Part shown: in pieces, positions 1 to 64,000 of the stretch | Layout of the letters: every line of letters begins with the position of its first letter | Position numbering within the stretch: the first letter of the stretch is position 1 | Source of the DNA: a virus | Lineage: Duplodnaviria > Caudoviricetes | Direction: 5' to 3' (one strand) | IMG/VR virus record: IMGVR_UViG_3300020469_000008 | Coordinates: 128,001 to 192,000 of that record | DNA length: 64,000 bases | The notes under the pieces: generated by a model | Seen by the model: only the letters and a program-made list of their open reading frames with translations | What the model was told of the DNA's origin: nothing | Database searches by the model: none | Translations under genes and position numbers: made by a program

Positions 1-1
1 C

Positions 2-331
2 GAAAAAGATTTAGAAGCAGAAAGTCCGATTAAAATTCTTGAAGAAAAAGAAAATATCACCATCCGTTTTAACAACGACAATAGTATTTTTGAATGCGAA
101 CTATTAACAATAAACTTTAGTGAAACGTGTGATGAAATTAAAATAATTACTGACACAGCAGGTTTAACAAATGTTTTTAAGAGTGAAAACAAAATAATAA
201 TGTATTCAATAATTTTAAATGGCGAAGATTACATGCAAACCAAAGGGACAGTTTACATAGATAAATTAGAAGTCAATAAAGCAGATAATTGTATTGTGTG
301 CAAAATAGATATATTTAAAAGGGGTTATTAG
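2..331 (+). CDS. 5'-truncated hypothetical protein
   Basis: Open frame from position 2 (EKDLEAESPIK...) to TAG 329-331, abutting the next ATG at 332; not in the ORF track. Confidence 0.55.
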   Translation, partial: EKDLEAESPIKILEEKENITIRFNNDNSIFECELLTINFSETCDEIKIITDTAGLTNVFKSENKIIMYSIILNGEDYMQTKGTVYIDKLEVNKADNCIVCKIDIFKRGY

Positions 332-1012
332 ATGTTTAAAATTAATTCAGAAGATGAGTTGCTGCAGTTATTAAAAATTGTTTCACAGGAAGCCGTAGAC
401 AAATCAAGAAAAACTTTATTTGAGGCTGTAGATACAGCTCAAGAAAGATATATTTCAAATCTTCGTGCTAGCGAAAGCAAATATGGCGTTGATTTATCTG
501 AGCAAGAGGAAGAACCAGAACCGGATCAAGAAGTCACAGCTGAAAAAGAACCGACTGCAGAGCCTGAAGAAGAAACACAAAAATCATCAATTGACTCAGA
601 AACGTTAGGAGTTTCTTTCGATACCGTAATTAAAGATATTAATACTTTACGTGCAGGTCGTTCAACCAAAGATAAAGAAATCAAAGACGAATTATTAGGT
701 TACTACGATAGATTAGATGACTCGGAGCGCAAAGTGCTTCATCTTTTTTTAAGTGAAATATCAAAAATACTCCAAGGGGCATTAGATGCGTCAGATGCAC
801 AAGATCCGAGTGAACCACCCTTTAATGCAGAAATTTCATTTGGAGAGGATGAAGAAACCATTCCAGATAGTGCTAACACAGAAACATCTTCCGAAACTAA
901 CGATACAGAAGAGGATGCAGGTGAAGACTCTAGCCCACCAATTAAAGTTAACGAAAGCCAAGATTTAAGAGAAATTAGAAAAAGAGTACAAAGGCTGATG
1001 AAGAGGTTTTAA
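332..1012 (+). CDS. Acidic low-complexity hypothetical protein, possible prohead core/scaffold-like
   Basis: 226 aa ORF, E/D-rich linkers, several (L/I/V)xE sites, basic C-terminal helix. Confidence 0.6.
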   Translation: MFKINSEDELLQLLKIVSQEAVDKSRKTLFEAVDTAQERYISNLRASESKYGVDLSEQEEEPEPDQEVTAEKEPTAEPEEETQKSSIDSETLGVSFDTVIKDINTLRAGRSTKDKEIKDELLGYYDRLDDSERKVLHLFLSEISKILQGALDASDAQDPSEPPFNAEISFGEDEETIPDSANTETSSETNDTEEDAGEDSSPPIKVNESQDLREIRKRVQRLMKRF

Positions 1013-1013
1013 A

Positions 1014-2051
1014 ATGAGAATGACTAAAAGACAGCTTAGTGAAGTAATTACAGATTACTTGTTAAGTGAGGCAGAATTTGGATCATTTAGGGGTAGTGTA
1101 GATATAGAATTCTGTGATTTAAGCGGATTACCTAAAATCTTCACAGCTATTTTTGAACCAATAAGAGATCGAGACAGTTCAAAGCTTAAGCTCGCTTTAA
1201 GTGAAGAGCTTGAAAAAGCTGAGGCTAGCCGTGATAAGCGAAGAATTGAAAAATTAAGTGCACGAATTAGCGAATTAGAAGATGAAAATTATTGGTCAGG
1301 TTCAGATGCATTTGCCGGTATATTTGGGTCTGCAACTTTCATGGGCTTAACAAAAATCCTAGGACCAGGTTTGACAATGATGACAATGATGACAAAGGTA
1401 GATTGTGATCACATCATAAATCTTGTTAATATATTCACAGTTAACATTTTAGCACCGTTGTTAGGAATTGAAGGTGCACAACTTCAAGAACTTGAAGACG
1501 AAATTAAAAGAAACAAAGGTGAGAGAGTTACATCGAGTGAAGGTGAGGCGCAAAATCAGTCGAATATGTATTCTGATGATATGCAAGTAAAAATATTCAA
1601 CTCAGTGTCGAATGTTTTTAAGGATAACAATCTTTTAAATTATGAAAAACGTGACGAAGCAAGAGTGTCTGGTAAATTACGTTTAAATGATTATGACGGC
1701 AAAATAACTGATATGCACTTAGATTTCTTTGAGCTATTTTCTCCTGTTGAATATTTAAAATTTTTAGAGGATCCTAGAGAGGATATTCCAGAATCAGCAA
1801 AAGATAATTTTCTTAATGCCATAAAAATTTTAGAAGATCAAGGCCATCGAGATTTTGGATCTTTTATAAATGCATTTGTATTAGCCACACCAGGAACAAG
1901 AACAGATAGTGCTGTGGCAAAAATTCTTAAAGCAGCAAATTTAAAAAATTATTTTAAGGAACCTAAAGATGCAATAAAGTTTGTGAAAACAACATTTAAC
2001 ACAATGTACAAAGAATTTGAATTTGACGGATTCCAATTATTCGGTTTATAA
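1014..2051 (+). CDS. Hypothetical protein with MKITRRQL-type leader
   Basis: N-terminus MRMTKRQLSEVITDYLLSE. Confidence 0.7.
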   Translation: MRMTKRQLSEVITDYLLSEAEFGSFRGSVDIEFCDLSGLPKIFTAIFEPIRDRDSSKLKLALSEELEKAEASRDKRRIEKLSARISELEDENYWSGSDAFAGIFGSATFMGLTKILGPGLTMMTMMTKVDCDHIINLVNIFTVNILAPLLGIEGAQLQELEDEIKRNKGERVTSSEGEAQNQSNMYSDDMQVKIFNSVSNVFKDNNLLNYEKRDEARVSGKLRLNDYDGKITDMHLDFFELFSPVEYLKFLEDPREDIPESAKDNFLNAIKILEDQGHRDFGSFINAFVLATPGTRTDSAVAKILKAANLKNYFKEPKDAIKFVKTTFNTMYKEFEFDGFQLFGL

Positions 2052-2080
2052 TTTACAATTGTAGTAACATTAATTATAAT
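2052..2080 (+). promoter_or_regulatory. Sigma70-like promoter
   Basis: TTTACA (2052-57), 17 bp, TATAAT (2075-80), followed by AAGGAG RBS and ATG 2105. Confidence 0.6.
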
Positions 2081-2104
2081 TTTTTGTTTTAAGGAGAATT
2101 AATT

Positions 2105-2455
2105 ATGAACAAAACAAATTGGATTCCAGAAATTATGTACGAAGAAAGTGATGACGGATTGTCTAGTAACATTCCTTTTATAATGGTACCGCAAGATCAA
2201 GTCATGCCAAAAGTTGTTTTTATCTTTGAAAGTAGAGAAACAGGTGAATACGAGCCAAATGAAGAAGGTGATCCTGTACCTATTATGGAAATGGATCTTC
2301 ATCAATATGCAGATATGGAAATATTAAAACAAGGTCTTGATGAGGCTTCTTATGATATTGTAAGAAAAGTACTTGGTTTGCAACCATTGCGCGAAGCAGC
2401 AGCAGCTGGCCAAAAAATCACAGACAATGTAAGAAAAAATTTAGAATCTAAATAA
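2105..2455 (+). CDS. Hypothetical protein
   Basis: 116 aa ORF with AAGGAG RBS and upstream promoter. Confidence 0.75.
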   Translation: MNKTNWIPEIMYEESDDGLSSNIPFIMVPQDQVMPKVVFIFESRETGEYEPNEEGDPVPIMEMDLHQYADMEILKQGLDEASYDIVRKVLGLQPLREAAAAGQKITDNVRKNLESK

Positions 2456-2511
2456 AAGTATAGAAAATACATTTGATAGATGATAATTAAATGTTGTGGA
2501 GGGCATTTATT

Positions 2512-3045
2512 ATGCGTATTAATTTTGATAGACTAAGTCAATTAGCAGGTTTACCTACTAATGGAAATAGAAAAAGCCTTTATGAAGGTGCTGATCACGA
2601 TCATAAAATGGAAATGGATCACGGTCACAGTATGGAAGAAGAACGCGAAGATGAAGATTACAAGTACGAAGGATCTGCATTAAGCGGTGTCATGGAAGAG
2701 GACGAGGATGATGAACCAATGTCTGAACCTAAGGCAAAGAAAGAAATGATGGATCCTAAGTTAGATGAGATGATCGAAGTGGATGAAGTTATGTTAGTAC
2801 AAGAACTTCGTCGTGCTAAGAAAATTATGCAAGAAAGCAAGCGTAGAAAATTAAATGAATCTCGCAAAAGAAATATGCTTGAAGCACAACTTAAGCAAGT
2901 AATTGATGAAGAAGTTCAAAATGTGATGGACGAAATGAATCTTACTGCTGGGTGGGTTTACGGTGATAGACGACCAAGAAACAGCAAAAAAGGCTACACA
3001 AATCAAGGAAGCATGTTGCCTGGTATTGGTTTTCGCAGAAGATAA
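2512..3045 (+). CDS. Acidic/coiled-coil hypothetical protein, possible head-associated
   Basis: Start moved to ATG 2512 (GGAGGG upstream); RLSQLAGL segment, LYE/LNE/MQE sites. Confidence 0.6.
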   Translation: MRINFDRLSQLAGLPTNGNRKSLYEGADHDHKMEMDHGHSMEEEREDEDYKYEGSALSGVMEEDEDDEPMSEPKAKKEMMDPKLDEMIEVDEVMLVQELRRAKKIMQESKRRKLNESRKRNMLEAQLKQVIDEEVQNVMDEMNLTAGWVYGDRRPRNSKKGYTNQGSMLPGIGFRRR

Positions 3046-3120
3046 CAATATCATAAACTTCCACATATAATTATAAATCTGGCTAATACGATATATTATA
3101 ATCCTAATTAAGGAGGATAT

Positions 3121-3618
3121 ATGCAACAATATCGTGTTGGTCAGATTTTATTTTTAATAGCAGACGCTAGTAAAGTAGTACCTATTCAAGTTGTTGAAGA
3201 AGTAATTAGAACCACACTTGAGGGTAAAGAAAAAACATACATTGTTAAATTTCCTAATAAAGAAGCGACGACTGTTGATATTAAAAAAGTAAAAGGTGGT
3301 CTATTTAAATCAAAAAGTGAAGTCAAAAGTTACATGATTGAAAATGCAACCAGCGCAATCGAACAGATGGTTACATTAGCTGAGGAAATGTCAATTAATA
3401 TTTTTAACAGTCACCCTAATGATGTTACTTTACCTACACAATCACAAGACATAATGCAATTACAAACCGAAGATAATTTAGAAACCGAAGATAATTTAGA
3501 AACCGAAGAAAAAGTGCAACAGACTGACGATGATGGTATAATAAGAGTAGATCTTGGCAATGGAAAATATGGCAAAATCAACGTTGACAACCTTAATAAA
3601 GCAGGAGCACCCCAGTGA
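3121..3618 (+). CDS. Hypothetical protein with N-terminal SH3-like barrel
   Basis: AGGAGG RBS; YRVGQILF start typical of SH3/KOW-like barrels. Confidence 0.65.
   Translation: MQQYRVGQILFLIADASKVVPIQVVEEVIRTTLEGKEKTYIVKFPNKEATTVDIKKVKGGLFKSKSEVKSYMIENATSAIEQMVTLAEEMSINIFNSHPNDVTLPTQSQDIMQLQTEDNLETEDNLETEEKVQQTDDDGIIRVDLGNGKYGKINVDNLNKAGAPQ
3464..3509 (+). repeat. In-frame 18-nt tandem repeat (about 2.5 copies)
   Basis: AAACCGAAGATAATTTAG x2 plus AAACCGAAGA, encoding TEDNLE repeats. Confidence 0.9.
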
Positions 3619-4415
3619 ACGTATTACTCTTAGACGCATACAATTTAATTTATAGAGCACGTAGTGGTTATATGAAAGGAGACTATCCCGTTGTCTATAA
3701 CTTTTTTCGAGGTGTCAGACCTTTAGTCGAAAAGTTCAACCCACAAAAAGTATACTTTGTACTTGAAGGAAACCCACAATTTAGAACACAGCTTAATGAA
3801 TCATATAAGGCCAACCGCGTTAATAATGACAGACACTTTCATGAACAGAAGGCACAAATTATTTCTATTGTCAAAGAGTGTTTTCCTTTTGTTACGGCCA
3901 GACATCCTCACTTAGAGTGTGATGATACAATTGCAACACTAGTAAAGATTCACTGTGATCAAGGCGATGATTGTACAATCATATCTTCTGACTCTGATTT
4001 TTACCAGTTGTTAAATGTTTTCGATAACTGTTCGATATACAATCCAGTTAGAAAGAAAATGATCGATAAACCTGATTATGACTATGTCACTTGGAAAGCG
4101 CTTCGAGGCGATCCTACTGACAACATCGCGGGTATACCTGGTTGTGGCGATAAAACAGCAGATAAGCTTGTACGTTCTCAAGAATTGCTCTCAGAGTACT
4201 TCAAGAAGGAGCCTATAAGACAACAAATATTTGAAAGAAATGTTAATCTGATTAGGCTTGTGGACTTCTCTGATAACGTTACAGAGATGGAACGCCATGA
4301 TGGCGTCGCAGATTTTGAGCAGTTATACGACATATTTGATGATATGGATTTTCATTCTATGCTGAAGGAAAAAACTTGGAACAAGTATGTTAACACATTT
4401 AAGGAGGTGATCTAA
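3615..4415 (+). CDS. 5'-3' exonuclease / flap endonuclease (T4 RNase H-like)
   Basis: LLLDAYNLIYRA, YKANR, ECDDTIATL, SSDSDFYQL, LRGDPTDNIAGIPGCGDKTA motifs. Confidence 0.92.
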   Translation: MNVLLLDAYNLIYRARSGYMKGDYPVVYNFFRGVRPLVEKFNPQKVYFVLEGNPQFRTQLNESYKANRVNNDRHFHEQKAQIISIVKECFPFVTARHPHLECDDTIATLVKIHCDQGDDCTIISSDSDFYQLLNVFDNCSIYNPVRKKMIDKPDYDYVTWKALRGDPTDNIAGIPGCGDKTADKLVRSQELLSEYFKKEPIRQQIFERNVNLIRLVDFSDNVTEMERHDGVADFEQLYDIFDDMDFHSMLKEKTWNKYVNTFKEVI

Positions 4416-4624
4416 TGTATTTGGATGACAATGTACAGCAGGCTTTACGCCAGATGAATAAAATAGCAGTAAATGAAGTTTTGAAAAAAGAAGGAGATTT
4501 GTTTGTAGCAGTTAACGTTGAGACACAGCAACGTAGAATTGTACAGATCGAACAATCATTGGTCGAGAGTTTAGCAAAAGGACAACGTCCCCCTAGTTCT
4601 GGAAGGGGGCTACTAAAGGGGTAA
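4415..4624 (+). CDS. Small hypothetical protein
   Basis: 69 aa, TAATG coupling, GGAGG RBS. Confidence 0.65.
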   Translation: MYLDDNVQQALRQMNKIAVNEVLKKEGDLFVAVNVETQQRRIVQIEQSLVESLAKGQRPPSSGRGLLKG

Positions 4625-4625
4625 A

Positions 4626-6224
4626 ATGGAAATCAAACGCGAGATTTATTCTGGACAAGAGCTTGATGCAAAATTGCAAAAAGGCATTAATAAATTAGCT
4701 GACGCAGTAAAAGTTACAATGGGACCTAAAGGTAAACTTGTGTTAATACATAGGCCTGGACAACATCCTATCGTAACAAAAGATGGCGTCACAGTAGCAC
4801 AGGCTGTTAATTTAATTGACGAAGTTGAAAACTTGGGCGCACAAATTATAAAGGAATCAGCTAGTAGAACTGCAGATGAAGCAGGAGACGGCACCACAAC
4901 TGCAACAGTGTTAGCACAGTTTATCTACAATGAAGGTTTAAAATATAAAACTGCTGGATTTGATGTAATGCAAATAAAAGAAGGCATTGAATATGCGAGT
5001 AGTATATTAATAGAATCTGTAAGAAACACTGCAAGAGAAGTTAAGAGCAACGATGATCTGCTTAAAGTAGCAACTATATCTGCAAATGGTGAAGAAGATG
5101 TAGCAAAACTAATCGTCAATGCGATTGACGCAGCCGGCCCAGACGGTCATGTAATTGTTGAAGAAGCTAAGGGGTTTAGTAGCTCTTTACAGGTTGTTGA
5201 TGGATTTCAAATGGAGCGTGGATTTTTGTCTCCTTACTTTGTAACCGACAAAAACAAAATGACAGCAGAGTTCACAAAACCACTAATACTCATGGCTGAT
5301 AGAAATTTTAATTCTGTTCGTGAGCTTATGAAGCCACTAGAAGCTGCACTCGAAATGGGCCGGCCGATAGTTGTTATAGCCAACGAGATTGAAGGAGACG
5401 CCTTACAAGGTTTAGTTTTGAATAGAGTTAAAGGGTCTTTGCGAGTAGCTGGTATGAAGTCACCTGGATTTGGTGGCGCAAGGCATGATTTGCTTTTAGA
5501 TCTAGAGTCTATCGTTGGTGGCAAGGTTTTAGACAGCGCTTTTGATATGACTTCATTTGAACCTGAAATGTTCGGAACTTGCAAAAAGATGATTATTCAC
5601 AAAAGCAAAACGCTCGTAATTAAAGAGGAATCACGTTCTGATGCGACGCAAGCGAGAATGGATACAATTAAAGAGAAACTTAGATATCCCGGAATAAGTG
5701 ATAATGAGCGTGAACTTTTAAAATATCGTATCCAACAGTTATCTGGGGGCATCGCAATTTTACGAGTAGGTGCAGCAACAGAATCGGAATTAATTGAACG
5801 ATATGATCGAGTTGATGATGCTTTGCATGCAACTCGTGCTGCACTGGAAGAAGGTGTATTACCTGGTGGCGGAATTGCTTTGCATCGTTTAACGAATGAT
5901 TTGGATCAATGTGACGTTTCTAGACAATCTAAAAGTTTCATTGCGGGTTTTAGGCTCTTAACAGATGCGTGCTTAGCACCATTTAAACAAATCTTAGAAA
6001 ATGCTGGGTTGTCACATCATAAAGTTTTAAATGAGTTAAAAGAAACAGAGAATAATTTTGGCTATGATGTTCGTCACAAGAAGTTTGGGGATATGTTTGA
6101 ACTAGGTGTACTTGATCCCGCAAAGGTTTCCCGATGTGCTGTTGAGAATGCTGTGTCTGCTGCAACTATGTTGTTAATGGCTGACTGTTCAATGATTGAA
6201 GTAAATACCGAAGTTAAAGAATAG
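4626..6224 (+). CDS. groEL: Chaperonin GroEL (Cpn60), phage-encoded
   Basis: VTMGPKG, TKDGVTVA, AGDGTTTATV, GFQMERGFLSPYF, DDALHATRAALEEGVLPGGG; lacks GGM tail. Confidence 0.97.
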   Translation: MEIKREIYSGQELDAKLQKGINKLADAVKVTMGPKGKLVLIHRPGQHPIVTKDGVTVAQAVNLIDEVENLGAQIIKESASRTADEAGDGTTTATVLAQFIYNEGLKYKTAGFDVMQIKEGIEYASSILIESVRNTAREVKSNDDLLKVATISANGEEDVAKLIVNAIDAAGPDGHVIVEEAKGFSSSLQVVDGFQMERGFLSPYFVTDKNKMTAEFTKPLILMADRNFNSVRELMKPLEAALEMGRPIVVIANEIEGDALQGLVLNRVKGSLRVAGMKSPGFGGARHDLLLDLESIVGGKVLDSAFDMTSFEPEMFGTCKKMIIHKSKTLVIKEESRSDATQARMDTIKEKLRYPGISDNERELLKYRIQQLSGGIAILRVGAATESELIERYDRVDDALHATRAALEEGVLPGGGIALHRLTNDLDQCDVSRQSKSFIAGFRLLTDACLAPFKQILENAGLSHHKVLNELKETENNFGYDVRHKKFGDMFELGVLDPAKVSRCAVENAVSAATMLLMADCSMIEVNTEVKE

Positions 6225-6247
6225 TTAATAACAACTCGGAGAATCAC

Positions 6248-6586
6248 ATGTCAACAGCAACAAATTACAAATTAAAAAGAAAATTAGCAACTGCCGTTGT
6301 GACAGTTAAGATTGAAAACGAGGTACATGTTCCTGATTTGATGACACGAATTAGAATTTTACCTGGAATTGCTGTTGTCGGTCAAAAAGATAGAGTCGCT
6401 CGATTCTCAGATGGAGATGGGCGTCTTCCCCTAAGTATCAAATATCTCCCGCAGTCTGATGAAATATATGAAAGCTTAAAACAGATGTGTAATCTTGTAA
6501 AGAAATTACCCGGTGTAAAGACGATTGCTGTTGTGTCGTTTAATAAAAGAAACATTACTATGAAAGGTAAAAAACTTATTTTTTAA
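6248..6586 (+). CDS. Hypothetical protein
   Basis: 112 aa ORF with GGAG RBS. Confidence 0.7.
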   Translation: MSTATNYKLKRKLATAVVTVKIENEVHVPDLMTRIRILPGIAVVGQKDRVARFSDGDGRLPLSIKYLPQSDEIYESLKQMCNLVKKLPGVKTIAVVSFNKRNITMKGKKLIF

Positions 6587-6602
6587 TTTTTTTTAAAAAA
6601 GG

Positions 6603-6631
6603 GTGTAAACTTTGAAAACGGTGTTTATTAT
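6603..6631 (+). promoter_or_regulatory. GTGTAA-class promoter upstream of hsp20
   Basis: GTGTAA, 17 bp, TATTAT. Confidence 0.55.
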
Positions 6632-6692
6632 ATAACTGCTGGCAATTTTAATATGCTAGTTAACAACTTCATGTTTAATAAAGGAGGCTGAT

Positions 6693-7112
6693 TTGAAGTA
6701 TAATTCTTATAATTATTTTAATGATTTTTTTGACGACAAACTTTTTAATAGCTTATCGTCTGTGACATCTAAAAGATCTACAAAAAATGTATACCCACAG
6801 TGTAATATAACACAAGCAGATGATGGAGGTTTTAATTTTCATTTATATGTTCCAGGATTTTCAAGGAACGATTTTAAAATTGATGTGAAAAACAATGTAC
6901 TTACTGCAAAAGGCCAATTGTCAGAAGCATCACGTACAAAATATGTACAACAAGAGTTTTCTCAATACACATCTTTTGAGCGCTCTTGGACTTTACCCCA
7001 AGGTGTGAATGTGGACGGTATCGACGCGTCTTACAATGCAGGTATTTTGCAGATTTCTGTACCTTTATTGCAAGAACGTAAGCCTGAAACAAAAACAATT
7101 ACAGTCCAGTAA
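6693..7112 (+). CDS. Small heat-shock protein (Hsp20/alpha-crystallin)
   Basis: LYVPGFSRNDFKIDV, FERSWTLP, ASYNAGILQISVP; TTG start after AAGGAGG. Confidence 0.92.
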   Translation: MKYNSYNYFNDFFDDKLFNSLSSVTSKRSTKNVYPQCNITQADDGGFNFHLYVPGFSRNDFKIDVKNNVLTAKGQLSEASRTKYVQQEFSQYTSFERSWTLPQGVNVDGIDASYNAGILQISVPLLQERKPETKTITVQ

Positions 7113-7128
7113 TTAAAATAATACATTT

Positions 7129-7156
7129 TTGCGCGCAGAGTGTAACCTGCGCGCAA
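7129..7156. terminator. 10-bp GC-rich hairpin between hsp20 and sigma, overlapping the -35 box
   Basis: TTGCGCGCAG-AGTGTAAC-CTGCGCGCAA perfect stem. Confidence 0.6.
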
Positions 7157-7168
7157 TTATAGTATAAT
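7140..7168 (+). promoter_or_regulatory. GTGTAA-class promoter of the sigma factor gene
   Basis: GTGTAA (7140-45), 17 bp, TATAAT (7163-68). Confidence 0.75.
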
Positions 7169-7180
7169 AACAATACAAAC

Positions 7181-7201
7181 TAAACATTAAACATTAAACA
7201 T
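7181..7201 (+). repeat. 7-nt tandem repeat x3 in the sigma 5' UTR
   Basis: TAAACAT TAAACAT TAAACAT directly before the GGAG RBS. Confidence 0.85.
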
Positions 7202-7211
7202 TGGAGAACAT

Positions 7212-7958
7212 ATGAAAACGAACAGTTCACTCGAATTGTACTTTCGAGATATAAAGCGACAGACCAAACTCTTGACAAGAGAACAAGAAGTTGAATTGGC
7301 CAAACGGATCGAAGCAGGTGATATGCGTGCACGACGTATTATGATTGAGTCAAACTTGCGTTTGGCAATATCTATTGCTAAAAAATATGCACAGTATGGC
7401 GGAAGTCTAGAAGATTTAATTCAAGAAAGTAACATTGGTTTAATTAAAGCAGTCGAAAAATTCGATTGGCGTAAAGGCTTTAAGTTTTCAACTTATGCAT
7501 GCTGGTGGATTAAGCAAGCTGTAACGCGCAGCTTAACTTCTAATAGCACACTACTCAAAGTACCTTCTCACACTCTTTCTAATGCTAGAAAAATCTGGGC
7601 CTTAAGACAAGAGTATCAAGAAGAGTTCGGGCACGAACCATCAATTGATGAGATATGTGAAGCTTTAGGGATGACAGAAAAACATGTGCGCAATGCACTA
7701 GACGCTGTCAAAACAAAAAGTATTGCATCTATCGATCAGAAAATAGGTGATGAAGGTAATAGAACATTAGGTGATGTCATTCCTGATAATGATTCACCAA
7801 ATATCGAACAAATACTTGACAACGAATTAATCCGTGCAAGAATTGTTAAGGCGCTTACTTCTTTGACTAAGCGCGAAGAGTTGGTTCTTCGCATGCGTTT
7901 TGGTATATCAGAAGTAAGTGAAGATGATGAAAATGTTTACGAAGTAGAACTAGCATAA
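7212..7958 (+). CDS. RpoD-like sigma70 factor lacking region 4.2
   Basis: LLTREQEVELAKRI, ESNLRLAISIAKKY, EDLIQESNIGLIKAVEKFDWRKGFKFSTYACWWIKQAVTR, REELVLRMRFG then stop. Confidence 0.92.
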   Translation: MKTNSSLELYFRDIKRQTKLLTREQEVELAKRIEAGDMRARRIMIESNLRLAISIAKKYAQYGGSLEDLIQESNIGLIKAVEKFDWRKGFKFSTYACWWIKQAVTRSLTSNSTLLKVPSHTLSNARKIWALRQEYQEEFGHEPSIDEICEALGMTEKHVRNALDAVKTKSIASIDQKIGDEGNRTLGDVIPDNDSPNIEQILDNELIRARIVKALTSLTKREELVLRMRFGISEVSEDDENVYEVELA

Positions 7959-7981
7959 TAATATAATAAGGAGAAAAGATT

Positions 7982-8275
7982 ATGGCAATGCCTAAAGGAT
8001 TTAAAAGCGAAAACGGCTATGGTACATCAAAATTATTTGATGGACTAACTTATCATGAAATTGCAGATACTATGCGGGAGTCAGGATATAAAATGAATCA
8101 TTCAACAGCAAGAAATGTATTTGTCAATGCATTGATTAAGGTTGCAGACGAAATTGCTGATTTATATCAGCTCGAGCTAACTGATAAAGATTTGAAGCGT
8201 TTGGCAATCAACCCAGACTTTCAAGACTCTGTTCGTGGTTTTTTAAGTGAGTTAGAAATTGAGCGATCCAAATAA
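7982..8275 (+). CDS. Stand-alone sigma region-4-like HTH protein
   Basis: GLTYHEIADTM...STARNVFVNALIKV resembles the sigma 4.2 HTH; own AAGGAG RBS. Confidence 0.6.
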   Translation: MAMPKGFKSENGYGTSKLFDGLTYHEIADTMRESGYKMNHSTARNVFVNALIKVADEIADLYQLELTDKDLKRLAINPDFQDSVRGFLSELEIERSK

Positions 8276-8528
8276 GCTGTTATTTCTTGATTTGAACTTT
8301 CGAACTGCTTTGTTAGAGAGTGTAGACTGGGATGAAGCTCAGTCTGCCTCTCTTTTACAGTATCTACAAGAATCCTTAACAAACTTATCTGTATTGCCTG
8401 AAGATATATTAGAACATATATTGATTGAATATGGTGTGGCTGCACATACACTAATAAAAAAAATGTTTGTAGACGCATATATAGAAAGTGGATTGTATAC
8501 AAAATCAAAGGATGATTATGAGCATTAA
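8259..8528 (+). CDS. Hypothetical protein
   Basis: 89 aa, overlaps neighbours in operon style. Confidence 0.55.
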   Translation: MSDPNKLLFLDLNFRTALLESVDWDEAQSASLLQYLQESLTNLSVLPEDILEHILIEYGVAAHTLIKKMFVDAYIESGLYTKSKDDYEH

Positions 8529-8808
8529 ATTAGAATATATTCTTAAAAGAAATAAATCGAATTTGAAAACATTTATTCAAAAAAACAGATTAACTTCGTA
8601 TCAACGATTGTTAGAATATTGTGAATCACGAAAATTTATTCCTTGTGCAGAAGAAGAGTACAATAAAGTAGTTAAGGAACCGGTTCAAAATGAAAGAAAA
8701 AAAGTTAGTGGGAAAGCTAGTCAAGCACAAGAACCAAAAAAACGTAGGTATCGTCGTAAAAAACAACAAGATACACCCAAGTTACCTGACAGTTCTGACG
8801 ATGGGTAA
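8518..8808 (+). CDS. Basic hypothetical protein
   Basis: Start moved to ATG 8518; K/R-rich C-terminus. Confidence 0.6.
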   Translation: MSIKLEYILKRNKSNLKTFIQKNRLTSYQRLLEYCESRKFIPCAEEEYNKVVKEPVQNERKKVSGKASQAQEPKKRRYRRKKQQDTPKLPDSSDDG

Positions 8809-8877
8809 ATTAGAAGAATGGCATATTTTATCTGTTGTAACAGATAATTAGTATATGTAATTAAAAAGGAGTTTATA

Positions 8878-9198
8878 ATGGCAACACATTGGCCCAAGCC
8901 CGGAATAAATCACGTAGGTGAGTATCAAGCATCAGGACATTTAATGCCCATCAATGGATCTAGTGATATAGTTAAATTAAAATTTGTTGCTAGCTCAATT
9001 ACTTTTACACAGAATGGAGCGTTTACTGTCTATGACGGAAACAGCAATGAATCAACAACTGTCACAGTTGGCGCAGCATGCAGAATCAAAGGTAAGTTTT
9101 TAACTTTTAAAACAACGGGTGATGCTGTTGTTGAGATTACAAACATACCATCAGGTTCTTATGCACCACCTTTGTTCACACAAATCACAGGTAGCTAA
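8878..9198 (+). CDS. Hypothetical phage protein, beta-rich
   Basis: AAGGAG RBS, 106 aa. Confidence 0.7.
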   Translation: MATHWPKPGINHVGEYQASGHLMPINGSSDIVKLKFVASSITFTQNGAFTVYDGNSNESTTVTVGAACRIKGKFLTFKTTGDAVVEITNIPSGSYAPPLFTQITGS

Positions 9199-9203
9199 CT
9201 AAA

Positions 9204-9434
9204 TTGAAATACAGTAAAGGCGACTTAGTATTGTTGCGAGGAAGAGCGTTGTCTATGAGTGACAACGCTTTTTTTGTAGGTGTAATATTGTCTGAATCTG
9301 AAAAAAGGTATACAAAAGAATATGACGATTTGTGGAACACTAAAGAATTAATTTGGGAAAAAGTGTACAAAGTGCTAACACAGGGTAAAATTATTAATGT
9401 CACATATTATGATATTAAAGGAAAAGCACATTGA
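9204..9434 (+). CDS. SH3-like small protein (GDLV family)
   Basis: YSKGDLVLL...VGVIL...YKVL pattern. Confidence 0.55.
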   Translation: MKYSKGDLVLLRGRALSMSDNAFFVGVILSESEKRYTKEYDDLWNTKELIWEKVYKVLTQGKIINVTYYDIKGKAH

Positions 9435-9889
9435 AGGAAATTAAAAGACAACTAATTGACAATAAAAAAATTGTATGTGTGTCAGGTGGATTTGACCCGA
9501 TCCATATCGGACATGTAAGAATGATACTAGACGCAGCAAAGCTAGGGCATGTAATTGTTATTGCAAATTCAGACGAATGGCTAGTTCGCAAAAAAGGTTA
9601 TGTGTTCATGCCTTATGAAGAAAGGCAAGAAATTCTGTATGCGATCAAGGGTGTTGTTGATGTAGTTGAAGCGAAAGACGACAACGATACCGTGTGTGAA
9701 TCTCTACGTCATTTAAACCCCCATATCTTTGCAAATGGGGGCGATAGAGGTGATAGAAACACACCTGAGATGGATGTATGTAAAGAACTAGATATTCAAA
9801 TGGTTTGGGGGATGGGAGGCAATAACAAGCCCCAATCTTCATCCTGGTTAATTGATGCAATTAGAAACAAGGCGGAGAGCGAAAAATGA
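9431..9889 (+). CDS. Cytidylyltransferase-like nucleotidyltransferase
   Basis: VCVSGGFDPIHIGH (HIGH motif), NSDEWLVRKKG, FANGGDR, QSSSWL. Confidence 0.9.
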   Translation: MKEIKRQLIDNKKIVCVSGGFDPIHIGHVRMILDAAKLGHVIVIANSDEWLVRKKGYVFMPYEERQEILYAIKGVVDVVEAKDDNDTVCESLRHLNPHIFANGGDRGDRNTPEMDVCKELDIQMVWGMGGNNKPQSSSWLIDAIRNKAESEK

Positions 9890-10704
9890 AAAAAATTGTT
9901 TTATTTGATATGGACGGTACTTTAACACCTGCGCGTAAGGAAATGCCAGGTGAAATTGCAGAAAAATTATTTATTCTGCACAACTCAGGCTATGATATTG
10001 GGATTATTTCCGGATCAGGTTTAAATTACATAATGGAACAGTGTTGTATTCTATTTCAAATGTACGGTGCTAGACTGGATAATCTTAAAATATATCCTTG
10101 TAATGGCACGAAATATTACAAATGGAATAGTTTAAAATCAGAACCTGAAAGTCAGTATCAAAACAGTATTAGATCTGAGTTAGGCTCTGTTAAATTAAAA
10201 AAAGTGTTAAACGCACTGTTAAAATATCAAATTGATTTTATGAACAATTACGAATTTAGCGAACGATTTAATTACACTGGTACATTTGTCGATTACAGAG
10301 AGTCAATGATTAACTGGTGCCCTATCGGTAGAAATACAGGCTTTAGTGACCGTGCTGTCTTTGAAGATTTAGACTCATATTTCAAAATAAGAAATAAGTT
10401 TGCAAGGGTGCTTGGAAAAGATTCTACCTTTTCAGGTTTAGCAATTAGAGTCGGAGGCGCCACAAGTTTTGACATATACCCACACGGATGGGACAAGACA
10501 TTTCCGATGAATGGTAATAGCGTAAAAAGTGGAATGTCAGTATACGATGAAATATATTTTGCAGGTGACAAGTGTCAAGAAGGCGGCAATGATCACGAAC
10601 TGTACTTACACGTAAAACTTCTAAACGAAGAAAACGTGTTTGAGTCAAATGGACCAGGACATACGATCAACTTTATTAACGACTTAATTAATAGGACAAG
10701 ATGA
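9886..10704 (+). CDS. Eukaryotic-type phosphomannomutase (HAD IIB)
   Basis: LFDMDGTLTPAR, INWCPIGR, GGATSFDIYPHGWDKT, YFAGDKCQEGGNDHEL match PMM/Sec53 motifs. Confidence 0.85.
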   Translation: MKKIVLFDMDGTLTPARKEMPGEIAEKLFILHNSGYDIGIISGSGLNYIMEQCCILFQMYGARLDNLKIYPCNGTKYYKWNSLKSEPESQYQNSIRSELGSVKLKKVLNALLKYQIDFMNNYEFSERFNYTGTFVDYRESMINWCPIGRNTGFSDRAVFEDLDSYFKIRNKFARVLGKDSTFSGLAIRVGGATSFDIYPHGWDKTFPMNGNSVKSGMSVYDEIYFAGDKCQEGGNDHELYLHVKLLNEENVFESNGPGHTINFINDLINRTR

Positions 10705-11297
10705 ATATATTTATATTAGACGAACAGCCCCAAAAAGCTGCAGAATACCATTGCAATAAACACGTAGTTAAAATGATTCTAGAGGCAGGTCAAATGTTGT
10801 GTGCAGCGCACTGGATGAGTTGGCTAGATAAGTTTGACAAAACTCGATCAGACTTTAAGCTGATGCGGGACGTAAAAGAATATTTAAGAGTTAATGTACC
10901 TCTAGATAAACAACCACCCTGGGGTCTGACACATGTCAATCATCCTTGTACTATCTGGACCAGACAGTCTGCAGAAAACTATGGTTGGCATGTAGAGCTA
11001 ATGAGGTGTTTACTACGTGAGTACAATCTAAGGTATGACAAGATTCACAAATCTACTGCGGTTTATTATTGGCTAATTAAAAATAGTCCGGTTAGCTTTC
11101 CTGTTCAAGGTAAAACTCCATTTCCTATCTGCATGAAAGAAGAGTATAAAGTGGGTGATGATCCTATACAAAGCTATAGAAAGTATTATATTAAAGATAA
11201 GGTCAGGTTTGCAAAGTGGGAGCCTCGGGCAGAAACTCCTGACTGGTTTTTACAGGGAGTTAGAAATGAGTCAAGAAGAAATACAAAAGTTGGTTGA
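10701..11297 (+). CDS. Pyrimidine-dimer DNA glycosylase (DenV-related)
   Basis: MNIFILD...HCNKHVVKMILE..QMLC, HVNHPCTIW, YRKYYIKDK. Confidence 0.85.
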   Translation: MNIFILDEQPQKAAEYHCNKHVVKMILEAGQMLCAAHWMSWLDKFDKTRSDFKLMRDVKEYLRVNVPLDKQPPWGLTHVNHPCTIWTRQSAENYGWHVELMRCLLREYNLRYDKIHKSTAVYYWLIKNSPVSFPVQGKTPFPICMKEEYKVGDDPIQSYRKYYIKDKVRFAKWEPRAETPDWFLQGVRNESRRNTKVG

Positions 11298-11451
11298 AGT
11301 CCGGATGATGTTATTGCAAAGCTTTACTAAACATAAAGACTGGCGTAATAATAAAAATGCTATTATGCGAGAAATCGATCACATTGAGACTGTTGGTGAA
11401 GCAATTAAAAAAATAGACGTATTATTGTCCGGACATGTGACATTTTCGTAA
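11266..11451 (+). CDS. Small hypothetical protein
   Basis: Start moved to ATG 11266 after GGGAG. Confidence 0.55.
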   Translation: MSQEEIQKLVEVRMMLLQSFTKHKDWRNNKNAIMREIDHIETVGEAIKKIDVLLSGHVTFS

Positions 11452-11494
11452 AAAATAAAATATTTCCTATATTTAAAAATATGGGGGGTGTTTT

Positions 11495-13081
11495 ATGCTG
11501 TACATTCTATTTACTTTACTGTTATTCTCTTGTAACGATTATGGCGTCAACAAAGTAGTTCAAACTGATCCAGAATTAGTTGTCTACCCTGAATCAATTG
11601 ATTTTGGACATTTACTGTCCGGACATGAATCGGGGCTGGCAACTTTTGCTGTTATAAACGCAGGTGATGAGGAATTAATCATAAGTCAACCTGAACTAGT
11701 CACAAGTAACGACAAGTTTAGCCTAGATAGTGATTTAGAGGAAAACTATACAATCAGTCCGGGAGAAACCTTAGAGTTTGTTGTTTATTACGAACCGAAA
11801 ACTTTTGAAAGTAATACCGGGCTGATTCGATTCGTGACAAACGACGAAGATGAAAATCAATATGAATTACCAGTATCAGGTTTCGGTGATGCACCAGTCA
11901 TGACAGTGACACCAGAGACATTTGATTATGGTCAAATAAGTATAGGATGTGATAATGAAGAAAGAATCACCATCCGCAACGATGGAAACATATCGTTAAC
12001 CATAGAAAATATCACACAAATGGTAACACAACCTCAAGATATTATCATGGAAATGGGTAGTTTACCAGCACCGCCATGGGAATTATTGCCCGGTCAAGAA
12101 GTTGATTTTTTGGTTTCTTACATTCCAGTTGACATTAGTTATGACGAAAGTATTATTCGTATCGAAGGTAATGATCCCGTACTTCCTGTTAAGGAGGTAA
12201 TACAGTATGGCGATGGTGATGTCGAACATTGGTATACACAAACGCACGTGCAAGAAGAAATAGCATTGCTCGACGTCATATTCGTAGTGGACAATTCCGG
12301 GTCAATGAATGTATTCCAGCAAGAGTTAGGCAATCAAATGAGTTCATTCATGTATGTTTTTAATGCATCAGGAGCAGATTATCACCTTGCAGCGATTACA
12401 ACAGATGAAGCTCGATTTATTTATTTTGATGGGCTAACTTGGATTGACAAATCACACCCACATCCAATTGCTTGGATGCAGAATGTTATTTCATCTATCA
12501 GTACTACAGGAAGTGGCATGGAAAAAGGTATTGAAATGGCAAAGTACGCACTGGAAGGAGATGGCGCACCAGGTAATGGTTTTTATCGTGAAGACGCAAC
12601 CATGGTCATAATATACGTATCTGATGAACCAGATCATTCGAGCGGTGGGTATGGTTCATATACATCTTTTTTTGATGGTTTTAAGGCATCGCCTGACTTA
12701 ATGAGACAATTTGCTGTAATTGGTGATTATCCATCCGGATGTCAGTTTCCTTGGATGTCTTCACACAGAAATGTATTCTTTGGATCAGGCTATTATCATA
12801 TGACTCAAAGGTACAACGGTGATTGGTATTCAATATGTGCCACAGACTGGGGTCAACAAATGCAAAACTTAGCAACTACTGTCACAACACGTAAAATATT
12901 TCCACTCGATGCACACGATCCAATTGAACAAACAATTTCTGTCTCAGTAAATGGCCAATTAACAAATAACTGGGTGTATGATGTAGGAATTAACGCTGTT
13001 ATTTTTGATGATCATTCTGTCCCGGAGCCAAATCAGACTATTACGATTGAATATGCAGTTTGGGGATGTGGCGATGAGTAG
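11495..13081 (+). CDS. Lipoprotein with two Ig-like (ASH/choice-of-anchor D) domains and a vWA domain
   Basis: Signal ending LLFSC; two P..IDFG...I.N.G...L.I repeats; DVIFVVDNSGSM MIDAS; VSDEPD. Confidence 0.8.
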   Translation: MLYILFTLLLFSCNDYGVNKVVQTDPELVVYPESIDFGHLLSGHESGLATFAVINAGDEELIISQPELVTSNDKFSLDSDLEENYTISPGETLEFVVYYEPKTFESNTGLIRFVTNDEDENQYELPVSGFGDAPVMTVTPETFDYGQISIGCDNEERITIRNDGNISLTIENITQMVTQPQDIIMEMGSLPAPPWELLPGQEVDFLVSYIPVDISYDESIIRIEGNDPVLPVKEVIQYGDGDVEHWYTQTHVQEEIALLDVIFVVDNSGSMNVFQQELGNQMSSFMYVFNASGADYHLAAITTDEARFIYFDGLTWIDKSHPHPIAWMQNVISSISTTGSGMEKGIEMAKYALEGDGAPGNGFYREDATMVIIYVSDEPDHSSGGYGSYTSFFDGFKASPDLMRQFAVIGDYPSGCQFPWMSSHRNVFFGSGYYHMTQRYNGDWYSICATDWGQQMQNLATTVTTRKIFPLDAHDPIEQTISVSVNGQLTNNWVYDVGINAVIFDDHSVPEPNQTITIEYAVWGCGDE

Positions 13082-13580
13082 AAATTTAAAACTTTTTCTT
13101 ACATTAATTTTTGGTTTTTGCTTAGGTTTGACGATAAAACGTGTTTATGAAGCTAATGTTTTCCACGCGTGGGTGTGGCCAGAACCGCCTATCGTAATAA
13201 ATTGTTATGGCAAAGTCTTACCTGAAATTGTTGTGGTTCGGGCAATTGATTATTGGACAATAAGGGGGTTTCCTATCTCTTTTTACGAAATGAATCCATC
13301 AAAAGAAACGTGTGCGAATGATTCTATAGAAGGTTTTATAATCATAAGGAGAGACCCAAGCTTAGAAAATATAAATGTTTTAGGCCAGACTGCAAGACAT
13401 ACGCAATTAAAGTGGATGAGAAGTGCTGTTATTAGTTTGAGACCTGGATCATATAATCTAGATTTATTATTAGAGCATGAGCTAGGACATGCACTAGGTT
13501 TAGGACATGTAGAAGTAGAAGGTCACATTATGCACCCGATGTACATGCAGATTGGTAGTAAGTTTTGGATACCAAAATAA
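13074..13580 (+). CDS. Matrixin-like zinc metallopeptidase
   Basis: HELGHALGLGH plus Met-turn HIMHP; N-terminal hydrophobic anchor; start moved to 13074. Confidence 0.88.
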   Translation: MSRNLKLFLTLIFGFCLGLTIKRVYEANVFHAWVWPEPPIVINCYGKVLPEIVVVRAIDYWTIRGFPISFYEMNPSKETCANDSIEGFIIIRRDPSLENINVLGQTARHTQLKWMRSAVISLRPGSYNLDLLLEHELGHALGLGHVEVEGHIMHPMYMQIGSKFWIPK

Positions 13581-13588
13581 TTTGATAT

Positions 13589-15676
13589 TTAAAGTTTGTT
13601 GATTGTCAAATAGGTTAAATGTAATCCTGAATTGATTGTAGTTCCCGATTCAGCTCCCCCAATATTGCGAAAGTTTATCTTAACTTTATCATTTTTCTCT
13701 AGATGCGCAACCCTATCTAGTTTATGCATGTGGGCTGAATTTTCTGCCGATCCACCCGGGAAGTAATTTCTAAATGCAATTCCGCCATTGTTTTGAGCAT
13801 AACTACAAGACGAAGATACCCAAAGCTGATACTGTGAAGTACCAGTATTGATACTTTGCTGGTATGCAGAAACGTTGATATTGTAAAAACCTTCTTCAGA
13901 TGCTGTAAATGTATATGTTCCTGTGTCAAATTCACCTGAACCGAATGTATCTTTAAGGACATTGTTAAAAGGTATAGCTTGGAATTCGTTAGTACCTGTG
14001 GGACTATAAGCAAAATCGCTTGACATGTGGACCATAAGAACTTTTGGTGTTATGTTTGCCGTTAAAGATCCAGATATAACTACATCACCAGTAAATACTG
14101 AGGTACCTCTAGTTGTTGTACCTCTTGATCCAATAGCCCCTGAAAAAATTTGTATTGCATCCAGCTGTGGTTCTATTACTGAACTTGCAGTTGGAGTAAA
14201 AACCTGAACTAGTTCATTGTTACCGTCAGCGCCTGCAAACTTTACCTGCTCATCAAATCTTAAATCAATCCTATTATCACCATCAATAGTTAGAACTTGT
14301 GTATTACCTTTAATCCATGGGCCGTTTGCTAGTCCAGTTCCGTCAAAAAATATTGAATCAGTGCCATCGCCATCACCACTGATTATAATATTGCCGTGAA
14401 GTCGCGCGTTACCACTGACAACTAAATCACCGCCAAAAACAGCCGTACCTGCTGTAGAAGATCCTCGTGAACCTATGGAGCCAGAGACAAAAAAGTTAGT
14501 GTCTGTAGCATTCTTAACGTTGGGACTAGTTCCGGCGCCGCCAGACATTATTAAAACCTGGTCTATTGAACCTTCACTCATTTTGATCATTGATCTGCCA
14601 CCGGCTTCAAAAGATATCTCATCAGCATCAAACGAAATACTAGTATCAGAATCACCAATGTGATGAATCTTATGTGCGATCGCCAGGTCGCTGTCTGTGT
14701 TACTGCTAGAAACTGTAAGCGTTGCTGCGGGTAACGAAGTCACCTTGCCAATCCCTACTCTACCGTCACCTCTCACGCGTAACACCGTTGTCGATGCAGA
14801 CTCAACATCAAAGAGGTTTGTTCCAGAGCCTGTTCCGTCACTGGTAACTTTTAATCCGTGACCTGATGTACCCTGGTCGTTATCAATAATCGCAGCATAA
14901 TCAGAGATATTTGCATATACGCCTAATGCTCCAGTTACTGTTAAAACACTTCCATCAAAATTAAGATTTGCTTCACCGTTTAATGTATCAGACGATGAAA
15001 AAGTTGCAATTCTATTATTAGCACCATTTGTGACACCAGAAACAGAACCGCCTCCACCACCGCCTGACTGATTAACAAAGCTTAAAACACCGTTACCGTC
15101 TGTCTTTATAACTTGATTTGCGGATCCATCTGTTGTGGGAAAGCTAAGACCATTAGCAGTCAGACTACCAGATATCACAACATTACCACCAAACACAGAT
15201 TGACCTTTCCCGTCTTTCGAACCAGAAACAAAAACGTTGGTATCTGAACCAAGACCACTTGGAGTTGCAGTATTTGAATTAATTAAGATATAATCATCTG
15301 CAGCGTCAGTAAATAATTGATGTGTGTTACTGTTAGATTCTATTCTAAAGTCAACATCATTAGAACCTTCATTTATAACAACAGAATCTTGTGATGCATT
15401 TTCATCACAAGAAACCATAAACACACCACCAACAACTAAATCAATACCATCAGAAGCATTAAATCTTATTGACGTGTCAGTATTGCCTGAGCTAATAGTT
15501 CTACCAGTACCCGCTGCATCAGCACCAATGCTAATATTATTGCAAGTAATGTCACCTAATATGCTTGTACTGCCTGTTACGACAAGTGAATGTGTGTCAA
15601 TACCAGCTGATCCGGATACAATGACGCCTTCACCAAACCGCATTGTTGCTGTTCCCATATTTTTTATCTTTGCCAT
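13589..15676 (-). CDS. Tail-fibre-like protein with C-terminal C1q-like domain
   Basis: G/S/T-rich beta repeats (FVSGS...VFGGD/NVVISGSL three times); IPFNNV...FDTGTYTFTA..EGFYNI C1q-like end. Confidence 0.65.
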   Translation of the reverse strand: MAKIKNMGTATMRFGEGVIVSGSAGIDTHSLVVTGSTSILGDITCNNISIGADAAGTGRTISSGNTDTSIRFNASDGIDLVVGGVFMVSCDENASQDSVVINEGSNDVDFRIESNSNTHQLFTDAADDYILINSNTATPSGLGSDTNVFVSGSKDGKGQSVFGGNVVISGSLTANGLSFPTTDGSANQVIKTDGNGVLSFVNQSGGGGGGSVSGVTNGANNRIATFSSSDTLNGEANLNFDGSVLTVTGALGVYANISDYAAIIDNDQGTSGHGLKVTSDGTGSGTNLFDVESASTTVLRVRGDGRVGIGKVTSLPAATLTVSSSNTDSDLAIAHKIHHIGDSDTSISFDADEISFEAGGRSMIKMSEGSIDQVLIMSGGAGTSPNVKNATDTNFFVSGSIGSRGSSTAGTAVFGGDLVVSGNARLHGNIIISGDGDGTDSIFFDGTGLANGPWIKGNTQVLTIDGDNRIDLRFDEQVKFAGADGNNELVQVFTPTASSVIEPQLDAIQIFSGAIGSRGTTTRGTSVFTGDVVISGSLTANITPKVLMVHMSSDFAYSPTGTNEFQAIPFNNVLKDTFGSGEFDTGTYTFTASEEGFYNINVSAYQQSINTGTSQYQLWVSSSCSYAQNNGGIAFRNYFPGGSAENSAHMHKLDRVAHLEKNDKVKINFRNIGGAESGTTINSGLHLTYLTINKL

Positions 15677-15730
15677 TTTTACCTCAAATTAGTTTTTCAA
15701 ATATAATTATAAATTAGAGGAGGTTAATGT

Positions 15731-16255
15731 ATGGCAAAATATATAATCGATCAAACGCACAGTGACATTTCATTTAAAGTAAAGTACATGATGATATCTT
15801 CTGTTGAAGGATGTTTTAATAATTATGAGGCATCTTTAATCTCCAGCAAAGAAGATTTGAGTGATGCTGCATTTGAGTGTGAAATAGATGTATCTAGTTT
15901 GTATACGGGAAATGTAGACAGAGATACACACTTAATATCATCAGAATTTTTAAGTTCTGAAAGTTTCCCAGCAGTGATCTTTAAATCTACAAATACAAAA
16001 ATAGTTGATGGTGAGTATATTGTAGACGGATCATTACAAATTAAAGAACACTCTAGGTCAGCAACTTTACGAGGCAAGTACCTAGGTGTTGTTGTGGATT
16101 CTTGTGGTCAAGAAAAATATTGTTTTGAATTAAAAGGATCAATAAAAAGATTTAGTTGGTTTTTAGATTTTGTTATAACTAGCAGTAAAACTGTTTTAGT
16201 TGACAATAACATAGAGTTGAATTTAGATTTACAGTTTTTAAAAGCGGAAGATTAA
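15731..16255 (+). CDS. yceI: YceI-family lipid/polyisoprenoid-binding protein
   Basis: IDQTHSDISFKVKYMMISSVEG.F, SLYTGNVDRDTHL.S.EF, FPAVIFKST. Confidence 0.88.
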   Translation: MAKYIIDQTHSDISFKVKYMMISSVEGCFNNYEASLISSKEDLSDAAFECEIDVSSLYTGNVDRDTHLISSEFLSSESFPAVIFKSTNTKIVDGEYIVDGSLQIKEHSRSATLRGKYLGVVVDSCGQEKYCFELKGSIKRFSWFLDFVITSSKTVLVDNNIELNLDLQFLKAED

Positions 16256-17493
16256 TGAGATTAAAAACAAGAACGAAGGTCGCTTTCTTACTTGCAGCCA
16301 TTGCATCACTTGTGTTTATGATATCACAAGTATTTATGTATCTGGATATTATTCATTTCTCATACAATATACCTCTATTCAACATTCTGTTATTTGCAAT
16401 TTACATGCCGTCATCTGCAATTTTTGGTTGGGACATGTACATCAAGTATCGTGATGAGAATCAAATGATTAAAGATAAACTAGCAGCAATTAACAATTCT
16501 AATATTGTTGTAATTTATGATAGTAAAGGAAATATTGTGCGTGCAAATGACAATTTCTGTCGTGTTGTCGGTTATACACAAGAAGAGATTATCGGTTTAC
16601 ATCATATGCTTTTTGTTCCTAATGATTTTGTGAGAAATAAAAAGTACAGAGATTTTTGGAGCAAGCTAAGAACGGGAAAGAGTGTTAAAAGAAAATTTAA
16701 GAGAATCAATAAAATCGGAGAAGTAATTTGGTTATACGGTTCTTATAATCCTATTAAAAGTGGAAGTGGTGCTGTTTATCAAATCATTAATGTGTGTAGC
16801 GATGTAACTGGTGAACACAACGCTCAACTAGAATTAAATAATAAAAACACTTATTTAGAACATGCAGCAAAAATTCTACGTCACGATATGCACAGTGGTA
16901 TTAATACATACATTCCAAGAGGTATTAAAAGCTTAGAACGTAGAATTAAACCAGAGCAAGTAAAAGAAATGAAGATCGAATCTTCACTTCGCCTAATTAA
17001 AGATGGATTAGATCACGCACAACGTGTTTATCGTGGTGTGTATGAATTTACAAATTTAGTAAAGGAAAATGCTGTATTAGAAAAAAATGAGCATGATTTA
17101 GGTGTGATACTAAAAGATTATTTAAAAAAGACAGCATACGCGGATCAAGTAATAATTGAAGATTTACCCACAATGTTAGTGAACGAAGCACTTTTCTGCA
17201 CAGGAATCGATAACTTGATTAGAAATGGTTTGAAATATAATGATTCTAAAACCAAATTCGTAAAAGTCAGAATGCAAGGGGAAAAACACTTGGTAGTAAT
17301 TGATAATGGTCGAGGTATGTCACAGAAAGATTTTGAAAAATTAAGTCAACCATATCAAAGGAAAGAAGGTCAAAAAGAAAAGGGCACTGGACTGGGATTA
17401 AACATTTCTGTCGCCATATTTAAAGAACATGGGTTTCACATGACTGTTGAGAAACTAGACGTAGGTACGATGATCAAGGTAAAGATACGATGA
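16255..17493 (+). CDS. Membrane-anchored PAS sensor histidine kinase
   Basis: Two N-terminal TM segments; PAS (ANDNFCRVVGYTQEEIIG, RINKIGEVIWL); H-box ILRHD; NLIRNGLKYN, DNGRG, GTGLGL. Confidence 0.93.
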   Translation: MRLKTRTKVAFLLAAIASLVFMISQVFMYLDIIHFSYNIPLFNILLFAIYMPSSAIFGWDMYIKYRDENQMIKDKLAAINNSNIVVIYDSKGNIVRANDNFCRVVGYTQEEIIGLHHMLFVPNDFVRNKKYRDFWSKLRTGKSVKRKFKRINKIGEVIWLYGSYNPIKSGSGAVYQIINVCSDVTGEHNAQLELNNKNTYLEHAAKILRHDMHSGINTYIPRGIKSLERRIKPEQVKEMKIESSLRLIKDGLDHAQRVYRGVYEFTNLVKENAVLEKNEHDLGVILKDYLKKTAYADQVIIEDLPTMLVNEALFCTGIDNLIRNGLKYNDSKTKFVKVRMQGEKHLVVIDNGRGMSQKDFEKLSQPYQRKEGQKEKGTGLGLNISVAIFKEHGFHMTVEKLDVGTMIKVKIR

Positions 17494-17921
17494 TTAATTC
17501 TATTTTATTAGTTGATGATGAAAATTTGTTTCATCTCGTTTTTGAAGATGCATGTAGTTTGTTAGACATAACATTAGATCTACAAAGCATTGCATCCTCT
17601 GATGAAGCAGCTCGATTATTTGAGCAATGGACATCAGATCCTAGGGGAAAGCCTGAATGTGTTTTTGTTGATCTAAACATTATTGGTTCTTCTTTTAACG
17701 GTATCGAATTAATTCAAAAGATTAATTACGAGTACGGAAACGGAGTTGTTGTTGGAATTATAAGCTCATCAGCAGATCAAGAAGAGATTGATCGGAGCTT
17801 GCACGCCGGAGCACAGTTTTGGATTGTCAAATCAGATGACATTGAACCTAGACTAGAATCTTTTAAAGAAGATTACGAAGGATATAAAAATCGTACATCT
17901 CCTTTTAAAGTATATAAGTAA
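17490..17921 (+). CDS. Single-domain response regulator
   Basis: ILLVDDE, VFVDLNI, ISSS, FWIVK; ATGA overlap with the kinase. Confidence 0.9.
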   Translation: MINSILLVDDENLFHLVFEDACSLLDITLDLQSIASSDEAARLFEQWTSDPRGKPECVFVDLNIIGSSFNGIELIQKINYEYGNGVVVGIISSSADQEEIDRSLHAGAQFWIVKSDDIEPRLESFKEDYEGYKNRTSPFKVYK

Positions 17922-18478
17922 TGATTATTCTTAGTGAAGAAGATAAAAAACAATTAATTGATATTGGTCAATCACGTAATGTTTATCTAGAAGGTAATAT
18001 TATAAAATTAATCGATCCTCAAGCTGACGAATTGTTTAAAAAGTATCTTGTTGACGCTAAAATTCAAGATCGAGAGAACAGAAAAAAGCGTCTCGAAGTT
18101 ACTAAGCAAGTTCAAATACAAAATAGAGAGTTAATTGCTTCACAGGAAGAAAACGAAAAACTTCTTTTAGACTTAAAAGAAGCTGTTAAAAAAGCAGATG
18201 AAGCAAAAGATGCAGCATTAAATGATTTAGACCTGATGCAAAAGAAAACCCAGTTTGAACTAATCGGAAAAATTGTTCAGGTTGCATTGTGGATCATTAT
18301 TGGCGTTGGAGTTTTCACGACAGTTTTGTTTATGTTTTCAATGTATACAGGTATAGACACTACTTTGATTGGTAATACTTGGAGTAACCTGTTTGGAATA
18401 TTACTCACAAATTCTTTTAGTATTATTGGTACAATAATGGGTGTAAAGTATGCTAGTGAAAGTAATAAAGAAAACTAG
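17921..18478 (+). CDS. Coiled-coil protein with two C-terminal TM helices
   Basis: TAATG-coupled to the regulator; heptad region followed by two hydrophobic segments. Confidence 0.7.
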   Translation: MIILSEEDKKQLIDIGQSRNVYLEGNIIKLIDPQADELFKKYLVDAKIQDRENRKKRLEVTKQVQIQNRELIASQEENEKLLLDLKEAVKKADEAKDAALNDLDLMQKKTQFELIGKIVQVALWIIIGVGVFTTVLFMFSMYTGIDTTLIGNTWSNLFGILLTNSFSIIGTIMGVKYASESNKEN

Positions 18479-18777
18479 TTTTCCCACCACACATTTGCAA
18501 CGTCCCAATCAATCATTTCACTTAGCCAATTAGGAAATGAACCTGTACAATCAAAATCAAACCACTCGCCCTTGCAAGATTGTTTATAGGGCTTCAAAGA
18601 TTTAAGCAGGGATCTTTCTAAATCACCCCTACCATTTACTATGGTGAGCAACTTAAGTTTATATGGAGATCCAGTTTGAAGCTGTCGCAACCTATTTTGG
18701 GGATTTTTACTCATACCAATTTTAATTGCGCCCGTGACGTCAGATTGTATTACATAAAGGTGTTTATTCATATACAT
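18475..18777 (-). CDS. GIY-YIG nuclease (T5orf172/MUG113-like)
   Basis: LYVIQ...AIKIGMSKNPQNRLRQLQTGSP, GEWF. Confidence 0.85.
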   Translation of the reverse strand: MYMNKHLYVIQSDVTGAIKIGMSKNPQNRLRQLQTGSPYKLKLLTIVNGRGDLERSLLKSLKPYKQSCKGEWFDFDCTGSFPNWLSEMIDWDVANVWWEN

Positions 18778-18838
18778 AATTTTATATAGTTATTTACTCT
18801 AATAAACAATAATTATAAAATATGTGCGAGGTACATTG

Positions 18839-19825
18839 ATGGAAATAAGTAGGCTACAACTAAGCAATTTAATTTATGAAGCACTAGAAGGTAAAGAAGG
18901 TGAATGGTCGTACAACATAGTTTCAATAGGTGATTACAGTGACAAAGAAAATTTAAAACCTAAGGACATTAAAGACGTCCAGGTTAGAGTTGCTTCTGGT
19001 CCTAGTAACGTAGGTTATGAGTTTCCTTTGTCGGAAGTTGAAACTAATGAAGGTACAAAAGCATACGAGCAGCACCCGTTAATTTTGCAAGTAATCGAAG
19101 CGATTAAGAATAATGAAAATTTAGATAATGTAATAGTAAAAACTGCGAACCCAATTGTTGATGCATCAGGTGAAGTTTTCTTAACGGGCGAAGGATTTAT
19201 GGCAATTTCTCCTAAAAAACTTAGGGAAGCTCATCCAGCAATATCTAATGATTTGGCAGTTTATGCTTTGAGTAGCTTTAGACAACATCACAAATCAGGT
19301 AAAATTAAAAGCAAACATAAGATGATGATTGTGGATTACACAATTCCAGGTAATAAAGTTAGACTGTGGTGTTTGCAAGTGAAAAACGGAAAAGTTAAAG
19401 CTTCCATCGCAACTCCTGTAGCTCATGGTAAAGGAAACAGAGCAAAAGGAAGCGATTCTGTAACTAAATTTAGTAATTCACCCGGTACCAATGCTGCTTC
19501 TGTAGGGGCTTTTGTTACTACGAAAACTTATTACTCTAAAGCTGGATCACCTGAAAAATATCCAGGCGGTCGTCCATACAAAGGAATATCGTTAAGAATA
19601 GATGGGCTTGACAAGACAAACAACAACGATCTAGCTCGTGGCATCGTAATACACGGTGCATGGTATAGAGAAAAAGGTAAGACAGGCAGGAGTTGGGGTT
19701 GTCTAGCGACTTCAGCTGAAACAAATAAAAAAATTATTGACTTTGCAGGAATTGGTACTTTTGGATATAAATTTGGCGGAAGAACAAACGCTGCAAGCAT
19801 TAATACTAACTGGTTAAGCGTATAG
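18839..19825 (+). CDS. Murein L,D-transpeptidase (YkuD_2-like) with leader motif
   Basis: IVDYT.P...RLW, VAHGKG, FSNSPGTNAASVG, LRIDGLD..N, IVIHGAWY, GRSWGC; N-terminus MEISRLQLSNLIYE. Confidence 0.85.
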   Translation: MEISRLQLSNLIYEALEGKEGEWSYNIVSIGDYSDKENLKPKDIKDVQVRVASGPSNVGYEFPLSEVETNEGTKAYEQHPLILQVIEAIKNNENLDNVIVKTANPIVDASGEVFLTGEGFMAISPKKLREAHPAISNDLAVYALSSFRQHHKSGKIKSKHKMMIVDYTIPGNKVRLWCLQVKNGKVKASIATPVAHGKGNRAKGSDSVTKFSNSPGTNAASVGAFVTTKTYYSKAGSPEKYPGGRPYKGISLRIDGLDKTNNNDLARGIVIHGAWYREKGKTGRSWGCLATSAETNKKIIDFAGIGTFGYKFGGRTNAASINTNWLSV

Positions 19826-19833
19826 GTCATCAT

Positions 19834-20403
19834 ATGAGATTAACAAGAAAGAATTTAAGAAAATTAATTTTGCGTGAATTTAAGTTGACCGGTCAAGCGT
19901 TTGATGATTTAATCGGTAACACAGGCAGCGGTGAACCTCCTCCAACTAAACCACCTAAAAGAGGCGGTGGCTCCGGAGAAGGTTGGCCGACTTCGGTTGT
20001 TGAGAGGTTGATCAATGCTGAGTATGGTAGTTTAAGCAAGTGGACACAGGATCCTCGAAATAGTCGTGCTGCTGTTTATGATAATTCACAAATCAAACTT
20101 TATGCTAAAGCTGTTGATTCTCAAAATTCACTTGTTTGTACTTTAGTCAGAGGAAACAAAGTTTTAGATCGATATGTGTTTATTAGAAAATCAGGTGGCG
20201 CTAGCGGAATGTTGCCTCGCATGATGGAGATTACAAATAATATATGTGATATGACAGGTAGTGAAGCAGAAAGGAAAGCTAGCGAATATAAAGAGTATAA
20301 CAAGAGTTTGATAGACTTTATGACTCGAAGCGGACCGCCCTACAAGGGTGATGATTGTGCACCGCCCGAGGATGATGGAACTGGTTGGATTAGGAGATAT
20401 TAA
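19834..20403 (+). CDS. Leader-motif protein (Pro/Gly-linker subfamily)
   Basis: MRLTRKNLRKLILRE...PPPTKPPKRGGGSG. Confidence 0.75.
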   Translation: MRLTRKNLRKLILREFKLTGQAFDDLIGNTGSGEPPPTKPPKRGGGSGEGWPTSVVERLINAEYGSLSKWTQDPRNSRAAVYDNSQIKLYAKAVDSQNSLVCTLVRGNKVLDRYVFIRKSGGASGMLPRMMEITNNICDMTGSEAERKASEYKEYNKSLIDFMTRSGPPYKGDDCAPPEDDGTGWIRRY

Positions 20404-21035
20404 TGAAAATAACAAGAAAACAATTGCGTCAACTGATGCTTAGAGAATTTAAATTTACCGGCAATAACTTTGTTGATGACCTAGATTTGTTAGGTGGAGG
20501 ACCTCCTCCTGCAGAGTCTCAAGAACCTAGTGGCGGTGGCGGTGGCGGAAGAATTCATCAACTGGTGCGTATTGATTTTGAACCGGGTAATGAGTTTAAT
20601 CCTAGTTCATATAATAAAGTAGCTATTGATGTTAGCGCCGGTTCGACTTTTTCTAAGATGCGTGAGATTTATAATTTATTTTCTGATAACACAAAGAACA
20701 AGCTTTACCAGATGTTTCCAGGTGGTATCGATCCAGAAGACGGATATGTAGATGCCGATGGAGACTTTATCTTTGATCAAGATAAAATATGGGATTTTCG
20801 AAGCGAGTATTATAATTTGTTAAACACTATGGATGATGCGCTTCCAGAAGGGAGTGATTACGAGTATTTTACTATTTTTCATCCAAGTTACGCTAGTCAT
20901 GGTAGAAATTTTGCTGGTGCTAATGAGTTGGAAGCTATAGACTTATATCGAAGGGTGACGGGTTATACACCTGATGAGGACTTGCTTGGCGAGTATGAGA
21001 TTATTATGCACAGCGCTAGTTCGTTGTTTGGGTGA
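20403..21035 (+). CDS. Leader-motif protein (Pro/Gly-linker subfamily)
   Basis: MKITRKQLRQLMLRE...GGGPPP...SGGGGGG. Confidence 0.75.
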   Translation: MKITRKQLRQLMLREFKFTGNNFVDDLDLLGGGPPPAESQEPSGGGGGGRIHQLVRIDFEPGNEFNPSSYNKVAIDVSAGSTFSKMREIYNLFSDNTKNKLYQMFPGGIDPEDGYVDADGDFIFDQDKIWDFRSEYYNLLNTMDDALPEGSDYEYFTIFHPSYASHGRNFAGANELEAIDLYRRVTGYTPDEDLLGEYEIIMHSASSLFG

Positions 21036-21040
21036 AATAA

Positions 21041-21589
21041 ATGAAAATTACAAAAAAACAATTAAGACAATTAATAAGCGAAGCCGTTTCTCAAAATCAT
21101 CGACGACAGGAAGCGTTGTATGCTGTAGTATATACGTCTGGTTATCTTGATGCGTCTGATACAGCGATTGGTAATATCCTTAGAAATTACAAGGAGCTTT
21201 CCGGTCGTACTGATAGTTGGGTGCCTCTCGATGAAGCATTCGGCAACTTGAATGCTGTTATGATTGGTGGCGCTTCTGCGATAAAGAGAGAAAACCCGGG
21301 ACTCGATCTTACAGAGGAATTAGTTATTCTTCGAGAGGGCCAGGCTGCTGGCCAGGCAGATTTTCGAGAGAGCCCGTATAAATACATTGAACAAGTAGCT
21401 ACTCTTGTTAACGTGCAAACGCCAGTAGGTATGAGTGCTGCTGAAGGTTTAGGAATCTTTGGGGTTGCAGGAGGAGGTGTTTTACTTAGAGACACTGCCA
21501 TTGGGGACGTACAACTCTTGCTTAATTTAATGAATAATGATAATATTTTAAGTTGGTTAGATGAGTTAGAAAGCATGCAGTCCATCTAA
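21041..21589 (+). CDS. Leader-motif protein
   Basis: MKITKKQLRQLISE. Confidence 0.75.
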   Translation: MKITKKQLRQLISEAVSQNHRRQEALYAVVYTSGYLDASDTAIGNILRNYKELSGRTDSWVPLDEAFGNLNAVMIGGASAIKRENPGLDLTEELVILREGQAAGQADFRESPYKYIEQVATLVNVQTPVGMSAAEGLGIFGVAGGGVLLRDTAIGDVQLLLNLMNNDNILSWLDELESMQSI

Positions 21590-21605
21590 TACATGAGGTT
21601 AAAAA

Positions 21606-22373
21606 ATGAAAATAACAAGAAGACAATTAAGAAAACTTATAAACGAAGTCATGGTAGGCTATCCTGATGAGCGTGCACCATTCGATGCAACTGCTGCATT
21701 AAAAAGCGCGAAAAAGAAAATCTCAAAAGAGCCAGCGCTATCAGACATGTTTGATGACGATGACGATTACGACCAAAAAAGACAAGCTTATGCCTTAGGA
21801 TCAATGACTACAGATCTCACAGATGATGAAGAACTTGCTGCAGATATGGCGTCTGATGTCATTAGGGATACTGTTGACCCGGATGAATACGAAACATCCT
21901 ACAATTACAACCCTTTTGATGCGGTTCCTGGTTCTGAAGAGCTAGATCCGGATCAGCGTTTTTTCCATGAGGTAGACGATTATCAACCAATTGAGCAAGC
22001 GCTTCAAGGAACTGTCAAAGACATTATACCTGAATTGCAGATATCGAGGTTTGAAAAAAATAAAAGAGCATCTCAGGACAAGACAACTTATTACACACCG
22101 GATAAAAAATTCCAAATTTTAATGTCATTTCGTCCTGCTTACGAAGACATAGAAGATGGTGTTGATTACAGTACACCACCACAATATACAGTTGAAGTTA
22201 GAAAGTATATGCCTAAAGTCCAAAGATATGAGATGTATTCACCTGGTCCTGGTAGCTTTGACAAGTTTCGTGATGGAACTAAAGCCTTCTTTTCCACTAC
22301 CTCGACGACTGCTAGATTTGTACAGGTGTTAGATCACCTAAGAAGGTATCTTGAGGAGTTAAAATCATTATGA
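21606..22373 (+). CDS. Leader-motif protein
   Basis: MKITRRQLRKLINE; GAGG RBS. Confidence 0.75.
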   Translation: MKITRRQLRKLINEVMVGYPDERAPFDATAALKSAKKKISKEPALSDMFDDDDDYDQKRQAYALGSMTTDLTDDEELAADMASDVIRDTVDPDEYETSYNYNPFDAVPGSEELDPDQRFFHEVDDYQPIEQALQGTVKDIIPELQISRFEKNKRASQDKTTYYTPDKKFQILMSFRPAYEDIEDGVDYSTPPQYTVEVRKYMPKVQRYEMYSPGPGSFDKFRDGTKAFFSTTSTTARFVQVLDHLRRYLEELKSL

Positions 22374-23023
22374 AAATAACAAGAAGACAGTTAAGAAAAC
22401 TCATCAATGAAATGAGAATTGACACTAAAAATCCATTGGACTTTGTACCTGACGGGCCAATGAAGGACAATGTAATGGATCTAATAAACGATCCGGATAA
22501 AGACGTACAGCGCCAGGGGTATGAGCTAGCTTCTTTAATGCAAGAACCAATAGAGCTTGATGCTGGTGGTGGACAAAAGTACGAAGATATTGGCTACGAA
22601 GGCGAAGATTATTTAAAAGACCTCCGCGCGGGACTATTAAATCGTGAGCAAGTGATCAGTATTTTAGATAATCTATTCGACAAAAATAAAGACTTTGAAG
22701 TACTTTCCTTTCGAGAGGGAGCCGCCCCTTCTGGAAAATTTTCGGGTCAGTACAGGGAAGTATTAAGTGATGACTTTAGTAATCGTGCTGAACGCATAAA
22801 CATTAGTGTAGGTAGTCCGGGTAACAAGCCCGATTATGAAACAGGCGAATTTAGATCAGGGAAATCATTAACTTGGATAAATATTGAACAAGGACTTTAT
22901 TATGACTTTGTTGCAGCAATACGTGTTTCAGATCATGACGATGACAGCAAAGGTCACAAATTAAGAGACGTAATTAGCGCATACATGCTTGCAGTCAATA
23001 TCGTGAGTAAGCATTTAAAATGA
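22370..23023 (+). CDS. Leader-motif protein
   Basis: MKITRRQLRKLINE; ATGA overlap. Confidence 0.75.
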   Translation: MKITRRQLRKLINEMRIDTKNPLDFVPDGPMKDNVMDLINDPDKDVQRQGYELASLMQEPIELDAGGGQKYEDIGYEGEDYLKDLRAGLLNREQVISILDNLFDKNKDFEVLSFREGAAPSGKFSGQYREVLSDDFSNRAERINISVGSPGNKPDYETGEFRSGKSLTWINIEQGLYYDFVAAIRVSDHDDDSKGHKLRDVISAYMLAVNIVSKHLK

Positions 23024-23073
23024 AAATAACAAGAATATATAGAAATCCAATGGCAGCAATTCGGAGTTTTTAA
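23020..23073 (+). pseudogene. 17-codon deletion relic of a leader-motif gene
   Basis: MKITRIYRNPMAAIRSF*: leader start fused to a sequence resembling the C-terminus of 25477-25956 (IYRNPMSAILNF*). Confidence 0.75.
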
Positions 23074-23777
23074 TGAAAATAACAAGAAGACAATTAAGAA
23101 AATTAATAAGTGAGGCAATCAAACGTGTTCCTGTATTTGAACCTGTGTCGCGTGAAGAAGTTCGCAGTAAGCTAGCTCAAAAACGCGCACAGAGCCGAAG
23201 TGCTGCAGACATCGATCCAGCTATGTTAAGTAAGATTGGCGAGATGGAAGCCTTGGGAGACGCTGAATCTAACCAGGCGCGGTCCTTTGCGCAAGCACTA
23301 GGGTCGATGGCACCGGCAGAAGACGTCACCGATCAACAAGAAGATGAGTATGCTGATAAGATGCTCACGCAGCATATGGGATATTATCTTGGGCCAGGCG
23401 TGAAAAAAACAGAAACGCGACTTCTAAACAAAATGGCAAAAAGATTAAAAAGCTATAGGAAGGCTGGAAGCCCTATTGAGGTTTGGATCTCTGAAGGAGT
23501 TAACTACCCTAGAACTGCAATAATTCCACGTGAACCTGAAAGAGAAACAGTAGATAGTTTATTAAAAGCTTTAAAAAATCAAGTCTATTATATTCATAGT
23601 TATGGTTATGGCGATGCCCGAGATTACCTTGAACCCTTTTTTGATAATCAAATAGATGAATATGAAGAATTCTTGGACCAATTAAAGATTGGTGGTAGTC
23701 AACCGCCTGATTACTATGTTTTTGCAGCGTTGGTTTATTTTGTTGGTAAAGATAAAATCGTTATTAAAAGTATGTGA
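23073..23777 (+). CDS. Leader-motif protein
   Basis: MKITRRQLRKLISE; TAATG overlap. Confidence 0.75.
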   Translation: MKITRRQLRKLISEAIKRVPVFEPVSREEVRSKLAQKRAQSRSAADIDPAMLSKIGEMEALGDAESNQARSFAQALGSMAPAEDVTDQQEDEYADKMLTQHMGYYLGPGVKKTETRLLNKMAKRLKSYRKAGSPIEVWISEGVNYPRTAIIPREPERETVDSLLKALKNQVYYIHSYGYGDARDYLEPFFDNQIDEYEEFLDQLKIGGSQPPDYYVFAALVYFVGKDKIVIKSM

Positions 23778-23824
23778 AACTAAGAATGAAAATAATAACT
23801 CTTCTCGATATAATATATAGGTAA

Positions 23825-24161
23825 GGGCCCGTAATGGTTTCGACGGGGTAGAATCAAGGGGAGAGTGCAAGTAGGGAAGATACGCCCTTAACAGTTCAAA
23901 CATAATAGTTGCAAACAATAACAACTTTTACGACGTAGCTTTAGCTGCATAATCGTGGTGGTCGTCTCAAACCATCTAACCAAGAGAGGCTTTAGCAGTT
24001 GGAACTGCCGAGAAATAAAATGACAACAGTCCTCACTCGGTCACGGAGAGGCGAACAATACAGTGACTATCCTGTTAATCGGAGAAATGATTAGATAAGC
24101 TTGTGAATGACTCAAACTAAGACTATTGCGGACAGGGGTTCGACTCCCCTCGGGTCCACCA
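23825..24161 (+). ncRNA. ssrA: tmRNA (one-piece), tag (A)ANNNNFYDVALAA
   Basis: 5' GGGCCCG pairs with 3' CGGGTCC-A-CCA including the G3:U pair; TTCGAC after the 5' stem; T-arm GGTTCGACTCC; tag frame 23911-23952; TATAAT at 23809-14. Confidence 0.95.
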
Positions 24162-24175
24162 CTTTAGGATGTATT

Positions 24176-24436
24176 ATGGCAGACAAAAATGATAAATGGG
24201 AAGATAACGTAGGTGGGTTTAGAATAATTAACGGTAAGAAAGTTTCTTTCTATGTTGATCGAGAGTGTATACTTTGTTCAGTGTGTGAAGAGGTTGCACC
24301 TAACAATTTTAAAATGAATGACAATGATGATCATGATATATGTTACAAACAACCAGAAAACGAAGAGGAACTCGAAGAATGTTATGAGGCCTTAGATTCG
24401 TGTCCGGTAGAGGCTATTGGCGATGATGACATTTAA
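24176..24436 (+). CDS. Ferredoxin (single Fe-S cluster)
   Basis: CILCSVC...CPVEAI; start moved to ATG 24176 because the track start lies inside tmRNA. Confidence 0.9.
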   Translation: MADKNDKWEDNVGGFRIINGKKVSFYVDRECILCSVCEEVAPNNFKMNDNDDHDICYKQPENEEELEECYEALDSCPVEAIGDDDI

Positions 24437-24452
24437 TTTTTTCTTCACAGAT

Positions 24453-24496
24453 AACTCCTGCTAAATTTGATATATATTTATAGCAGGAGTTTTTTT
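24453..24496 (+). terminator. 11-bp hairpin plus T tract that also contains the downstream RBS
   Basis: AACTCCTGCTA-17 nt loop-TAGCAGGAGTT-TTTTT. Confidence 0.7.
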
Positions 24497-24928
24497 GTGT
24501 CTGGAATTGAATTCAAACAAGGTGATCAAGTTATTGTTGATAATTTTCTTGAACAAGGTGATAGGTTTAAACTTATAGCAAGTAATGTTTGTCAGGTTCT
24601 GGCAGTGGGTAAGTATGATTTAATAGTTAAGTCACATGAATCTTCTTACTATCCTCGAATATTTACAGTATCTAAGTTGGTGTGCAGAAGAATCTCAAAA
24701 AGCAAGTCAAAAGTCCAGGTTGACGTGACACTTCCAAAAATCAACGATTTAGTTGCAGGAATCACATCTGACTTGGGGAATAAAAATCAAGAAATGCATG
24801 TTGGTGTGTTAGAAGAAATTAGACACAACAACACTTCTTCAAAAACTGCAGTAGTTAGGGAAGGAAATAAACGCACAAACATATCCTTATCTAGTTTAAT
24901 TGTTTTGGAGCAAAAGAATGAAAAGTAA
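24497..24928 (+). CDS. Hypothetical protein with tandem SH3-like segments
   Basis: Start moved to GTG 24497, 7 nt after AGGAG; FKQGDQVIV and PKINDLVAG segments. Confidence 0.6.
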   Translation: MSGIEFKQGDQVIVDNFLEQGDRFKLIASNVCQVLAVGKYDLIVKSHESSYYPRIFTVSKLVCRRISKSKSKVQVDVTLPKINDLVAGITSDLGNKNQEMHVGVLEEIRHNNTSSKTAVVREGNKRTNISLSSLIVLEQKNEK

Positions 24929-25475
24929 AAAACTTTTATCAGAAGGTTTAAAGTACCACGTAGAAAATAATGTACCGCTTAATGAAAGCATTTACAGGCC
25001 TGGTTCTAAATCTTTTTTCGCTATGATCAACGAGGCAAGAACTGCATATGAAAATGGAGATCTCGCGTTAAACGAAGATGATTTCGATTTAATTAAAACA
25101 GATATAGGTCAATTGGCTGAGTACAAAGGAATGGTTGTTGCTTTAGACTTTCCAATATTAGAGATGTATACTCTTGACGAAGCAGAGTATCAAGGTAGAA
25201 AAGTTAAGCTTAACAAACCAAAAAGAAACAGTGGTAAAGGGGGTGGAAAATACGTTGTATACGTTAAGAACCCAAAAACCAAAAAGGTTAAGAAGCTGAC
25301 TTTTGGTTCTCGTGAAATGAGCGTTAAGCTTAAGGACCCTAAGCGCAGAAAATCTTTTGTTGCACGGCATAAATGCAAAGAGACAAAAGACAAGATGTCA
25401 AAAAGATATTGGGCATGTCGCATTGGCAGATATCCCCACCTTTTTGGTGGAAAGACTAGGTATACGTGGTGGTAA
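24918..25475 (+). CDS. Basic phage hypothetical protein
   Basis: MKSKKLLSE; KVKLNKP...YVVYVKNPKT..VKKLTFG...RRKSFVARHKC; ATG 24918 after GGAG. Confidence 0.65.
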   Translation: MKSKKLLSEGLKYHVENNVPLNESIYRPGSKSFFAMINEARTAYENGDLALNEDDFDLIKTDIGQLAEYKGMVVALDFPILEMYTLDEAEYQGRKVKLNKPKRNSGKGGGKYVVYVKNPKTKKVKKLTFGSREMSVKLKDPKRRKSFVARHKCKETKDKMSKRYWACRIGRYPHLFGGKTRYTWW

Positions 25476-25476
25476 C

Positions 25477-25956
25477 ATGAAAATAACAAGAAGACGATTA
25501 AGGAAGATGCTATTAAAAGAGTTTAGAGAAGATGGACGCTATGATGACTTTAACTTCGGCGCCGGCGTAGGCGGTGGCCAATTACCTCCAGTTAAGCCGC
25601 CTAGAAGAGGCGGCGGTGGAGGTGGTGGCGAGGAACCTAGAGACTACCGTGGTAGAAGTAATGATCCTTGCGGTTTTGGTAATCCGAAGGGTGACTACTA
25701 TTATGACTTAGTATTTAATTCTTTTGGTGTTTGGCTTGAATCTAATATGAGTGAAGGAAGTGCTAACGAGTATGATAACTATTTAGATTACTTAAAAAGT
25801 ATTGATTCTGAATTTACTATGGATTTACTTTCTGATAGATATATGGAGTTTTTTGAATTGCTTATGACAGCAATTGCTGAGTATGCATGTAAAAATAACA
25901 TTAGAGATATTGAATCCATATATAGAAACCCGATGTCCGCAATTTTAAATTTTTAA
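25477..25956 (+). CDS. Leader-motif protein (Pro/Gly-linker subfamily)
   Basis: Start moved to 25477: MKITRRRLRKMLLKE...LPPVKPPRRGGGGGGG. Confidence 0.75.
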   Translation: MKITRRRLRKMLLKEFREDGRYDDFNFGAGVGGGQLPPVKPPRRGGGGGGGEEPRDYRGRSNDPCGFGNPKGDYYYDLVFNSFGVWLESNMSEGSANEYDNYLDYLKSIDSEFTMDLLSDRYMEFFELLMTAIAEYACKNNIRDIESIYRNPMSAILNF

Positions 25957-26003
25957 AAATATTTGTAAATTTACAAAAACCATCTTTACTATTTAGGTGT
26001 CCC

Positions 26004-26453
26004 ATGAATAATAGAACAAACATAACTGCATCCGGAATTATAGTATTTAGAAATAAAAATAATCACCCAGAGATATTAGGATTAGTAGCGCTACCTAAAC
26101 ATAGAAAAAGAAGTAAAGGTAAGTATGACGTACCTAAAGGTAGAATTGATGATGGTGAAACACCAATCCAAGCTGCATACCGGGAATGTTATGAAGAGTG
26201 TGGTTTAGAACCTAAAATTATAAACATAAATGATCCTGTAATACATGGACCATTATGTTTATGGCTTGGGGAAGTGAATCCTGATGATGATGTTGAATTA
26301 ACTGCAAATCCTTATACCGGTGAATATGAGCATGAAGGCTACGAGTGGTTGACAGTAAAAAACATGAAAAGTAATTGTCTGAATTATCTTAGGCCTTTTA
26401 TAACAGAAACAGAAAAAGATATATGGGAACATTTTAAAATCTGGAGAAAATGA
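26004..26453 (+). CDS. NUDIX hydrolase
   Basis: PKGRIDDGETPIQAAYRECYEECGL Nudix box. Confidence 0.92.
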   Translation: MNNRTNITASGIIVFRNKNNHPEILGLVALPKHRKRSKGKYDVPKGRIDDGETPIQAAYRECYEECGLEPKIININDPVIHGPLCLWLGEVNPDDDVELTANPYTGEYEHEGYEWLTVKNMKSNCLNYLRPFITETEKDIWEHFKIWRK

Positions 26454-27295
26454 TGCATGTGACAGGTGACACGCCTTTGATACCTATTGGAAACGGTTTA
26501 ATTTGGGCAAAATTAGAAACGCATAACAGAACCGGTTCAGTTAAAGATAGAATGATAAACTACATTATGAATATTGCATTGCAATATAACAATGTTAAAC
26601 CGGGTGTAACTACCATAGTAGAAGCCACTAGTGGTAATACAGGAATATCATTAGCGTCATATGCATCATCAATCGACTGTCCCTGTAAGATTATTATGCC
26701 ACGAAATATGTCTGCACAAAGAAAAGATATGATGCGAGCATTTGGTGCAGAAATAATTGAAACTCCCGACAACGATTTCTTAGGTGCTATTGACATAAGG
26801 AATAGTATGATCGAAGAAACAGATGTATTTTCACCTATGCAATTCTCGAACCCGTTAAATATTGACTGTCACTACAATATCACAGCACCTGAAATATATG
26901 AACAATGTGTTGATTTGATGTTAGACTGGCGAACTTTTGTTCACGGATCTGGTACGGGTGGAACAATGATGGGAGTTAAAAAATATATCGATTTCGCCGG
27001 CTTAAATATAAAATGTGTTCTGACTCAACCAAAAGAAGACAATCTTACACACGGCATACAGGGGATTAACGATGGAGCTGACTTTTTACTGGACCGGTCA
27101 CTGATGGATGCAACGATATCTGTAAAAACAGAAGATGCTATAAAACGGATGAAACAGTTTTGGCAAGAGACGGGAATACTGGTAGGTATTAGTAGTGGTG
27201 CTAATATTTTAGCTGCTGAAAATTACTTAAAAACATTCAATCCGTCTGGTATAATTATAACAGTGCTGTGCGATCGCGGCGAGAGATATTTATGA
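26450..27295 (+). CDS. cysK: Cysteine synthase (PLP-dependent, CysK/CysM family)
   Basis: GDTPLI, TGSVKDR, EATSGNTG, GSGTGGT, HGIQGI, GISSGAN, LCDRGERY. Confidence 0.93.
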   Translation: MMHVTGDTPLIPIGNGLIWAKLETHNRTGSVKDRMINYIMNIALQYNNVKPGVTTIVEATSGNTGISLASYASSIDCPCKIIMPRNMSAQRKDMMRAFGAEIIETPDNDFLGAIDIRNSMIEETDVFSPMQFSNPLNIDCHYNITAPEIYEQCVDLMLDWRTFVHGSGTGGTMMGVKKYIDFAGLNIKCVLTQPKEDNLTHGIQGINDGADFLLDRSLMDATISVKTEDAIKRMKQFWQETGILVGISSGANILAAENYLKTFNPSGIIITVLCDRGERYL

Positions 27296-27942
27296 AACTA
27301 ACAAGAAGACAATTAAGAAAACTAATAAACGAAACAATCTTTGCAGGTGGGCCAACTGTTGACAGCCCTGACAAAAGCGTAGGGGTGACAGTTGACATGG
27401 GAAGACAAAACCCGCCGATATATCGACCCCAGAGTGACAGAGACGAAGAAATTAGAAGAACAGCAGATCCACGAATTGTCGATCTGTTAGATTCCGATTC
27501 TGAAGCGGACAAGCAAATGGCGAGGACATTAGCTAGCTCTATTGACGGGAAACCAGAGGCGTATGAGACTTTAACTCCGGAGGAGCGCGAAGCACAGGGT
27601 TTGTTTGATGAGTTTTACCCTGAAGATCCGTTTGACGAGCCACACGACATGTCAGGTGATATGGAAAGATCGTACGCTCCTGAGATACAACAGATAAGAA
27701 ATGCTATGAAGAAAAGAATCGAGGATGCTATGGACAAAGGTGCTAGTAGTTTTGACGATTTATATTCAGCTGCTTATACTACACCAGGTTATGATAACCT
27801 GAGAAGACATTTGATGAATTTACCTTTAAACCAAAGGCGGAACGCCAAAGGTGTTTATGGCGACAAACCCGAAGATGAATTAATGAACATGCCCGGTCAA
27901 TTAGTTGACATGTATCAGAAACATGATAGCGATCATTATTAA
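27292..27942 (+). CDS. Leader-motif protein
   Basis: Start moved to 27292: MKLTRRQLRKLINE. Confidence 0.75.
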   Translation: MKLTRRQLRKLINETIFAGGPTVDSPDKSVGVTVDMGRQNPPIYRPQSDRDEEIRRTADPRIVDLLDSDSEADKQMARTLASSIDGKPEAYETLTPEEREAQGLFDEFYPEDPFDEPHDMSGDMERSYAPEIQQIRNAMKKRIEDAMDKGASSFDDLYSAAYTTPGYDNLRRHLMNLPLNQRRNAKGVYGDKPEDELMNMPGQLVDMYQKHDSDHY

Positions 27943-27952
27943 AGAGGCTGAA

Positions 27953-28414
27953 GTGAAACTAACAAGAAGACAACTGATCGATCTAATAAACGAAGCAATA
28001 GATCCTGTTAGAGTAAAGACAGTAAAACCTGAGGATTATAATCCTCCCCAAGCTTTCAGCTCTGTCAGTTTAGGAAAGCCAAGGGAGCTTGAGACACCAG
28101 CCAAACGCGTTGGAAACTTTTTTGCCACGCGACTGCCTTACAAACCCCCGCGAGGTTATTCATCATTAAATAAAAGAAAATATTTTTACATGGTTCTTCC
28201 TGACGGTGAGGCTATTAATATTGATCATAGAGATATTAGGATTAACAATCAAAAATTAGTAAATGCATATTTAACGTTATTAAATCAGAAAGTTACACCT
28301 TTACCGATAGAAGATATACATCAACCCACAATTGAAGACGAACAAAATATTCAAAAAATGCGTTCCCAAATTGAGTTGGTTGTTAATGAATTTAAGGCGA
28401 CACATGATATTTAG
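27953..28414 (+). CDS. Leader-motif protein
   Basis: GTG start 27953 after GAGG: (M)KLTRRQLIDLINE. Confidence 0.75.
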   Translation: MKLTRRQLIDLINEAIDPVRVKTVKPEDYNPPQAFSSVSLGKPRELETPAKRVGNFFATRLPYKPPRGYSSLNKRKYFYMVLPDGEAINIDHRDIRINNQKLVNAYLTLLNQKVTPLPIEDIHQPTIEDEQNIQKMRSQIELVVNEFKATHDI

Positions 28415-28471
28415 ATGTTTGTATGAGTAGAGTAACAGTAATGATACGTGTAATAGAGGAAAAAGATACTT

Positions 28472-29128
28472 ATGAAATTAACAAGAAATAAATTAAGAAG
28501 ACTTTTAAAAGAAACAGTGAATGATGCATTTGTAGTTTCAGAAATACAATCTTTTGTAGACAACAACCAATATCTAAAAGGCACCGTAGTAAACGAGCAA
28601 GACTTAATCCATGACACTCGTTATGTTTTATTTGCACCAGAAAGTTCTTTAGGACATATCAAGGACAGACACATGAATGTTGACGCCCCTGGATCAACAA
28701 TGTATCCAGAAGTAGATTTAAGACAAACGATATCAGCAGTCCTCCAAACTCCTGAAACATCATCGCCTGAAGATTTTATGGTAAAGTGGGAAGGAATAGT
28801 TTCACCGGTAGGACCAATTGGCGACATGGGTGTTGCAGCAGCACCAATAGAAACTGTAATGATGATGCAAGATTATCAAATGCCTGGTGGTAGAAATGAA
28901 ATGGTTAAAGTGGCTCAAGGTCAAAGAATGTCGACAGACGAAATTACACTAGTCACTGCAAAATTAGGTCAGTTAACTGACGGAAGGTTGGTTATAAGTT
29001 TAGTAACAATGTATCCTGGCGGTTCAACTGTTGACAGTATACCGATACCTTTTGATAGAAACCAGTTTGCAGCATCAGGATTATATTTTCCTTTACCTGC
29101 GACTAGTCCAATATTAGCAGCTATTTAA
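28472..29128 (+). CDS. Leader-motif protein
   Basis: MKLTRNKLRRLLKE. Confidence 0.75.
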   Translation: MKLTRNKLRRLLKETVNDAFVVSEIQSFVDNNQYLKGTVVNEQDLIHDTRYVLFAPESSLGHIKDRHMNVDAPGSTMYPEVDLRQTISAVLQTPETSSPEDFMVKWEGIVSPVGPIGDMGVAAAPIETVMMMQDYQMPGGRNEMVKVAQGQRMSTDEITLVTAKLGQLTDGRLVISLVTMYPGGSTVDSIPIPFDRNQFAASGLYFPLPATSPILAAI

Positions 29129-29139
29129 GGAAATTACAT

Positions 29140-29643
29140 ATGAAAATAACTAGAAGACAGTTGAGAAAGTTAATCCAAGAATCATTGTTACGTGAAGGCG
29201 ACGTTAAAAAAATGAAGTCAACATACGTTCACAATGATGATGCAGAAGCTATAGCTAAAAGTCTGCTTGATACAGACAAGAAAAAACCAACATTTAAGTT
29301 GCACTTAGATAAACACACAGCATACAACGCGTATATCAAACCAACCGGTCAAATATCTGGTAAGTATCATTTTGAACTAATCGATCCAAAGTCTGGTATA
29401 AAATTGGACGGTGGGGGTCACATTGAGTTTCCTGGTTTGAGTGACAAAGAAGGCACTCACCTTGGTGGTGAAATTGAATTAGCAAAACATTTAAAACAAA
29501 GTAATGTCGACGTCTTTTTAAAAGGAGACGCTAGTACACATTTAGGTTTGGATCACGGTAATGTTCACATTTCTGCACCTGACACAGCAATTACATTTGG
29601 TGTTAAGGGAAAAATTGGTAAATCTAAAAAGAAGCATGTATAA
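29140..29643 (+). CDS. Leader-motif protein
   Basis: MKITRRQLRKLIQE. Confidence 0.75.
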   Translation: MKITRRQLRKLIQESLLREGDVKKMKSTYVHNDDAEAIAKSLLDTDKKKPTFKLHLDKHTAYNAYIKPTGQISGKYHFELIDPKSGIKLDGGGHIEFPGLSDKEGTHLGGEIELAKHLKQSNVDVFLKGDASTHLGLDHGNVHISAPDTAITFGVKGKIGKSKKKHV

Positions 29644-29661
29644 AAGGAAGGGACAATAAAG

Positions 29662-30642
29662 ATGAGTAGAGTAACAGTAATGATAGGTGCTATGAAGCCA
29701 ATGACAGCAGGTCACTATCGTCTTATAACAGAGGCTGTTGCGGATTCACAGTGCCCGGAAGGAGAAACTCCTGCAAACGAGACATATGTTTTAATATCGA
29801 TGCAAGATAGAATCAAGAAGAATCAATTTCCAGTACGTGGCGAAACGGCGTTGTCTGCACTTCGTGATATCTATATGGATCCTGCTTCTGGTTTGTTTGA
29901 GTTTGGTGCTGACAAGTATATTAAAATGATATTTTGTCATTCAAAAAGCTTTGCAGAGAAGAATCCAGATAGATTAATAGAAATGCGAGAAATTGTAGAA
30001 GGAATTAAAGAAGCATTGTCAGCGCGAGGCTTAGCAAATATAACAGCTGAAGTTGAACAGGTAAGGAGCGGACCGCCTGACGTGTTGATGGGTCTAGCTG
30101 AGTCCCGTCCAAATGATAAATTTATTTTGTATACCGGTGATGATGACCTTAAAAAATATCAATATTTTAAACGTTACACGCAAAACGTAGGATTTGCTGG
30201 GTTTGAAAGATTTGAGGGCGGTATGTCTGGGACTGAGGTGCGCTCATTATTCCAAACTGATTCAGACGTTGCTGATTTTGATGCAGAAAGATTTGCTTCT
30301 GCATTCCCACAAGGTGTCGATCCTTCGCTCGTCCGACAGAAATATAGAGCAGATGCTGGTCAAGATCCGTTAAAAGAAGTTAAACGCGCAGACAAAGGCA
30401 CGCCAGAATATTCAACTTATCTTGAAAAAATGATGGACGAGTTAAAATACATTAAATCAGGCTATGATTCTAGAAAAAAAGCAAGTGCAAGATATAGAAA
30501 AGAAGCTAGCAAAATACAAGACGCATATTCTGAATTAAGAAAACTTAAAAGAAAAAACGATAAGCTATTACATTCAGATGAAAAAGAATCGTTTGATAGG
30601 AAAGCATTAAAAGAGTGGTTTAAGAAAACATACAAAAAATAG
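29662..30642 (+). CDS. HxGH-type nucleotidyltransferase-like protein
   Basis: VMIGAMKPMTAGHY degenerate HIGH motif; MSGTEVR resembles the KMSKS-equivalent. Confidence 0.55.
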   Translation: MSRVTVMIGAMKPMTAGHYRLITEAVADSQCPEGETPANETYVLISMQDRIKKNQFPVRGETALSALRDIYMDPASGLFEFGADKYIKMIFCHSKSFAEKNPDRLIEMREIVEGIKEALSARGLANITAEVEQVRSGPPDVLMGLAESRPNDKFILYTGDDDLKKYQYFKRYTQNVGFAGFERFEGGMSGTEVRSLFQTDSDVADFDAERFASAFPQGVDPSLVRQKYRADAGQDPLKEVKRADKGTPEYSTYLEKMMDELKYIKSGYDSRKKASARYRKEASKIQDAYSELRKLKRKNDKLLHSDEKESFDRKALKEWFKKTYKK

Positions 30643-30651
30643 GAGACTGCC

Positions 30652-31143
30652 TTGTCACTAGAACTAGACACCAAAGCATATTGGAAAGATTGTGACGGCA
30701 ATGATTACGATGATGAGTTTATTAAGAAAGAAATTGAAGGATATGTGGCCCAAGGTGGTAGAGTATACGTGGGTACTGACAGTATGCTTCTTGCTCATAA
30801 GTGCAATTTTGCTTCTGTGATTGCATTTCACTCCCGTGATCTAAATATCGCAAGGTACTATTACAAGCGTTTTAAAACCGGATCTGTCGAGTATAAGGAG
30901 TTACAAGTAAAGATTTTAGAAGAGGTGGCACTTGCAATACAAACAGCACAATTTGTTCTCAAACTTTGCCCGGATGCTGATGTAGAATTACATATAGATA
31001 TAGGTACAAAGAAACGCAACGCCACTGCACGTTTTTTTAAAACAATCCAAGGTTGGGTAATAGGCACCGGATTTGATTTAAAAGTCAAACCAAATAGTTG
31101 GGCTTCGTCGCTAGCTGATGGTCACACAAAGGGGAAAAAATGA
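30652..31143 (+). CDS. RNase H-like protein (YkuK/DUF458 type)
   Basis: VYVGTDS, LEEVALAI, ELHIDI, KPNSWASSLAD. Confidence 0.75.
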   Translation: MSLELDTKAYWKDCDGNDYDDEFIKKEIEGYVAQGGRVYVGTDSMLLAHKCNFASVIAFHSRDLNIARYYYKRFKTGSVEYKELQVKILEEVALAIQTAQFVLKLCPDADVELHIDIGTKKRNATARFFKTIQGWVIGTGFDLKVKPNSWASSLADGHTKGKK

Positions 31144-31562
31144 GTATTATACTTAAAAAGAAAAAAGGATTATTAACACCAAAGTCACATCCACCAAGCC
31201 CAAGCCAGATACTCGGTAGTTTAGGGATAGGTTCTGTACTAGGTGCATCAATAAACAAAGAATTAGCAATAGACACAATTATAGAAGAACACATTGAAAA
31301 GTTGATAATGGAAAAAATGCTTTTTCATTCAACGCGGCTTTTGCGCGGTCTAGATTATTTTCCTACCTACTGTTTAGTCGACGGAGAAAAGAGTGTCAAA
31401 ACTTTATTTATAAAGAAGCGTGCTTGGATGAATTTCGTCACAATCGATCGCAAAGAAATGATCGTATCAGGAGCATCACCTGAGGAATTTATTAAATTTC
31501 TAAAGAAGAAGCGTTGCAGAAAAGTTAAAATAGATAGGACGCAACTTGAAAAAAACATATAG
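31140..31562 (+). CDS. Hypothetical protein
   Basis: 140 aa, ATGA-coupled. Confidence 0.55.
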   Translation: MSIILKKKKGLLTPKSHPPSPSQILGSLGIGSVLGASINKELAIDTIIEEHIEKLIMEKMLFHSTRLLRGLDYFPTYCLVDGEKSVKTLFIKKRAWMNFVTIDRKEMIVSGASPEEFIKFLKKKRCRKVKIDRTQLEKNI

Positions 31563-31574
31563 ATTGTGTATAAT
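31546..31574 (+). promoter_or_regulatory. Sigma70-like promoter of the helicase gene
   Basis: TTGAAA, 17 bp, TATAAT, then AAGGAG. Confidence 0.65.
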
Positions 31575-31595
31575 ATAAACTCCAAGGAGTAGTTT

Positions 31596-33221
31596 ATGTT
31601 AGATTATAATACGTTTTTCCCATACGCAAAACCACGTAAAGAACAACGCAATGCAATTGAGTTTGCAATAGATGCAATTGAAAAAAGCGAAAAGCGCTTT
31701 GTTATTATCGAAGCCGGAACCGGTGTAGGTAAGTCAGCTATAGGTTTAACCTTAAGTCGTTATTTAGAACAGTCTGTACCGAACAAGGAGGGATTCGCAC
31801 AAGGCGGTTACTTTTTGACCACACAAAAGATACTCCAGGCTCAGTATGAGAATGACTTTGGCATGCCACGTGGTGAGATGAAGTCTGTATACTCAGCGTC
31901 TAATTACAGATGCAAGTTCCACAAAGCTAACGATTGTCGAACTTCACAGCAAATGTTAAGAACAGCTGATAGAAAATCTGCATTCTTTAGAGCCTGCGCC
32001 GGTGGTTGTCGTTATAAGATGGCAAAAAAGAATTTTTTAGAATCACCTGAATCAGTCACTAATTTTCCTTACTTTTTAACTGAGGCAACTTACAGTGGGG
32101 GTATTACACCGAGAAAAATCTTAGTAATCGATGAAGCACACAACACAGAAGCAGTGCTAAGTAATTTTGTTGAAGTAAGCATTAGCCAATACTTTTGTGA
32201 AAAGATTGTTAAGTGTAAGTGGCCTGACAAGATAACACCTATTAATTTTGTGAAGTGGATTGATAATGTTTATTATCCAAAGCTCCAATCTCAAATTATG
32301 CACTTTGAAAAACAGATTGAGGACTTAGGACTAAAGGACAGGATCAAAGAATTATCATCAATTGCATTGAAATATGACATGATGACAGGACATTCAGGTA
32401 AACTAGAAAAGTTTCTTAAAGACTACGATAAAGATAACTGGGTTATGGAGAAAGAAGAAACTGAAAAACGAGGTTATGTAAAAGTAAATTATCGTGCCAT
32501 TGATGTTTCAGACTATGCAGAAGAATACTTGTTTCGCTTAGGGCAAAAAGTAATTTTAATGTCTGCAACAATTTTAAATGCAGATGCTTTTGCAGAATCT
32601 CTAGGAATACCAAAAGATCAATATGAATCGATTAGTATTCCATCGCCTTTCCCAGTAGAGAATAGACCTATCATAAACGCGTCAGTCGGTAGTATGAGTG
32701 CGAGAACAATAGACGCAACACTACCCCAATTAAAGAAAGCAGTCAAAGCAATTATGCAAGAGCATAGTAATGAGAAGGGTATCGTCCACTGTCACACCTA
32801 TCGCATAGCAAACTACTTAAAAAATAACATACGTGGTAAACTCGGAAAGCGAATCTTAATTCATAATAGTAAGAATAGAGATGCAATTTTAAAACAGCAC
32901 ATGTCATCAAAAGAACCAACAGTGTTGTTATCGCCGTCAATGACAGAGGGCGTTGATCTTAAGGGTGACTTAAGTAGATTCCAAGTTATATGTAAAGTCC
33001 CTTATCCGTGGTTAGGTGACCCTATTGTTAGAAAACGTATGAATAAATTCCCTAATTGGTACTCACTCAAAACAGCGATGACAGTTGTCCAAGCTGTTGG
33101 GAGAAGTGTAAGAAACTCAGAAGATACAGCAATTACTTATATTTTAGATTCTGATTGGAGTAGATTTTATAAAAAGAACAATAAACTATTTTGTGAAGAT
33201 TTTAAAAGGTTGATTGTCTAG
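31596..33221 (+). CDS. DinG/XPD-family SF2 helicase
   Basis: Q-motif PRKEQ, EAGTGVGKS, Cys cluster, VIDEAH, MSAT, EGVDL, QAVGRSVR. Confidence 0.92.
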   Translation: MLDYNTFFPYAKPRKEQRNAIEFAIDAIEKSEKRFVIIEAGTGVGKSAIGLTLSRYLEQSVPNKEGFAQGGYFLTTQKILQAQYENDFGMPRGEMKSVYSASNYRCKFHKANDCRTSQQMLRTADRKSAFFRACAGGCRYKMAKKNFLESPESVTNFPYFLTEATYSGGITPRKILVIDEAHNTEAVLSNFVEVSISQYFCEKIVKCKWPDKITPINFVKWIDNVYYPKLQSQIMHFEKQIEDLGLKDRIKELSSIALKYDMMTGHSGKLEKFLKDYDKDNWVMEKEETEKRGYVKVNYRAIDVSDYAEEYLFRLGQKVILMSATILNADAFAESLGIPKDQYESISIPSPFPVENRPIINASVGSMSARTIDATLPQLKKAVKAIMQEHSNEKGIVHCHTYRIANYLKNNIRGKLGKRILIHNSKNRDAILKQHMSSKEPTVLLSPSMTEGVDLKGDLSRFQVICKVPYPWLGDPIVRKRMNKFPNWYSLKTAMTVVQAVGRSVRNSEDTAITYILDSDWSRFYKKNNKLFCEDFKRLIV

Positions 33222-33244
33222 ATATTATTATACAGAGGTGATTA

Positions 33245-33454
33245 ATGTCAAATTTTTTAAGAGAAGGTGATAAGGTTTATGTTACTCATAACATGGGAGT
33301 AAAAGGCTTTGTCACAGAAGTATTTTATCGTTCAATAACAGCAAACATCGGCCCAGGAACGCTTTCAAAACAAATGTGGGTGAAATTTAGAAAACACGAT
33401 ACGGGTGAAATTTTAACTGCAAAACGTCAGGATTTAACAAAAGATATAACATGA
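33245..33454 (+). CDS. SH3-like small protein
   Basis: LREGDKVYV...KGFV; GAGGTG RBS. Confidence 0.6.
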   Translation: MSNFLREGDKVYVTHNMGVKGFVTEVFYRSITANIGPGTLSKQMWVKFRKHDTGEILTAKRQDLTKDIT

Positions 33455-33648
33455 ACTGGTTTTTACTACCAAACTGGGTAATATATCTGTCGGTCGCTTT
33501 GAATCTTTTACTACTCTATGTCTGCACATTGTATGGAGACGTACAAGGTATAATTTTATGTGTATCTTGCATCTTTTGCTTTATAATTACATATAGGATA
33601 AATGAACGGGTGCGCAGTGAAGAAAAAGACAAAAAGCAAGGCGATTAA
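33451..33648 (+). CDS. Small two-TM membrane protein
   Basis: Two hydrophobic segments and a charged tail. Confidence 0.55.
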   Translation: MNWFLLPNWVIYLSVALNLLLLYVCTLYGDVQGIILCVSCIFCFIITYRINERVRSEEKDKKQGD

Positions 33649-34465
33649 AGACTTATACCTTGATAGACCAACATCGCATGGTGGGTGGCCAGGTGGTCAC
33701 AGTGGTTCATATCGAGATCCGAATACACCTGTCTATAAGCAGATAGCACAGTATTTGAAAGACATGGGTTTGGCAGACGATGATAATCCGCGCGCAAGAT
33801 TATCTGAATCGCCAGATCAGTTTAATATGTATCAACCTTTAAGCTTGCAAGAACCGCTTAACAAGGCGATTAAAGCAATTATAGATATTATTAAGAACAC
33901 TAATTCAGCGGAAGATTTGCATGCGCAAGCATATCAAATGATGATGTTGCTGTCTCAAGTAATTTTAATAGAAGCACCAATATCAGAAAAACAATCCTTT
34001 TACTTGGCTGCAGCAATACTTAGATACCACAACAAAATGGTGGACTACAAGGAATTACTTAAAAAACAATTTGAAGACAACAGACATAAAACAGGAAATT
34101 GGTCTGGTACATTTTTTGACTCACCTGATATGGATAAATGGCGTGATATCGATGCAAAACAAGTAGAGTTTCATCGAGAAGTCGAAAGTATGATAGGTAC
34201 TAAGATAGAACATCAAGGAACACCAGACATAGATCATTATGTCGTTTATCCATATGATATCGATGATTTAAGAAGTAAATTTGTTTCTGCAGGTTTAGCA
34301 AACTCAAATGATGGTACTTTTGTTGGTAGGTATGGTAATCCACCAAGTGATCTAGATAAATCTGATTTATATAGTAAAGCTTTTTATCATGGTGAAAATA
34401 GATATTTTGTGAACGAAAACTTAATAAGAAATATAATACGAGAATCAATAAAGAGGTACTTGTGA
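33602..34465 (+). CDS. Hypothetical protein with C-terminal leader-like helix (start uncertain)
   Basis: Ends VNENLIRNIIRESIKRYL. Confidence 0.6.
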   Translation: MNGCAVKKKTKSKAIKDLYLDRPTSHGGWPGGHSGSYRDPNTPVYKQIAQYLKDMGLADDDNPRARLSESPDQFNMYQPLSLQEPLNKAIKAIIDIIKNTNSAEDLHAQAYQMMMLLSQVILIEAPISEKQSFYLAAAILRYHNKMVDYKELLKKQFEDNRHKTGNWSGTFFDSPDMDKWRDIDAKQVEFHREVESMIGTKIEHQGTPDIDHYVVYPYDIDDLRSKFVSAGLANSNDGTFVGRYGNPPSDLDKSDLYSKAFYHGENRYFVNENLIRNIIRESIKRYL

Positions 34466-34692
34466 GTAATATTGTTGAAAGATTAGAAAGACTACGTTCG
34501 TTACGCGAAAACCTATGCGAAAAGAGTCAGACTTGGAGTGAAGCTTTCGAAACTCGTGATTGGATCATAGAAAAAATTAGAGACGTAATTCAGCAAGGTA
34601 AAAATGACAAAGTCACTAAAGAAGATATAATTAATAAGTTAGAGGATTTTATTTGCGTAATAGAACCGCAATCGGATGAGGAAGAACAATGA
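34462..34692 (+). CDS. Hypothetical protein
   Basis: GTGA-coupled, 76 aa. Confidence 0.55.
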   Translation: MSNIVERLERLRSLRENLCEKSQTWSEAFETRDWIIEKIRDVIQQGKNDKVTKEDIINKLEDFICVIEPQSDEEEQ

Positions 34693-35939
34693 ATAGAGAC
34701 GAGATAATTTTAAGAAAAGCAATGGTGGTTTGTGAGCATTCCCAAGTCCACACGTTAAAATCAAAACAATTATTACTTGCGTATAGTGATACTTCTGTCA
34801 TTCAAGAAGGCGTATTCATTGAAACAGGACGCGTTATAATTGATGATTTAATTAAAAATATATTATCAACTGGAGCAGTTGCAGCAACTGGGGCACTGGG
34901 AGGAGATACTATAGTAGATGTAATGTATGCTATTGAAAGAACTTCACAAGTAATCACAGCATACAATGCAATTAAATCTGCGGGTGGAATTTTATCTAAT
35001 CTCTTAGACGACATTGACAATATTCCTCTTACTAGTGACATCAGTACTATACGTGCAGAAACAGAAAAATCGATAGCATTGATTGCACAACAATATGACA
35101 GAGTTGCTGGCACTGATAAAGCATCGAAAGGGTTGGAAGATCTCGAAGAATTAACTGAAGAAGTTAAAGAAGAGTTTATGGAATTTTTCAGATCAATTGC
35201 AAAGTCTATATCTACTTGGATAAGTACTTTAATTCCTGACGATGGTGGTAATATAGGCACTTTTATCAACATTACTTTGGTGAGTATTGTAGAGAAAGGA
35301 TTAGAAAACCCGTTAGGCGTTTTTATGAATTCTGTTAGTCAGTTACCAGATGATTATGAAAGGCTGGTTTTTGATGAGGCTGCTTTGCGTGATTTTCTTG
35401 TTGGCTTATGTAATACAATAGCCGATGCAGTTGAGGAACACGGGGGCGGATTAGCAGGTAAAGCCGCAAAAGGCATCGCATCCGGAGCACAGTCTTATTA
35501 TGACTTTTTAGGTGACTACACACCGCTTGGATTCGTTTATAGCGGTGCAGGATACGTTGGTAAAAAAGCCGGCGAAATGATTGGTGGCGAAGACTCATCT
35601 GCTGCAAAATACGGTGAAGCAATGTTTGACCCAAGAAAATCAGTAGAAGTAGGAAGAGAAAAACTAGATGCATTAATTGATGAATTTCCATCTTACATAC
35701 GTAATGAATTAATCCCGCAAATACCTGAAGCAGTAGAAACTTATGGTAAGTTTATGAAGTATATTTTGTCTTTCTTAAGTTTGTTAGAATCTACGGCAAC
35801 CGGAGAAATTTCTCAAATCGCGAGTTCTGAAAACTACAATCAATACTTACCAGCAGAAGATGACTTTGAAATGCAGCAGCAAATGGTTGCAGAGATTAGA
35901 AGATCTCTGATGATGCATCAACGTAGGTTGATCGGTTAA
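34689..35939 (+). CDS. Helical hypothetical protein
   Basis: 416 aa, ATGA-coupled. Confidence 0.7.
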   Translation: MNRDEIILRKAMVVCEHSQVHTLKSKQLLLAYSDTSVIQEGVFIETGRVIIDDLIKNILSTGAVAATGALGGDTIVDVMYAIERTSQVITAYNAIKSAGGILSNLLDDIDNIPLTSDISTIRAETEKSIALIAQQYDRVAGTDKASKGLEDLEELTEEVKEEFMEFFRSIAKSISTWISTLIPDDGGNIGTFINITLVSIVEKGLENPLGVFMNSVSQLPDDYERLVFDEAALRDFLVGLCNTIADAVEEHGGGLAGKAAKGIASGAQSYYDFLGDYTPLGFVYSGAGYVGKKAGEMIGGEDSSAAKYGEAMFDPRKSVEVGREKLDALIDEFPSYIRNELIPQIPEAVETYGKFMKYILSFLSLLESTATGEISQIASSENYNQYLPAEDDFEMQQQMVAEIRRSLMMHQRRLIG

Positions 35940-35952
35940 GCAGGATATTATC

Positions 35953-36276
35953 ATGACAGGTAATGAAAATGGTTGGACTGAGTACTCTCGTTTAGTGCTG
36001 AAGGAGTTAGAAACACTTGCTGTTGGTATCAAGGAGTTAAACGAAAGTTTACAAGATGTCAAACGCGAGATTACCGAAATGAAAGCGAAGGAAGATAAGG
36101 TCCAAACACTAGTTGAATGGAAAGGCAGAGTTGATGAGGTAACATCACCCACTCAGTTAAAAGAGTTACGAGACGAAGTTGAAGATTTAAAATTGTTTCG
36201 CACGAAAGCAGTTACTATCTTTGCTGTTATACAATTTGCCATGGCCGCGATAGTGTTTGCACAGAGGTTTATTTAA
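35953..36276 (+). CDS. Coiled-coil protein with C-terminal TM (holin/XhlA-like architecture)
   Basis: Heptad repeat followed by AVTIFAVIQFAMAAIVF. Confidence 0.5.
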   Translation: MTGNENGWTEYSRLVLKELETLAVGIKELNESLQDVKREITEMKAKEDKVQTLVEWKGRVDEVTSPTQLKELRDEVEDLKLFRTKAVTIFAVIQFAMAAIVFAQRFI

Positions 36277-39018
36277 ATGAAAAAAATAAGAATTACAAGA
36301 GATCATCTAAGAAAACGTGTTAGAAAAATGCTACTAGAAGCGCAATATACGACGCAGCTAAGCGCTCCTGACCAGCTTCATGCACCAACACAAAAGCAGT
36401 ATGCAAAAAAAGTTTTCGAATTGATTGATAATAACGATATATATAAAATTGTTGGTTCAGTCGCGAGAAATTCTAATTCAAAACAATATGTTTATCTGGA
36501 AGGCGGCGCGCAACCGCACTATATCGTTAACGGCGATCCGGATATCATGCTCGGAGAAGTAGCAAAGGGTGGAGATACAGGAACAACTGGGAATGTAGGG
36601 GAATATCTGACAGGTGAAGTTTGTTGTCTAGATGGCATCAAATTAGCGGGTGACGTAGAACATGATAAATATTCTAATTTAAACTTAGAGACGAGACAGG
36701 CAGGTGGCGTTAGGATTGCAAACATAGCGGGTAAACCATCAGGAGGGTTTAAGGGTGCTGATGTATGGCTTGTAAAGTCAGGCAAAGATCGCAGATTTGA
36801 TGAGGTACCTCTGACCGGAGATCCTGGAAATCTGACGCTAGATTTTTCAGACTACGGTACTTTTGTGTCTGCAAAAGCATCAAGGATCAACTCAAAAGAA
36901 GGTAATATATCTACACAAAAGCCTTCCTTAAGTGCTACTGACCAAGAAGATGTCGCCAATTTAATTCTTTTCTTCTGGTTAAGTCACAATGCAACAGCTA
37001 ATGCTATTGCCGCTCGATTGGTTCCCACAACAGGAATGCGGATGCGCAAGATAAAAAACATTATGACCCAGGCTGAAGCTGGCCTCGAGGCACTAGTACT
37101 GAATCCTAAACTTTATTCGAATATTGATTTAGATAGAGATAGGATTGTTAACAAGGCAGACCAATTCAAGGGTTACACTGGAGCAGGAAACGCTGCAGTC
37201 AAAATATGCCGGGAATTAGGCATTAAAACTATAAAGATGCGATTTGATGCAATAAATATATGTGGTATTGCAACATGTGCTGCTAGCGATTTAATAAAGC
37301 CTGATTTTAACAATCCAATTGCAAAACAAGTTGGTTACTCTGTCGTAGTTCAATCAAAAGGCACAAACTCGACAATAACCTTGACAGTTCCAACGACCGG
37401 TACTGATTTTTATTACGCAGATGCTGTGGGTATGGCCAGTGAAACATACAGTAAAAATTTAGCTGCACTTCACACAACAGATTTTAAACACGATCCGGAT
37501 AAAATTATTGACGAAATATTTTACGCTGACATAAAAGTAACGACTGGAGCTTTAGGCGCTCCAGCTGCTACAACAGGTAGATCTCTTGAAGGTATTCCTG
37601 GTATGGCGCCTGCCGGTACTTCAGGCGGTGCAAATTCTGATGCTGCGATCGAAATAGCAAAAAAATATTACGATAAAGATCAAAATCCAATTTCAGGTGT
37701 CGCCAACCCACTCGGACAGGTTAGTTACGCTCAGTTTCTCCAACGTGCTAGATCACCCATACAAATACAACTATTACAAAGATTGACGTCGTCAATAACG
37801 TTAGCGATGGAAAATTCCCAAAACCCAACCAGTCAAGATAGAATTACAATTCTAACCAGTCAAATATCAGAGGATGTTCAGTCAATTACAAATTATAATA
37901 ATCTAATTGATGTAGAACTCTCAAACCAAAATCCGCATATTGATAATGCAAACTCATCAATCGCTAAACAGGCTCAGACAAGAATTGCTGTACTACGGCC
38001 TTTAAAGAGAAAAGCAAGTAAATTGGAAAAGAAAATGCTAGACGTACAGACTGTTTTAACTAACTCGGGTGCTGCACAGGCTGTGATGGTCAATTTTCTA
38101 GAAAACGTTAATGATAAAATGCTAGATGCAATTGACACCAATGCCGCCGCGTTAACACAAAGAACAGAAACATCACTTTCCCAGGTGCAACAAAACTTAA
38201 CAGCAGCCGCTGCACTATCGAATACGCTACCCACTGAGGTTGTTTCAGCTATTTTTGGTGAATTAGTACAAACTGGAGATGGTCCTGGTTCTAGTATGCT
38301 TGATTACTTGATAAACGTAAAGCGTAGAATTAAATTTTTAATGGGCAAGGTGTCCAGATCTGTTACAAGCCCGTCAACTACCTCACCAAATATTTCACAA
38401 ATTGCAAATCGATCATTACTTGAAATTTTAGCTTTCATGTATCCATCACACCAATTTCCAACCGCGACAGATCTAATAAATCTTAGTAATTCATTGGTCG
38501 CAGCTGATCAGGCCAAGGCACAAAAAATCACAAAAACCATTAATCTTATTGTTACTATATTAAAAGAACAGTATAATATTTTGCTTTTAACAGCTGCTTT
38601 TATGAGACCTCCTCTTTTAAGTTACGCTGAATGGAATAATAACAAAGGTAAAATGGGTCTTTTCTTAGAGAACGTCCAGACTTCTGAAGATAGCCCCGGA
38701 AGTTTGATTGTTATGATCACACAGATTAAAAACTCGATAGATACACTGTTAGAATTTGCAGAGTTATTAGCATCCCCGGTAATTAGCGCTGTTGCAGAAC
38801 CAGACGTTAACAAAAAATTAGACGTAGATTTTTCTGATATTCCTGCCAGAAAAAGTTTTAATGATATTCCTGACACACAATACAAAGAAATGTTACCGAG
38901 TTTTATGGCATCTCAAAGAATGCCGGATGCATCTATGACAGCAGCATCCATGAGTGAAGTTAATCTTTACGAATCGATCCTTTGTGACTTAATGAAAGCT
39001 TCTGCAAAAAACAAATAA
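36277..39018 (+). CDS. Large leader-motif protein
   Basis: 913 aa; MKKIRITRDHLRKRVRKMLLE. Confidence 0.75.
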   Translation: MKKIRITRDHLRKRVRKMLLEAQYTTQLSAPDQLHAPTQKQYAKKVFELIDNNDIYKIVGSVARNSNSKQYVYLEGGAQPHYIVNGDPDIMLGEVAKGGDTGTTGNVGEYLTGEVCCLDGIKLAGDVEHDKYSNLNLETRQAGGVRIANIAGKPSGGFKGADVWLVKSGKDRRFDEVPLTGDPGNLTLDFSDYGTFVSAKASRINSKEGNISTQKPSLSATDQEDVANLILFFWLSHNATANAIAARLVPTTGMRMRKIKNIMTQAEAGLEALVLNPKLYSNIDLDRDRIVNKADQFKGYTGAGNAAVKICRELGIKTIKMRFDAINICGIATCAASDLIKPDFNNPIAKQVGYSVVVQSKGTNSTITLTVPTTGTDFYYADAVGMASETYSKNLAALHTTDFKHDPDKIIDEIFYADIKVTTGALGAPAATTGRSLEGIPGMAPAGTSGGANSDAAIEIAKKYYDKDQNPISGVANPLGQVSYAQFLQRARSPIQIQLLQRLTSSITLAMENSQNPTSQDRITILTSQISEDVQSITNYNNLIDVELSNQNPHIDNANSSIAKQAQTRIAVLRPLKRKASKLEKKMLDVQTVLTNSGAAQAVMVNFLENVNDKMLDAIDTNAAALTQRTETSLSQVQQNLTAAAALSNTLPTEVVSAIFGELVQTGDGPGSSMLDYLINVKRRIKFLMGKVSRSVTSPSTTSPNISQIANRSLLEILAFMYPSHQFPTATDLINLSNSLVAADQAKAQKITKTINLIVTILKEQYNILLLTAAFMRPPLLSYAEWNNNKGKMGLFLENVQTSEDSPGSLIVMITQIKNSIDTLLEFAELLASPVISAVAEPDVNKKLDVDFSDIPARKSFNDIPDTQYKEMLPSFMASQRMPDASMTAASMSEVNLYESILCDLMKASAKNK

Positions 39019-39028
39019 AATAGAAAAA

Positions 39029-39057
39029 GTGTAATAACAAAAGATACAATGTATAAT
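39029..39057 (+). promoter_or_regulatory. GTGTAA-class promoter
   Basis: GTGTAA, 17 bp, TATAAT. Confidence 0.75.
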
Positions 39058-39082
39058 AAAAGAGTAACCCATAAAACAAGAG

Positions 39083-39961
39083 GTGTACTCAATGTATATT
39101 ACCCGTGAAGATGTCCTTGAAGTGATAGGACGCATGCAAGACTTAGAGCATAAGCTTGGCAATCTATTTGCAAATCACAACTACGATCTGCGTGAAAACC
39201 TTGGAAGGCGCAATCAACTTCTCAGTTGTGTCCAAGAAAAAGAAACAGCACGTGTTCTTCGTAAAAAATATGTGATGGTGTTAGACGATGGTGCACCTGG
39301 TAAGCCGGACGTTGTTATCTGTGACATTGAAAAAGAACTGGAATGTAAATTAACCTCGGGTAGCAAGAGCGGTGGCTCTGTGTCATTCTCCTTACAAACA
39401 GACTATGCTACCCTTGAGAACAAAGGGTCGTTAGATTATTTATTTATGCTAGCAAACGATGATTTCAATGAGTTCTGTGTAATCTTCTTTGAAGGTCTTA
39501 CTATTGATGATTACTTTCCTCCCGCTAGTGGTTCCCGTGGAAAAGCGAGGATGAGAAAAGATAGTGCACTGAAGAAGGCCAAGTTCTTAGTCGGAGGTGT
39601 TTCTAATTTAGCTGATGCTCATTTAGAAAAAATTGATGCTGAACTCTCTGAACGTGCTCAAGAACTAGATTATCGTTTGATAGGCTTACGTTCTAAACTA
39701 AACGAAACCAGTTTAAACGCAAAGTCTGCAAGAGAAAAGATATCAAATGTTATCACAAACGAATCTTCTCGATACGATTCAGCAATCGCAAAACTTGTTT
39801 CTAGGAGAAAATATTGGGTTGAAAATCCAAAATACAGTTTTCAATTCGAGAAAGTTTCTTTTAAACCTCCCGTAAAACCAACAAAACTCCAGACGTTTAG
39901 AGGTTGGTGGGTAAATAAGTTAACAACAAAACTAGGGATTATCTCGTGGATGACACCGTGA
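39083..39961 (+). CDS. Putative PD-(D/E)XK nuclease
   Basis: GKPDVVI...ELECKLTS fits PD...ExK; C-terminal coiled coil; ATG 39092 is an alternative start. Confidence 0.55.
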   Translation: MYSMYITREDVLEVIGRMQDLEHKLGNLFANHNYDLRENLGRRNQLLSCVQEKETARVLRKKYVMVLDDGAPGKPDVVICDIEKELECKLTSGSKSGGSVSFSLQTDYATLENKGSLDYLFMLANDDFNEFCVIFFEGLTIDDYFPPASGSRGKARMRKDSALKKAKFLVGGVSNLADAHLEKIDAELSERAQELDYRLIGLRSKLNETSLNAKSAREKISNVITNESSRYDSAIAKLVSRRKYWVENPKYSFQFEKVSFKPPVKPTKLQTFRGWWVNKLTTKLGIISWMTP

Positions 39962-40152
39962 TAAAGTATATTACAATTAATGGTACCTTGTATAGAATAG
40001 ATGAGTACTCATATCGAGGTTATGCAGATTCTATTCACACGACCAGTACTATGACAAAGGTACCTGAGGATGAAGTGGAAAAAATTAAAAGAATGGTGGC
40101 AGAAAAAGGTGAAAAAATCGAAGAAAGACAATATAGAACAGAAATCGGATGA
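39946..40152 (+). CDS. Small hypothetical protein
   Basis: 68 aa; overlaps both neighbours. Confidence 0.4.
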   Translation: MDDTVIKYITINGTLYRIDEYSYRGYADSIHTTSTMTKVPEDEVEKIKRMVAEKGEKIEERQYRTEIG

Positions 40153-40492
40153 AAGTAAGTCTGTTGAAATAGAAGAAATCGATCCTTTTGAAGAATTAGA
40201 AAAAGAAGAAAGGGAAAAGGTTATTGCAGACTTAATGGATCAGATATTGAGCTCAGATATTTTTCATGAAACTTTTGATAAATTATCAAAACCGATAACT
40301 ATGCTTTTACCATTTGAGGGAAAGAATCAATTTTATTTTTTCAGTCCAACACTACAGATATTTCGAATGGTACGCGCTCCAACTGAAGCTATAGTGATCG
40401 AAGAAAGCAAGGGTGGAGAAACACTGTGTCTCATTCATGATGTGCCATATATGGTGCCAGACAAATACTTAAAAAATGTGGGGTATAACTGA
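40070..40492 (+). CDS. Hypothetical protein (start uncertain)
   Basis: 140 aa, coupled to the VOC gene. Confidence 0.5.
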   Translation: MKWKKLKEWWQKKVKKSKKDNIEQKSDESKSVEIEEIDPFEELEKEEREKVIADLMDQILSSDIFHETFDKLSKPITMLLPFEGKNQFYFFSPTLQIFRMVRAPTEAIVIEESKGGETLCLIHDVPYMVPDKYLKNVGYN

Positions 40493-40800
40493 TGAAATTT
40501 GATCACGTAGCAGTGAATGTAAAAGATATCAAGGCTTCGACAGAATGGTATTGCAGGAACTTAAACGCAGTTACGTTATATGTAGATGATACGTGGGCGT
40601 TTTTGAAGGTTAACGGTACGAAGATAGCGCTGACTCTCGCATCACAACATCCCGCGCACATCTGTTTCTCTATAGACAAAGATGAAAAAACCAAATATTT
40701 TGGTGACAAAGTTTTCAAAGATCACCGAGACGGTTCGTCTTCTTGTTACACGAGAGATCCAGATGGTAACTTTATAGAGTATTTAATATGGCCGGAATAA
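40492..40800 (+). CDS. VOC/glyoxalase-family protein
   Basis: FDHVAVNVKDIKASTEWY, HICF, YTRDPDGNFIE. Confidence 0.88.
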   Translation: MKFDHVAVNVKDIKASTEWYCRNLNAVTLYVDDTWAFLKVNGTKIALTLASQHPAHICFSIDKDEKTKYFGDKVFKDHRDGSSSCYTRDPDGNFIEYLIWPE

Positions 40801-40985
40801 AAAAAAAGATAGAGCAAGTTTGGAATGCCATCATACTACCAGATGGCGTCGACGAAGAATATGACGAAAAATGTGATAAAGCTTTTTATAAAATAGTTGA
40901 TTGTTTTATTAACGTTTGTTATTCAATTTTATTTGTAATGTCAATTATTTCACTATATTTTTTAATAACAAGAGAGATATTATGA
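40788..40985 (+). CDS. Small membrane protein
   Basis: C-terminal hydrophobic helix. Confidence 0.5.
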   Translation: MAGIKKKIEQVWNAIILPDGVDEEYDEKCDKAFYKIVDCFINVCYSILFVMSIISLYFLITREIL

Positions 40986-41087
40986 TTAAGAAAATAATTA
41001 AGAATAGAAATCAAATCGTTGAGGGCGTTACAATGGTGTCAATGCTTTATGTTTTGATTGCTGTACACAGTTTAAGGACGGTTTATC

Positions 41088-41321
41088 ATGCAAGAAATAC
41101 AAGAGCTTATAGGCATTATTAGAAAAATCATTAGAGAACAAGACGATAAAGTTCTTAATGTTAGAGGTGGCAAAGGCTACAGTGTGGGTCACCCATATCC
41201 AGTTAAATCAGTGCCACCAGTTAGCCAAGCGCTTGGAAGCCCTGGCCCTTATGAAGATGATGAAGAAGATTATAATGAAGACAAACCCGTAAAAATTAGC
41301 AAAGCTTTTAAGAAGGAATAA
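41088..41321 (+). CDS. Small protein with leader-like helix
   Basis: MQEIQELIGIIRKIIRE. Confidence 0.55.
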   Translation: MQEIQELIGIIRKIIREQDDKVLNVRGGKGYSVGHPYPVKSVPPVSQALGSPGPYEDDEEDYNEDKPVKISKAFKKE

Positions 41322-41322
41322 G

Positions 41323-41541
41323 ATGATTGAATTTTTAGTAATGTATTGTAAAGAAAAAAATTATGATATCGTTGGTGAAAAAATATTAAAAGAAGGACAA
41401 CAGATAGGTAATATAGACCACTTAGATAAAATTGTTACACTCGGTAGTAACAAATACAAGTTTGGCGACTTTGCTCTCGCTATACTTGAAGGATACTTTG
41501 ATTTGTACGACGGAGGTGAATATGTCAATGTACAGAGCTGA
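41323..41541 (+). CDS. Small hypothetical protein
   Basis: AAGGA RBS, 72 aa. Confidence 0.55.
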   Translation: MIEFLVMYCKEKNYDIVGEKILKEGQQIGNIDHLDKIVTLGSNKYKFGDFALAILEGYFDLYDGGEYVNVQS

Positions 41542-42118
41542 ATATGATACACGGTTACTTTACTCACAGAGTTATACGGCAGATGAAGGGTTGTTTGTTT
41601 CAACTGATTGTTATGCCGTAATGTGGACATATCCCCAAGCCGTAAGCCCAACAACAACAAGAGTTAGATTAACTTACATATACACTAAGGAAGGGGGTGG
41701 TATCTCACCTGTTCAGGGTATTATGGAACAGTGGAAGTCTGAAGGTTGGACTGTAATGGATGAATTTTGTGATGGTTATTCTGACTTCTCAACTGCAGAA
41801 GAACTTCGTGACCAGATGATGCAAATGGTTAGATCATTTCTATTGGGGGTTCCAGTAGGAGCAGAAGTTGAGGGTGATTCTTCTCCGAAGCCTGGAACAC
41901 CAAATAAGACAGGATTTAAGAAACCATCTGCACTTAAGTCTCGAATCGAAAAACTGATTAAAAAGCCAGTACCTACAGAATCTGGTGATGCAGAAAGTCC
42001 AGATGAAGATGACATTTTCGCTAGCGCAAGAATAATTAAAGTAGTTAAACCGTTAAAACCATCAGGCTCAAAAGCAGATAAACCTGATGACGATGACGAT
42101 GACGACACCTGGATATAA
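41522..42118 (+). CDS. Hypothetical protein with acidic tail
   Basis: Start moved to ATG 41522 after GGAGGTG. Confidence 0.65.
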   Translation: MSMYRAEYDTRLLYSQSYTADEGLFVSTDCYAVMWTYPQAVSPTTTRVRLTYIYTKEGGGISPVQGIMEQWKSEGWTVMDEFCDGYSDFSTAEELRDQMMQMVRSFLLGVPVGAEVEGDSSPKPGTPNKTGFKKPSALKSRIEKLIKKPVPTESGDAESPDEDDIFASARIIKVVKPLKPSGSKADKPDDDDDDDTWI

Positions 42119-42130
42119 AGGAGCATAATT

Positions 42131-43414
42131 ATGGGCGGTGCAGCAGGACATATGGCACATCTTCACGAAGATTTGAGCCTGACATTTAACGAATTAGTTT
42201 CTATAATTAACACAGTTGCTTCAGCAGATGTTGAGGTTACTGAAAAAGTAGATGGACAAAATTTATTTCTGACAGTAAATGAGTTTGGTGAAATAAGGAC
42301 CGCTCGTAATCCTACAGATATTCGTAGAGGTGGGATGACACCAGAAGAGTATACGGAAAAGTGGCAAGGGCACCCAGCTGAAAGAGCTTTCATGAGAGGT
42401 TTCAAAGCAGTTAAAAGCGTAATCGATTCATTACCGCTTGAACAGAAAATAGAGATATTTGATAGCGGAAATAGTTACGTCAATATGGAAATAATGTATT
42501 ACAATCCAGATACCGGACTCAATTCTAATATCATAAACTACAATGCGTGTTACATCGTAATGCACGCTTTAGTATCAGATGATCCGAACACTGAACAGCA
42601 ATTCCAGACACTGTCAAGTTTAGTAAATGCAAAACAGGCAGAAATTGACAGTCAGGTCTGGAGTATTTACGGCCCTCAGATAATTGAGTTAAATGACATT
42701 GCTAACGGTGAAGCACACGAGTTAGCAAAGCAAAGAATTTCTGCAATTGCGCAACCAGTCGGTATGAACGCTACTATTGAGAGTCTTTGTAAAATCTATT
42801 ATAAGGAATTGATGCTATCAGATAGTTTGCCTGAAAACGTGTGTATTGAAATTATAAAACTAGTCTTTAATGAACCTGGTGCACTAACATTAAGAGATAT
42901 AAAAAGAATGGCACCCACAATGTCACCGAAAGTTTCAAAGTATAGTACGAAAGTTAACTCAAAAAAAGTTATTTCTGGGGTTTTGAGACCACTAGAAAAC
43001 ATCATTAACGATTTTGCTATTGAAGTATTAAGAGGGTTGAGAAGTTTCTTTGCTGTTGATCATGATCAAGCGGTCACAGATATGCGTCAAGAACTTGAAA
43101 CTAGTATTGATAGACTACGTGGGATAGCAGCTGAAGGCGATGAGAACATGGGTAAGATGGTCGACCGACAGCTGGCGAAACTTGGTAGTGTAGAGAACTT
43201 AGCTTCATCATTAGAAGGGATTGTGTTTCGTTATAATGGCAAGATATATAAAATGACAGGTGCATTCGCCATGGCAAATCAAATTATAGGAAGAGCAAGA
43301 AGAAATCCACCTCGTTTAAGAAAAAAAGCAGAAATTACTGAAGGCCAAATAAGAAAAATGGTCCGAGAATCAATAACTCGAACCTATCTCTCAATGTTAC
43401 CAGTAAGACGATAG
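42131..43414 (+). CDS. Ligase-like nucleotidyltransferase (KxDG motif)
   Basis: MGGAAGHMAH, VTEKVDGQN, EGIVF...YKMTG resemble ligase motifs I, IV and V; C-terminal ITEGQIRKMVRE. Confidence 0.55.
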   Translation: MGGAAGHMAHLHEDLSLTFNELVSIINTVASADVEVTEKVDGQNLFLTVNEFGEIRTARNPTDIRRGGMTPEEYTEKWQGHPAERAFMRGFKAVKSVIDSLPLEQKIEIFDSGNSYVNMEIMYYNPDTGLNSNIINYNACYIVMHALVSDDPNTEQQFQTLSSLVNAKQAEIDSQVWSIYGPQIIELNDIANGEAHELAKQRISAIAQPVGMNATIESLCKIYYKELMLSDSLPENVCIEIIKLVFNEPGALTLRDIKRMAPTMSPKVSKYSTKVNSKKVISGVLRPLENIINDFAIEVLRGLRSFFAVDHDQAVTDMRQELETSIDRLRGIAAEGDENMGKMVDRQLAKLGSVENLASSLEGIVFRYNGKIYKMTGAFAMANQIIGRARRNPPRLRKKAEITEGQIRKMVRESITRTYLSMLPVRR

Positions 43415-43415
43415 T

Positions 43416-44129
43416 CTATTTCTTTAGACTGTTATATGTTTCCATAGCAACGGGCCATAGTTCTGTCGCTATTTCTTTACATGCTTGAGCTACTTTCTGT
43501 ATTTCCCATTGTGCATGCTCATCGTCTCGAAGACTAATAAATTTAATGAGATTATTTAAATTGACTGTCCCGTAATACTCGGTGTAAAGATTCTGTGGCA
43601 GTACTCCTCGAGCCTGTTCTCTGCAAACTCCCGCATCAATAAGCTCATCAAATAACTTTAAAGAATCACTATGATGTTTTATAATTAAGTCAGATGCAAG
43701 ACGCTTTATTGGTTGAGAACAAGCAGGTGAGTAAGTGTCTATCTGCGGATTAATTATATCGTCTTCGTTGCTCGCTTGCCTATTACTTTTATGCTGAGTC
43801 CTAAATTCCTGAGGTTCATAAAATTTTAAATCTTTGTCAGTATATCTACGACTAATTTCATTATAAGACCAAGTTCTATGGCGATGGTGCTGACCACGCA
43901 CAAATAGAGGTACAGTAAACTTAAATGTAACAACATTGTGTTCAAGCGTTGACGTGTGTCTATTTTTAACGAGGTATCTGATAAGTTTTCTGTCTCTTTC
44001 ATTGACTTCATTTTTTTCTACTCCAAACGAAACACGTGCTGCATTGACAATTGTGAGGTCATTGCCCATGTGTTGTACATATTCAACGCAGCCTATTGTA
44101 TCATTATATAAAATTTTTTTATTAATCAA
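43416..44129 (-). CDS. thyX: Flavin-dependent thymidylate synthase
   Basis: IVNAARVSF, HTSTLEH, RHRTWSYNEISRRY, REQARGVLP, HAQWEI. Confidence 0.97.
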   Translation of the reverse strand: MINKKILYNDTIGCVEYVQHMGNDLTIVNAARVSFGVEKNEVNERDRKLIRYLVKNRHTSTLEHNVVTFKFTVPLFVRGQHHRHRTWSYNEISRRYTDKDLKFYEPQEFRTQHKSNRQASNEDDIINPQIDTYSPACSQPIKRLASDLIIKHHSDSLKLFDELIDAGVCREQARGVLPQNLYTEYYGTVNLNNLIKFISLRDDEHAQWEIQKVAQACKEIATELWPVAMETYNSLKK

Positions 44130-44194
44130 TTGTTTATCTCCTATATATTGCGTTATAATAATACGATATTAGATTTAAATTTATAGGAGAAACA

Positions 44195-45391
44195 ATGATT
44201 AATTTTATTTCTTGTCTATTTCTAGGTACAGCTTTAGGACAAGATATCAGTACTAGTGAAACATCATACACCGGTGCAACAATTTTGCAAGGCGACTGGG
44301 AAGTTCAATTTGATACAGTAACGGGTTTGGACGGTGATGAGGTACCATCTACATACGCTTTCTTTGAAGGTAATACATTATATGTAGGTAATTCAGACGA
44401 CAGTGGGAACACAGTTGATGGGATTATAGAGTTCTTCTGGTTCCAGTCATCGATTGATAGGGGCGCCGATTTTTATGTAGCAGTAATTAAAGCAAGAACT
44501 TCACCAGGTGACAATTGTTTTGTAGCACCGTGGATAAGCGGTTATGATTGTCACTTGTGGGCAGATGAGTATCAAGACTTTGGAGAATATCCCGTTCTTT
44601 CTGTTGAGGCATTTACAGATGTATCAAGGGAGTCAGGCGCATTTAGGTGGGATTGGTCAGTTCCTTTTGAAAATTACGGTATTGATGCATACGGCCAGAT
44701 TAGCATGTCCAATCAATACGGCATTGGTAGTACGACACAAACGGGTATGGAAGGGTCAGTCATGACAGCACTGAACATTCCAGATGGCACAAACATTAAT
44801 GGCGTTCCTATTGAAGGTGGTGTTGAAGGGAGTGCGAGCGTCCAATCAAAAGGTTATATTAGCACAGATTATAAAGTGCAGACGCAATATGACGTAACAT
44901 TATATGAGTGGGACGTGTTTGTGGATGGTCGAGCTAATCTAATGGCTTGGGATATGTATCTGAACTTAGGAGTCCGCGATAATCAATCTGCATATCATGA
45001 ATATTTTTTAGCAATACAGGTTGAAGAAGGTCAACCTTTTATGTTAGATGAGATGAATTTACTGGGTAACTTTGATACAGGGTGGTGGAATCCGTTCAGA
45101 CATGAGCTAGGTTTATCAGTAAAAGGTTTGCAGATATATCAGCCTGAATGGGAAGAAGCAAGTGAAGAAGTTGAAGAAGAATTATTTGACACCGGATTCG
45201 AGGAAGAAATTGAAGAAGAGACAGTTGAAGAAGAAATTGAAACACTTGATACTGGCAACGATGAAAGACTCGAGCTAGAAGATTCAAAGTCAGATGCTTT
45301 CGTAAGCGGTTGTAGTGTTTCACAGTTCAAACAAAATAATTTACTCTATGCACTTATTCCGTTATTTTTCATAGTTAGGAGAAAACAATGA
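44195..45391 (+). CDS. Secreted surface protein with MYXO-CTERM-like C-terminal sorting signal
   Basis: N-terminal signal peptide; acidic linker; SGCS...LLYALIPLFFIVRRKQ. Confidence 0.65.
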   Translation: MINFISCLFLGTALGQDISTSETSYTGATILQGDWEVQFDTVTGLDGDEVPSTYAFFEGNTLYVGNSDDSGNTVDGIIEFFWFQSSIDRGADFYVAVIKARTSPGDNCFVAPWISGYDCHLWADEYQDFGEYPVLSVEAFTDVSRESGAFRWDWSVPFENYGIDAYGQISMSNQYGIGSTTQTGMEGSVMTALNIPDGTNINGVPIEGGVEGSASVQSKGYISTDYKVQTQYDVTLYEWDVFVDGRANLMAWDMYLNLGVRDNQSAYHEYFLAIQVEEGQPFMLDEMNLLGNFDTGWWNPFRHELGLSVKGLQIYQPEWEEASEEVEEELFDTGFEEEIEEETVEEEIETLDTGNDERLELEDSKSDAFVSGCSVSQFKQNNLLYALIPLFFIVRRKQ

Positions 45392-46341
45392 TGATAAAAT
45401 GTATGATAACAGCGCTATGTTTGGTTGCATGTACAGAAGTTTCTATTTCAAAAACATATCAACCCACTGACAGTGCATTCCCTGAAGATACAATTGTAGA
45501 AGACGATACAAATGTTGAAGATTCAGACAGTGAAGATACAACCGTGACAGACACAAACGACGATGATACTTCAAATCAAACAGATCTGTCACAAACCGTG
45601 GGATATGTTGAATTAGGATTGATGCAGGCATCATGCCCATATTGTTTAGGATTACAGCAAGAAATTAACATCACAGCATACGCAAGGTTTCATCAAGCAA
45701 CAGGAGCTAGTCACACAAATTGGTTACCACAAACAGACGGTTGCAGAGATTACTACGAAACAACTGTATCATCACCAAATACAGATGTGGGTCAATTTGT
45801 CACACTACAAAATAACTTTGGTGATAACTTTACGCTGAATCAAACTTACGATTCAACAGGTGTTGCATACGAAAATGGTTACTTGATGGAATCTAGCTTT
45901 AGAAGAAACACTGCACATACATTAAACGCACAAAATAAAAATGCTGAAAATGTGATTGAAACTCTTCGAGGCTTTGACTTTATCGAGCCTTATACAATGC
46001 TTTATGTTGATCCATCGTATGCTTTTCAAACGCCTGTATACAGAACGGGTGATAACGTTTTTACTTGGGGTCCAAGTGGTGACGTTAACAGTTTCTTTAC
46101 TATACACATATCAGTTTACAGTAATGATGGTAGTTATTATTATGGGACAGTTATCTGTCGGTCGCCTGATGTAGGGTATATGTCAATCCCAGGCAGTTAC
46201 TTCTCACAATATCAACAGGGTAATTTGACTTCTATACACCTTATGCGACACAGAGTTTTTCTCGATCAGTACATAGATTTTGGTGGCACAATCGAGAGTT
46301 ATAGTTGGTGGGAAGTGATAGGTACAGGATTTATACAATGA
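45388..46341 (+). CDS. Lipoprotein with D/T-rich linker
   Basis: Lipobox LVAC, EDTIVEDDTN linker, beta-rich C-terminal domain. Confidence 0.7.
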   Translation: MMIKCMITALCLVACTEVSISKTYQPTDSAFPEDTIVEDDTNVEDSDSEDTTVTDTNDDDTSNQTDLSQTVGYVELGLMQASCPYCLGLQQEINITAYARFHQATGASHTNWLPQTDGCRDYYETTVSSPNTDVGQFVTLQNNFGDNFTLNQTYDSTGVAYENGYLMESSFRRNTAHTLNAQNKNAENVIETLRGFDFIEPYTMLYVDPSYAFQTPVYRTGDNVFTWGPSGDVNSFFTIHISVYSNDGSYYYGTVICRSPDVGYMSIPGSYFSQYQQGNLTSIHLMRHRVFLDQYIDFGGTIESYSWWEVIGTGFIQ

Positions 46342-46348
46342 GGAAATT

Positions 46349-46549
46349 ATGGCAAAAGTAATAGTAAGAAGAAATGAGTCACCAGAAAAAGCGATGAAAC
46401 GATTCAAAAGAAAAGTTGAGAGAGCAGGTATCATGAGGGATATTAAGAAAAATAGATATTATCAAAAACCTTCAGTGCGCAAGAAAGAAAAAAAGAAAGC
46501 AGCAGAAAAGAGGCGTAGAAAACTTGAACGAAGAAGGCAAAGAAGATAG
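46349..46549 (+). CDS. rpsU: Ribosomal protein bS21
   Basis: VIVRRNESPEKAMKRFKRKVERAGI..DIKKNRYYQKPSVRKK. Confidence 0.93.
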   Translation: MAKVIVRRNESPEKAMKRFKRKVERAGIMRDIKKNRYYQKPSVRKKEKKKAAEKRRRKLERRRQRR

Positions 46550-46567
46550 ACTAAGTTGTGTTATGTG

Positions 46568-55143: not shown

Positions 55144-55452
55144 ATGTCAACAAAACTTGCTCTAATGTGCAAGTCGCACAATTACAAAACTAACTCACTT
55201 CAAAATATTTACAGTGTAGGTAATTGGGTAATTGCTGAAGACAGAAGAAAAGATTTGCTGGGTCAAAAAGTGGTTCTCACAGAATCACAGAAATCACCCG
55301 CTTACTTAGGAGGAACCATTGTTGGTTTCGTTCCTTCAAACGATGGTAGGAAATGTGAAGTCGTCTTTCAAGTCGATGACACACTTACCGGTAACACAGA
55401 CGCAGTTGGACATCGAGGCTGGGCACCCGGCAGCGGTCGTTGCTATATCTAA
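55144..55452 (+). CDS. Hypothetical protein
   Basis: AAGGAG RBS and own promoter. Confidence 0.7.
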   Translation: MSTKLALMCKSHNYKTNSLQNIYSVGNWVIAEDRRKDLLGQKVVLTESQKSPAYLGGTIVGFVPSNDGRKCEVVFQVDDTLTGNTDAVGHRGWAPGSGRCYI

Positions 55453-55467
55453 AACAAAGGAGAGATT

Positions 55468-55659
55468 ATGCGTTCATTAATGTTGGCAGCAACTTTATCA
55501 TTAGTTGCTTGTGGAGACAAAGAAGAGGAAGATACTTCAGTTGAAGAAGTCGAAGAAGTTGAAGAGGTTGAAGAGACCGAAGAAACAGAAGAGACTGGTG
55601 AGGCCGAGGAAGAAGAATCTTCTGAGGAATCAGAAGAAGAAACTGGGGGTGAAGAATGA
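55468..55659 (+). CDS. Poly-Glu lipoprotein
   Basis: LVAC lipobox followed by an almost purely E/T tail. Confidence 0.7.
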   Translation: MRSLMLAATLSLVACGDKEEEDTSVEEVEEVEEVEETEETEETGEAEEEESSEESEEETGGEE

Positions 55660-55898
55660 TTGCATTGATGTTTGCATTTATTCTCGGTTGTGATGACGGA
55701 GACACAACAGAAACAACAACGTCAACAACAGGTACAACTGAAACTACTACAGAAAGTACAAACAGTACAGTTGATAGTAAGACAACACCTGTCAGTAACA
55801 CAAGTAGTGAAACATCTACTACAAATGTTACTAAAGATGAGACGTCTACTGATGAATCATCGAAAACACAAGACAATACAGAAACTAATTCTGATTGA
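55656..55898 (+). CDS. Thr/Ser-rich lipoprotein
   Basis: ILGC lipobox followed by a T/S/D low-complexity tail; ATGA-coupled. Confidence 0.7.
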   Translation: MIALMFAFILGCDDGDTTETTTSTTGTTETTTESTNSTVDSKTTPVSNTSSETSTTNVTKDETSTDESSKTQDNTETNSD

Positions 55899-55973
55899 AC
55901 TTAACAAATGATGTTAGCTGTGGCCCCTAGCGTATAAAAGGGGCACTCTTTAAACTTAAACACTAGAGAAACA

Positions 55974-56285
55974 ATGCTATTTCACCAACTACTAGCAATT
56001 ATCATTTACAGCGGGTGGCATTACGGGAAAGTTTATCATGAAAACCAAAGAGGTAACATGGACTTTCAACAAGCACTAAGCAAGGTTATATTAATCCTGC
56101 TTATGTCTTATCTGTTATATGCAAAAACTATTTTGTTTTTTGCAATAACATTTAGTAAGTTTTTGTATGATATACTCTTGATTTTTATTTCACCCCCACC
56201 CTCAATTCTACTTCCTAAAAACAAAGAAAACTTATTTGACGCAATGATTGGCTTAGCCTGTTGTGTTCTTTACATCATAGGATGA
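55974..56285 (+). CDS. Multi-TM membrane protein
   Basis: Several hydrophobic segments. Confidence 0.55.
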   Translation: MLFHQLLAIIIYSGWHYGKVYHENQRGNMDFQQALSKVILILLMSYLLYAKTILFFAITFSKFLYDILLIFISPPPSILLPKNKENLFDAMIGLACCVLYIIG

Positions 56286-56289
56286 AAGT

Positions 56290-56595
56290 ATGGCACAAGT
56301 AATAGACTTAACTTCTGAAATTAGCAAAAGACGATTGCAAAAAATTAAATCAGAGTTAGAGATTGAACTACAAAGATTAGACTTTGATATTGAAAAAGAG
56401 CTAAATAGATATGTAATTTTTGATACTTCTAATTATTATGAACTATTACATGAAGGAAAAAAGGAGGAAGTGTCTTATGAAAAGGCAATGAAATTATTAT
56501 TAACAGCCTTTGATATGTTGGTAAAATTAAATAAAGAAGAGGCAGCAATCGAGGTTGAAAACACAATAACACGTTTAGAAAACAATAGTTACTAG
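56290..56595 (+). CDS. Hypothetical protein
   Basis: MAQVIDL start. Confidence 0.6.
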   Translation: MAQVIDLTSEISKRRLQKIKSELEIELQRLDFDIEKELNRYVIFDTSNYYELLHEGKKEEVSYEKAMKLLLTAFDMLVKLNKEEAAIEVENTITRLENNSY

Positions 56596-56604
56596 GAGTA
56601 AGAT

Positions 56605-56835
56605 ATGGCAATTAAGCTTAAAGATAGAGTTAAACTTCAGAATAGAAATGACAAAAAAGACGAAGGGTTAGTTGTAAAAGTTTACAAGAATCGAAATGGT
56701 TCAATTAAGACAGCAGGTGTACTATGGGACAGTGATTGGCCGAGAGCAGTACAGCATAATCCTAGGCTTCAACCAGGGAGGGTTTTCTACTATAAACCTG
56801 AAGATCTTAAGATTGTTGGAAGCTGGAGAATATAA
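56605..56835 (+). CDS. SH3-like small protein
   Basis: IKLKDRVKL...EGLVVKV...AGVLW...EDLKIV. Confidence 0.65.
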   Translation: MAIKLKDRVKLQNRNDKKDEGLVVKVYKNRNGSIKTAGVLWDSDWPRAVQHNPRLQPGRVFYYKPEDLKIVGSWRI

Positions 56836-57098
56836 TGAGTAACGACGGTGGTGGTGGTAGATATGATGGAGACGATAAGATAATTGACATAACTGACTTT
56901 GTCAATAAAAAGACAGACGAAGAAATAGAGATTGAAGAATTTACTAACCACTTTGTCAATATGTTTAATCGTGGAATCATAGAAAGACAACGTGAAGAAG
57001 CAAGAAAACAATTTATAAACTTTATGATAAATTTCTTACTTTGCTCACAGATAGCCATTACCGTCGCAATCTGTTTTATCATAGCAAAAATCTACTAG
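56835..57098 (+). CDS. Small protein with C-terminal TM
   Basis: TAATG-coupled. Confidence 0.55.
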   Translation: MSNDGGGGRYDGDDKIIDITDFVNKKTDEEIEIEEFTNHFVNMFNRGIIERQREEARKQFINFMINFLLCSQIAITVAICFIIAKIY

Positions 57099-57146
57099 AT
57101 TTATGCACTGCCGGGAGATAGTTATAGTCGTTAAGGGAGAACTAAG

Positions 57147-57785
57147 ATGACTGTACTATCTCGCGCTTTTATACGTAGAATGATCATTCAAGAAATGAGA
57201 AAGCCTCCGCTCTCAAGTGGTTTAACTTTTGATGATGAAGACTCAACAATCAATATTGATGATGATACTGAGATCGATGATATCCCAAGTTTCATGGGTG
57301 ATGATGAAGATATCGAAGATTTAGCAGCTTTCGACGCGCTTGCCAATGCCCAAGGTATAGATCAAACTTTATATCGGGATAATCCTGATTATAGAGCGAG
57401 TATTGATGATTTTGGATTCGATGATACTGATGATGATGATGACTTTGAGTTTGAGTTTGAGTCAGAAACAGAGGAAGATTCAGAGTCAGAAACAGAATAT
57501 AACCCAGGACGTCAAGTGATGGATATGTCTGGCGATGAAATTAGAAGACATGTAATGAGTCAAGCTGATAAATTGTCACCGGACATGCGTGCAAGAGACA
57601 TGAGGACACGAGCACAAATGCAATACGATGATTTAGTAAAGCAGGGTAGAGAAAGCGAAATGGATGATCCAGAATTTATGGACACTGCAGAATTACCTCC
57701 GTACAATATGCGTAGGAAAAAATTAAAGGAAAGCATCGCTAGAAACATCAGACAATCAATAAGAAAGAGATTACTCTTATTATGA
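57147..57785 (+). CDS. Acidic protein with leader-like helices at both ends
   Basis: MTVLSRAFIRRMIIQE ... LKESIARNIRQSIRKRLLLL. Confidence 0.7.
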   Translation: MTVLSRAFIRRMIIQEMRKPPLSSGLTFDDEDSTINIDDDTEIDDIPSFMGDDEDIEDLAAFDALANAQGIDQTLYRDNPDYRASIDDFGFDDTDDDDDFEFEFESETEEDSESETEYNPGRQVMDMSGDEIRRHVMSQADKLSPDMRARDMRTRAQMQYDDLVKQGRESEMDDPEFMDTAELPPYNMRRKKLKESIARNIRQSIRKRLLLL

Positions 57786-58039
57786 CAGTAATACCACGTG
57801 GTGATTACAATCCTGAAATAGATATCGTTGAAGGTGACCTAGTTACTGTTAATTGGGATGAGTCAAACGATTTAGGGATTGTTTTAAAAGTTGCGTTGGA
57901 AGTAAGAAATAACGATCATCTGTGTCCTTCTGAAGAATTTTTAGTTGCTGAAGTCTACATATGTGGACATGTTTTTGTATTTGATGAAGATGAAATAACG
58001 ATCATTGAAAAGTGTAATATTCATAAAACTTGTATATAA
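57782..58039 (+). CDS. SH3-like small protein
   Basis: VEGDLVTV...LGIVLKV. Confidence 0.6.
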   Translation: MTVIPRGDYNPEIDIVEGDLVTVNWDESNDLGIVLKVALEVRNNDHLCPSEEFLVAEVYICGHVFVFDEDEITIIEKCNIHKTCI

Positions 58040-58040
58040 T
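58012..58040 (+). promoter_or_regulatory. GTGTAA-class promoter
   Basis: GTGTAA, 17 bp, TATAAT. Confidence 0.75.
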
Positions 58041-58059
58041 AAGAATACAAGGAGAGAAT

Positions 58060-58398
58060 ATGGTTAGTTTTTACGTAGGTGATTATACACCTCAACCTGG
58101 GCAGCTTTGTCGCACATTTAAAGGAAAAGATAGTGTATATCCGTTGTCTCAAGACGTCAACACTTTAATTTCTGACCCACTATCTCCTGGCGAACTTATC
58201 TTAATTACAAAAGTTGAGCATCGTAAAGAGTTTTCTTCTTTTTACGTCGAATTTATGCGTGACAATAGATTGTTCTACACTTACTTTTATGAACAAGTAG
58301 TATGTTTCATACAAGATAACGATAGTGAAGAAATTATTAAAATCGATGAGAAAGAAAGAACATCAACTTTTGATTATCCTTGGGTGATATGTGAATAG
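58060..58398 (+). CDS. Hypothetical protein
   Basis: Start moved to ATG 58060 after AAGGAG. Confidence 0.6.
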   Translation: MVSFYVGDYTPQPGQLCRTFKGKDSVYPLSQDVNTLISDPLSPGELILITKVEHRKEFSSFYVEFMRDNRLFYTYFYEQVVCFIQDNDSEEIIKIDEKERTSTFDYPWVICE

Positions 58399-58657
58399 AA
58401 ATTGGAAGGTATACATAGTTGAATGTGCAGATGGTAGCTATTACACTGGTATAACAACAGACACACAAAGAAGACTACTTGAACACAATTACAGTTTTAA
58501 GTCTGCTAAATATACACGTAGTCGGCGCCCTGTAAGATTGGTATATCAAGAATCTGTATTAAATAGAAGTGAAGCTTCGAAAAGAGAATACGCAATAAAG
58601 AAAATGAAAAGAGAAAATAAAACTAGATTAATTAGAAGCGATAAAAATGAATTGTAA
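58391..58657 (+). CDS. GIY-YIG nuclease (YhbQ-like)
   Basis: VYIVECADGSYYTGIT.D..RRL.EHN...AKYTR.RRPV.LVY, A.KRE..IKK. Confidence 0.92.
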   Translation: MNRNWKVYIVECADGSYYTGITTDTQRRLLEHNYSFKSAKYTRSRRPVRLVYQESVLNRSEASKREYAIKKMKRENKTRLIRSDKNEL

Positions 58658-59057
58658 AAATATTGTTTGGCAATATGTGTCTCGTGCTCTCAACGAAAAG
58701 TTCTGGGGTAACAAAGTAAGGGACATCCCGGTTTTCTTAAAACCGCTAGGAGAAGATCATTTAGGTGATTTTAGATTTACTCCTTTTGGTCTAAATTCTA
58801 TAATACTATCAAACAATGCTGGTCTGTCTACAAAAGAAATGGTGGGAGTGCTAGCACACGAAATGACACATCAGTGGGTTTTTCAAAATTACGGCTGTGA
58901 TGTAGAAGAACACGGTGAAGAGTGGATGACAGAAATCTTAAGAATAGGTTTTGATGAAGAAAATTTAGATGGGCTCACATTTTGTGACGATAATTTATTT
59001 AATTCGCTAATGTTACGACACGATAAGCTGATCAATGAGTCTGAAAGAAGTATTTAA
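58647..59057 (+). CDS. SprT-like zinc metalloprotease
   Basis: VLAHEMTHQW, HGEEW. Confidence 0.82.
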   Translation: MNCKNIVWQYVSRALNEKFWGNKVRDIPVFLKPLGEDHLGDFRFTPFGLNSIILSNNAGLSTKEMVGVLAHEMTHQWVFQNYGCDVEEHGEEWMTEILRIGFDEENLDGLTFCDDNLFNSLMLRHDKLINESERSI

Positions 59058-60112
59058 TTTTAAGCCAGGTGACTTAGTAAAAAAATCACGAGGGCATCAT
59101 AAAGGAAAATCCGGGATTATTTTAGAGGTAAATACAAACAGCTTAGGAAACACGATAGTTATAGTTTTATCAGACCGTTTAGTTAGAAAATGGTATGCAA
59201 ATTTTGTGGAGTATATATGAAAAAATCAGATTTAGTTGTTGTTAAGGATGGTCATAAAAGTGAAGGACAGATTGGCGTAATAATAGAGATATCAAAAGGC
59301 TTAGCTAACGTCTATTGGCATAGCGGCAAAGTTTATTGGATTGAAACAAAATTGCTTGAAGTGATTAATAATAAAAAAGGTGACATGTGAAACCGGGTGA
59401 TTTAGTTAAATGGACATTTGCAAAGACGTCAAATGTATACAATCAAAAAAATATATCTTATATGGGCATTTTGTTGCATCCAGAAATCCTACCCGCAAAT
59501 AGCTGGTCAATATTACTATCTGACGGGAAAATTGTTCATGGTGACGAATCAGAAATAGAGGTTATAAGAGAAAGTGAAAGTAGGTGATTTAGTAATAGTA
59601 AATGAAGCACATTGGCGAACACCCGGTAAGATGGGAATAATAGTCAGAGATCTATTCGACAAGGGCAATGCATTCAAAGTCTTGTTTTCAGACGGGAAAA
59701 TGTCTTCGAAACTTAGAAAGAACCTTGAGGTGTTAAGTGAAAGTAGGTGATTTAGTACAACACAAAAAAGACAAAATCAGAGGAGGGTATGGGTATATAC
59801 TGAAAATGCAATACTCTGTTTATCCGGATCATCCACCTTGGGTTACCTGTTACTGGCCAAGCTGGAATAGAACAACACGAGGACTAGCAGTACATATAGA
59901 GGTGTTAAGTGAAAGTCGGTGATTTAGTAATGCACAAGAAGAAGAAAGACCAAGAAGTTGACCACCGCAGTGATTGGGGATTTGGATACATAATTGAAGT
60001 GCATCGAACGATGTATAAAAATCACGTACCGTTTGTATCAGTATTCTGGCCATCGTGGAAAAAGACAACAAAAGGGTCACAAGTGTATTTAGAGGTGGTA
60101 AATGAGAATTGA
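59035..60112 (+). other. First block of SH3-like GDLV mini-genes: 59035-59220, 59217-59390, 59387-59587, 59574-59750 (58 aa, not in track), 59737-59922, 59909-60112
   Basis: Each begins (M/V)KxGDLV or a close variant, has G(I/Y)I and VxW/VLF strands and most end EV(I/L/V); all overlap-coupled. Confidence 0.8.
59574..59929 (+). repeat. 21-nt direct repeat x3 at mini-gene junctions
   Basis: GTGAAAGT(A/C)GGTGATTTAGTA at 59574, 59737 and 59909. Confidence 0.9.
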
Positions 60113-61124
60113 AAACGAAATAAAGTTAGACTATAAGGATGTGCTTATTCGTCCAAAACGTAGTACACTTAAAAGCAGGAAACAGGTCGATCTGATAAGA
60201 GACTACACGTTTCGAAATAGTGGCAACTTCTGGTCTGGCGTGCCAATCATGGCAGCGAATATGGACGGAGTAGGTACATTTAATATGGCATACGAATTAT
60301 CACGCGCGCAGATGTTTGCATGTATTACAAAGCAAAACACACCTGGAGATTGGTACAATCAATTTGCTAAAATGGATAGAGACCATCTTGCAATTAGTGT
60401 AGGTACAAACAAAGAAGAATACAAGAAAGCACAAGAGATAATTGCAACTTGCAATCTTAAATGGATTTGCATCGATATAGCGAATGGCTACTCAGAACAC
60501 TTCGTTGACTTTGTACGCAAGGTTAGAAGCGACTATCCTAGCATGACCATTATCGCAGGCAATGTTGTGACTGCAGACATGACACAGGAGCTTATTCTCG
60601 CAGGTGCTGATATTGTCAAGGTGGGAATTGGACCTGGTTCTGTATGTACTACACGAATACAAACTGGTGTGGGATATCCTCAGCTTTCTGCAGTCATAGA
60701 ATGTGCTGATGCTGCACACGGATTGGGTGGTCACATCATTGCAGATGGTGGGTGCACATGTCCTGGAGACGTGGCTAAAGCGTTCGGTGCCGGTGCCGAC
60801 TTTGTAATGTTAGGAGGTATGTTAGCGGGTCATGATGAAGGCGGTGGTGTTGTTAAGATAAAATCAAAAACAGTTCAGTTTTATGGTATGAGTTCTGACA
60901 CTGCAATGAACAAACATTCCGGAGGAGTTGCAGATTATAGATCATCTGAAGGTCGGACTGTTGAAGTGAAATATAAGGGACAAGTAGCGAATACTGTCAA
61001 GGATATACTAGGCGGATTACGCTCTACTTGCACATATGTTGGTGCACCCTCTCTAAAACAACTAAGCAAGTGCACAACATTCGTCAGGTGCACACAACAA
61101 TTTAATGGAGTATTCGTAAAATGA
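60102..61124 (+). CDS. guaC: GMP reductase
   Basis: [69 protein letters not shown]. Confidence 0.97.
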
Positions 61125-61219
61125 TTAAGAAATTTTTTAGATATGTAGCAGACATTTTTATTGGCGGCCGGTGTTGTTCGAAAGAATGTGGCTGCTGGAA
61201 TTCAGGTTTAGAGGAATAA
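61121..61219 (+). CDS. 32-aa Cys-rich micro-ORF
   Basis: ATGA-coupled to guaC; CCSKECGC. Confidence 0.4.
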
Positions 61220-61222
61220 CAA

Positions 61223-62533
61223 ATGAAAAAAGGTGACTTAGTAAAGTTCAACGATCAATGCAAACACCTAGGCTTGTTTGGGACAATTACATGCGACCCA
61301 TATAGTAAAGCAATTTGGGGTGATCACCCAGAAGATATAGAAATTGCATCTATGATAAGTGTGTTATTCGGCCCGGGTTTTGGTGAAAGTACAGGGAAGA
61401 TTCAAACATTCAGATATTCGCACTTAAAAAGAATTGCGAGTATTGTTCGGTGAGTGCTGGCACCTTAGTTCGTTTTGTTGCGACTGGTGAGTATGGCATT
61501 TTGTTAGATCAAGAGCTCGATGAAAATATGCAACTTTTCTGTAGTGTTTTGACACCAAACCCGGGATACAAATACGCATTTTGGGATGAGTTGGAGATGA
61601 TTGATGTGTGTGGGTGACTTGGTAAAAATAAAGACACATTATTCTGAAGCATGGATTGAGTATAATTCTAGACTGAATGATGGTGTAACTGGAGAAATAG
61701 GAATGATATTGTGTATTGCAAAAATAGGCAAGTCCCTAGACGCCAAAGTTTTGTGGCCCTCAGGTATGACTTGGGTCGACAAAGCTAATCTGGAGTTAGC
61801 GTGAAAATAGGAGACTTAGTTAAGTGGGTTGGTTTTCCAGGCGCAACAGCGAAGCCAGAAGAAAAATATGGTATAATAATCAGTAAGAGGTATATGCACA
61901 ACCCAGAAAATACGGACAGAATTAATGTTCTTTGGTCCGGCGGAACAATAGGTAAAAGTTTATATCAAGAAACAGTTGAGGTGGTAAGTGACGACAGTAA
62001 AAATAATAGATAACGTAGGTTACATAAAGAAAGATTCGATCGGCCGCGGCTTTGGTGCTTGGAGCCGTGCTGCAAAAATAAGAGATACACTTAAACTCTC
62101 AGGTATGCCTATATCTTTACCCGAAGGACAATGGCGCAGTTTAACTGCAGATAGAATTGAGGATGTATAATTATGAAAGCAGGTGACTTAGTAAGATATA
62201 AGTCTGGGACAATTTGGAATGCTGAGGATTTATTTATCGTTCTCAAGGTTTCAAGTCATAAGAAAATATGGCATAGAAGAATATGGTTGTACAACAGGCA
62301 CGTTGATAATGGGTCAATAGTAGTTAGTTGGGATGAAAGAGAAATAATGGAGGTAATAAGTGAAGCAGATTAAGATAGATAGTATAATAGAGAAAGACGG
62401 TATTATTGGTTATGTAATGGATATATTTGATGATACTGCATATGTCTGGTGGAATGCTCCTGGCAGGTACAGGATTGAACCACACAAATTATCAACGCTG
62501 AGGCTGTACAAAAATGAAAAGACTAGAGTTTAG
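61223..62533 (+). other. Second block of mini-genes: 61223-61453, 61450-61617 (not in track), 61604-61804, 61801-62013, 61988-62170, 62173-62373, 62360-62533 (not in track)
   Basis: Mostly MKxGDLV starts with the same junction style. Confidence 0.75.
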
Positions 62534-62879
62534 ATACTTGGTGTGTTCACCGAACTTAAATGCACACGGTACATTACACGGAGGTGAATTATTAAGATGG
62601 ATTGACGAAAGTGCCGGTATGCATGCAAGAAAGCTTACACGGCGAGTTTGTGTCACACGATTCATTGATAAAGTTGACTTCATATCAACCGCTCGTTCAG
62701 GAGACATTATCCACATTGTAACGACCTTAGAACACACAGGTTCTACTTCGCTTACTTACCGTGTAGAAGCGAAGGAAGAGATATCTTGCAGGAAAGTTGC
62801 TTCAATTGGTCGCATTGTTTTCGTTGCAATTGACGATCAAGGTCAACCCGTACCTCATAGCGTGACTGTTGATGATTAA
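62514..62879 (+). CDS. Acyl-CoA thioesterase (hotdog fold, YciA-like)
   Basis: PNLNAHGTLHGGELLRWID, VDF, GSTSL, FVAID..G.P. Confidence 0.9.
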   Translation: MKRLEFRYLVCSPNLNAHGTLHGGELLRWIDESAGMHARKLTRRVCVTRFIDKVDFISTARSGDIIHIVTTLEHTGSTSLTYRVEAKEEISCRKVASIGRIVFVAIDDQGQPVPHSVTVDD

Positions 62880-63138
62880 AACAGGCGACTTAGTGATGTT
62901 AGCCGATGATAAGTGGGTAGTACCGGGTGCACTCACAGCACTTAAGTACTTTCAACGTTTACGCGACATCTATGGCGGAAAACCAATGATTGTATTAGAG
63001 GTCAGAGACAAACCAAAAATACAGCATGTTCTTACGGAGAGTGTAGCAGGTTTAGACAAAACCATCGTTGTAATGGTTGAAGGGCACAAGCAGATTTTTA
63101 CATCTTCATTACTTAAGGTAGTCAATGAAAAAGGGTGA
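62869..63138 (+). CDS. SH3-like GDLV protein
   Basis: IKTGDLVML...LLKVVNEKG. Confidence 0.65.
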   Translation: MMIKTGDLVMLADDKWVVPGALTALKYFQRLRDIYGGKPMIVLEVRDKPKIQHVLTESVAGLDKTIVVMVEGHKQIFTSSLLKVVNEKG

Positions 63139-63328
63139 TCTAATTTGGTTTGCCTGCTCAGTTGATACGCGTACAAACAAAGTAATGGATTGGGGGTTAG
63201 GTATACTTCTAGAATATTCTACAATGCAGAAAACTGGGACAGTTCTTTACAATGGTAATCTCCGGCGCGTCAGAGGTGAGTATCTTAAAACAGTAGGAAA
63301 AAACCCGCTTGAAAACTGGACAGCGTAA
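63125..63328 (+). CDS. SH3-like GDLV protein
   Basis: MKKGDLIWF; 14-nt overlap with the upstream gene. Confidence 0.7.
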   Translation: MKKGDLIWFACSVDTRTNKVMDWGLGILLEYSTMQKTGTVLYNGNLRRVRGEYLKTVGKNPLENWTA

Positions 63329-63372
63329 TGTATCTCGCGCCCGCGTATGCGCGTAAGCGCGCAGGACAAAAA

Positions 63373-63401
63373 GTGTAACATGACTTTCTGTATTATATAC
63401 T
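63373..63401 (+). promoter_or_regulatory. GTGTAA-class promoter
   Basis: GTGTAA, 17 bp, TATACT. Confidence 0.7.
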
Positions 63402-63425
63402 ATAAACAACCAACCAGGAGATACA

Positions 63426-63896
63426 ATGGAATACGCAGGCAAAAGAAGAAGAGCTATCTTAGACAAGGTAAAGGCACAATTGCGCGAAGAATCTGAAGCC
63501 CAACTTTTGGATGGGATGGACTTCAACAACTGGAATGAGGCATTCGACATGTTGAACACACAGTTCTGGAATGGTAGTTTACCAAAGATTCCAGTGACTA
63601 CCGAAGCAACAAAGAAAGCACAGTACGGATGGTATGGATATAAAGGATACATAAAGTTAAGCGCTAACAAAGGACTGTCACCTCTCCAAATGTTAGGAGT
63701 TTTACTGCATGAGATGTGTCATCACTATGTTGAGGTAACATACAAACACGGGTATTCAGCTGCAGCAGGTGGCAAGCGAGTCATCGGTCACGGAAAGGAA
63801 TGGAAAGCTGAAATGAGACGCGTGGGATACCTAGGCAAGATTACTCGATATACTGGAAAAGAAAGATTCACAGGAGTGTCACGATGGCAACAGTAA
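63426..63896 (+). CDS. SprT-like zinc metalloprotease
   Basis: LLHEMCH, HGKEW, F.MLN.QFW.G.LP. Confidence 0.85.
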   Translation: MEYAGKRRRAILDKVKAQLREESEAQLLDGMDFNNWNEAFDMLNTQFWNGSLPKIPVTTEATKKAQYGWYGYKGYIKLSANKGLSPLQMLGVLLHEMCHHYVEVTYKHGYSAAAGGKRVIGHGKEWKAEMRRVGYLGKITRYTGKERFTGVSRWQQ

Positions 63897-64000
63897 AGAA
63901 AGTCGAAGAAAAGCTAACACAACACAGTCGGACAGGTGCCAACACATATATGATCCCTTCAAAGAATATGGATAATTGGTACAAGGATGAGTTGTTGTTT
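63884..64000 (+). CDS. 3'-truncated hypothetical protein
   Basis: ATG 63884 (MATVKKVEEK...) open to the window end. Confidence 0.45.
   Translation, partial: MATVKKVEEKLTQHSRTGANTYMIPSKNMDNWYKDELLF

Follow-up and report, generated by a model that had tools for sequence, protein, structure and literature searches.

A basic N-terminal leader ending in (L/I)xE on a large gene set of a marine T4-related jumbo phage: a probable capsid-targeting tag for exchangeable cargo

A short leader with the consensus MK(I/L)TRRQLRKLIxE begins 12 genes at positions 18839–29643 of a DNA window from an uncultured marine T4-related jumbo phage, and ca. 32 genes (roughly an eighth of the total) in the whole record of 202,054 bp to which the window belongs. 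The leader is probably a T4-style capsid-targeting (prohead-core) propeptide, attached to an enlarged and exchangeable set of cargo proteins; the tagged set is far larger than that of T4, fast-changing and composed mainly of proteins without a known family. Module structure, protease, motif statistics and cassette turnover were established in the analysis. The window is the whole stretch of DNA that was analysed (64,000 nucleotides; bases 128001–192000 of the IMG/VR record, which has 36.6% GC and is ca. 70% complete). Positions refer to the window unless marked as genome positions, and all leader genes of the window given below with their coordinates lie on the plus strand.

The leader and the genes that carry it

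Leader genes were counted by running a leader HMM over all 3340 candidate N-termini of the record; the motif was confined to start codons. All 12 starts of the original prediction carry the leader, each at ATG except for the gene at 27953..28414, which starts with GTG. The four looser forms that had been proposed in addition fared unequally: the variant at 46633..47208 (MKITKRQLKVIVENYLFE) is a clear member, with an HMM E value of 7e-4, that at 1014..2051 (MRMTKRQLSEVITDYLLSE, of an IIE.YL.E subclass like other members) is weak with E 0.16, and the longer leader-like start of a 913-aa protein (36277..39018) is weak with E 3.4. The protein at the position corresponding to 36277 in a syntenic relative (L096) begins with MRKVKITESKIRKLISNLLNE, and no blastp match was obtained between the two proteins. 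The leader-like start at 57147..57785 (MTVLSRAFIRRMIIQE) is doubtful, being recognisable by eye only and having no HMM match.

The predicted (L/I)xE end was found throughout. All leaders (32/32) have [LIVM]xE, ending at residues 13–21; for comparison, [LI]xE occurs at residues 10–22 in 24 of the 191 other genes, and the terminal (L/I)xE is retained even when the Glu moves by one or more positions. The leader also forms the basic amphipathic helix that had been proposed; its charge averages +3.5. Such a helix, like the A-rich codons that encode it, would suit a leader that sends proteins elsewhere in the infected cell (for example to the membrane, to DNA or to another assembly) or that is mainly an A-rich translation-start element. 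This is improbable, given that a hydrophobic core of the Sec or Tat type is absent, that (L/I)xE is kept despite the shifts in position, and that the invariant Leu8 is written with six codons, which argues for selection on the leader peptide.

The near-identity claimed for the first ca. 40 nt of 21606, 22370, 23073 and 27292 is tightest over the first 30 nt, in which at most one base differs; over 45 nt, 36–40 positions match. It stems mostly from peptide conservation and A-rich codon bias. Recent recombination was rejected as a necessary cause of this identity: nine identical codons would arise by chance at ca. 0.008 per pair, by our own estimate from the leader codon table.

The earlier description of the proteins as mostly unrelated is true of their C-terminal domains only, because two subgroups share up to ca. 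50–70 more N-terminal residues. From residue 19 onwards, the bodies gave zero pairwise blastp matches at E<0.01. Group I, assigned by leader HMM and shared motif, comprises the genes at 21606..22373, 22370..23023, 23073..23777 and 27292..27942, with a second common motif near residues 50–70. In group II (19834..20403, 20403..21035 and 25477..25956; leader HMM, shared motif) the leader is followed by REF[KR]..G (REFK..G in 19834) and a Gly/Pro linker. Two further genes with leader HMM matches are those at 21041..21589, with a body that belongs to no family known to Pfam or PHROGs, and at 29140..29643, with a basic body that is unassigned to a family.

The head module and its cleavage motifs

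A T4-type head module, with portal protein, prohead protease, scaffold-like protein and capsid protein, lies at 38–48 kb of the genome. The prohead protease is a Peptidase_S77 of the gp21 family (PF03420, E 5e-29), and it matches the solved structure of T4 gp21 (PDB 5jbl, E 5.5e-17). The scaffold-like protein (490 aa) is acidic, with a net charge of −52, and the capsid protein is of the gp23 type. T4 gp21 cleaves after L/I-X-E, and N-terminal CTS propeptides of 10–19 residues load the internal proteins (PMC9026906), which are brought into the core by these propeptides (PMC3012670); in T4, cleavage also reduces gp67 and gp68 of the core to peptides (PMC9958956).

When compared with shuffled sequences, [LI]xE was found to be enriched in the scaffold (26 vs 10.0 expected), in the 178-aa core protein encoded after the protease (6 vs 1.5 expected) and in p279 (11 vs 5.4 expected), the observed/expected ratio in the rest of the genome being 1.13; the motif is short, and the body of the capsid protein is enriched in it too. 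In the capsid protein, Q.L[RK]E is conserved at residues 57–61, ahead of a variable linker and near the cut position of T4 gp23. The gene after the protease begins with M.K[LI][TS][RK]..LK.[IL]VKE, in the leader register, in 40 of 44 relatives, with a weak HMM score for most of them. The gp21-type protease, the (L/I)xE ends of the leaders, the enrichment in [LI]xE, the leader-like N-terminus of the core protein and the modularity of leader and payload thus lend partial support to the predicted capsid-targeting and cleavage signal.

The motif ATAAATA was seen upstream of the capsid gene and of genes for other large, probably structural proteins, and ATAATTA upstream of the scaffold gene and of eight leader genes; both are ambiguous as to timing.

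Payloads

The first gene of the array (18839..19825; leader MEISRLQLSNLIYE) encodes a YkuD_2 L,D-transpeptidase-type domain (Pfam PF13645, E 6.9e-32), in which the catalytic residues His272 and Cys288 are invariant in the alignment of homologues. Phage copies of this domain carry the leader, and bacterial copies have a hydrophobic signal peptide at the same place. YkuD_2 was the sole Pfam match among the leader proteins of the record, apart from sub-threshold ones (GNAT-type and others). Among ten long tagged proteins of relatives that were searched against Pfam, one gave two weak matches (Zeta_toxin just above the cut-off and AAA_33 below it). None of the leader proteins or core proteins had a match in PHROGs.

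Two payloads were modelled, as the original prediction had suggested, and their predicted folds are unlike: BECR-like for 28472 and an alpha/beta domain for 21606. The gene at 28472..29128 joins the leader to a predicted RNase-toxin-like fold of the BECR (RelE/CdiA-CT-like) type, according to the AF2 model (pLDDT 94.8) and its structural matches. The top matches (VIA) are consistently RelE/CdiA-CT/BrnT-like RNase toxins, with modest Z values of 5–7.1; a Foldseek search of the model against the PDB gave no match. His62, His67 and Arg196 are conserved, and the motif H.KDRHM..APGS is invariant in the five close homologues. This payload family, of 106 clusters, bears at least four different leaders by lineage, and some members are leaderless. 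Besides the type of its own lineage, the leaders are MKLI[ML]ENW[RK].[FY]L.E, MKH[IL]K.FEN.E and ..MQKLAG[IL]I.E, and every leader type on the family has [LI]xE near residues 14–17.

These data bear on whether the leader could be a conserved N-terminal segment, needed for folding, of a single paralogous family that has diverged. The additional N-terminal residues common to each of the two subgroups would fit such a relationship, as would the model of 28472, in which the leader continues into a long helix (residues 5–30). It is nevertheless extremely unlikely: unrelated folds occur among the bodies (YkuD, BECR-like and an alpha/beta domain), members of the 28472 family have other leaders or none, and the bacterial YkuD homologues have no leader. 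A single homologous folding family had been named as a finding that would overturn the original prediction; among the bodies, different predicted folds were found instead, and the 28472 and YkuD families have members without the leader.

For 21606, 20 homologues were found, 17 of which were aligned; all those with a complete N-terminus bear the leader, and identity within the family is 50–87%. The AF2 model (mean pLDDT 62) consists of the leader helix, a low-confidence acidic N-terminal half and a folded C-terminal alpha/beta domain. Structural matches to the C-terminal domain were mixed and none was telling; an atlas search with 23073 returned nothing.

The predicted arsenal of effectors is supported for two payloads only, the YkuD-type putative cell-wall enzyme, assigned from sequence, and the RNase-toxin-like fold, assigned from a model. 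Some payloads could be core filler, because many leader payloads are strongly acidic and the model of 21606 is partly of low confidence. The leader might then target proteins to the prohead, most of the cargo being expendable core or filler that is degraded or balances charge and not a set of injected effectors; the cleavage of T4 gp67 and gp68 to peptides (PMC9958956) and the presence of eight leader genes in the ca. 10 kb that follow the capsid gene are in keeping with this. We regard it as unlikely, however, since the 21606 payload family is conserved and has folded domains, two payloads resemble host-acting enzymes by sequence or model (YkuD and the RNase-toxin-like fold), and the turnover among relatives is arms-race-like.

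Relatives and cassette exchange

A matching capsid protein was found in more than 600 IMG/VR contigs, the best 80 at 60–77% identity, and metagenomes of marine and viral-fraction origin, from ten or more studies, contain near-identical DNA. The nearest cultured phages by capsid protein, the Flavobacterium phage immuto, the Microcystis phage Mel-JY01 and phage RM378, have merely 35–45% identity, and the leader is absent from all three. To judge by the relatives of the capsid protein and the homologues of the YkuD payload, the host is probably a marine member of the Bacteroidota. The array had no match among GenBank phages by megablast or tblastn, and neither leader string was found in the literature searched by text.

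The search for the leader across relatives that the original prediction had called for gave 364 proteins with the tag, which form 251 payload clusters and come from 119 IMG/VR loci, with up to 19 per locus. The second leader type, known from the 28472 family, heads 95 complete proteins in 63 payload clusters of IMG/VR.

Those genes of the array that have no leader (Nudix, PLP enzyme, helicase and the gene at 29662) are retained in the syntenic relative L096 at 53–79% identity. The group II gene at 25477 is the only array cassette with a payload orthologue there (63% identity); the four cassettes at 27292–29643, of which the group I gene at 27292 is the first, are missing, and in L096 an additional cassette separates the Nudix gene from the PLP gene. 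Metagenome contigs were also found in which the boundary of a leader is the point of joining (22376 to 27299, 23109 to 23073 and 27724 to 23072). Cassette-level exchange is therefore real, and in this respect the prediction was correct; the 30-nt DNA repeat is a candidate for its cause.

Contigs of two oligo-dT RNA libraries sit exactly on ten array genes, eight of which are leader genes, and never on the flanks; they are weak evidence of array transcription.

No conserved partner gene was found beside the leader arrays. This weighs against a role in which the leader, as in RiPP systems, would be recognised by a modifying or partner enzyme and have no part in sorting, as do the absence of a radical-SAM gene from the record (at its ca. 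70% completeness) and payloads of up to 913 aa. One tagged protein (genome position 52167) is small and Cys-rich, which would favour this role; we consider the role very improbable.

Discussion

In the capsid-targeting reading that we prefer, the 14-residue basic leader would dock new proteins on the very acidic scaffolding core during prohead assembly and would afterwards be cleaved off by the gp21-type protease, behind the Glu of (L/I)xE. The bodies, once released, would be retained within the head and be delivered to the host together with the phage DNA. The independence of tag and body lets the lineage go on gaining, losing and swapping cargo genes. Docking, cleavage, packaging and injection of the tagged proteins are what we infer from T4, in which the idea of capsid targeting is itself already known.

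It is conceivable, if somewhat short of probable, that marine T4-related phages share a general system of address tag and cargo, in which lineage-specific leaders with a head-protease site would be combined with hundreds of payload families, toxin-like enzymes included, that change leaders between lineages. Reading the tag would then give a list of the proteins injected by these abundant phages.

If the tag acts as in T4, the proteins that abundant uncultured marine phages inject could be listed from sequence, and they would be likely to be anti-defence and takeover factors; the T4 mechanism would be seen to scale up, from a cargo of ca. four proteins per genome to one of dozens. That leaders are exchanged on a common payload family suggests a route by which cargo passes between phage lineages.

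The closest known system is the CTS of T4, present on IPI, IPII, IPIII and Alt and removed by gp21. Both are short N-terminal propeptides on unrelated proteins with an L/I-X-E end, the protease is of the same family, and the cargo genes differ among related phages (PMC9026906, PMC3012670). The likeness is one of analogy: by eye, the leader described here is strongly basic, which the T4 CTS is not, longer than the T4 sequence quoted in the original prediction and different from it in sequence, and one payload family bears several lineage-specific leaders. T4 has four tagged genes, compared with ca. 32 here, which are known from sequence alone, and its internal proteins are basic, whereas many of the bodies here are acidic.

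Head and ejection proteins of the giant phages phiKZ, 201phi2-1 and SPN3US have propeptides too: a short motif with a Glu, behind which cleavage takes place, is found in many of their head-internal proteins, and identical N-termini are shared among paralogues (PMC5694885). Their propeptides, however, are mostly longer than 100 residues, the motif is S/A-X-E and the protease is merely a distant relative of gp21. Polymorphic toxins (CdiA-CT, Rhs and MafB) also combine a constant delivery module with exchangeable payloads, and the modelled payload of 28472 is similar to the RNase toxin domains of these systems. No immunity genes were identified here, and the constant part, by contrast, consists of an N-terminal tag of 14 residues, borne by small genes that are separate from one another.

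Genes in and beside the leader array

Two genes in or beside the array of leader genes that themselves lack the leader (the shared basic 14-residue N-terminus) were found to be unusually rich in [LI]xE, with seven sites against 1.4 expected at window positions 24918-25475 and eight sites against 2.9 expected at 29662-30642. The head protease might cleave the products of these two genes as well. Directly upstream of the array lies a lone minus-strand gene (18475-18777) with a T5orf172/MUG113 (GIY-YIG-like) domain, the product of which may be a mobile endonuclease.

Upstream motif

Genome-wide, many starts are preceded at a distance of about 30 nt by [AGT]ATA[AG]TTA (e.g. at window positions 18808, 46603 and 57117), a possible promoter element; genes preceded by this motif include eight leader genes and the gene for the acidic, scaffold-like 490-aa protein of the head module. 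A tighter form is confined to the plus strand of the genome, with 16 copies there and none on the minus strand.

Leaders in other phages

The leader is repeated internally (KIKRRQLRKLISE) in a 478-aa protein of L096, a syntenic relative in IMG/VR (L096:5901-7337), which looks as if two cassettes of leader and payload had been joined in a single reading frame. An uncultured huge phage of 484 kb (phage record LR756508.1), whose capsid protein is related to that of the phage studied here, carries 6-8 leader-like N-termini (152-194 kb), six of them no more than about 20 kb from its capsid gene. A second leader class, MKLI[ML]ENW[RK].[FY]L.E, was identified on other marine phage contigs (IMG/VR loci L099-L195; protein P0013 on L098:1844-2518) and begins 95 complete proteins that group into 63 payload clusters; one contig bearing this class also encodes a Peptidase_S77 protease and a portal protein of the T4 type.
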